From Candidatus Sigynarchaeum calidifontis (GTDB lineage Archaea; Asgardarchaeota; Lokiarchaeia; Sigyniarchaeales; Sigyniarchaeaceae): DNA of 39,851 nt. Below the pieces are notes generated by a model. That model made no database searches, had not been told where the DNA came from, and worked only from the letters and a program-made list of their open reading frames with translations. Both the position numbers and the translations under genes were made by a program. Where the stretch lies: assembly GCA_030587475.2 (NCBI GenBank), contig JAUQYZ020000243.1, positions 1-39,851 of the forward strand, in the 5' to 3' direction. Position 1 is the stretch's first letter. Each line of letters opens with the position of its first letter. Positions 1 through 39,851 of this stretch are shown one piece after another.

Positions 1-1
1 G

Positions 2-2296
2 TACATCCACATCTATGGTGGGGAGCTTGCCATCGAAGGGGGCGCCACTGTGGACGCACGGGACGGACTCGTGTATGACACGACAGACAATTCTTATATC
101 CATATTCGCGCTGGTGATAGCTTGGACGTGGATGTTTGCGTGGAAAATATCGCACCTGATTGTTCTATTAGTGAAAAAGTCGACTTGATGATTGGTAATC
201 TGAGCGTTGGAACCAATGGATCAGCCGGTTACTTGTATTGTGACGGAATCTGCGCGCTCTGCTCACCGATAACGACTGATAGTCCAACACCCCTTGAACC
301 GAAATTTATCAATCAAGCGACCATGACGCATGTTGAGGCTGATAGGATTCGTTTTATGACTTATGACAATCCTAATGACATCCAGAATTTCATAATTCGG
401 GACTCGGTCTTGAACGTGAAATACAACATTCTGTGTGTGCCGGGTCATGGTTCGGTTTTCCAATCTTACAATTCCATCGTGAACACAGGCTGGCTCGACT
501 CGGGGGGGATTTATCCTTCGACATGGGCTGATCCTGCAACGCCGAGGATCGAAAATTCGGAGATTAATGCCCTTGTCATGGTCGCCGAGTTTTCCAGAAT
601 GACTATTCAAAAGAGCAAGATCATGGTGCTAACTTTTGGCATGGGTGTGGTTGATTCGATTGATAATGACTCCACGATAGGCTTACTTGTTCCAAATATC
701 TACGTTTACAATATAGAACGTACAAAGACCTTTACAATTCGCCCGGGGAGTCAGATTGACCCCAATGATGATCCCGGTAAAGAACCCGATGGTGATGAAT
801 ATGATGTGATCGATACAACAGATCCTCAAAACCCTAAACTAGCAAGCATGGGGACATTCCCCACGAATGAGGACATTCAAGACTTTGTGGTCCTCGATCT
901 CCCATCAGGGAGCACGCCAAGGGTTATAAAGCGTCAAGCAATGGTAAGCTATCGTTATACAAAAGGAATAACGGTCGAATCTTGCAAGGGAAATCATGCC
1001 CTCTTTCTTTTCGACTTATCAACCGGGTGTGATTCTCAAAAGATCATCGATTCGGAGATGTCGTATTATTTCAACGATGTCGGCTATCAAAATAATATGG
1101 ATGCCATTTTCGTCAACAGTGCATTTTTATCGTGTGAATCCCTTCTCGACACCATCAAAACAAGTGTCGAGAACGACTGGCCGAGTTTCAACAAGAATAA
1201 CATCGGTCTAGGGTTCGGATATTGTAATATGATAGGGTACAATTATTTGGGTTTTCCGCATGCCACATTCATAAACTGTTGGTTCGATGACGCGTTCACG
1301 TTCCGATATGGCGTCGAAGGAACCTCGTTCCTTGAATTCAGTGGATCAACCGAGTCCCGAGCTGTCACGCTTGTCGATTGTAACTTCGACAGTGCCGGCG
1401 ACGTCCTGTTCCTCGGGAAGACCACGGCCGATGCGAACATGCTAATCATCGACGCGGGTGGTCTCCCGACATCGGTCACGGACATGAGAGCGCGGCAAGA
1501 TTTCTATTACGACTCGGAGAACGGCGTGCTCCTCCCCATACCAGCGCTTGGGGGCAAAATCCGATGCAAACTCGTCGTGCCGGAGAACCTTTATACTTCC
1601 CCCGGTATCGACTTCACAGTGGATGGTATAGCTTATACCGTTACATCCAGCGAGAACCAGACACTATGCTCTCTAGGCGCTACCACGCCGCACATCATTT
1701 CGGTCGCCGGGGATACGGTTGACAGATACCTCGAATTCACCATGGTAGAGGACCTCGATTATTTTCCGTCCGAGACGCTGAACAATAAATGGACTGTTAC
1801 GAATGGAGTCACGGTACCATCGCGAACCGAATTCGATCATCATATGCAAATAGTGGACAATGTCGTAGGCACTTCTCAATGGGCGTACTGGGACTGCACA
1901 GATGTCGGCGCGGGTACGCCACCCACGCCGGTTGGGTACACGCTCGCCTTCCAGATCAAGATCAATTCCACCTCATGCTATGGCGATGCATGGATTCTGC
2001 TCAAATCCGGGTCGTCCTATCTTGTTATGGTGCATTTCATTTACGGGCAAATCATGTATTGGAGCGGATCGGGCTTGTACGACACGTCCTTGAGGTATTC
2101 ATCCGGGACGTACCACGACGTGAAGATCCAGATCACGAGCACTAACAGTTTCGTCGTCGTGCTCGATGGCACGAGTTCGAACACGTGTTTCCACAGCCAA
2201 GCATGGTCGGACAAATTAACAAATGTTGATATTTGCTCGACGGATACCGGGACAGGCACGTTCTACTTGGACAACATCGGGATCTTCCAGACGTGA
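2..2296 (+). CDS. Large putative extracellular/surface protein, 5'-truncated by the window; possible beta-helix region and C-terminal ConA/LamG-like beta-sandwich
   Basis: Frame is open from base 2 (YIHIYGGELAIEGG...), so the true start lies upstream. Rich in S/T/D/N/G with beta-strand patterning. C-terminal segment TYHDVKIQI...FVVVLDG...FYLDNIGI resembles lectin-like folds. Confidence 0.55.
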   Translation, partial: YIHIYGGELAIEGGATVDARDGLVYDTTDNSYIHIRAGDSLDVDVCVENIAPDCSISEKVDLMIGNLSVGTNGSAGYLYCDGICALCSPITTDSPTPLEPKFINQATMTHVEADRIRFMTYDNPNDIQNFIIRDSVLNVKYNILCVPGHGSVFQSYNSIVNTGWLDSGGIYPSTWADPATPRIENSEINALVMVAEFSRMTIQKSKIMVLTFGMGVVDSIDNDSTIGLLVPNIYVYNIERTKTFTIRPGSQIDPNDDPGKEPDGDEYDVIDTTDPQNPKLASMGTFPTNEDIQDFVVLDLPSGSTPRVIKRQAMVSYRYTKGITVESCKGNHALFLFDLSTGCDSQKIIDSEMSYYFNDVGYQNNMDAIFVNSAFLSCESLLDTIKTSVENDWPSFNKNNIGLGFGYCNMIGYNYLGFPHATFINCWFDDAFTFRYGVEGTSFLEFSGSTESRAVTLVDCNFDSAGDVLFLGKTTADANMLIIDAGGLPTSVTDMRARQDFYYDSENGVLLPIPALGGKIRCKLVVPENLYTSPGIDFTVDGIAYTVTSSENQTLCSLGATTPHIISVAGDTVDRYLEFTMVEDLDYFPSETLNNKWTVTNGVTVPSRTEFDHHMQIVDNVVGTSQWAYWDCTDVGAGTPPTPVGYTLAFQIKINSTSCYGDAWILLKSGSSYLVMVHFIYGQIMYWSGSGLYDTSLRYSSGTYHDVKIQITSTNSFVVVLDGTSSNTCFHSQAWSDKLTNVDICSTDTGTGTFYLDNIGIFQT

Positions 2297-2306
2297 GGTC
2301 TTCTAC

Positions 2307-2379
2307 ATTTTTATGGTAATCCATTTCTTTTTTATCATTTTGAAAAGAAAAACTTGTTTAGAATAGGTTTTTTCTTTTT
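2307..2379 (+). terminator. T-rich archaeal-type terminator region
   Basis: Several oligo-T runs directly after the stop at 2296. Confidence 0.45.
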
Positions 2380-2506
2380 GGGCAATCTCGATCCGATTTT
2401 TCGCATCTAACTAGGAACGCCAGCATTCCACTATACAAAGGTAGGAATAATACAAAGACGTAAGGCCAAAGGAAAGACTGAATAATGCTGGAAGGAACGT
2501 GAATGC

Positions 2507-3400
2507 ATGGCCTCGAAAAACATGGCTGACCTCGCGAAGCTCGTCAAGGAACGAGCACGCGCGCTGGGCATCGATCTCGTGGGCATCACTGGCCTGGACC
2601 GCCTCGAAGGGGCGCCCAAGCGGTTCCACGCCACGGATTACATGCCATCGGCGCGGAGCGTGATCGTCCTCGGCACCCACTTCCCGGATGGCGTGGTCGA
2701 CAACTGGGATCGGACACCATCGAGTTACCAATATTACGGGTACGCCATACCGAACAAGGAACTCGGCCACGCGTGCTACAAGGTCAGCAAGCTGGTCGAG
2801 GCGAATGGATACAAGTGCTTCCCGATCGTGCCGACGGGGCATAGCAAGGACATGGACCACGAGAAGCAAATGGGCGAGTTCTCGCACCGGCACGCGGCAG
2901 TCGCTGCAGGATTCGGCGAGCTCGGGTACAACCGGCTCCTCATCACGCCGCAGTTCGGGAACCGGGTCCGGCTTTGTTCCATCATCACGGAGGCACCGCT
3001 GCCCGCCGATCCCATGTACGACGGCCCGTCGCTGTGCGACAGGTGTAAAAGGTGCGTGCGCGCTTGCCCGGGCAACTGCCTCGACGAGGACAAGCTGCTA
3101 CACTGCAAGGTCGGGGAGAAAACGTTCGAATACGTGACCTTGTACCAGTTCCGCTGCTTCTACAACGTTGCGGGCCTGGGGCCAGGAACTGGCGGGCACT
3201 TGAACTACCCGCTACCTAAAAGAAAAGGCGAGCTCGGGCAACTCGCGTTTCTTTCACGTTACCTCAAGGCGGCCATCTTGAAATTCAAGATGTTTCAATA
3301 CATGTCCCGGCAGCAATACGCGGTCGACTGGTACGATTACTGCGGGCGATGTCTTCACGCGTGCAACCGGCCGTTGAACCGGTTCGCGCCTCAAGCATGA
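2507..3400 (+). CDS. QueG/reductive-dehalogenase-like 4Fe-4S protein, probably cobalamin-binding
   Basis: Motifs FSHRHAAVAAGFGELG, ITPQFGNRVRL, CDRCKRCVRACP and C-terminal CGRCLHAC. Confidence 0.8.
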   Translation: MASKNMADLAKLVKERARALGIDLVGITGLDRLEGAPKRFHATDYMPSARSVIVLGTHFPDGVVDNWDRTPSSYQYYGYAIPNKELGHACYKVSKLVEANGYKCFPIVPTGHSKDMDHEKQMGEFSHRHAAVAAGFGELGYNRLLITPQFGNRVRLCSIITEAPLPADPMYDGPSLCDRCKRCVRACPGNCLDEDKLLHCKVGEKTFEYVTLYQFRCFYNVAGLGPGTGGHLNYPLPKRKGELGQLAFLSRYLKAAILKFKMFQYMSRQQYAVDWYDYCGRCLHACNRPLNRFAPQA

Positions 3401-4233
3401 AACGAACATCGATGATGCCAATGAAGGCAAGCGAGATACTAGATCACTTCCGCAAGGTCGGCACGTGGGTCACGTGGAACGGCCGGGAGAGCGACAAGTT
3501 CCTCTTCGGGGATCCGGATTCCGAAGTAAAGGGCATCGCCGTCTCGTGGATGGCAACAAAACCAAACTTGCTCCTGGCAAGAAGCAGGGGATGCAACGTC
3601 TTCATCACGCACGAGCCGTTGTACGTCGGCATTGCCAATCAATTCGGTGTTTATTCGGCTGGAGGTATTCTCCTGGAGGAGGACGATGCATGGGTCGCCA
3701 AGGCGCAGTGGTTGGAAAAGGAGAACATGGTTGTCCTCCGTTGCCACGACACGTGGGACGACTTCCCCGGCATCGGCATCCACGGGGCCTGGGCGAGATG
3801 GCTCGGGTTCACGGGCAAGCCGCTCGTTCAGGTGAAGTTCTACGAGGTGCACGGGATCGGGTTCGGGACGTTCGGCGCGTTATGCGAGCACGTGCAGAGG
3901 CAAGTCCGGGCGCTCGGCCAGGACGCCGTGCTCGCGATCGGGGATCCCGCGAAGAAGGTCTCGAAAGTCGCCATCGGCACGGGTGCCATCACGAACTACC
4001 GGCTCATGCACGGTCTCGGAGCCGACGTGCTCGTTCTCACGGACGACGGCACGCGGCTGTGGGAGAGCGCGCAATGGGCAGAAGACACCGGCGTGCCCGT
4101 CATCATCGTGAACCACGCAACCGCCGAGGAACCCGGCATGCGCGAGCTGGGAAAGTACTTGCAGTCGACCTTCCCGGAAGTGCCCGTGCACGTGATCGAG
4201 CGCGGTTGCTTATACCGTGCTATCACGAAATGA
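3397..4233 (+). CDS. NIF3/YbgI-like dinuclear metal-centre protein
   Basis: Motifs FITHEPLY, RCHDTWD, VAIGTG, NHATAEEPGM. ATGA overlap with the upstream stop; alternative start at 3421. Confidence 0.8.
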   Translation: MKRTSMMPMKASEILDHFRKVGTWVTWNGRESDKFLFGDPDSEVKGIAVSWMATKPNLLLARSRGCNVFITHEPLYVGIANQFGVYSAGGILLEEDDAWVAKAQWLEKENMVVLRCHDTWDDFPGIGIHGAWARWLGFTGKPLVQVKFYEVHGIGFGTFGALCEHVQRQVRALGQDAVLAIGDPAKKVSKVAIGTGAITNYRLMHGLGADVLVLTDDGTRLWESAQWAEDTGVPVIIVNHATAEEPGMRELGKYLQSTFPEVPVHVIERGCLYRAITK

Positions 4234-4254
4234 CAGCATCGCAACCGATAAGCC

Positions 4255-5094
4255 ATGAGAGCCCCTTTCCTCGTATTCATCGGCGATGTCCATAACCGGC
4301 TAGATCTGCTCAAAAGGGCGCTCGCCATGGTACCCAAGGGTGCGTTGCTCGCCTTCGTCGGCGACCTCGTGGATATGCGCCATCCACGGCTCGCGCGGGC
4401 ATCGATTGTTGACCCGCAAGACGTGCTCGACGTTCATGCCGCCTTGATCGAGTTCTTGAACTCTATCGATACATCGTGCTTCTTCGTGCTCGGCAACCAC
4501 GACCCGCTGGCCTTGACAGAACGGCTAGGCTCCCAGTGGATCTGCCTCGACCTTGCAATGCAAGAATTGCCCGGCACGGATTTCACGCTCGGTGGCATAG
4601 GAGGCTCGCACATGATCCCGCCCGGGCTTCCAAAAGACACGGTACGGCGGTTCATCGAGGGCTTGATCCCCGGTGCACCGACAGGCGCGTACAAGGATCG
4701 AGGATTCGTCGAATATCCGGTGAATGTCGGTGGTGAGCCGTGCACGGTACTGTCCAGGATTCCCGGCGAACTTTCCACGTATAAAGGGAACCCTCCGGCC
4801 TTGTTACTCACGCACACGCCCCCCATCCTGCCAATCGTCGATGTGTTTTCAAAGGAGGCGCTGCAATTCAAGAGCCTTGGCCTAGCCCATGCCATCGAGC
4901 TTGTCAAGCCATCCTACGTGGTTTCAGGCCATTTGCACGAGCCCCGTCCACTGTTTCACGAGATGGTTTGCGATAGTGGCTTCCGCGCGGCGTGCATTCA
5001 AACGGGCGAGATCAATCCGGCGATTCCCCTTTGGGCGATGGAGTTCGTGGATAGGTCATCGATACCGGAACCCCGCCGGTTGATATGGAAATGA
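4255..5094 (+). CDS. Calcineurin-like metallophosphoesterase
   Basis: Motifs GDVHN, GDLVD, GNHD, THTPP, SGHLH. Confidence 0.85.
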   Translation: MRAPFLVFIGDVHNRLDLLKRALAMVPKGALLAFVGDLVDMRHPRLARASIVDPQDVLDVHAALIEFLNSIDTSCFFVLGNHDPLALTERLGSQWICLDLAMQELPGTDFTLGGIGGSHMIPPGLPKDTVRRFIEGLIPGAPTGAYKDRGFVEYPVNVGGEPCTVLSRIPGELSTYKGNPPALLLTHTPPILPIVDVFSKEALQFKSLGLAHAIELVKPSYVVSGHLHEPRPLFHEMVCDSGFRAACIQTGEINPAIPLWAMEFVDRSSIPEPRRLIWK

Positions 5095-5186
5095 TTGATT
5101 TACGTAAAAGGGAAAAATCGGCTTGTAAATGCAAATCGAAGGTCTCTAGATCCTCTGAATCGCAAGCCGGGGTGCCGAGCCGTAAC

Positions 5187-5195
5187 TTATATATA
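5187..5195 (+). promoter_or_regulatory. Putative TATA box for the dodecin gene
   Basis: TTATATATA about 50 nt upstream of ATG 5244 in an otherwise GC-rich context. Confidence 0.45.
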
Positions 5196-5243
5196 CCTTT
5201 CACTAAGTTTTCTTGCGCGTTTATACACCGCGTGGGTGATCTC

Positions 5244-5459
5244 ATGGTGGACAATAGCGTCTATAAAATCACAGAACTAGTCGGCACGAGTGATAAGAGC
5301 TTTGAAGATGCGGTCAAGAACGTGATTGAAACCGCATCGAAGACATTGCGAGACCTCCGCATCGCAGAAGTGACCAAGCTCGACGTGCGGATCGAGGATG
5401 GAAAGATCGCGGCATACCGTGCACGTGTCTTGCTATCGTTCAAGTACGAGAAGGAATGA
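5244..5459 (+). CDS. Dodecin (flavin-binding protein)
   Basis: SVYKITELVGTSDKSFEDAV...AYRARVLLSFKYE, 71 aa. GGTGAT RBS before ATG 5244; the ORF-track start at 5085 is too far upstream. Confidence 0.9.
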   Translation: MVDNSVYKITELVGTSDKSFEDAVKNVIETASKTLRDLRIAEVTKLDVRIEDGKIAAYRARVLLSFKYEKE

Positions 5460-5521
5460 ACCGTTTTTTCCGGCCAAGCTCTACTTGAAGCAATAGATAA
5501 TCTCCCTTTTTTCTCATCCAT

Positions 5522-5552
5522 TAGAACCGGCGAGTATATCTCGACGGTTCTA
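5522..5552. repeat. Near-perfect inverted repeat/hairpin between dodecin and the mutase operon
   Basis: TAGAACCG-g-CGAG-tatat-CTCG-a-CGGTTCTA, 12 of 13 bp paired. Confidence 0.7.
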
Positions 5553-5624
5553 CTTGCTATCCCCACTTCCCCGATAAACATTTAACTTCCAGCCAAGACA
5601 CTTTTAAGTGGTGGCACACGACAT

Positions 5625-7238
5625 ATGGAAGGCAGCAATTATACCGAGCGGAAGAAGATATTCAAGAATCTTTCGGGCATCGAGATCAAGCGCTTGTACG
5701 AACCGAACGACGTGAGAAACATCGATTATGATAGGGATCTTGGCCAACCTGGTGAATACCCATTCACCCGAGGCGTTTACCCGACGATGTACCGGACACG
5801 TCTCTGGACCATGCGCCAGTTTGCCGGCCTGGGAACCGCCGAAGACACGAACAAGCGGTTCAAGTACTTGATCGAGAATGGCCAGACCGGCTTGTCCGTC
5901 GCCTTTCACTTGCCGACCCTTTACGGCTGGGAATCCGGGCACGAGATGACCGTTGGTGAAATCGGGAAGGAAGGCGTGGCCATCGACACGCTCGCTGACA
6001 TGGAAACCCTTTTTTCTGGCATCGATCTCGGCAAGATATCCACATCCATGACCATCAATGGTCCTGCCTCCATCTTGCTCGCGATGTACGTCGCGGTTGG
6101 CGAAAAACAAGGCGTTCCTGCTGAAAAACTCACCGGCACTATCCAAAATGATATCTTGAAGGAATACATTGCACAAAAATCATGGATTTTCCCGCCCGAG
6201 CCATCGATGCGGCTCATCGTCGACACGATAGAGTTTTGCACGAAGAAAGTACCGAAATGGAACACGATCAGCATCAGCGGGTACCATATCCGGGAAGCCG
6301 GGTCCACGGCAGTGCAAGAGCTCGCGTTCACCCTCGCCGATGGGTTCGCGTACGTGGAGGCAGCGATGAAACGAGGGATGGACATCGATGCCTTCGCTCC
6401 CCGGCTTTCATTTTTCTTCAATGCCCACAACGATTTCTTCGAGGAGATAGCCAAGTACCGCGCCGCCCGCCGCATCTGGGCGCGCCACATGAAGGAGCGA
6501 TACAAGGCAAAGAATCCCGATTCCATGCGGCTGCGATTCCACACGCAGACGGCCGGCGTGTCGCTTCAAGCACAGGAGCCAGAAAACAACATCATCCGCG
6601 TCACGCTGCAAGCCCTCGCGGCTGTCCTCGGGGGCACCCAGAGCCTCCACACGAACAGCTTCGACGAGGCACTCGCTCTTCCCTCCGAGCATGCTGTCAA
6701 GATCGCCCTCCGCACCCAGCAGATCATCGCCCACGAGTCGGGCGTGGCCAATACCATCGATCCCCTCGGTGGATCCTATTACGTGGAATGGCTCACGAAC
6801 AAGATGGAGGAGGAGGCCGAGAAATATTTCAAGAAGATAGACGAGCTCGGTGGCGTCATCCCCGCGATCAAGAAGAATTTCTTCCAGATGGAAATCGCCC
6901 GGTCGGCCTACGAGTACCAGAAACAGATCGAGAGCGGGGAGCAGAGTGTCGTGGCCGTGAATTTCCAGAAGACATCGAGTTGCGGCCCCAAGGTCGACCT
7001 TCTCAAGATCGGGCCCGAGGTCGCGGAGAAGCAAATCGCGAAACTAGCGAAGGTGAAGGCAACGCGGGACAACACGGCGGTTTCGGCCGCGCTTGCCAAG
7101 GTCAAGGCAGCCGCGAGGAGCACGGATAACCTCGTCTATCCCATCCTCGAAGCCGTGAAAGCATACGCGTCGGTCGGCGAGATCATCGCCACGCTCAAGG
7201 AAGTCTTCGGGGTACACAAGGAGGATGCCATTTTCTAG
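5625..7238 (+). CDS. Acyl-CoA mutase large subunit (methylmalonyl-CoA mutase family; isobutyryl-CoA-mutase-type specificity residues)
   Basis: Motifs [54 protein letters not shown]. Confidence 0.95.
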
Positions 7239-7248
7239 GTGAACGATC

Positions 7249-7650
7249 ATGGTACAAGACAAGAGAATCAGGGTCATCGTCGCGAAGCCCGGGCTTGATG
7301 GACACGATCGGGGCGCCAAGGTGCTGGCCAGGGCGCTGCGCGACGCGGGCATGGAGGTCATTTACACCGGGCTGCACCAGACGCCAGCCCAGATCGTGGA
7401 AACCGTCATCCAGGAGGACCCGGACGTGCTTTGCTTGTCCATTCTTTCTGGAGCACACAACGAGTTGTTTCCTCGCGTGATGCAAATAATGAAGGAAAAG
7501 GGCATCGACGACGTGCTCGTCATGGCCGGCGGTGTCATCCCCGATGATGACATCCCTGGCTTGAGAAAACTTGGCATCGAGGGATTCTACGGCCCGGGAT
7601 CGAAGCTGCAAGACATCATCGACTACATCAAGGCGCACTTGAAACGCTGA
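7249..7650 (+). CDS. Acyl-CoA mutase small, cobalamin-binding subunit
   Basis: KPGLDGHDRGAK (DxHxxG), SILSGAH, GGVIP. Confidence 0.95.
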   Translation: MVQDKRIRVIVAKPGLDGHDRGAKVLARALRDAGMEVIYTGLHQTPAQIVETVIQEDPDVLCLSILSGAHNELFPRVMQIMKEKGIDDVLVMAGGVIPDDDIPGLRKLGIEGFYGPGSKLQDIIDYIKAHLKR

Positions 7651-7680
7651 GCATTTTTCGCCATTGTAGAGGTGTTGAGC

Positions 7681-8700
7681 ATGGATATCGATGAGCTCGT
7701 TGTCCGCATGAAGAATGGAGATCGTCGCGCCACCTCGCGGCTCATTTCGCTTGCGGAGAGCGACATCGCTGCGGCGCGTGCTATCTCGACCCGCATCTTC
7801 AAGGACACGGGAAAAGCTTACATCCTCGGCGTCACAGGAGCCCCCGGCTCTGGAAAAAGCACGCTAGTCAACCAGCTCATCACCCTCCTCGTCAATAAAG
7901 GAAAGCGAGTAGGCGTGGTGTGCATCGATCCGACCAGCCCATTCTCTGGCGGGGCGCTGCTCGGTGATCGCATTCGGATGAAGGAGGATTATCCACCCGG
8001 GCAAGTGTTCATCCGGAGCATGGCGAGCCGCGGGAAACTCGGTGGGGTGGCGCGTGCCACGAAAGACACGGTTTCCATACTCGACGCGTTCGGCGTCGAT
8101 GTCATCATCGTGGAAACCGTCGGCGTGGGCCAGAACGAGGTCGATGTCTTCGCGCTAGCACACACGACACTGGTCCTGCTCGCGCCAGGTATGGGCGACG
8201 AGATCCAGGCGTTCAAGGCTGGCATCATGGAAACTAGCGATATCTACGTTGTCAACAAGATCGATCACGATGGCGCGGATAGGCTCGTCGGCGAGATCGA
8301 ATCAATGTTGGATCTTGCCGATACCGTCGAGCTGGAACACGCGGAGAATCACGTCGTCATCGAGGTTCGTAGGCAAGTCAGGGCCGGCTGGCGACCCCCG
8401 ATTTGCAAGACTAACGCGCTCACGGGCTATGGCGTGGAAGCTTTGTGGGCCGCCGTCGAGAAACACCGCTCCCACCTGATAAAATCGGGGGAAATGGCTC
8501 GAAAAAACCGAAACAAGTTCCGGCAAGAGATCATCGACATCCTGCGCGAGAAATTTTCCCTTCACGTGGAGGAAGCCCTCGATCTGGCGAGGAATGATGA
8601 CCTTCCTATCTTGCTGGACGAGATCGCTGCCCGGAAGAAGGATCCGTACACGGTTTCGGACGGCATCGGGAAAAAAATCGCCGATGCATTCAAGTCTTGA
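7681..8700 (+). CDS. meaB: MeaB/ArgK GTPase chaperone of B12 mutases
   Basis: Motifs GAPGSGKST, DPTSPFSGGALLGDRIRM, ETVGVGQ, NKID. GAGGTG RBS at 7669-7674 favours ATG 7681. Confidence 0.95.
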   Translation: MDIDELVVRMKNGDRRATSRLISLAESDIAAARAISTRIFKDTGKAYILGVTGAPGSGKSTLVNQLITLLVNKGKRVGVVCIDPTSPFSGGALLGDRIRMKEDYPPGQVFIRSMASRGKLGGVARATKDTVSILDAFGVDVIIVETVGVGQNEVDVFALAHTTLVLLAPGMGDEIQAFKAGIMETSDIYVVNKIDHDGADRLVGEIESMLDLADTVELEHAENHVVIEVRRQVRAGWRPPICKTNALTGYGVEALWAAVEKHRSHLIKSGEMARKNRNKFRQEIIDILREKFSLHVEEALDLARNDDLPILLDEIAARKKDPYTVSDGIGKKIADAFKS

Positions 8701-8723
8701 ACGACTCGTTTTGCGTGAAAACG

Positions 8724-10376
8724 ATGGTACAAGAAACCACGAAAATAACCGGCGGGCTCGTGGTCGATGGCTCGGGAGCCCCGGCCAGAAAATCAGACGT
8801 GTTGATAGCCGGCGACGCGATTCAATCGGTGGGCGAATCGATCCCCGAGAAGGGCGATATCATCATTGATGCGACAGGCTTGCATGTCGTGCCGGGCTTC
8901 ATCGACATGCATGGCCACTCGGATCTCGTCATCATGGGGAACCCCCTGTGCCCGGAGAAGATCCTGCAAGGCGTGACCACGGACGTGGTCGGCAATTGCG
9001 GGGTTAGCATCGCCCCGTCGACCCAAAAGTCCATCGAGCTCTACGGGCAAGTGCTCGTCAACGTGATGGGCGGTGATAAAACGCCTCCGATTCCAGATCA
9101 TGAAAAACTCTTCGAAAAACTTGCCGAAATGGGTCATTCCCTCAACATCGCGGCGCTGGTGCCTCAAGGAAACATCCGTGTCTCGGTGATGGGAATCGAT
9201 ACCTCCCCGGCATCCAACGACAAGATGGACGAGATGAAGGCGATTCTCGATCGATGCATGGTCGCCGGGGCGTTCGGGATGTCAACGGGCCTCGTATACC
9301 CGCCAGGGAGCGATACCATGACCAGCGAGCTCATCGAGCTCGCCAAGGTGCTCAAGAATCACGGAGGTTTTTACGCATCACACATCAGGAACGAAATGAA
9401 GGGCGTTATTGATGCCATTGAGGAAGCAATTCGCATCGGGCGGGAGGCTGGCGTGGGCGTCGAGATATCGCATTTGAAGGCGGCAATCAATGACCGTGCC
9501 ACCCCCAAGATGCTCGCGACGATCCAAGCAGCGAGGGACGCCGGGATTGACGTCACGGCCGACATGTACCCCTACACCGCGGGGGCAACGAGCTTGGGAG
9601 CCATCATCTTGCCAGGCTGGCTGCTCGCGAAAAGCGGCCCCGAGCTCACGCGCACGATGATGGATCCATCGACGAAAAAAAGAGTGTACGACGAAGCCCT
9701 CGCCAATTTACTGCGATTCGCCAAGATAAGCCCGGGATTCAGGCATGTCATTCCCCGGGCACTCGTTTCATTCTTTATAGGCATGTTGGCAAAGCGGGTC
9801 ATTGTGACGAAGGTTGGCGTGTCGAAAGAAGGCGTTGCCGGCAAGAGACTCGATGTCATCTTGAAAACGGATCCTGGCCTTGCCAACGAGAAAGGCTTGA
9901 TCGACAAGACGCTTGCCTTCCTCGGCAGGGAACAAGGCGATGTCATGATTTGCATGTTCCAAGAGGACGAGGTGAAGACGCTCATTCCTATCATGAAAGC
10001 GCCATACGTGATGATCGGCACGGACAACATCATCGGCCATCCACGCACGTGGGGCTGCTATCCACGGCTGATCGGCACGTACGTCAGGGACAAGGGTGTC
10101 TTGACACTCGAAGAGGCCATACGAAAGAGCACGAGCCTCCCCGCGAGCCGGCTCGGCCTCGCCGACCGGGGCCTCATCCGGCCGGGATGCAAGGCGGACA
10201 TCGTGACGTTCGACCTTGCCACGATCAAGGACAACGCGACCTACGAGAACTGGACGCTGCCGCCAACGGGTATCAAGCACGTGTTCGTCAACGGCGTGCT
10301 CACGGCGATGGATGGCAAGCACTTGAAGGTGAAAGCTGGCACCGTCTTGAAGAATAAAAAAAGAGGCATCGCTTGA
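8724..10376 (+). CDS. N-acyl-D-amino-acid deacylase (D-aminoacylase family amidohydrolase)
   Basis: Motifs PGFIDMHGHSD, GNCG, STGLVYPPG, ASHIR, ISHLK, IGTD, GHPRTWG. Confidence 0.9.
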   Translation: MVQETTKITGGLVVDGSGAPARKSDVLIAGDAIQSVGESIPEKGDIIIDATGLHVVPGFIDMHGHSDLVIMGNPLCPEKILQGVTTDVVGNCGVSIAPSTQKSIELYGQVLVNVMGGDKTPPIPDHEKLFEKLAEMGHSLNIAALVPQGNIRVSVMGIDTSPASNDKMDEMKAILDRCMVAGAFGMSTGLVYPPGSDTMTSELIELAKVLKNHGGFYASHIRNEMKGVIDAIEEAIRIGREAGVGVEISHLKAAINDRATPKMLATIQAARDAGIDVTADMYPYTAGATSLGAIILPGWLLAKSGPELTRTMMDPSTKKRVYDEALANLLRFAKISPGFRHVIPRALVSFFIGMLAKRVIVTKVGVSKEGVAGKRLDVILKTDPGLANEKGLIDKTLAFLGREQGDVMICMFQEDEVKTLIPIMKAPYVMIGTDNIIGHPRTWGCYPRLIGTYVRDKGVLTLEEAIRKSTSLPASRLGLADRGLIRPGCKADIVTFDLATIKDNATYENWTLPPTGIKHVFVNGVLTAMDGKHLKVKAGTVLKNKKRGIA

Positions 10377-10386
10377 TTCCTACGCC

Positions 10387-11586
10387 CTAAATGAGGTCGG
10401 CAAATTTCTCGAAGATCTTGCCCGGGACGGGTGGCACGCGCCAGATGGCCATTTCCTCGTGGCCAAGCTTTTCGGCTTGCGTGAGCTCGCCATTGCACGT
10501 CTTCACGAGCTTATCCCAGATGAGTTCCCCGAGCTCGTCGATGCTTTGCTTGCCCGTCACGACCCCGCTCGCATCCACGTCGAGATTGATGCCCATGTAT
10601 TCAGAAGTGTTCGGGTTGCCCGTTACCTTGATAGTGGGGCTGATGACGTTCCCCGCGGGACTTCCCCGGCCCGTCGTGAAGATGATGACTTGCGCGCCCG
10701 CCGCCGCGAGTCCCGTCATGGATTCGATGTCGAGCCCGGGCTCGAGCAGCAGCCATAACCCCTTTCCCTTCGGCTTGCCGCCGTACAAGATCATGCCCTG
10801 GATCGGCAATTTTCCTGCCTTGGCTATCGTGCCGAGCGATTTTTCCTCGATCGTCGATAACCCTCCCTTCCGATTCCCGAGGGTTGGCTGCGTGAGACGA
10901 AAATCGGTTCCTTGTCGCTCCATTTCGTCCAAAAAAGCGTGAATCGCGTCCTTGATCAAACGTCCCACGGCATCGTTCACGGCGCGCTTGGCGAGCAGAT
11001 GCTCGGTTCCGACCCATTCCGTGAACTCTGGCAAGATAGACGTGCCGCCCAGCCTGACGATCCGGTCCGACACGATGCCCGTGGCCGGGTTCGACGAGAT
11101 ACCGCTGAAAGCGTCGGAGCTGCCGCACTCGAGCCCGAGCACGAGATGCGAAAAATCGAACGGTTCTTTCTTGAGTTCCGATGCCTCGGACTGCATTTTC
11201 TTGGCGATCTCGATGCCCTTCTCTATGGCCCCAGGGGAACCGCCCCGCACGTCTTGTATATCGAAGCTTTCGACGCGTTTTCTCGATTGCTCGATGCGCT
11301 TGCGGATGATGTCGCTCGTCATGTTCTCGCAACCGAGCCCGACAACGACCGCGCCATAGACGTTCGGATTGGCAGCGCAACCCGCCAGCACGTTCGCGGT
11401 GAATTGAAAATCGAGACCAAGCTGGCCGCAACCGCCAACATTCACGAGTGCCACGGCACCATCGACTTTCTGGGCGATGCGATTCGCCACGTGCTGTGCA
11501 CAGATCACGCTTGGTACGATGGCAATCTTGTTGCGGATGCCGACCGTGCCGTTGTCCCGCTCGTAGCCCATGAACTCATTCTGCAT
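10387..11586 (-). CDS. UxaA/GarD/SuyB-family dehydratase/lyase, large subunit
   Basis: Motifs GYERDNGTVGIRN, GLGCE, LECGSSDAFSG, TIEEKSLG, FTTGRG. Confidence 0.9.
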   Translation of the reverse strand: MQNEFMGYERDNGTVGIRNKIAIVPSVICAQHVANRIAQKVDGAVALVNVGGCGQLGLDFQFTANVLAGCAANPNVYGAVVVGLGCENMTSDIIRKRIEQSRKRVESFDIQDVRGGSPGAIEKGIEIAKKMQSEASELKKEPFDFSHLVLGLECGSSDAFSGISSNPATGIVSDRIVRLGGTSILPEFTEWVGTEHLLAKRAVNDAVGRLIKDAIHAFLDEMERQGTDFRLTQPTLGNRKGGLSTIEEKSLGTIAKAGKLPIQGMILYGGKPKGKGLWLLLEPGLDIESMTGLAAAGAQVIIFTTGRGSPAGNVISPTIKVTGNPNTSEYMGINLDVDASGVVTGKQSIDELGELIWDKLVKTCNGELTQAEKLGHEEMAIWRVPPVPGKIFEKFADLI

Positions 11587-11863
11587 CCTTTCCCGCCACC
11601 TTCATGTACGGCGATCTGATGTTCGAGTGCACCCAGTCGCCTGGTTGAATGTCGCGCTTGGCTTGGCCGATAACCTCGCCATATTTGATGACGAGCTCGT
11701 CCTTCTTGATCAGCTTGAGCGCGAACTTGTGCCCCATGTCGATGTTCTTGTTAATGGTGATCGTCAACACGTCGTCGATCTTCACGGTCTCGCCCTTCAC
11801 GAGGTTTGCCAAGGCCGTTGCGACGTTATCCTTCGGATCCATGATGAGAAACTTGCGTTCCAT
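11576..11863 (-). CDS. UxaA-family small subunit (SAF domain)
   Basis: Motifs DPKDNVATAL, GHKFAL, IKYGEVIG. Stop overlaps the large-subunit start. Confidence 0.88.
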   Translation of the reverse strand: MERKFLIMDPKDNVATALANLVKGETVKIDDVLTITINKNIDMGHKFALKLIKKDELVIKYGEVIGQAKRDIQPGDWVHSNIRSPYMKVAGKDAE

Positions 11864-11966
11864 GTATTCTCGCCCGTGCGCGTGTTCTAATTCCGTACTT
11901 GATTCCATCCTTTGCCCCGCGTAGATTTATATGCCGCGGGTTGGAACGTCCCCACGAGGTGCATGC

Positions 11967-13154
11967 TTGTTGCTAGAATCCATTACCGCTCAAGAGTTGA
12001 AGTCTTTACTCTCGGGCATCCGGTTGCCATGCGCGATGCTTGATCTCGATAATTACAACGCCAATCTCGCGATCATCCGGGATGCCATGAATGCTACAAG
12101 GAAAAAAATGCGGCTTTGCACGAAATCGATTCGCGTCCCGGAGCTGGCGGCATCGATCGCCCGCGAGGACTTCGCCAGTGGGCTGTTCGCGTCCCGGGCG
12201 GCGGAGGCACTTTACTACACGGCGGAGCACGGGGTCAAGGACATCATGGTCGGGTACCCGCTCATCGCCCCGGAGGACGCGCGAGATTTGTGCAAGGCCA
12301 AGAAGGAACACGACGCTGCAATATCGGTCATGGTCGATTGCCCGGCCCAGCTCGAGGTGCTAGAGGCAGCTGCTTCCAATGCCGGGATACATCTTGATGT
12401 CATCATCGATATTGACGTGGCAGACTCTTTCCTCGGGATGAAAGTGGGCGCCCATCGCAGCCCGATACATGACCCCAAGGCCGCGGTTGACCTCGCCATC
12501 CACATCGCAAAGAAATGCCCGCATCTTGAATTCGCCGGTATCATGGGCTACGAGGCGCAGAATGCGTCCATCGGGGACTCGTCCGCGTTCATGCGCTGGA
12601 TCAAGGCACGTTCACGCAAGCATGTCAACGCGCTCAGGGCTGCGGTCGTCGATGCTCTCACGAGTGCCGGGTTCCCACCACGCATCGTCAACGGCGGGGG
12701 ATCTGGCTGCTATCCAGATACCGCTGCGGAACCTTGCGTGACAGAACTCGGCATCGGCTCGCTGCTCTTCAAATCGCACCTCTTTGATTCCTTTCGCGTG
12801 CTGGAGAAATACAAGCCAGCGATGTTTTTCGCTTTGCAAGTTGTTCGAAAACCATGCAACGATATCGTCACAGCCTTTTCAGGCGGATACGTGTCGTCTG
12901 GTGTTCGCGCTCAGCCGATCGTGCACATGCCAGCCGGCATCTCTGCACTCGATAGAGAAGGCTTCGGCGAGGTGCAAACACCCTTGAAATTCGATCCCAG
13001 GAAGCTCCAGCTGAACCCCGGCGACATCGTGCTTTGCAGGTTCGGAAAAGCAGGCGAACCCCTGGAACACTTTAATGAAGTGCTCGCGATTTCGAATGGA
13101 ACCGTGAAAACGAGATATAAAACATACCGTGGCTTAGGTTTGCAATTCTTCTGA
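11967..13154 (+). CDS. PLP fold-type III enzyme (alanine-racemase-like amino acid deaminase/aldolase, DSD1-like)
   Basis: RLCTKSIR (PLP lysine), IMGYEAQ, NGGGSG, EGFGEVQTP, KAGE. GAGGTG RBS before in-frame TTG 11967; start is uncertain (ORF track gives 11931). Confidence 0.82.
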   Translation: MLLESITAQELKSLLSGIRLPCAMLDLDNYNANLAIIRDAMNATRKKMRLCTKSIRVPELAASIAREDFASGLFASRAAEALYYTAEHGVKDIMVGYPLIAPEDARDLCKAKKEHDAAISVMVDCPAQLEVLEAAASNAGIHLDVIIDIDVADSFLGMKVGAHRSPIHDPKAAVDLAIHIAKKCPHLEFAGIMGYEAQNASIGDSSAFMRWIKARSRKHVNALRAAVVDALTSAGFPPRIVNGGGSGCYPDTAAEPCVTELGIGSLLFKSHLFDSFRVLEKYKPAMFFALQVVRKPCNDIVTAFSGGYVSSGVRAQPIVHMPAGISALDREGFGEVQTPLKFDPRKLQLNPGDIVLCRFGKAGEPLEHFNEVLAISNGTVKTRYKTYRGLGLQFF

Positions 13155-13211
13155 ACTCTTGCCTTGCTCGCTAGATCATGTCATGGAAAAAAAAATGGCA
13201 AAAAGACGGGA

Positions 13212-13634
13212 TCAAATCAAGCCCATTAGCATCAGCGGCAGCAAGGTCACGTATATCAACCATTGGACAGTCAAGTACAGCACCAGGGTAACGAGGGCAA
13301 GGAGGATCGCCACGGCCATGCCTCGTCCGAACGAGGTATGATAGGCCATAGAAATAAGCCCTGCATACGCAAGCCAGATGGTAACCAACCCGATAAAATA
13401 CGCAAACGGCTCTGATAGCGCGATCGTCAAGTAAGGCACCATGTACTTGAGGATGACATACCATATCCCAACGCCGATGAGTACCACGAAAAAAGCCCTG
13501 CCAAAACTTCCCGCGTGCCGATTCCTGATGATGCCTTTTGACATCGCGTTCAAGATCGCGGCAATGATGAGGAGTACCACGATCATGATGATGACATCGA
13601 CTATCATCTTGATTTGTTCTTGAGTTAATGCCAT
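13212..13634 (-). CDS. Small 4-TM membrane protein of unknown function
   Basis: Four hydrophobic segments, internal repeat SFGRAF/SFGRGM, GAGGTG RBS. Confidence 0.75.
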   Translation of the reverse strand: MALTQEQIKMIVDVIIMIVVLLIIAAILNAMSKGIIRNRHAGSFGRAFFVVLIGVGIWYVILKYMVPYLTIALSEPFAYFIGLVTIWLAYAGLISMAYHTSFGRGMAVAILLALVTLVLYLTVQWLIYVTLLPLMLMGLI

Positions 13635-13737
13635 GTTGATGACACCTCTATTATAACAACTCGTGTAGCCCAATGAAACCGTAATATTAATTAATTTCGA
13701 GGCAGTTTCGTGGAATTACATTCACGTGGTAATTGAC

Positions 13738-13927
13738 ATGCAATCGCGGCCGGTAGAGATGACGAGAACATTGGAACTCGTAAAACGATTTCTCATGGAA
13801 TGGCATTCCGGGAAAGCTGGCGAGCTACTCGATCGCTTCCCGTGAGCCAACACATGATGTACATAGAAATCGGTGCATCCTTTTTTCGGACATTATCGCG
13901 TGCCTTCTATCACGTGAATACATGGTG
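13738..13927 (+). pseudogene. Possible decayed SnoaL/NTF2-like gene fragment
   Basis: TLELVKRFLMEWHSGKAGELLDRF, then in a shifted frame VSQHMMYIEIG..FFRTLSRAF. Resemblance judged by eye only. Confidence 0.25.
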
Positions 13928-14563
13928 TCAATCTGCTGGATACTTGCCGAAAAACCTGCACAAGTTATACAACTGTGCTTTTGCATGAGGTGAACAGTAA
14001 TCATAAGGAGAGCGATTGTTATCCGAGGAGAAATCGAGCGTGTGCTCGTTCACGTTCCAATGGATATGCGGGAACTCGGAGCCGGGTACAGGAACGAGGA
14101 ACCCGATGCTATCATTTACATTGACGCTTTGAAAAAGATGCACCGAGATATTCTGCATTTGTGCATCGATCACGCTTGGGTTGGTCGTCCATGGTTCGAA
14201 CGCGATGAAATAAGACCACCGCGCGTCGATCGTGACGGTCACGTCAATGATCCAATATCCATTGCTCATCTGATGCTTCGAGATCTGGGTAACCATGCCA
14301 CCCGCGGGGGCGAAAATCTCCGTGGGATTCTCCAGCTTGAAATCGAAGCCGTTGTGCACCTGACCCGTGGAGCGATTATCATGGAACACTTGTATCCCGC
14401 TCACCATGGCGAGATCGTGGACAGGGAGTGTGAATTGTGGTGACGGGGCCGTGTAAACGAGAACTGCGAACACGCCGAAGGCACCAGCCCCGATAAGAGC
14501 CAGCACGAGGAAAGCACGGCCAACCTTCTGCTTGGTTGAAAGCGGGCGCTTTTTCTTGGTCAT
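13928..14563 (-). CDS. Membrane-anchored M23-family metallopeptidase-like protein
   Basis: Basic N-terminus plus TM helix. HNGFD (HxxxD), IFAPAGGMV, V..NDSIG, PHIHW (HxH). GGTGAT RBS. Confidence 0.75.
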   Translation of the reverse strand: MTKKKRPLSTKQKVGRAFLVLALIGAGAFGVFAVLVYTAPSPQFTLPVHDLAMVSGIQVFHDNRSTGQVHNGFDFKLENPTEIFAPAGGMVTQISKHQMSNGYWIIDVTVTIDARWSYFIAFEPWTTNPSVIDAQMQNISVHLFQSVNVNDSIGFLVPVPGSEFPHIHWNVNEHTLDFSSDNNRSPYDYCSPHAKAQLYNLCRFFGKYPAD

Positions 14564-14703
14564 GAACACGAATCACCTAAAGCTGGTTGAACGTTCCATG
14601 TCGATTTCTGGGCCATGCAATGTTAATATGTCGACCTCCCTAAACTTATTTATTCAGATGAGTATCTCTTTCGTAATAGTGCTCGACTTCTGCCGGGAAA
14701 ACC

Positions 14704-15609
14704 ATGCACGCCTTCAATCGTGACCGCACGCTCCAGCCCAGAAGCGTCGCGGCTGCATCGGCAATCGTTGCAGCGGCTTGTGCCTTGCTTTATCTTTCCA
14801 CTGGCCAAGCGTTATTCGGTACATCGGCCTCGATCGCGCTCGCAAGCGCGGGCATCGCTGGTGGTTCTTTTATCGCTAAAGCCCAAGCACGAAAGGCGAG
14901 AAAGCGCGCGATTGCCATAGCGTCCGAGGCCAGGGAAATGACAAAGGCCAAGTTGAAGGAGATCACGCGGCCATCATCTGAACCAAAAAGCGACGCGAAA
15001 TATGAGCTCGCTTACGAGGATCCAGCTGCTATTGACGATTATTTCGCGTTCCAAGAAGCATTGCAAGCAATTTTCCTTATCGACGATGTCACGGGCGAGT
15101 TGCTCACGTCGCTCTATCCCAACGATAACGATCTAGAGTCTGAGGAATGCTGGCTCGTAACGGTCCTGTCTTGCTTCGTGGAGCAGTCGAAAGATTCTCT
15201 CGAGCCCGTCGTGGAAGGTAGCCCGCTGCAACTTGGAAAGTTCTGCGAGCTTGGCCGGCAGTTCCTCGTGTATGGGATCAATCGCGGTTATTTGATCACG
15301 TTCGTCACCGCCGAAGGAACCCCGGTGCCGGACATCGTCCACCGGCGCGTGCAAGGGATCCTCGAACACATCGATGCGATGGGGATCCACGGGCTCTGGG
15401 ACCAGAGCATGGCCGACACCATATCCGCGATATTCGACGAGCATCTCCCGTGGGGAAGCATCGTGGGATATCGCATTCCTGCCGTGGTACTCGACAATCA
15501 CATGGCCAAGCATCAACACCCCGGCGATGACGATTCCATCGACAGCACCGAAGAGATCTTGGATGATTTGTATCAGTTAAAGCAGGCATTCCAATTAGGG
15601 AGGGATTGA
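14704..15609 (+). CDS. Two N-terminal TM helices plus putative longin-like domain
   Basis: Pattern AIFLIDDVTGELL...LSCFVE...FLVYG..GYLITFV...RRVQGILE...WD resembles Asgard longin/roadblock-like domains. Confidence 0.55.
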   Translation: MHAFNRDRTLQPRSVAAASAIVAAACALLYLSTGQALFGTSASIALASAGIAGGSFIAKAQARKARKRAIAIASEAREMTKAKLKEITRPSSEPKSDAKYELAYEDPAAIDDYFAFQEALQAIFLIDDVTGELLTSLYPNDNDLESEECWLVTVLSCFVEQSKDSLEPVVEGSPLQLGKFCELGRQFLVYGINRGYLITFVTAEGTPVPDIVHRRVQGILEHIDAMGIHGLWDQSMADTISAIFDEHLPWGSIVGYRIPAVVLDNHMAKHQHPGDDDSIDSTEEILDDLYQLKQAFQLGRD

Positions 15610-15621
15610 GAGGGAAGGATC

Positions 15622-16398
15622 ATGGCAGACTTTTCTGAACGCATTGCATCTGCAAGCGAGAGGGACGCTTGCGTTCTTGACGTCGACAACCTCGTCGATG
15701 CGATGCGCGGGATCGTGCCAGGGACTGATGATGGAGCGCTGCAATCCATGGCCTTGAAGATAAACGACATCATTCAAGATGAATGCCAGCTCCACAAGAA
15801 GATACTCGTTCCACGGCTATACACGAAGATACGGCGGCGGATAGGTCTCCAGTCCACGGCGGCGCTGCAAGTCATCGAATACCTCGAGAAAAACCATTTT
15901 ATAAAGGACAATTCTACGCTCCTCAAAGCCACGCTCATGGAAAACGGGCGGCGGAAAATCATCTTCCAGGAGATCTCGAGATTTCCCGGGATTTATTTCA
16001 ACCTTCTTAAATCCCGAACAGGCTCCGGAAGCAAGGTTTTGGAGCACCATCTCTCGATACTCATCGAGTTTGGCTACATTTTCGAGGAGTCGATGAACGG
16101 GAAGCGCTGTTTCTTCCCCGCAACAACGTCGAGGGAGGATGCATGGTTTCATTACTTCTTCCAGCTCGAAACTGCGAGAAAGCTCATCGACGTGCTATCG
16201 CAAGCGGGCGATGAACGACTCGAGCTGCAAGAGATCAGCAGGCGTGCTTGCCTTGCATACCCGCTCGTGGCATATCACATGGCCAAGCTGCTCAACAAGA
16301 ACGTCGTCGTGGTGCAAGAATCAGTGGACCGACGAGTGTATGGATTGAGCCGCGAATTTGCCGCATTCGTCAAGCGTATGCATGATTTGGTCGATTGA
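15622..16398 (+). CDS. Tandem winged helix-turn-helix transcriptional regulator
   Basis: RKIIFQEISRFPGIYFNLL...LEHHLSILIEFGYI and a second HTH LQEISRRACLAYPLVAYHMAKL. Confidence 0.8.
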   Translation: MADFSERIASASERDACVLDVDNLVDAMRGIVPGTDDGALQSMALKINDIIQDECQLHKKILVPRLYTKIRRRIGLQSTAALQVIEYLEKNHFIKDNSTLLKATLMENGRRKIIFQEISRFPGIYFNLLKSRTGSGSKVLEHHLSILIEFGYIFEESMNGKRCFFPATTSREDAWFHYFFQLETARKLIDVLSQAGDERLELQEISRRACLAYPLVAYHMAKLLNKNVVVVQESVDRRVYGLSREFAAFVKRMHDLVD

Positions 16399-16614
16399 AT
16401 CTTTCATTGGGCGTGGCGCCCCGTCTTCCGCGAGCAAAGCGTGATCGAAGCTTCCTTCCAGTTCAGCGGCCATAATTATCACTGCTCCTTATTGGTCATG
16501 ATCGCGTTGGTGCGCATGAACTAGTTCCAGGTTTTCATGCATTGGTTTAATTCTGTGTCCCCGGGAAACGCATCGAGAAATCCAACGTCGTATCGTGAAT
16601 CCATTTCCTCGTTG

Positions 16615-17727
16615 CTATGGTTTGAGGAGGAAGAGTATCCATGGTATCACGATGGCTATGATGACGAGCGGGACGACGCAGCAATTGCGGCAAGAGTTTG
16701 TCGGGAGCACGAATCGCCTCGCGAGCTCCAGGATGGCTTTTCTTTGCCGCCATGGTTCCATGTTGATGAGCGGCTCGAGGAGTTCCCTCGAATCGCTCGT
16801 GAGGGCGTCGATGTAGAGCAAGCCGATATCCGAGATCATGGCCGCAAAGAGCGAATACCAGTCCCGTTGGTCATACAGCGACGGGTTGGCATTGTACCCG
16901 CAACCGAGCGGCTCTTTTGGCGGGTGCGCTGCCCACTCGCGGAAGATCAGCCCTTTGAGCTGGGCATCCATCTTCTCCACGTTCGGTCCCAAGGTCTTGT
17001 AGACCGGATCGACGAGCTTTTCGTTGATCGCGCTAACGAAAGCGATCTCCATGAGCCCCGCATGGTGATCCATGTTGATGGCCTCGAGCTCATCATCCGA
17101 CAAGGGTTGCTGGCCGAGCTTCTCGGTATATTTCGAGAAGACTGCTTTCGGGTCGTCCATGTATATGGTCTTGGCGATCCAGTGGTTCGGCGAGAGGATG
17201 CGAACGTCGAGTTTCTTGTACTTCCGCATCACGCTATTCGCCGCCTCCTCCATCGAAAAGGAATGTGTCATGCCATGGTGGACGCTCATGAGCAGCATTT
17301 TCCGGAAGCCGGCCTGCACGAGGCTATCTAACACGCCCTTGCACAGCTCGTAGATGGTTTTTCGCGAGTTGTTGATCGTGCCCGGGTGGCCGCGGTTCGT
17401 CCCCGTGCCGACGGGGATGCCGGGAAACTCGACGAGCGTGTATTTCTTCCCGTCACGTTCCTTCTTGAGCACGTTCTTGAGGAGGTCGATGGCGAGGTAG
17501 CATTCGATGAAATCCGATCCGAGCGGCAGGTACTTGCCGTGGATCTCCATCGGGCTGATCGGGATGAGCACGATGGCCTTTTCCTTGTCCGGCAAGTCGA
17601 TTAACTGCTGAAAATTGATTTTTTCATATCTCACGATGGTTAGATTCTTGTCTTCGTGCATGTACATTGCATCATGCCTGTACAAGTCGATGTGCTCGAT
17701 CGGCACCCCACGAATGTCCGTTACCAT
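16615..17727 (-). CDS. Creatininase-family amidohydrolase with C-terminal TM tail
   Basis: Motifs PISPMEIHGKYLPLGSD, SVHHG, DHHAGLME. Hydrophobic C-terminus. Confidence 0.82.
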   Translation of the reverse strand: MVTDIRGVPIEHIDLYRHDAMYMHEDKNLTIVRYEKINFQQLIDLPDKEKAIVLIPISPMEIHGKYLPLGSDFIECYLAIDLLKNVLKKERDGKKYTLVEFPGIPVGTGTNRGHPGTINNSRKTIYELCKGVLDSLVQAGFRKMLLMSVHHGMTHSFSMEEAANSVMRKYKKLDVRILSPNHWIAKTIYMDDPKAVFSKYTEKLGQQPLSDDELEAINMDHHAGLMEIAFVSAINEKLVDPVYKTLGPNVEKMDAQLKGLIFREWAAHPPKEPLGCGYNANPSLYDQRDWYSLFAAMISDIGLLYIDALTSDSRELLEPLINMEPWRQRKAILELARRFVLPTNSCRNCCVVPLVIIAIVIPWILFLLKP

Positions 17728-17774
17728 CCATCTTCACGGTTTCTAAATGGTATTATTAGGATTCGGTCTTTTCA

Positions 17775-17782
17775 TATAAATA
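17775..17782 (+). promoter_or_regulatory. TATA box in the divergent promoter region
   Basis: TATAAATA about 22 nt before ATG 17804, consistent with a leaderless or short-leader transcript. Confidence 0.5.
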
Positions 17783-17803
17783 GGCATTTTTGAAACCACG
17801 TGG

Positions 17804-19252
17804 ATGTCCATGGATTATGCAGAATTGATGCAAAAGCTCAAGGCACTCGCCGATGGGCCTATCATTCCCCTCCCAGACAATGTCAAATCTGACGCGTTGA
17901 GACAATACGATCAACGGTTCAAGAGATCGAAGGAACTGGCCATCGAGGCCAAGAAATACATACCAGGCGGCCACGAGCACCAGAATGCCATCAAATTTCC
18001 CTTCACGATCTTCATGCAAAAAGCGCAAGACGCCTATCTCTATGACATCGACGGTAACCGGTTCGTCGATTATCTCATGGCATCTGGTCCCATAATACTT
18101 GGTCACAACTATCCCGAGCTGCGCGATTTCGTCGTGGATGTAATCAAGGAGCGGGGACCGATCACGGGGGTCATGGTCGATTACGAGGTCATGGCTGCAA
18201 AGGAGATAATCAAGCACGTGAAAAGCATCGAGCGCGTTCGCTTTTATCAATCCGGAACGGAAGTCGGCATGGCGGCTGCCCGGCTCGCCCGCTGCTTCAC
18301 GGGGAAAGAATACATCATCAAGGTGGGGGGATCATATCACGGCTGGTCCGACACGCTCGTCTACGACTTGCACTTGCCCGGCTCGGCCAACATGTTCTCC
18401 TACGGCATCCCGAAGGGTGCCATCGACAAGACGCTGTCCGTGAAGCCCAACGATGCCCGCCGTATAGAGAAACTCATCACGCTCTATGGTAAAGAAGGCA
18501 AGGGCGGCGTGGCGGCCGTGTTCCTCGAGGGCCTTGGTGGCGACGGCGGCACGTGGTACGTCCCGCCCGAGTTCTACAAGGAGGTGCGGGAAATTTGCGA
18601 CAAGCACGGGGTATTGCTGGTCATGGACGAGGTCATCACGGGTTTCCGGCTTGCCATGGGCGGGGCGCAAGAATATTTCGGCGTGAGAGCGGACATCACG
18701 ATGCTCGGCAAGATCGTCGGGCATGGTTATCCGTCAGCTGGCGCGCTTGGTGGGCGGGCAGACATCATGGGCTATCTCGGTGCTCAAGCTGAAAGCATCG
18801 ATGGAAAGAAGCAAGCGATAGAGAGATCCGTCATGACCGCGGGCACCATGGCTGGTAACACGCTCACGTGTGCCGCCGCGTGGAAAGCGATACAGCTCAT
18901 CGAGAAAACCGACGCGATCAACGTGGCCGGGCGAGCAGCGACCAAGATCTGCAATGGCATTAATGATATCTTCCAGCGCGCCTCTCTACCCTTCGTGGCC
19001 TACAATTTCCAATCCATCATTCACATGCCGATGACCGCGTTCTATTTCGTGAACATGAACCGCCCCGACGCGTTGCAGCAAGTCGACTTGCGACGCAAGA
19101 CGCTGCAAGATTACCAGATGCTGCTTGCCCTGGAAGGCATCAATTCCTTGCAAGCAATGCGATATTACACGTGTTTAATGCACGATAACCAAGCGATCTA
19201 TGATGAAACGTTCAAGGCATTTGAGAGCTTTTGCAAAAAGCTCACACATTGA
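17804..19252 (+). CDS. Class III PLP aminotransferase (HemL/GSA-aminomutase-like, divergent)
   Basis: Motifs YDIDGNRFVDY, SGTE, GSYHG, LVMDEVITGFR, LGKIVGHGYP, GTMAGN. Confidence 0.88.
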   Translation: MSMDYAELMQKLKALADGPIIPLPDNVKSDALRQYDQRFKRSKELAIEAKKYIPGGHEHQNAIKFPFTIFMQKAQDAYLYDIDGNRFVDYLMASGPIILGHNYPELRDFVVDVIKERGPITGVMVDYEVMAAKEIIKHVKSIERVRFYQSGTEVGMAAARLARCFTGKEYIIKVGGSYHGWSDTLVYDLHLPGSANMFSYGIPKGAIDKTLSVKPNDARRIEKLITLYGKEGKGGVAAVFLEGLGGDGGTWYVPPEFYKEVREICDKHGVLLVMDEVITGFRLAMGGAQEYFGVRADITMLGKIVGHGYPSAGALGGRADIMGYLGAQAESIDGKKQAIERSVMTAGTMAGNTLTCAAAWKAIQLIEKTDAINVAGRAATKICNGINDIFQRASLPFVAYNFQSIIHMPMTAFYFVNMNRPDALQQVDLRRKTLQDYQMLLALEGINSLQAMRYYTCLMHDNQAIYDETFKAFESFCKKLTH

Positions 19253-19269
19253 ATCTTGGGGAGAGAAGT

Positions 19270-19443
19270 ATGATGCAATCAAAGATTGTTCAGATCAACC
19301 TATCCACGGGAAAAGTGTCAAGCGATGACGTGAAGCAAGATGACGTTCAAACCTTGAAACACGTGATACATCGCGGGGAAGGTCGCGGGGAGCATTGCTT
19401 TTTATGGATTCTTGTCGAATATTTGATCCAGTCTTGGATGTAG
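19270..19443 (+). pseudogene. Remnant of an AOR 5' end
   Basis: MMQSKIVQINLSTGKVSSDDVKQDD matches the N-terminus of the AOR at 19462 at 14 of 25 residues, then degenerates. Confidence 0.7.
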
Positions 19444-19461
19444 CAAGATCGGGGATATGCG

Positions 19462-21312
19462 ATGGTACAATCGAAAATCTTACGGGTCAATTTATCCACG
19501 GAAAGCGTTTCCATCGAGAACACGAAGCAAGAAGACTTGGAACTATATATCGGGGGCCAAGGCGTCGCGGCGGCTATGTTCACCCGCGAGGTAGCACCGG
19601 GCACGGATGCATTCGACCCGGCGAACGAGATCATCTTCTCTGTCGGTCCTTTTTGCGGCACCGCCGTCCCACTATGCGGGAGGCACTTCGTGCTATCGAA
19701 ATCGCCGCTCACGGGGCTGATCGGCGAGGCATCGTCCGGCGGGTTCTTCGGCAAGGAGTTGAAATGCACCGGCTTCGACCATGTCGTCATCACGGGCAAG
19801 AGCGCCAAGCCTGTCTATCTCTTGATAAAGGATGGTACCGCCAGCATCAAGGACGCGTCGGAACTGTGGGGGAAGGGCACGCGCGCCACGGAAGCAAGGA
19901 TCAAGAAGGAACTCGGGGACAACACGGTCAAGATAGCATCCATAGGCCCCGCGGGTGAAAACCTCGTGCGGTTTGCCTCCATCATGAACGAGCACGACCG
20001 TGCCGCGGGTCGCTGCGGGCTCGGCGCTGTCATGGGTGCCAAGATGCTGAAGGCGATCGCGGTGAAGGGCACGGGCAAGGCACCAGTGGAGAACGAGGAC
20101 GCGCTCAAGGAGGCATCGCAAAAGCTACGGGATCTCATCAAGACCAGCCCCCAAGCGATTGCCTACAGCTCGTTCGGGACGCCGTCTGGCATGGATAGCA
20201 TGGAGTCCTATGGCGACATACCCGTCAACAACTACCGCGAGAGCAGGTGGAAGGGAAACAAGGGACTCGGCGCCGAGGCGCTCGCCAAGCGCGGCGAGAT
20301 CAAGAAACACGGTTGCTTCAATTGCCCTGTCGCTTGCACGGGGCTGGTCAAGCATGGCGAGGAGCTCGTGCGCTGGCCGGAGTACGAGACGCTCGCGATG
20401 CTCGGATCGAACTTGCTCGTCGGCGACCTCGAATCCATCATCCGCTGGAACGTTATGGTCAACGATCTTGGCATGGACACGATTTCACTCGGAGCGGTAA
20501 TCGGTGCATTCCTCGAGGCTATTGAAAAGGGACTTCTTTCGGTTAACCTCGACGAGCTCGGGTTCACGAAGGAGGTCATCCCGGAGAAAGGTGAGACCTA
20601 CAAAATCTGGGGGTCAGTACCCGCCATCGAAAAATTAATCGCCATGGTCGCTCGCCGGGAGGGCATCGGGAACGATCTTGCGGAGGGCACGAAAAGATTC
20701 GTGAAGGCGAGGAATTTGCCCTCCGAACTCGCGACGCACGGGAAGGGGCTCGAGGTGCCCGCGCACGAGCCACGCGCTTGCGACATGACGGCACTCGACT
20801 ATGCAACGACGCCTCGAGGCGCGTACCATTGTTACATGCCCGTCCATCTCATCGTTAACATGAACCTGAAGAAGGACATCGGCATCGACAAGGCGGTTGA
20901 CCGTTTCAGCGCGAACACGGCCGATGGCAAGAATGGCCTCGATGTCACGGCGGAGGTAGTAGTGAAGATGCAAGATGCGGCCGAGGCCTATTCGGCATGC
21001 GGTGGATGCATGTTCGGTTTCGAATTCGTTTCCGAAGTCACGCCATGGCTGGCGGCATTGAACGCGATCACGGGCAAGGTCCGGACGCTCGATGATTGGA
21101 TGCACGCGGGCCGGCGGCTGATCGACTTGAAACGATCCTACAGCATCAAATGTGGCATCACGAAGGCGGATGACACGCTCGGCCCGCGATTTTTCCAGGC
21201 CATCCCGAAGGGAGGCACGAAGCAGCACGTCCCGCCCCTCGACCAGCTCTTGCCGCGATACTACGCGCTTCGAGGCTGGGATCCCGAAGGCCGCCCTCGA
21301 AATGCGACATGA
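19462..21312 (+). CDS. aor: Aldehyde:ferredoxin oxidoreductase family (tungstopterin) enzyme
   Basis: Motifs KSPLTG, SIGPAGENLV, AAGRCGLGAVMG, CFNCPVAC, PEYET, NDLGMDTIS, YYALRGWD. Confidence 0.93.
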   Translation: MVQSKILRVNLSTESVSIENTKQEDLELYIGGQGVAAAMFTREVAPGTDAFDPANEIIFSVGPFCGTAVPLCGRHFVLSKSPLTGLIGEASSGGFFGKELKCTGFDHVVITGKSAKPVYLLIKDGTASIKDASELWGKGTRATEARIKKELGDNTVKIASIGPAGENLVRFASIMNEHDRAAGRCGLGAVMGAKMLKAIAVKGTGKAPVENEDALKEASQKLRDLIKTSPQAIAYSSFGTPSGMDSMESYGDIPVNNYRESRWKGNKGLGAEALAKRGEIKKHGCFNCPVACTGLVKHGEELVRWPEYETLAMLGSNLLVGDLESIIRWNVMVNDLGMDTISLGAVIGAFLEAIEKGLLSVNLDELGFTKEVIPEKGETYKIWGSVPAIEKLIAMVARREGIGNDLAEGTKRFVKARNLPSELATHGKGLEVPAHEPRACDMTALDYATTPRGAYHCYMPVHLIVNMNLKKDIGIDKAVDRFSANTADGKNGLDVTAEVVVKMQDAAEAYSACGGCMFGFEFVSEVTPWLAALNAITGKVRTLDDWMHAGRRLIDLKRSYSIKCGITKADDTLGPRFFQAIPKGGTKQHVPPLDQLLPRYYALRGWDPEGRPRNAT

Positions 21313-21420
21313 GGCTTTTAATTCATTTTTTTAATAAATCCTTAAAAATCCTATCTGTGATACTGAATCTAGTTGATATTATCATCTTATTTACAAAAGA
21401 TGGACTAGGATGAGAGCTTT

Positions 21421-22080
21421 ATGGAAAACAGTGGAATCAACAAGCACTTTGTCAGCTTAATCGTAATGTATTTCGCATGGGTCGGTCTTTGCACTACCAT
21501 TGTCTCGTTACTCATAATTCAGGCTAAAGCACAAGTTGATCTCGGTGGCGACGTGGATATTACATCGATAGTCGGGATAATCCTCGCTTCCACGTTCGGT
21601 TTTGGTGTTGCCGGGTTAGGCATCGTGCTTTCAATAATAGGGCTCAATTTATACAAGAAAAAGCCTGATGTGGCCAAGGGTTTCGGTATTGCCAACTTCG
21701 TGTTCATTTTAACAGGTCTGGGAACCATGGTCGCTGGATCGATAATGATCAGCATAGGCTTTGCTAATATATTCGAATGTATAGAGCATCCTTATAGCCC
21801 GGCATGGTTGGAAAAATGTCAACAAGATCTCGTCTTCCAAATAGTGATCGTCATTTGCATGGTTGTTATGGCCTTACTGTCTGTCATCGGGATCGTGGGC
21901 TGCGTGAAGATTGTAAGTAAATTGAACCAATTCGCGCCGCGTACAGGATTCGTTCAAGCCCCTGCCGCATCGGCACAACCTGTTGCTTCAACTGGATCGA
22001 AGGGTAACTTTTGCTCGGCATGCGGCGCTGAAAATCCGCAAGATTCCAAGTTCTGCAAAAAATGCGGCGCAGCCATGTAA
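21421..22080 (+). CDS. 4-TM membrane protein with C-terminal zinc ribbon
   Basis: Four hydrophobic segments, A/P/Q/S linker, FCSACGAENPQDSKFCKKCG. Confidence 0.8.
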   Translation: MENSGINKHFVSLIVMYFAWVGLCTTIVSLLIIQAKAQVDLGGDVDITSIVGIILASTFGFGVAGLGIVLSIIGLNLYKKKPDVAKGFGIANFVFILTGLGTMVAGSIMISIGFANIFECIEHPYSPAWLEKCQQDLVFQIVIVICMVVMALLSVIGIVGCVKIVSKLNQFAPRTGFVQAPAASAQPVASTGSKGNFCSACGAENPQDSKFCKKCGAAM

Positions 22081-22290
22081 TAGTCTCGTCTTGCAACTCT
22101 ATCTTACTTTTCTTTCTGTCTCACCAAATATTTTTACGAAAAATGGCAGCCGGGACAAGGGAAGAGTATCGTTCTAGGTGCACGTTTATGTCGGCAAGGA
22201 AAAGGACAGAACGCTTTATAGTCACGCGTGGGGATCTGTTCTCAACACAGTAATGTTCATGATCGAAAACGAGCGAGGACGTAAAACAAC

Positions 22291-24129
22291 ATGTCAATCA
22301 ACATGAAACTCTTGAAAATTGACCTTACAAACGGAAAATCGAGCACCTTGCCTCTTGACAAGTCGCTTTACAAGGCATTCGTCGGGGGCGCGGGAATGGC
22401 AGCACGGATCTTGTACCCGATGCTCAACGTGCGTATAGATGCATTGTCTCCTGCCAATCCTCTTCTTTTTATGGCTGGCGCGTTGGCTGGCACGCTTGCG
22501 CCGAATTTCGGGCGACACGTCGTTTGTGCTCGATCCCCGTTGACTGGCATTTGGGGCGAGTCCAATTGCGGAGGCACGTGGGGGGCGGAGCTCAAGCTGG
22601 CGGGCTGGGACGGCATATTGCTGCTCGGCGCGGCAAAAGATTGGACACAAGTGGTGATCAAGGACGATGATGTCCAGTTACTCGATGCACGAACCCTTGC
22701 TGGAAAGCGCGTGACCGAAACCGAAGCGACGATAAAGAAAGACATCGGCGAGAACAAGCTCAAGATATCGAGTATCGGCCCTGCCGGCGAGCACCTTGTC
22801 AAATACGCCGCAATCATCTCCGATGAAGGCCGCGCGGCAGGACGCACGGGCATGGGCGCGGTCATGGGATCCAAGAAGGTCAAAGCAATTTCGATAATCG
22901 GGACAAAAAAACCAACGATCGCGGATCCGGCGAAGTTTAACGAGGCCAAGCAACAGCTGCAGCAAGAAATCAAGGATAACTTCACGCTGAACATGTTCAG
23001 TGATCTTGGCAATGCGGGCTATGTTGACATGGCTAGCGTGACCGGGGATCTTGCGTTCAAATATTTCACCAAAGGCGAATGGGACGGTGCATATGATATC
23101 TCCGGTGCGAGTATGAAAGAATCGATTCTCAAGAAACAATTCTTCTGCAAGCAATGCATCGTCGGCTGCGGTCGCATCGTCGATGTGCCGGAGGGCAAGT
23201 ACAAGACCCCCGGCCCAGTGCATGGTCCAGAATACGAGACTATCGGAGCCTTCGGTGCAACCATGCTCTGCCGGGATCTCAAGGCTATCGCCCAGGCGAA
23301 CTATTTATGCAACGACTTCGGTGTCGACACGATCAGTTGCGGTGTTTCCATCGGGTTTGCCTATTATTTGCAAGAAAAGGGCTTGTTGCCTCCAGCCAAG
23401 ATCGAGGGCTTAAAACTCGAATGGGGGAATCTAGATCCTGCCATCGCCTTGATAAGCAAGATTGCCAATCGAGAGGGCATCGGAAACGTTCTAGCCGAGG
23501 GCGTGATGGGCATCGCGGGGCATTTCGGCGTTCCTTTCGACGAGGCCGCTGCAGTTAATGGAATGGAGGTGCCGTTCCATGATGCACGCGCATATGTTGG
23601 TTCGGCTTTGGAATATGCGACGTCGCATCGAGGAGCATGCCACCAGTCTGCCCAGTATTACTTGACAAGCATGGGCGCGCCGTTTCCAGACTGGGGCATC
23701 ATGCCCATCGATCGATTCGAGCACGAGGGTGTTGCTGAATGCGTCGCCAAGCTTCAAGACATGCGGGCAGTCTTCCAGTCCTTGTCGCTCTGTAATTTCG
23801 TTGTGCCGAGCTCCGCCACGCTTCTGGCAGATTTGTTTTCGTCGGCGACGGGGGTGCCAATGACGAGGGAGGAGCTCATCCTCGCGGGCGAGCGGATCTG
23901 GACCTTGCGCCGCCTCATCAACTTGAATCTTGGATATTCGCCCACGTCAGAGAAGTTGCCGGCCATCTTGCTGAAACCGCTCGAGGGGGGAACGAGCGGG
24001 ACGGTTCCAAACCTTGAAAAGATGCTGGCAGAATGGTACGCGTATCGTGGCTGGAATCGGGCTACTGGAAAGCCTCCAGAATCCAAGATCAAGAGCCTGG
24101 GATTGCATGAGCTCAAATCAATTGTTTGA
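22291..24129 (+). CDS. aor: Aldehyde:ferredoxin oxidoreductase family enzyme, second paralog
   Basis: Motifs RSPLTG, SIGPAGE, AAGRTGMGAVMGSK, CKQCIVGC, GPEYET, GVDTIS, RGACH, WYAYRGW. Confidence 0.93.
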   Translation: MSINMKLLKIDLTNGKSSTLPLDKSLYKAFVGGAGMAARILYPMLNVRIDALSPANPLLFMAGALAGTLAPNFGRHVVCARSPLTGIWGESNCGGTWGAELKLAGWDGILLLGAAKDWTQVVIKDDDVQLLDARTLAGKRVTETEATIKKDIGENKLKISSIGPAGEHLVKYAAIISDEGRAAGRTGMGAVMGSKKVKAISIIGTKKPTIADPAKFNEAKQQLQQEIKDNFTLNMFSDLGNAGYVDMASVTGDLAFKYFTKGEWDGAYDISGASMKESILKKQFFCKQCIVGCGRIVDVPEGKYKTPGPVHGPEYETIGAFGATMLCRDLKAIAQANYLCNDFGVDTISCGVSIGFAYYLQEKGLLPPAKIEGLKLEWGNLDPAIALISKIANREGIGNVLAEGVMGIAGHFGVPFDEAAAVNGMEVPFHDARAYVGSALEYATSHRGACHQSAQYYLTSMGAPFPDWGIMPIDRFEHEGVAECVAKLQDMRAVFQSLSLCNFVVPSSATLLADLFSSATGVPMTREELILAGERIWTLRRLINLNLGYSPTSEKLPAILLKPLEGGTSGTVPNLEKMLAEWYAYRGWNRATGKPPESKIKSLGLHELKSIV

Positions 24130-24276
24130 TCGCATGCAATTGATGGTCCTATCAATTTTACTGCCAGCGAGAAGTTTTCTATCTCGATTTTCTTTTTCCA
24201 GATCGTTCCAAAATCGATATTACGGTGCGCCATGATAGTTTTATTTGAAATCGAGACGAATTCCTTGTGAAACCAC

Positions 24277-25698
24277 ATGTCCGAAACTAGCAATCCCCCA
24301 CCATCGCGCACGCTTCTCGGCTGGCGCTTGGTCTTGTTTGCAATTGGCACATTGGGGCAAATGGCTCCGATTGGCTTTTACAACACGTACGCGACCACCT
24401 TCTATAACTTGACCGTCGGGCTTAATCCCACCATCACGTTTACGGGGCTATTCCTTGGACTGACCACGTTTGCCGTCATGGCACCTGTTTTTGGCACGAT
24501 AGTCGATAATAAATCGCCGGGGCGGCTTGGAAAACGCAAGCCGTTCTTGCTCCTGGGCATTCCGCTCATCATCGTGCTCATGATAGTCGCATGGATGCCC
24601 CCGCTGTGCCCGATGGAGGGGGGCGTGATCGTCGACCCGAACTACATGCCGACGACGGTGTATTACCTCGTCGTGACGCTGCTCGTGTATTTGAACCAGG
24701 CGTTGCTGGTCAGCACGTACCTGTCAATGCTCTCGGAGCAATCAACGGATCAAGATAACCGCGTCAAGATAGCGACGCTCCAAGGTATCTTCAGCATCAT
24801 CGGCACCGTGCTCTCGATCCTCGTCCCGATCACCCTGGAGAGCAAGCTCGTCGATCGAACCAACACCTACTGGTTTACCGTTTCTGGCCAGTATCTCACG
24901 TCAATATTACCAGTGGTCGGGGTCATTTTCGCGTTGGTCGGCGCGGGTTCCTTCATCGCGGTGTACCTGGCATCGGACGAGTCGTTCCTCGCCACGCGTG
25001 CCACCAAGGAACGGCCACGAACAGCCCTCCGAGAAACCTTCAGCCAGATCGCAGCCCCCTTTTCCGACAAGAACTACCGATATTGGCTCGGTAACGCCTT
25101 TTTCTTCAACATGGCGATCCGCATCTTGATCGTCATCTTGATCCCCGTCATGCGCTTTGTGCTCGAGTTGGAAGAAAATCAAAACATCTGGTTTTTCGTT
25201 GCCATCATTCCTTTCGCCCTCGGCGGATATGTCCTCTGGGCTCGGAAGATAAAAACATCAGGGCTGAAGGCATCCTATGGCTTGAGCTTGCTCGTGAACG
25301 TCATCTTCGCATTCGTCGCGCTGGTTTTCCTCATACCGATGGAGCCGGGAATCCGGTTCGCTCTCGGTGCCGTCGTCTTGGGCATGTTGATATCCTCGCT
25401 CGTCGGCGGGTACTTGTTTCCGAACCCCATCGTGAGCACGCTGGTCGATAGAGCGCCCTCCGCGATGCGGGCAAGGGCGGACGCGCTCGGGCGCGGGATA
25501 TCGGGGAGTTACTTCGGCTTGTACATTTTCTCTTATAACATATCGCAAGCGCTCACCAACATCATCCTGCTATTCATCATCACGCAAGAGACGAAGACGA
25601 ACCCCCTCTACATCCTGGCAACCCTTCCAGTCGCGGGGATCCTCGTGTTGATTTCTTACTTGTTTCTTCGCAAGCTCGACTTGCCAAAAATGAAGTAG
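24277..25698 (+). CDS. MFS transporter, MelB/GPH-like
   Basis: About 12 TM segments; PVFGTIVDNKSPGRLGKRKPFLL loop motif; GSYFG. Confidence 0.85.
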   Translation: MSETSNPPPSRTLLGWRLVLFAIGTLGQMAPIGFYNTYATTFYNLTVGLNPTITFTGLFLGLTTFAVMAPVFGTIVDNKSPGRLGKRKPFLLLGIPLIIVLMIVAWMPPLCPMEGGVIVDPNYMPTTVYYLVVTLLVYLNQALLVSTYLSMLSEQSTDQDNRVKIATLQGIFSIIGTVLSILVPITLESKLVDRTNTYWFTVSGQYLTSILPVVGVIFALVGAGSFIAVYLASDESFLATRATKERPRTALRETFSQIAAPFSDKNYRYWLGNAFFFNMAIRILIVILIPVMRFVLELEENQNIWFFVAIIPFALGGYVLWARKIKTSGLKASYGLSLLVNVIFAFVALVFLIPMEPGIRFALGAVVLGMLISSLVGGYLFPNPIVSTLVDRAPSAMRARADALGRGISGSYFGLYIFSYNISQALTNIILLFIITQETKTNPLYILATLPVAGILVLISYLFLRKLDLPKMK

Positions 25699-25879
25699 TT
25701 TCCTTTTTATTTTTGAATATTGAAACTCGATCGGTCGCGTGTGTGCATTTCATCTTGGTACACGAGAACCAGCGCAAAAATCTTTCACGCGCGTTCTCAA
25801 GGATGAGCATGCCTACCGAACTCATCCAGGTGATCGCGATCCCCCTTCCAGAATCCTTTAATTATTCTTAATAGAATAA

Positions 25880-26695
25880 ATGTTCATGGCAGACGAAAAC
25901 GCTATCTTTAAATTCTTCAAAGGCACGTTTTCGAGGAAAACGATGCTCACGCGTCTCGTTCCCTCCATTCTTGCAATTTTGCTCGTGACTTTGTTCATAG
26001 CAGGCTTGATGTTCCCAAAGGCGTATGATTGGCGTTATCTCGTGATCTCGGCGCTCTTGAGCACGCAGCACAATCCAATCTGGAACGCATTTCCAGCGAT
26101 AGGAATGACCGTGGGGGGAATCTTGATGATAGGAATGCTTGGCTATTACCAGAAGAGGCTGGGGAAGATCTGCCGCGGGACAACGGGCGTGGGAACCGCT
26201 TTCTTGCTCGTCGCCATCATCGGCCTCATCGGTGTCGGCACGATCGGGCAAGCGGGCGAGTTGATCCCCGAATTCCACGCCATCCTCGTCGATGCCGGGC
26301 TCGAGAAACTGCACGAATACCTGGCTGCGCTCGGTTTTCTTGGCGTGGTCTTCACGGCTATCTTCTACAGTTGTCCCATTTTAAAGGATCATTTCCGAGG
26401 CGCGAAACAATTCAACATGCGCATCTTCTTGGCCAGCCTCGTTCCGATCCTCGTCGGCGTCGTGGGGTTGGCCTTGAGTTCCTTGTATACCGCGCTTACA
26501 GAATGGGGGAGTCCTCTGGGGAATCCAGCAAATCCCCGTGTCGAGGATGCTGGTAAATATCCTGCATGGATCAGCTTTGCCTTTTGGGAATGGATACTTT
26601 TCATTGGCGTGGTTATTTACATCGTCATGCTCGCGGTCCTGGTTCCTGAAACCGTGATACCATTCGAAAAACGCAATAAAGAAATGAAAGGATGA
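25880..26695 (+). CDS. Polytopic membrane protein (DUF998-like)
   Basis: About 6 TM; YDWRYLVISAL, LHEYLA, FWEW. Start at 25880 or 25886. Confidence 0.6.
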   Translation: MFMADENAIFKFFKGTFSRKTMLTRLVPSILAILLVTLFIAGLMFPKAYDWRYLVISALLSTQHNPIWNAFPAIGMTVGGILMIGMLGYYQKRLGKICRGTTGVGTAFLLVAIIGLIGVGTIGQAGELIPEFHAILVDAGLEKLHEYLAALGFLGVVFTAIFYSCPILKDHFRGAKQFNMRIFLASLVPILVGVVGLALSSLYTALTEWGSPLGNPANPRVEDAGKYPAWISFAFWEWILFIGVVIYIVMLAVLVPETVIPFEKRNKEMKG

Positions 26696-26760
26696 GATAA
26701 GCCGTCTTACTCTCTTCAAACCTTGCTTTTTTCTGTTTTTCCTCGCATGCGTGCCCGGGC

Positions 26761-27483
26761 TCATGGCGAGCCCGCCGGATGGCCCCCGGGGCGTGGATGG
26801 CTTGCCGCGTGGGCAAACGGTGTCTTGTCCTTGATCTCGACGGCCTTGCATAGATACCCGAATGGGTACTTGTCTTGATGGAGATGGAAAGCATCCATGG
26901 CGAATAATTCCCTTGCGGCGAGTAAAAACTGGTAATATGGATTTCCAGGGAAAACCTTGACGATCACTGCATTGAACTGGAAGCTGGGGTACTTGGGGGC
27001 CTCGCCTGTATAGAGTAACGATATCCGGGGATTTCGCTCCATGTTTTTTGCGGTCTGGCCCTCGAATATCTCGAGGCCGCCGAGCATGCACGTGTCGAAA
27101 TTGTCCACGTCGCTGTAAAAGGTCTCCATTGCCTTCAACCGTGCCGGCAAGGTTTCTTGAACCGGCTTTCCGGCACTCTCCAACCGTGCTTTATCGAGCA
27201 TGTCCGTGAAGAACGCGATCTTTTCTTGCTTGGGGACGACTCCCATGCCGCGTGTCGACAAGTTCACGGGGAAATCGTTTTCATTCCCTTCGGGATCCCA
27301 CGTCGCGAGCACCGGCAAGTGCGCTGGCTGGGCTCGCACCTGGCTCGCGCCACCCTGGGCCATGGCCTTGAACATGCGCACGCGCGCTTCGGATTGCCAC
27401 TCGAGGAATGACCGTGGAAGCGCCACGGTCGAAAACGTGCGCTTTTTTCCCCCAATCGTTATTTCGATGATGTTTTCTCCCAT
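26761..27483 (-). CDS. Pyridoxamine 5'-phosphate oxidase-like (FMN-binding split barrel) protein
   Basis: PVLAT, GQTAKNMERNPRISLLY, SFQFN. Confidence 0.65.
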   Translation of the reverse strand: MGENIIEITIGGKKRTFSTVALPRSFLEWQSEARVRMFKAMAQGGASQVRAQPAHLPVLATWDPEGNENDFPVNLSTRGMGVVPKQEKIAFFTDMLDKARLESAGKPVQETLPARLKAMETFYSDVDNFDTCMLGGLEIFEGQTAKNMERNPRISLLYTGEAPKYPSFQFNAVIVKVFPGNPYYQFLLAARELFAMDAFHLHQDKYPFGYLCKAVEIKDKTPFAHAASHPRPGGHPAGSP

Positions 27484-27512
27484 TTGTCGTCATCTTGCGT
27501 CAGGATACATGT

Positions 27513-27535
27513 ACGACCGCATCGGTCGTTATAAA
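27513..27535. promoter_or_regulatory. Palindromic operator candidate abutting a TATA box
   Basis: ACGACCG-cat-CGGTCGT (27513-27529) running into TTATAAA (27529-27535), between divergent genes. Confidence 0.5.
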
Positions 27536-27598
27536 GGATACGATGATTAACCATGCCGGCGATCAGCTTGATGACGAACGCGAACGCGTGGTTTGGCA

Positions 27599-29068
27599 AT
27601 GAATCGATCCAAAGGCGTGATCGTGGCAGGTCTATTACTGCTCGCCATGGTTCCCGTGCTCATCACGATGCACGCGATGCTCGTGCAAGAAACGATCAAG
27701 ATCGTCGATCCGATGATCGGCGCCCCGCAGTTCAGCAAGCCTGGCGGATCGTTCATGGTCTTCGTCGAAAAAACGGGCTGGGTAGATCCTGGCTCGTGGA
27801 AGGCGCAGATGCAGTCAGTCGACTTCCCGTGGGCAGCCGCGATCCCCCTTCCCATCGAGGACTCGGGCATGTTTCGCGAAGGCCGACACGTGTTAACCGT
27901 TCGGGTGCCGTCCACGTCTTTACCCGGCTTGTACGACTTGAACGTGTCGTGCACGTCGCTGGGCACGCGCTACTCGGCCATCGAGCCCCACTCGGTCTGC
28001 ATCTATGCGAACGTGTCCACGCTGCGATTCGCGCACCTCACGGATCCGCACGTTACCATTCCGGACAAGACCGTGAACATGAACGTCGCCCCGCCGCACA
28101 CATCGGCCACGTGGATGGAGCGCTCGATCAACAACAATTTACGATGGTTACTCGAGAACGTTTCAGTTGCACGTCCGGAGTTTGTCCTGCTCACGGGCGA
28201 CATCGCCACTCGCGGGCTTGAGGATGAGTTCAAGACGGCCAGGGACATCATAATGGCCTCTAAAATTCCCGTTCTCTGCACGCTCGGCAATCATGACCAT
28301 CGAAGTCCCCCGAGCTTCGCGTATTACCTTGCTCCCCCGTATTTCTCGCGCGTGATAGACGCTTGGCGAATCATCTGCCTGGACACCGGCGCAACCGAGG
28401 GTAACGGCTTGTTCGGGGCTCAATTAAGGTGGTTTGGCGATGAGCTCGTGGCGGCAGCGGCGGCGGGGCAGCAAGTCTTCGTCGGCATGCACATCCCATC
28501 GACAACGGAGCCGATTAGCGGCTACACGATCGCGGGAAACGAGGAATTCCGGGCGCTGTGTAAGCAATATGGAGTCCGCGGGATTTTCACCGGCCACCAT
28601 CACTATTCCGATGCCGCGCATGATAACGGGTCGCAAGTCTTGATACCCGATCCCATGCCGCCGAGTGCAAAACCAATCTACGTGAAGACCGGGAGCACGA
28701 CGCTCGATTACGGCAACGGGGATCGCGGCATCGGCTGGCGATTCGTGTGTAGCTACAGGAATGGATCCTTGTCCATTGGCTATGACATAGCCGGGGCGGG
28801 CACGAGTGACCCGGTCGAAGACATCCCGCTGAATGGGTTATTTCGAGCGGATGGGGCCCTCTGGATAAACCTTACCAATTGTTATCGCATCACCTTCACG
28901 AACGTCACGATCCCCGTGCAATTCTCACTCTCGTCCATTAGCGACCAATTCATCCCCTCTGAAGGCACGATCATTGGCCAAGTCCGCACTGAAACCATGG
29001 CCGGCCTTTTACTACGTATTACATTGCCTGAAACTAGCAGCAAGCAAATCACGTTCACGAGGATGTGA
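27599..29068 (+). CDS. Exported/membrane-anchored metallophosphoesterase with beta-rich accessory domains
   Basis: N-terminal signal/TM. Motifs HLTDPH, TGDI, LGNHDH, GMHIP, TGHHH. Several N-x-S/T sequons. Confidence 0.85.
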   Translation: MNRSKGVIVAGLLLLAMVPVLITMHAMLVQETIKIVDPMIGAPQFSKPGGSFMVFVEKTGWVDPGSWKAQMQSVDFPWAAAIPLPIEDSGMFREGRHVLTVRVPSTSLPGLYDLNVSCTSLGTRYSAIEPHSVCIYANVSTLRFAHLTDPHVTIPDKTVNMNVAPPHTSATWMERSINNNLRWLLENVSVARPEFVLLTGDIATRGLEDEFKTARDIIMASKIPVLCTLGNHDHRSPPSFAYYLAPPYFSRVIDAWRIICLDTGATEGNGLFGAQLRWFGDELVAAAAAGQQVFVGMHIPSTTEPISGYTIAGNEEFRALCKQYGVRGIFTGHHHYSDAAHDNGSQVLIPDPMPPSAKPIYVKTGSTTLDYGNGDRGIGWRFVCSYRNGSLSIGYDIAGAGTSDPVEDIPLNGLFRADGALWINLTNCYRITFTNVTIPVQFSLSSISDQFIPSEGTIIGQVRTETMAGLLLRITLPETSSKQITFTRM

Positions 29069-30357
29069 TGGCCACGAGCGCAAGTATCCCATCTAACAAG
29101 ATCGATCTGTCGTGGCTGCAGCGCACGTTCGAGACCCATCTCCCCGTTATGGCCCTTTGTACCATCGTCATCCCCAGCATCGTGTTCGGGATGTTCACGA
29201 TGGGGCTCAACCCTGAAGATAGCGAGCTCCGCACGACATACTACATCGTGATCACGGCGGCGATGCCCGTATCGATGCTGGGCGGTTTCTTGCTCGCGAT
29301 GATGCCGGCTCGAAGGGTTCTCCTCATCGCTCTCGATGCGGCGACCGGGGTGGTGGCGTTCTTGTCGTACGCGTGGTTTCAGGCCAGGATATCGATCGTG
29401 CCGGCCGACCATGCATCGACCTTCCCGGGCTGGCAATGGCAGTCCCAATACCAGCAAGACGTGCTAACGGCGCTCGTCATCGTCATGTCGCTGCGCTGCG
29501 GCATGTCCTTCCCTCGCCGCGGAGCGATGCCATCCGCGGATGGAGACACGTCGGCCGCTTGGGCAACGGCGTGTTCCTTGATCGTGATTGCTTCCGTGTA
29601 TTTCGTCAGCTGGCTGTTCGGGACATGGTGGCTCCTCCACTTGCAAGTTGCGTGCATCGCGTTTGGGAGTTGCGGCGTGCAAGTGCTGCTCCCGCGTTAT
29701 CCAAGCTCGACCGACGAGCATCCGGCAGCGACCGGGATGCGGAATACAACATGGATGCCCATCCTCTTCGGTTTCGGCATCCCGCCCCTCATGCTTGCCC
29801 AGGGCTTCACTATAGGCGTAGCTTTCGTCGTGAATAGTTGGTCTGCTAGCTGGTGTGCCCACATTGGCATTATGATACTCACGGCGAGCCTTGTTTCGTG
29901 CGGGATCTTGTCAGCAGAGAAGCGGCTCGCGAAGGTAATGGATACCGCGTGGATACTCATCACAGCAGACGCGTTGCTGCTATTTCTTGTCATCTTGCTT
30001 CATTCCCGGGCCATTGTTCCCGTTGCGCCCAGCTGGAGCATGGCAAGCGGGGTTTCGGCTGGGCTGATTGCCACTGCCTTGGCCAAGCTCGCAACTAACC
30101 ATCGCCATCCCTTCCGTGCAACAGTGCACTTGATGCTGGCCTTGTTTTGCACTACCATCGGCATTGGCGGGGGTATCGCGTACTATCTCTATTCGGGCCA
30201 GTCGATTTCAATCTTGCCAGGTGGGGTTTCATCTGAATTACTGATTGCTTTCACCATTTCCGGTTCTGCGATTTTCGCTGCCATCATGATAATTTTGATT
30301 ATCGGCATGCGTGCCATCATCAAGGTGCGGCATCACGAGGTGAAAGCTTCGCATTGA
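29068..30357 (+). CDS. Polytopic membrane protein (about 12 TM) of unknown function
   Basis: Hydrophobic throughout; start overlaps the upstream stop (TGATG). Confidence 0.75.
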   Translation: MATSASIPSNKIDLSWLQRTFETHLPVMALCTIVIPSIVFGMFTMGLNPEDSELRTTYYIVITAAMPVSMLGGFLLAMMPARRVLLIALDAATGVVAFLSYAWFQARISIVPADHASTFPGWQWQSQYQQDVLTALVIVMSLRCGMSFPRRGAMPSADGDTSAAWATACSLIVIASVYFVSWLFGTWWLLHLQVACIAFGSCGVQVLLPRYPSSTDEHPAATGMRNTTWMPILFGFGIPPLMLAQGFTIGVAFVVNSWSASWCAHIGIMILTASLVSCGILSAEKRLAKVMDTAWILITADALLLFLVILLHSRAIVPVAPSWSMASGVSAGLIATALAKLATNHRHPFRATVHLMLALFCTTIGIGGGIAYYLYSGQSISILPGGVSSELLIAFTISGSAIFAAIMIILIIGMRAIIKVRHHEVKASH

Positions 30358-33245
30358 GCGGAATCTCGGAGCGAGTGACGGTTGCCGAGCGCTGTGGCCC
30401 GGTTGCCCGATGGGCTTTCACGCTCGTGTATCTGGGGCTCTCGCTCGCAGTTTTTTTCACATATCCCGTGATAGGGTACATCGCGGAGCACGGTTCATTC
30501 GATGTGGAAGCTTTCCTATCGGGTGACGTGTTCGGCAACTACCGCATCAGCCTGGTCGATGCGCTGCTCGATGCAGAGCATTTACTTGCGAACTTCATGA
30601 CCGTGATCCTTTTCTCGCTCGTGCTCTCCGCTTTCCTCGTCCATTACGGACCTTCCAAGGGTGAGGCAAGACCGGAGGAATTCTCGAAGCGATATTTTGG
30701 CCGGGCCAAGTGGCTCGGCTTCGCTGCTGCCACGATACTCGGCACGGCCATCGTGCTGACCGTCACCGGCATTGGATACACCCGGCCCGAGCTCGAGGGG
30801 CGTACCGCCTCGATAATGCTCGGGAACTTCCACCCGGAGAACTTCTCGGTGCACGTGTTCTACTATCTTTTCCTGTTCTCGGGACTGCCAGGCTTTTTTT
30901 ACATCATTGCTGCAGGGAAGGCAAACCCACGGCGGAGTACATGGCGCCCAGAACGTCCGCGGGTCGGCTTGTTTCTCCTGATCGTTTCCTTGCTAATCCT
31001 GGAGATCGTCGCCCTGTTCTCGCCTTTGGTGATGTGGGACGTGATCAATGCGCGCACCTCGATTCGCGAGATCTTGTACTCGATCATCGACAGCGCGTTC
31101 ATCACGGCCATCGTGCTCGTAATAGAGTGGCGCGACCGGGCTCGCTTGTCGCAGCCAGCCATCAAGGCAGACACGGACGCTGGCATGCCGAGGATCGTAA
31201 AGCACATGATCACGTGGAGCATCCCCATAATTGCATTCCTGGGTCTCGTGATTTTCATGTTTTCGGAAGGGTATCTCGAACTCTTCATCAGCGTTGCATA
31301 TTACTTGTCAAGAACATGGACATTTGCCTTTGCGGTCGTGTTCACCTTGTTCTTGTACCACGCCGGCACTCTCGTGAAGCTTGGCTACAAGCCCGCTAGA
31401 TGGAAGTTGCCCAATCTCTCCCGCGTCAAGCCACGCGTGCTAGCTGCCTTGTTGATCGCCAACTTTGCCATCGCGGGATCCTTGGTCGTGATAAAGGCCC
31501 ATGTAGAATCGCCGGTCCTAATAATGAACCAGGCAGGGTACCTTCCCGCGCAAGACAAGACGTTCCTCGTGAAGACGAGGTATTTGCACCAATCCGGGTG
31601 CTTCGACGTTCTCGAAGCATCGAGCGGGATACCTGTCCTCAGCGCGGCACCCCTCGAATACGTCGGCACGAGCTGGGGTGCGCATTATTACCGCGGAAAC
31701 GCGTCGGCCATCTCGACGAGCGGTTCCTACCGGATCGCCACGCGATTCGTCGATAATGGAATGGTCACCGCGGCCACGGCGCCGGAGCCGTTTAACGTCG
31801 GGACGGGCGTGTACGACCTCGCGGCGAGGCGCGGGTACGAGTTCTTTTACTACCAGCGGTGCGGCACGCGGGTGCACGAGATCGTGCCCGGTTACGTGGG
31901 CCACGAGCCGTGCCACTTGGATGATGGCATCATGTACAAGGGAGCCTGGTTGAATCTCACGGGAGCATGGCATTCTGCTGGCGATTATGCCAAGCATATA
32001 TATTGGGGCATGCATTGCGAGGCTGTCATCTACTCGTGCTTGTTCGCGTACGAATTGGCGCCAGATCTTTATGATGGCATCGATCTCGTTACCGTGAATG
32101 GGGCCCCGATGCCAAATGGCATCCCGGACATCCTTGACGAGGCCATGTTCGGCCTCGAATATTACGAACGCAGCTTCCTCGACAATGGTACACTGCTAGG
32201 GTCGATCGTGGGGGACCTGGTGTTTTGCCCGCCGGAGAAGGACACGGACAACATTCCTGGCACCGCGGACGACCGCCATCTCTTCTGGGAGGAAAACCAC
32301 GTGCTCGCCCGGCCCTACGAGGCCATGTACGTCGCCGCGAGCTTCGCCAAGATGGCATGCATCGCTCGCGACAAGTCGTATTTCAGCAGCCGCGAGGCGG
32401 AAATGGCGCGATTCGCCGCTAACATCTACGGGAACTTTAGCACCGCGATAAACGTCACTGCCCCGAACCACCCGGCCATCAACAGCGAAGCATCGTCGCT
32501 GCTTCTCGCCACGCTCGAGATGTACCGGTATTTCGGCACGCCATCGCTGTCGAGCAAGTTGGATGCGGTCGCGGCCTACATCCACGATCATTTCCCCGAT
32601 CCTGCAGTGCTGTGGGGTGACGAGCTAGGTGAATGGAACCGGGTGCCTGGTTATTTCTGTTACTGGGCGCTCGTGAACGGATCGGCGACGGCGAGGGCCA
32701 TGGCGGCTGACGTCGCCCTTGCAATGTTCAATGGGCGGTTCAAGCCGCTCGCATCGGAGCCAGGGAACTTGTTCGGCATGATGGAAGTCAAGCTCGATGA
32801 TGGCCGAACCGAGCCGTTCTGGTCGCGCATCGGCCTCAACTCGTATTACTTGACCGCGGCCTTTTCCGCGTTCATGGCATACAACATCACCGGCGGCACG
32901 CGCCTTGATATCCTGGATTTCGGCTTGAAGCAAATCGGTTTCGTGCTCGGGACGAACCCGTATGGAATATCAATGGTCGAGGGCGTCGGCACGAGGAACC
33001 CGCCGATCTACCACCACAGGTACGCGTACATCCCGGGGAACCCGCGCGGTGCCGTGCCCGGGGCCATCATCAACGGCATCATCGAGAAGGGCGGGTTGCC
33101 GTTCATGAACGTGAACTCGGCGGCTGGCTCCAGCATCCAAGACCACCTCGCGGATGCAATGTCGAACGAGCCATGGTTGCCGCACAACGTGCACTTCATG
33201 TATGTCATGGCGGCGTTACTCGGCTGCGTCCAAGGCATGCGATAG
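30354..33245 (+). CDS. GH9 glycoside hydrolase (CelD-type Ig + catalytic domain) fused to an N-terminal domain of about 9 TM helices
   Basis: Motifs MNQAGY, FFYYQRCG, GAWHSAGDY, GIPDILDEA, LGTNP, HHR, NEPW. TTG start overlaps the upstream stop, with a GAGGTGA RBS. Confidence 0.85.
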   Translation: MSGISERVTVAERCGPVARWAFTLVYLGLSLAVFFTYPVIGYIAEHGSFDVEAFLSGDVFGNYRISLVDALLDAEHLLANFMTVILFSLVLSAFLVHYGPSKGEARPEEFSKRYFGRAKWLGFAAATILGTAIVLTVTGIGYTRPELEGRTASIMLGNFHPENFSVHVFYYLFLFSGLPGFFYIIAAGKANPRRSTWRPERPRVGLFLLIVSLLILEIVALFSPLVMWDVINARTSIREILYSIIDSAFITAIVLVIEWRDRARLSQPAIKADTDAGMPRIVKHMITWSIPIIAFLGLVIFMFSEGYLELFISVAYYLSRTWTFAFAVVFTLFLYHAGTLVKLGYKPARWKLPNLSRVKPRVLAALLIANFAIAGSLVVIKAHVESPVLIMNQAGYLPAQDKTFLVKTRYLHQSGCFDVLEASSGIPVLSAAPLEYVGTSWGAHYYRGNASAISTSGSYRIATRFVDNGMVTAATAPEPFNVGTGVYDLAARRGYEFFYYQRCGTRVHEIVPGYVGHEPCHLDDGIMYKGAWLNLTGAWHSAGDYAKHIYWGMHCEAVIYSCLFAYELAPDLYDGIDLVTVNGAPMPNGIPDILDEAMFGLEYYERSFLDNGTLLGSIVGDLVFCPPEKDTDNIPGTADDRHLFWEENHVLARPYEAMYVAASFAKMACIARDKSYFSSREAEMARFAANIYGNFSTAINVTAPNHPAINSEASSLLLATLEMYRYFGTPSLSSKLDAVAAYIHDHFPDPAVLWGDELGEWNRVPGYFCYWALVNGSATARAMAADVALAMFNGRFKPLASEPGNLFGMMEVKLDDGRTEPFWSRIGLNSYYLTAAFSAFMAYNITGGTRLDILDFGLKQIGFVLGTNPYGISMVEGVGTRNPPIYHHRYAYIPGNPRGAVPGAIINGIIEKGGLPFMNVNSAAGSSIQDHLADAMSNEPWLPHNVHFMYVMAALLGCVQGMR

Positions 33246-33346
33246 CCAGACATGGTTTTCAGGTGTAATTCCACGCATCTTTCTGGATACCTATGCTTCT
33301 CACGCTCGCTGCGAACTTTCATTAAAGATCGAGCCTTGGATGTCAA

Positions 33347-33952
33347 GTGCCCGCCTTTTTCCACATCAGACCATCACATGCCAAGGTCGGTGCCATCACG
33401 ATTGCTGCTTCCGGTATTTTGCTGCTTTTCGGGCTTTGGATACAAGTTCTCGAGGTATCGGTCATCCCTTCTGGTTACAACGTGCTTCACGTGGAGTTTG
33501 CCTTCACGGCGGAGCAGATGGACAAGGTCCTCGAATCGTGGATCGCTTTGAACGTGCTGCACGTCGAGGTGTTTATTGACCAGCTCGACGTGCTGATGAT
33601 GCCAGGATGGAGCGTCATGTTCTTCGGCGTGCAAGTCCTCGGCTTGCGGGCACTCGACGCTCTCGGCGTGGGTGGACGTTTCCGAAGAGTATCGTGGAAA
33701 TTGGTATATTTTCCCCTGGTCGCCGGGGCTGCAGACACGGTCGAGAATGCCATCATCTTCCAGGTGCTGAGTAACCCGGCAACGTACAACCGGGTCCTTG
33801 TCCCTGTTCTGTTTACATTCGTCGTGACCAAGTGGGGGATGCTGTTCACGGGCATCGTGATCGGTGCCGTTGCAAACATCGGGGCGCTCGCGGTCGTGTT
33901 GATGCGTGCCAAGACCACGTCGCATCAGCGCGGGATCACGGGCATGGTTTAA
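33347..33952 (+). CDS. 4-TM membrane protein of unknown function
   Basis: Four hydrophobic segments with embedded acidic residues (IDQLD, AGAADTVEN). Start is uncertain. Confidence 0.7.
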   Translation: MPAFFHIRPSHAKVGAITIAASGILLLFGLWIQVLEVSVIPSGYNVLHVEFAFTAEQMDKVLESWIALNVLHVEVFIDQLDVLMMPGWSVMFFGVQVLGLRALDALGVGGRFRRVSWKLVYFPLVAGAADTVENAIIFQVLSNPATYNRVLVPVLFTFVVTKWGMLFTGIVIGAVANIGALAVVLMRAKTTSHQRGITGMV

Positions 33953-33971
33953 ACGCGTTCCATGCCGTGGA

Positions 33972-35255
33972 ATGACCATGGATCCTGGGAAAATCGAGGC
34001 GGTTCGCGCAGCCGAGGTCGCGGGCATTTGGTTTGCCCTTGCATCTGCCGCAGCATTTCTCCTCGACGAGTTGCTTTTCGGGGTCAAGTCGGCTTCCGAG
34101 CCAAGAATCGTCGAGGCCGCAGCGGGGATACTGCTCGGCCTCCTTTCTTGTCTCGTGATCTCGCATCTCGCCGCTAGGTTTCCCCGGCTCGCAGCAATCA
34201 TGAAAATCACCGCCGTTGCATTGCTCGCAAGTCTTGGCGTTATCAACAATCTCGTTCACCTACCTTTAAACTTCCTAGCTCGGTTCGCGGTCTTGATTAT
34301 CGCTACATTGCTCGCTTGGATCGAAACATCACGCGCGCGATCCTACAGCGATGATCTCGAACGTGGTAATGCAATCCAATTGCAGCGCATGAGCATCGCG
34401 ATCGTCGTAGCTTCGCTTCTCGCCGGCGGGAGCCTCTGGCAGCAGCGTGAGAATTTCTATGCATGGCCTTCCGACTTGGAAGTGCTCATGTACACGATCA
34501 CGGGCACGGTGGCTGTCTGTCTCGCGGTGCTGCTCTTGATGGTAGAGCGCGATGCGATAGCAAATGGCGACATGGCGATGGTTCCGCGAACCGAAACGGG
34601 TGCGGAACGGCCTCCCTGGACCACGGCACTCTTGGCGCTCTGCTCTGGCATGGCAGTGGGACTGTACATGTCCCTTTCGGCGCTCGTCGCCCAGAACACG
34701 GCGCTCGAATTCCCGAGCCGGGTCGTGTATGCAATCAACACGATGGTTCCAGTCGCTATGCTCGCGATCTGCATGGCTGGCACGAGGGCATCCAATATAC
34801 CGGGAACAGCACGAGTGCGGCGTTCCTTCATCAATGAGCCAGCTGGCTTGATTCTCCTCATGTTGACGATCGCGATTACCATCGGGGCCCCATGGATTCT
34901 TGGCACGGCGAGCATCGTCGACTCCACTGTCGCAGGAACGATGCACGTCGCCGGGCTGATCTCGCTGCCATTGCTAGTATATTACATGCTGTCGAAACTG
35001 GCCGTGATTCGCCAGACTGGTGGTTATCATGCCCTCGTCTCGTCGCTCGGCAGCGCGGGGCTCGTCATCGGCATCGCGGGGTACCTCGTCGGGGGAACCA
35101 CGTACAACATGGACTTCTACGTCGGCCTGGCCTTCACGGTGCTCATCGCCCATGGAGTGGTGGTGGCTTGGCTAATGGAGCGGTTCCCAAAAGAGCAGCC
35201 GCGGTGTGATGTCCAAGCAAGGCCATCGAGGGCAAAAATGGAGGTGGCGTCTTGA
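33972..35255 (+). CDS. Polytopic membrane protein (about 12 TM) of unknown function
   Basis: Hydrophobic throughout; its 3' end carries the RBS of the next gene. Confidence 0.72.
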   Translation: MTMDPGKIEAVRAAEVAGIWFALASAAAFLLDELLFGVKSASEPRIVEAAAGILLGLLSCLVISHLAARFPRLAAIMKITAVALLASLGVINNLVHLPLNFLARFAVLIIATLLAWIETSRARSYSDDLERGNAIQLQRMSIAIVVASLLAGGSLWQQRENFYAWPSDLEVLMYTITGTVAVCLAVLLLMVERDAIANGDMAMVPRTETGAERPPWTTALLALCSGMAVGLYMSLSALVAQNTALEFPSRVVYAINTMVPVAMLAICMAGTRASNIPGTARVRRSFINEPAGLILLMLTIAITIGAPWILGTASIVDSTVAGTMHVAGLISLPLLVYYMLSKLAVIRQTGGYHALVSSLGSAGLVIGIAGYLVGGTTYNMDFYVGLAFTVLIAHGVVVAWLMERFPKEQPRCDVQARPSRAKMEVAS

Positions 35256-35256
35256 G

Positions 35257-36633
35257 ATGCTGAAACCGGGGGCAAGGAGGCCTGTCTGGGCAGTGGCGCT
35301 GGTTGCGGTCGTGATCGTCTCATCGATCCCTTTCATGCTGGAGATCTACCAAGACGCCAGGCTCGTGCAAACCCATCCGCTAGCACGCGAGAAACACGTG
35401 CTCGCCTACTATTACCCGTGGTTTCACAACGGCACCAATTACACGGGCGCGCTCGGCGACGCCATCGTGGAAAAAGGCAACGCGACGGGTTGGGCGAGGT
35501 GGGGCTCGCCCGAGGATCCGTGCTATAACTACACCCTCGCGTCGTCTTTAACCCAGCAACAAGTCTACTACTGGCGAAACGGGCTGGAGCGGAACTACTC
35601 GTGGGCATCCATCGCCCATTGGCCGCTCGATGGCTTGTATGACGTCTCCGATCCCGACCAGATCAATCGCCATTTCGACCGCATGAACCGGGCCGGCATC
35701 GATGTCTTGATCGGCGACTTTTTCGGGGATTACGAGTTCCAGGACCCGACGATGGACGGCTATCTCGCCGTGGCTGCCAACCGCTCGGCCGAAGGGAAGC
35801 CGTCACCGAAGATCACGTTCATGCTCGGCGTCTCGTGGGGCCCCGAGCAAGAATGGTGGGGGCCGACGAGCCGCAATGGCAGCGGCTGGGGCATCATCAG
35901 CCACGCGGAGTACATCTACCACTACGTGAAATCGTATCTCGATGCCCACGGTAACGATGCCCACTTCTTCCGGGTCAACGGCAAGCCGGTTTTTTTCACG
36001 TGGGCGACATACGTGCCCGGTTACGACGTGTGGAAGGCCGCCATGGCGATGCTCCGCGAGGACTACGACTTCTACATCGTTGTCGACTGGGGATACCAGA
36101 AACCCGGCCCGCCGGGGCCGGAGTGGGTCGAGCTGTTCGATGGCTTCGTTTTCTATAACCCGGTCGGGTACTTGTTCAACGAGGGCCCCGTGCCGAACAC
36201 GCCCAACAAGTACGCGAACCTGTGGTGGCTCGACTGGGCCAACTCGAACGACGTGAACAAGGGCATCGCCCCCGAGATCACGCGCTACGGCGAGGTACAA
36301 AGCCCGACGATCCGCACGATGTTCCGGAACATGAAGCGATATTACACCGGGCTGGGCAAGTTCTGGGCACCGACGGTCATCCCTGGCTATGACGACCGGC
36401 AGATATACCCCCACGCGAACTCGTTCGTGGGTCGCGCGGGGACGACAAACTACGGGTCAAAGCTGACCTACGACGGCATGTGGGAGGACGCGCTCGCGTG
36501 CGAGCCAGCCTGGGTACTCATATGTAGCTGGAATGAAATACACGAAGGCACGGAGATCGATGCATCGGTGGAATATGGCGACTTGTTCATCAACCGGACA
36601 ATGCATTACACGAGCATGTTCCACGCGCAATGA
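35257..36633 (+). CDS. GH99-like (endo-alpha-mannosidase/GH71-99 clan) glycoside hydrolase with N-terminal membrane anchor
   Basis: Motifs VLAYYYPWF, GLYDVSDP, AGIDV, NGKPVFF, VIPGYDDR, SWNEIHEGTEI (ExxE). GGAGGTG RBS at 35240-35246. Confidence 0.85.
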   Translation: MLKPGARRPVWAVALVAVVIVSSIPFMLEIYQDARLVQTHPLAREKHVLAYYYPWFHNGTNYTGALGDAIVEKGNATGWARWGSPEDPCYNYTLASSLTQQQVYYWRNGLERNYSWASIAHWPLDGLYDVSDPDQINRHFDRMNRAGIDVLIGDFFGDYEFQDPTMDGYLAVAANRSAEGKPSPKITFMLGVSWGPEQEWWGPTSRNGSGWGIISHAEYIYHYVKSYLDAHGNDAHFFRVNGKPVFFTWATYVPGYDVWKAAMAMLREDYDFYIVVDWGYQKPGPPGPEWVELFDGFVFYNPVGYLFNEGPVPNTPNKYANLWWLDWANSNDVNKGIAPEITRYGEVQSPTIRTMFRNMKRYYTGLGKFWAPTVIPGYDDRQIYPHANSFVGRAGTTNYGSKLTYDGMWEDALACEPAWVLICSWNEIHEGTEIDASVEYGDLFINRTMHYTSMFHAQ

Positions 36634-36639
36634 ACGCGG

Positions 36640-36665
36640 AGCCGTTCGATCTCGGCTTTTTTTTT
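36640..36665 (+). terminator. Hairpin plus T9 terminator closing the glycan cluster
   Basis: AGCCG...CGGCT followed by a nine-T run just after the stop at 36633. Confidence 0.65.
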
Positions 36666-36715
36666 GTCCATCGTCGTTCGCGGGGACTAGTTTCCGATTC
36701 GCTTTAATGGGAGAA

Positions 36716-36722
36716 TATAAAA
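36716..36722 (+). promoter_or_regulatory. TATA box of aIF-1A (probably leaderless mRNA)
   Basis: TATAAAA about 25 nt upstream of ATG 36748; no RBS seen. Confidence 0.55.
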
Positions 36723-36747
36723 GGGGTCTAAGCGTTTTTTAACTATT

Positions 36748-37107
36748 ATGGGCAAGAAACCAGAACGGTCGAGCGATTCCCAGGGCTCCCGGGTTCGCCA
36801 ATCAACCGGCGACATAGAAGTCCAACGAGCAAGAACCCCTGTCGCGGCTGATAACGAGGTGCTCGGCATCGTCGTGCAGATTCTCGGCGACGATAGGATG
36901 CGCGTGCGATGTGCGGATGGGGTGGAACGTCAAGGTAGGATCAGGGGCAAGATCAAGAAGCGAATGTGGACCCGTCTCGGCGACCTCGTCATCGTGTCGA
37001 AATGGGATTTCCAAGACTCCCATTGTGACATCGTCTATCGATACCGGGAGAACGAGCGCGCCTGGCTCGAGAGAAAAGGATACATTAACGAGTTTCTCCA
37101 ACCATGA
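36748..37107 (+). CDS. eif1a: Translation initiation factor aIF-1A
   Basis: EVLGIVVQILGDDRMRVRCADG..R.GRIRGKIKKRMW.RLGDLVIV..WDFQ...DIVYRY. Confidence 0.95.
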   Translation: MGKKPERSSDSQGSRVRQSTGDIEVQRARTPVAADNEVLGIVVQILGDDRMRVRCADGVERQGRIRGKIKKRMWTRLGDLVIVSKWDFQDSHCDIVYRYRENERAWLERKGYINEFLQP

Positions 37108-37270
37108 TGCTAGCGGCGCTTTTTTACATCCCGATAGGTGTTGCATCCTATTTTTTTGGATAGGGCTTTTGACAACGGGGGCATTTCTTGTCCTTTTTAC
37201 CGAGAATAAAGCCACAAGTCAAACACTTTTTTATCATTTCGCCCGTGCGCGGGTCCATGATGGCATATCT

Positions 37271-37605
37271 CTAGATTATTGTCCGGCAAGAAATGCACAC
37301 ACTTGGTTCCCATTCCCCTTCTAGGTTGATCTTTTCGGTCTTGAACAATCGCTCGTTGCATTTCGGGCATATCAAGAAGATGTTCACTAACGTCTGCTTG
37401 CCATTTTCCATTGAGGTTCTCTCCGTGGCTGTTGACAGAATTACACTTTTTGTAGATAAAACTGCTTTGCCATTTTCGTGGAATCGCTTTCGTGTTCAGC
37501 ATCTTGTCTTGTAATCGCGATAAAAAGCGATGCTGGATCCTTCCGGCATTGTTGAGATAATCGGCCACGGAATATATCATTCCCTTGATTTCATCTCCGT
37601 CGAAT
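37271..37605 (-). pseudogene. Decayed MORN-variant-repeat gene ending in an intact 46-aa CxxC...CxxC zinc-ribbon ORF (37411-37271)
   Basis: Manual translation across frames gives ADYLN/MPEGSSIAFYRD..., FHENGK, FIYKK and MENGKQTLVNIFLICPKCNERLFKTEKINLEGEWEPSVCISCRTII*. In-frame TGA at 37498-37496. Confidence 0.4.
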
Positions 37606-37653
37606 CATGAGTCAAGTAAAAACAGCGTGGAAATTGTTGGTACAAGTAAAAAG

Positions 37654-38907
37654 CTAGAGCACGGAATACGTCCAAACGTGCGGGAAGCCGGTGCTTCTAT
37701 AGCCTTCCAGGTCATGACCCTGGTAATGCGCGTCCACGTCAGCCAGCACCGCAGATTCAAAAAACCAGGACGGATTATCCCATAAAAACGTGGCCGGATC
37801 GCAAGTGGTATTTCCATGCATATATCGCGCGAGCCCGAGATGCAATATGCCTCCTTGCACGTCCGATTCCATGAGAAGCTGGTTTTTCGAGACGTTTTGG
37901 CCGATGCTAACATGGCTCAAGCCTAAAAGCAAACTTGGGCTTAAATAATACAATCGTGGCACGTATTCGAGACGAAGCCAATAACCTGGCATTATATCGA
38001 CGTCGATTCGGAGGATGTTCAATGAATTTGATTTGAAAGCAGTGATGTTGCGAACGATGCAATCTGATGGGGCGATTATATCGCTTGAAGCCGTGACGTT
38101 GAAGTCAAGGTCGAGATGGCGGGTGCTTTGTTCGTAGCTAGATTCGCCCGTTGGATTGGGCACGCCGAATGGCCGGATGGAAGTGACGTTAATGAGCGCC
38201 ACCGGGCAACAGAACTCCGGGGAAATCTTCGAGAATGCATCTGGAAACATCACCAAGTCATAGATACGACTGTGCGTGTCTGGTGGATCCCGCCACATCG
38301 TCGAATGAAGGATGGTATTCGTTGCCGTGTAGTTTACTATATCTAGGTAGAAACACGGGTTCACGCGATACCAAGCATTAGGATCATTACGAGAATGACG
38401 GCGCTGGATATCCCAATGGAGATGGCCCTGATACTTCAGCACCCCGATCACTTGCCCTTGCTTCACTTGCTGGCCCACTTGGACGAAGACGGACGCCCTC
38501 ATCTCTTCGATGGTCATGTCCGTCGCGGGCTCGAAAATATTGGTCACTTGCCAATATTCATTTATTTTCAAGTAGATCTGGTAGTTCCGCGGGCCATAAT
38601 CGCCGAGCCAGATGCTTGCAACGATACCATCATGGCACGCGATGATCTCCGTGTTGTCTGGTAAATTCAAGTCGACCCCCTCGTGAGGGCGCTCCTCCAT
38701 GCCAAACATGATCAGCTGGCCCCACGCGGAACCGATGCTCGAGATAATGCTCGGGTGCTTGACGGGTAAACATACGACCGGTGCCCCCGGCTCTTCATCC
38801 GTGTCGATGGGGGACGGGGAAAGATACATCCAGGAGAAAAAGAGAACGCCCGCCGTGATCACGATTCCGATTGCGAGCGTGGAAACGACCCGCCGTCTCG
38901 ATTTCAT
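37654..38907 (-). CDS. Membrane-anchored protein with tandem M23-peptidase-like domains
   Basis: RRR plus TM helix. Domain 1: PHEGVD, IIACHDGIV, VQVGQQVKQGQVIG, GHLHW. Domain 2: RHLDLD, IIAPSDCIV, VSIGQNVSKNQ, ILHLG. Alternative TTG start at 38979. Confidence 0.78.
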   Translation of the reverse strand: MKSRRRVVSTLAIGIVITAGVLFFSWMYLSPSPIDTDEEPGAPVVCLPVKHPSIISSIGSAWGQLIMFGMEERPHEGVDLNLPDNTEIIACHDGIVASIWLGDYGPRNYQIYLKINEYWQVTNIFEPATDMTIEEMRASVFVQVGQQVKQGQVIGVLKYQGHLHWDIQRRHSRNDPNAWYRVNPCFYLDIVNYTATNTILHSTMWRDPPDTHSRIYDLVMFPDAFSKISPEFCCPVALINVTSIRPFGVPNPTGESSYEQSTRHLDLDFNVTASSDIIAPSDCIVRNITAFKSNSLNILRIDVDIMPGYWLRLEYVPRLYYLSPSLLLGLSHVSIGQNVSKNQLLMESDVQGGILHLGLARYMHGNTTCDPATFLWDNPSWFFESAVLADVDAHYQGHDLEGYRSTGFPHVWTYSVL

Positions 38908-39036
38908 GGAATAATCACTAGTAATACCAAGTTTCTCGGGATCGCCGGTGTTGAACGTGCTACTTATTGGGATAGACAAGTACCATATATTCTTTTACAC
39001 GGCGCATCGACACGTTCATGCACGTCAATGCACGAG

Positions 39037-39851
39037 TCAATCCGCCAAGCCCTCGATGTCCTTGTAACAGTCTTCTGGATAATAGTTATGCTCGTCCTTT
39101 GCATGGTTCGGGTACCAGACTTGCGCGAAAAAGGGATTTTTCCTGGCGATCTCGTCGTAATTCCACGGAGGCGGGAGGCATCGCGGGCACCAGTGGCCGG
39201 CCTTGAGGACCGTGTAGGGTTTGGCCGAAAAATCGTGGCCAAACGCGCACCGCCATTCCAACGTCTCGTACCAGTCGCCATTCCATGTTCTTGACAAGCA
39301 AGCCCCGCCACGAAATGCTGCCGCCCCGCGCAAATCGTCGAGATCGAGCTTGGCCTTTGCCTCGTCATAGCCATGATCCAGCTTCACGTGCGGGGCGTCG
39401 TGGCGCATGTCCGGCATGTCGACATCCCAGCCGGGTATTTGCTCGAAGCGTTCATAGGACCCGTAGAAAGCGGAGATACGCATGTCGTTGCGGCTCTTGT
39501 ACCAGCCGAGCGTGCCATCCGGGCGCGCGGCGAGAGTTTCGAGTCTCATGCGGGTCTGCCGCTCGACGAAGCGTCGAAAGGGCGGGAAAGCCTTGCACAA
39601 GACCGAGATGGCCTTGAGTGACACTGGAAGGGACCGTTTCACCATGGCGATGTAATCGTCCATCGTGTCGCCCCAGTTGTGTATGTACTCGTTCAATACC
39701 CACGAATCATCGAAAAATTGCATGTGGAAATTCCTGAGGGCAAACCACTTGCGATCCATGACTTTCCGATAGTCCAAGCCGAGCACATCATAGAAGATCT
39801 TCATGAAGTCAAGGAACACGACGCGGCATTTCGGCCCGCCACCCATGTTGT
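39037..39851 (-). CDS. C-terminal part of an NAD-dependent epimerase/dehydratase (extended SDR) with a C-terminal zinc-finger-like domain; 5'-truncated by the window
   Basis: Frame is open to the window edge (NMGGG), NFHMQFFDDS, WRCAFGHDF...HWCPRC. Confidence 0.65.
   Translation of the reverse strand, partial: NMGGGPKCRVVFLDFMKIFYDVLGLDYRKVMDRKWFALRNFHMQFFDDSWVLNEYIHNWGDTMDDYIAMVKRSLPVSLKAISVLCKAFPPFRRFVERQTRMRLETLAARPDGTLGWYKSRNDMRISAFYGSYERFEQIPGWDVDMPDMRHDAPHVKLDHGYDEAKAKLDLDDLRGAAAFRGGACLSRTWNGDWYETLEWRCAFGHDFSAKPYTVLKAGHWCPRCLPPPWNYDEIARKNPFFAQVWYPNHAKDEHNYYPEDCYKDIEGLAD

Follow-up and report, generated by a model that had tools for sequence, protein, structure and literature searches.

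Three separable hydrolase-partner modules in a six-gene membrane-protein locus of an uncultured Asgard archaeon

The window (the whole stretch of 39,851 nucleotides analysed here) belongs to an uncultured Asgard archaeon labelled Lokiarchaeota and contains six adjacent membrane-protein genes, g1 to g6. ORF calling and translation place all six on the + strand in tight packing, and each of the six products is a membrane protein. The first, g1 (27599-29068, 489 aa), encodes a predicted N-terminally anchored ecto-metallophosphoesterase, and g2 (29065/29068-30357, 429/430 aa) an orphan protein with 11-12 TM helices. The g3 ORF (30354-33245) joins an 8-TM module (30354..31430, residues ~10-345) to a C-terminal part (31437..33245) in which a type-II anchor (residues 362-385) precedes first an Ig-like CelD_N domain and then the GH9 catalytic domain. 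A 101-nt gap separates it from g4 (33347-33952, 201 aa), a 4-TM protein, which is followed by g5 (33972-35255, 427 aa), a 12-TM (6+6) protein, and g6 (35257-36633, 458 aa), a type-II-anchored GH99-like (beta/alpha)8 enzyme. The g2 start overlaps the g1 stop in ATGTGATG, the g3 start and g2 stop share TTGA, and a single nucleotide lies between the g5 stop and g6. Hydropathy profiles give a single N-terminal anchor in both g1 and g6, ~11-12 TM helices in g2, eight plus the anchor in g3, ~4 in g4 and 12 in g5. The genes are evidently real, because their orthologues (42-86% identity) keep the same order on at least six independent contigs.

Pfam calls were taken above the curated cut-offs, and NCBIfam was also scanned. 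No match to either was found for g2, g4 or g5, and none of the six genes hit a family of glycosyltransferases, ABC ATPases or solute-binding proteins. The initial annotation had anticipated this layout, overlaps and 1-nt gap included, as well as these absences and the Metallophos, GH9 and GH99-like assignments, all three of which exceed their Pfam cut-offs. Its protein of ~9 TM helices with GH9 does have a membrane part joined to GH9, but that part resolves into eight TM helices and a separate type-II anchor. Pairwise BLASTP detects no similarity among g2, the g3 TM domain, g4 and g5. Within the six-gene cluster there is no cytoplasmic catabolic enzyme or regulator, Pfam and neighbour scans find no kinase or regulator in the window cluster, and neither TonB-dependent receptor nor SusD families appear among the six genes or the scanned neighbours. 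A GPH-type sugar symporter is encoded 1.9 kb upstream, where relatives hold further MFS genes. The host genome (89% complete) contains five GH3 genes and GH130, candidates for downstream breakdown; GH1 and GH94 were not found in it.

Basic residues lie N-terminal to the anchor helix of every hydrolase, split GH9 orthologues carry their own signal-anchor, and the sequon density of the three hydrolase ectodomains falls in the 91st-97th percentile among the long ORFs of the genome (94th for g1, 97th for g6). On this topological reasoning the hydrolase domains face outward, and they are probably N-glycosylated.

The promoter region of g1 (27513..27555, + strand) comprises a perfect 7-bp inverted repeat (27513-27529) adjoining the TATA box TTATAAAG (27529-27536), and a downstream element, GATACGATGATTAACCATG (27537-27555). 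Three related loci (L019, L022 and L017) preserve both this TATA box and the element downstream of it. The palindrome was considered as a conserved operator and rejected, since its arms are not kept in any of the three; of the palindrome and TATA box noted initially in front of g1, both are present but only the latter is conserved. In genome G001, the TATA box precedes g5 and the downstream element precedes g1, the g5-g6 pair being placed after the shared TATA box and ahead of the leader element of g1; in either arrangement the genes form one co-oriented block. The g3-g4 spacer (33246..33346, + strand) contains a TATA-like sequence, TTTCATTAAAG (33317-33327), ~25 nt before the GTG start of g4. 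L022, L017 and G001 preserve this box along with the start context (A/C)AGTGC, and in all of them T-runs lie downstream of g3. An internal terminator and a second promoter giving a leaderless g4 transcript are probable here, and the earlier suggestion of two transcription units divided by the 101-nt gap fits the conserved T-runs and TATA-like box. Behind g6, a 5-bp hairpin (AGCCG...CGGCT) followed by nine T (36640..36665, + strand) bears out the expected feature and is a probable terminator. Downstream of it lies the gene for eIF-1A, with its own TATA box.

The catalytic domain of g1 scores 60 bits against Pfam Metallophos (cut-off 21.5; 5.6e-16) and is preceded by one TM helix (residues 6-24). 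Its translation contains all five metal-binding motifs of metallophosphoesterases (D-x-H, GD, GNH(D/E), H and GH-x-H) as LTDPH, TGDIA, GNHDH, GMHIP and GHHHY. Its best solved relatives are Rv0805/Icc and GpdQ; NCBIfam and PDB comparisons rank cyclic-nucleotide and glycerophospho-diesterases highest, with no MPPE1/PGAP5-type entry among the matches listed. By sequence comparison, g1 is thus nearest to the class-III phosphodiesterases of the Rv0805 and GpdQ type, and the parallel with MPPE1/PGAP5 proposed earlier gains no specific support from these matches. The partner, g2, has only eight relatives in 5.8 billion proteins searched; a 26% identical relative in L021 also sits after a g1-like C-terminus. 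No MFS match is obtained for g2 with Pfam profiles. Its ESM Atlas model (pLDDT 0.56) retrieves MFS clusters in 10 of 10 rows (TM-score 0.62-0.70), and g2 is probably a divergent MFS-fold permease and the partner of g1.

A comparable case can be made for g5. Its AF2 model, of low confidence (pLDDT 51.5, pTM 0.51), shows 6+6 helices, and the best 50 Foldseek PDB rows and best 50 VIA rows are all MFS (lowest E 4e-4, highest Z 11.6). Language-model features place MFS_1 in 19 of the 30 nearest clusters. Profile methods give no such match: Pfam detects no MFS family in g5, the g5 homologue of G027 reaches only 17 bits against MFS_1 (E 0.0023; cut-off 33), and hhalign, which compared the alignments of g2 and g5 with one another and with an MFS alignment of five sequences, yields probabilities of <=2%, the alignments being too shallow for this to be decisive. 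On the strength of the models, g5 is probably a divergent MFS-fold permease that partners g6. The earlier proposal that glycans are cleaved outside and imported through novel carriers fits the MFS-like character of g2 and g5, but these two carriers would probably be divergent MFS proteins, not novel ones.

The enzyme of this pair, g6, matches Pfam Glyco_hydro_99 (PF16317) in two stretches (57.5 bits, cut-off 33) and aligns with the Bacteroides GH99 structures BtGH99 and BxGH99 over three segments (2e-10). Its catalytic pair, E-x-x-E, is kept within NEIHEG (nt 36535-36546). Compared with the EW[H/G]E motif reported to be conserved in GH99 (PMC11025385), both Glu are present and the Trp is replaced by Ile (EIHE). 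The family is widespread in archaea and bacteria (PMC11025385), and the parallel with the eukaryotic secretory pathway that had been drawn gains no specific support. The g5-g6 pair is kept in G027 (contig C25) and in L033, where the two genes overlap by 4 nt. Response-regulator genes flank the pair in L033/L034.

In g3, the GH9 domain covers profile positions 1-443 of 444 of Glyco_hydro_9 (PF00759; 104 bits against a cut-off of 27.7, 1.5e-29). The CelD_N domain scores 20.1 bits, under its cut-off of 24.6 (E 0.0011). Against solved GH9 structures the domain reaches E 1.5e-16, aligning with 3x17 and 5u2o. Near the C-terminus, the catalytic acid Glu lies in SNEPWLPHN; every orthologue keeps this stretch, which lines up with TNEPAIDYN of 3x17. 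In place of DAGD, g3 carries SAGD (residues 541-544, nt 31974-31985), with the second Asp kept. In a motif survey, the orthologues read SAGD whether fused or split, one GH9 of G027 (C82) reads AAGD, and DAGD is kept in paralogues outside the SAGD clade, including the 8-TM-partnered G027:C20 and G000:C224. Mutant work on T. fusca Cel9A reportedly found the first Asp of DAGD to be needed for full activity. The motif holds the two Asp of the GH9 catalytic base, the first being part of the base pair (PMC5651568). Given the loss of this first Asp, plain depolymerisation may not be the job of this GH9.

A search of 1.84 billion proteins yields 18 cluster representatives of the 8-TM family; with one exception these are stand-alone proteins (229-403 aa), along with a 73-aa fragment. 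A member-by-member scan found no recurring Pfam family. The 8-TM gene abuts an Ig-GH9 gene in L025/L026, L027/L028, G019:C107, G000:C224 and three contigs of G027 (C262, C82 and C20), and the two form a single chain in the window clade and in G023:C95. In a GH9 tree, the fused forms nest within the split forms (support 100/100), which argues that the 8-TM protein and GH9 act together. The family is previously undescribed and nearly always adjoins, or is fused with, a GH9 glycanase, and a literature search for TM-fused GH9 in Asgard archaea or Lokiarchaeota returned nothing relevant. In the host genome, GH9 has at least five paralogues that are membrane-bound, and polytopic parts occur in three more of them; the N-terminal polytopic domains of the C95 and C7 paralogues match the 8-TM profile marginally (~12 bits). 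The initial annotation had overlooked the SAGD substitution, and also that the 8-TM/GH9 pairing is what is conserved and undescribed here.

The 8-TM domain is modelled by AF2 with pLDDT 78 and pTM 0.80. Its N-terminus is predicted to lie inside, with K/R-rich loops facing inward and the conserved polar residues (D73, N158 and the P224 region) on the outer face. Fold searches used the domain modelled with its anchor helix. Foldseek against the PDB gave a best E of 0.04 with TM-score 0.16, and WzxE appeared at rank 50 (E 0.67). The ESM Atlas shape search stayed at TM-score <=0.27, with 0.24-0.29 given for one GT87/PMT_2 row, and in the wide VIA search no chain reached Z>=5, the rows matching the anchor helix only. 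In these searches of the model with its anchor helix, GT-C folds, Wzx/MOP flippases and Wzy-type polymerases did not stand out. Provisionally, the modelled domain matches no known fold or transporter.

The small g4 is, as judged from its sequence, a 4-TM protein of an undescribed family: it matches no Pfam family, and none recurs among the family members. The alignment shows invariant acidic residues and a repeated VLHVE motif. The gene follows g3 in the window, G001, L017 and L018/L022 and is absent from this position in L020; a G003 homologue, 44-48% identical, lies in an unrelated context. Complex prediction for the g3 TM domain and g4 gave a score of 0.00 and no verdict, and does not count either way on whether the two bind.

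Linkage of the whole set is confined to a single genus-level clade. Across the phylum the families are patchily distributed and rare, with occurrences in 2, 4 and 6 of 400 genomes. At least four assemblies keep the six genes together, with g5 and g2 as little as 42-51% identical. Within the clade, the g5-g6 pair follows g4, precedes g1 or is missing; GCA_040960625.1 has g1-g4 at the same site without g5-g6, and in G001 the pair is transposed within the same block. In other genera (G027, G003 and L033), and likewise in G002, the modules are unlinked. The six genes are three separable, conserved two-part modules, each a hydrolase with its own multi-pass partner. The single six-gene system envisaged initially therefore stands as a conserved, co-oriented, tethered set with dedicated partners, but not as an obligate one, and the Asgard synteny check proposed with it finds the pairs linked beyond the clade but all six linked within it only.

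An alternative that takes the six genes as one unit would have an integrated six-protein complex dephosphorylate and cleave a single substrate (e.g. phosphomannan-glucan) and import the pieces. Their co-occurrence in at least four assemblies, the start/stop codon overlaps and the re-placement of g5-g6 inside the same block in G001, and not elsewhere, are in keeping with such a complex. However, g1-g4 persist without g5-g6 in GCA_040960625.1, L020 lacks g4 after g3, the modules are unlinked in four other genomes or loci, and a probable terminator and promoter intervene between g3 and g4, which makes the complex unlikely.

The explanation to which we give about even chances is a locus for foraging on surface glycans and phosphodiesters, made up of hydrolase and importer pairs. 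In each module, an anchored, outward-facing hydrolase would release products for uptake by its own polytopic partner. The first module would combine a class-III-type ecto-phosphodiesterase (g1) with a divergent MFS-fold permease (g2), the second the 8-TM protein with a type-II-anchored Ig-GH9 beta-glycanase, in one chain (g3) in the window clade, and the third a divergent MFS-fold permease (g5) with a GH99-like endo-alpha-mannanase-type enzyme (g6). The g4 protein may be a small, clade-specific accessory to the second module. The modules would have been assembled, in this genus, between a divergent gene and eIF-1A, with transcription from the TATA promoter before g1 and probably from a second before g4. 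Such foraging is suggested because each pair, but not the six-gene set, is kept beyond the clade, because g2 and g5 are MFS-like at the fold level, and because the catalytic motifs of g1 and g6 are intact. The locus is also accessory and expandable, as is typical of nutrient acquisition, given the GH9 paralogues, the variable presence of g5-g6, the nearby symporter and GH3/GH130. From this we infer an import role for the partners, their substrates and co-regulation. Against it stand the MFS assignment, which comes from low-confidence models (pLDDT 0.51-0.56) and is negative in profile comparison, the unlikeness of the 8-TM domain to known transporters and the loss of the first DAGD Asp. The missing catabolic enzyme and regulator in the cluster, the failure to find GH1 and GH94, and the confinement of three-module linkage to one genus-level clade also count against it.

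The main alternative is that the locus acts on glycans of the cell itself: the polytopic partners would export, flip or retain lipid-linked or polymeric surface glycans, which the anchored enzymes would trim, and the locus would then shape the envelope or an extracellular matrix. Parallels exist in KORRIGAN and BcsZ in cellulose synthesis and in the endo-mannosidase of N-glycan trimming. The GH9 is membrane-anchored, like KORRIGAN; the S/A-for-D change is conserved across the whole 8-TM-partnered clade, suggesting tuned, not maximal, hydrolysis; and the 8-TM domain has its conserved polar residues turned to the outside and to the GH9 domain. The cluster lacks catabolic genes, and MFS-fold proteins can be exporters too. 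Yet no glycosyltransferase, MOP/Wzx flippase, polymerase or dolichol-related gene is present in the locus or the related loci examined, the families are rare and patchy in the phylum, genomes carry several paralogous TM-GH9 sets, and g5-g6 is dispensable in a close relative, unlike core envelope machinery. Editing of self-glycans is rather doubtful. Partners that act as transceptor-like receptors, sensing hydrolase products instead of carrying them, would account for the lack of a transporter-like fold match for the 8-TM domain and would suit the response regulators beside g5-g6 in L033/L034, but g2, the g3 N-domain, g4 and g5 have no cytoplasmic signalling domain, the window cluster has neither kinase nor regulator, and sensing appears very improbable. 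A bolder proposal, possible though tentative, is that the 8-TM protein and the S/A-AGD GH9 form a new membrane-integrated glycan machine, either a translocon that would thread a beta-glycan chain or its products from the GH9 active site straight across the membrane or a non-GT surface-glycan editor, and, more generally, that these Asgard archaea process extracellular glycans and phosphoesters with obligate pairs of a hydrolase and a private membrane partner.

Most Asgard archaea, the nearest relatives that eukaryotes are known to have, are uncultured, and views on how they consume or make surface glycans draw largely on counts of CAZymes. The finding itself does not inform the origin of the eukaryotic secretory pathway. 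It suggests a rule for a cell with one membrane, whereby an outward-facing hydrolase is tied by operon or fusion to its own partner, which would limit diffusive loss of products. The locus also defines three membrane-protein families that Pfam does not contain (the 8-TM partner of GH9, the MFS-like orphans g2 and g5, and the 4-TM g4), as well as a clade of GH9 enzymes whose catalytic base pair is altered.

Some known systems resemble individual modules. In E. coli, glpT encodes an MFS glycerol-3-phosphate transporter and glpQ an extracytoplasmic glycerophosphodiesterase; g1-g2 likewise couples a gene for an extracytoplasmic phosphodiesterase to a 12-TM MFS-type gene. However, GlpQ and g1 are members of separate enzyme families. 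The catalytic domain of g1 aligns best with the class III enzymes GpdQ and Rv0805, all metal-binding motifs being present, but in contrast to these and to the glpQ-glpT system g1 is tethered to the membrane and carries additional domains at both termini. Unlike GlpT, g2 lacks a sequence-level MFS signature, and it has its eight relatives only. PULs, both the Bacteroides mannan loci with GH99 endo-alpha-mannanase and those of Gram-positive bacteria, which combine hydrolases with transporters, share with this locus surface-tethered glycoside hydrolases that are co-located and co-oriented with putative uptake proteins. A GH99-type enzyme, with its ExxE catalytic pair, is common to this locus and the mannan PULs. 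They differ in that the locus has no SusC/SusD, ABC system or regulator, each hydrolase has a private partner and the modules are separable; relative to the Bacteroidota PUL, the host archaeon has a single membrane and g6 has EIHE, not EW[H/G]E (PMC11025385). Solved Ig-GH9 enzymes (the metagenomic endoglucanase 3x17, J30 CCH 5u2o, A. acidocaldarius Cel9A 3ez8, BoGH9A 6dht and the multi-modular 6fhj) share the CelD_N-like Ig domain and (alpha/alpha)6 GH9 fold, and their WH-AGDY and NEP motifs align with g3, whereas the g3 clade has Ser for the first Asp of DAGD, a type-II anchor and a fused or adjacent 8-TM domain. In plants, KORRIGAN is a type-II membrane GH9 of the cellulose synthase complex. 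Compared at the level of the GH9 family, it too is a membrane-anchored GH9 working at the membrane surface with polytopic proteins, but no cellulose synthase or other GT lies near g3 or its relatives, and the partner here is the 8-TM protein.

Six open reading frames, all on one strand, fill positions 27599-36633 of the window and encode a metallophosphoesterase (g1), a protein of about 12 transmembrane (TM) segments (g2), an 8-TM domain fused to GH9 (g3), a 4-TM protein (g4), a 12-TM protein (g5) and a GH99-like enzyme (g6). The g2 start overlaps the g1 stop (ATGTGATG at 29063-29070), the TTG start of g3 overlaps the g2 stop (TTGA, 30354-30357), and 101 nt separate g3 from g4. The most likely g5 start is 33972, a choice backed by a 428-aa orthologue; its ESM Atlas record starts two codons downstream. 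The g6 start (35257) lies one base past the g5 stop, with identical spacing in the related contig L022. A perfect 7-bp inverted repeat adjoining a TATA box precedes g1, and a hairpin and then a run of nine T follow g6. The initial annotation was therefore right about the co-oriented, tightly packed genes, the signals at both ends and the three enzymes, as Pfam finds Metallophos in g1, Glyco_hydro_9 in g3 (with CelD_N below threshold) and Glyco_hydro_99 in g6. No Pfam family matches g2, g4 or g5.

The TATA box before g1 and the 19-nt element next to it are conserved in relatives; the inverted repeat is not kept and was rejected as a conserved element. Relatives also carry T-runs behind g3, and a conserved TATA-like box about 25 nt ahead of the g4 GTG hints at another transcription unit, beginning at g4 with a leaderless transcript. 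The sequence thus fits the two transcription units that had been raised as a possibility.

The block sits in a single genomic slot, flanked on one side by a divergent gene of 240 aa and on the other by eIF-1A. The g1-g6 order is found in the window, GCA_012798355.1 and Logan DRR4385xx contigs (identity 51% for g2, 42% for g5). In G001, a genome of the same genus, the order is g5-g6-g1-g2-g3-g4, and the rearrangement junction has the shared TATA box on one side and the conserved element ACGATGATTAACC on the other. GCA_040960625.1 has g1-g4 followed directly by eIF-1A, without g5-g6, and GCA_041305925.1 has g1-g2-g3 and then a toxin-antitoxin pair. This pair, of TumE/MJ0235 type, lies on the opposite strand at the expected g4 site (L020:4719-5423). 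In other genera of the order the cluster genes are unlinked: in G003 both the 8-TM gene and g4 lie in unrelated contexts, and in G027 separate contigs carry g5-g6 and three pairs of 8-TM and GH9 genes. The locus is real, conserved and lineage-restricted.

The cluster neighbours (AOR, a GPH-type MFS_2 symporter, eIF-1A and an M23 peptidase) are not tied to glycan synthesis. The upstream flank of the slot always consists of two conserved genes of unknown family (25880-26695 and, on the minus strand, 26761-27483). One encodes a ~6-TM protein, duplicated in contig L019, and the other the soluble 240-aa protein, divergent from the g1 promoter and with a weak, sub-threshold PNPOx_N match; either could be functionally part of the locus. 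Downstream, eIF-1A (36748-37107) is single in the window and L022 and a tandem duplicate in G001 and GCA_040960625.1 (L011:9295-10109; L017:15082-15936). Arf-like GTPase genes on contigs related to the window are consistent with Asgard origin.

The proposal of a single six-gene system is only partly borne out, given that g5-g6 are missing or moved in close relatives and unlinked in other genera. Three two-gene pairs persist, whereas six-gene linkage is not kept beyond the genus, and the functional units are very probably pairs of a hydrolase and its partner. A g1-like C-terminus is followed by a g2 relative (26% identity) in contig L021; an 8-TM gene adjoins an Ig-GH9 gene in L025/26, L027/28, G019:C107, G027:C262/C82/C20 and G000:C224 (the window's own genome) and is fused to GH9 as one gene in G023:C95; g5 and g6 pair in G027:C25 and L033. 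Among 400 genomes of the phylum, many of them incomplete, the 8-TM family occurs in 6, g5 in 4 and g2 in 2, all belonging to two families of one order.

A g5-family gene in G002:C472 (L030:6-2383) has no GH99 gene behind it; the 405-aa ORF ahead of and overlapping it, without Pfam or PDB match, is possibly a different hydrolase partner. In P0011, a 99%-identical, 5'-partial database variant (479 aa), g5 residues ~295-338 continue in frame into g6 at about residue 40, which implies that a ~340-nt deletion (window ~34986-35323) has fused one helix of g5 with the GH99 domain; either strain variation or an assembly artefact could account for it. On other Asgard contigs, large secreted-type proteins lie downstream of split 8-TM/GH9 pairs, namely an 835-aa beta-helix/NosD/PKD protein (L027:11657-14164) and a 723-aa protein without Pfam match (L025:10986-13157), and may be further extracellular glycan-binding components.

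Comparing the folds of the membrane proteins, as the initial annotation proposed, yields MFS-like results for g2 and g5 on low-confidence models and no match for the 8-TM domain. The g5 AF2 model (pLDDT 51.5) has 6+6 helices and a central loop, and MFS transporters fill the top 50 of 50 rows in both Foldseek and VIA (best E 4e-4; Z up to 11.6 across about 300 residues). MFS_1 accounts for 19 of the 30 nearest clusters by language-model features, and a G027 homologue matches MFS_1 below threshold. For g2, the ESM Atlas model (pLDDT 0.56) retrieves MFS clusters in 10/10 structural rows (TM-score 0.62-0.70). Profile-profile tests for MFS, on shallow alignments, are negative for both. On these models an MFS fold is probable for g5 and, a little less securely, likely for g2. 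The 8-TM domain is well modelled but has no match by Foldseek against PDB, Atlas shape search or VIA wide, and its members share no recurring Pfam family. A set of 1.84 billion proteins yields 18 cluster representatives of its family, among which fusion is confined to the window's own clade. The 4-TM protein g4 is strongly conserved, with many invariant acidic residues, and matches no known family.

Among the enzymes, g1 has all five metallophosphoesterase motifs and is of phosphodiesterase type, since Rv0805/Icc and GpdQ give its best alignments. Archaeal GH99 is already known, and EW[H/G]E has been described as a conserved GH99 motif (PMC11025385). The g6 protein keeps both catalytic Glu (NEIHEG) and aligns with Bacteroides GH99 across the barrel but has Ile in place of the Trp. 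In GH9, DAGD provides a two-Asp catalytic base (PMC5651568), whereas g3 has WHSAGDY and keeps the catalytic Glu motif. The change is fixed throughout a clade of 8-TM-partnered GH9s (support 100/100; Ser in seven sequences, Ala in one), with fused forms nested inside split forms. More distant GH9s retain DAGD, including the 8-TM-partnered G027:C20 and G000:C224. The window's genome has four further membrane-bound GH9 paralogues: a second split 8-TM + GH9 pair with DAGD (C224:3735-6601), two proteins of ~1060-1090 aa that join 10-12-TM domains to GH9 (C95:11705-14053 and C7:20112-21791), with only a marginal match between their membrane parts and the 8-TM profile, and one at C248:5185-7032. Comparable ORFs of ~1000-1100 aa occur in G001, G002, G015, G019, G023 and G027.

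Both g1 and g6 are predicted to be type-II anchored, as basic residues precede their single N-terminal helix. Residues 1-400 of g3 (AF2, pLDDT 78, pTM 0.80) form eight membrane helices, with K/R abundant in all four inside-facing loops, and a separate long helix (360-384). In split-gene relatives the GH9 protein bears this helix as its own signal-anchor, which places the GH9 domain of g3 outward. N-x-S/T sequons reach 12-19 per 1000 residues in the three soluble domains (91st-97th percentile among the genome's long ORFs) and 0-5 in the membrane parts, a density that agrees with surface exposure.

Four observations make a putative uptake role for the membrane partners plausible: the MFS-like appearance of g2 and g5, the accessory, paralogue-rich character of the sets, the sugar symporter nearby, and GH3 and GH130 genes at other sites of the genome. 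A less likely alternative is that the locus edits the cell's own surface glycans; in its favour are the altered GH9 base pair, a cluster without catabolic genes and the conserved outer face of the 8-TM domain, whose conserved polar positions (D73, N158 and the P224 region) lie in outer loops. Biosynthesis is argued against by the lack of any glycosyltransferase, flippase or polymerase in the related loci examined. With uptake as the favoured role, the locus is a variation on the theme of a surface hydrolase plus transporter, and the 8-TM/GH9 pair with SAGD is the only part of it not described before.
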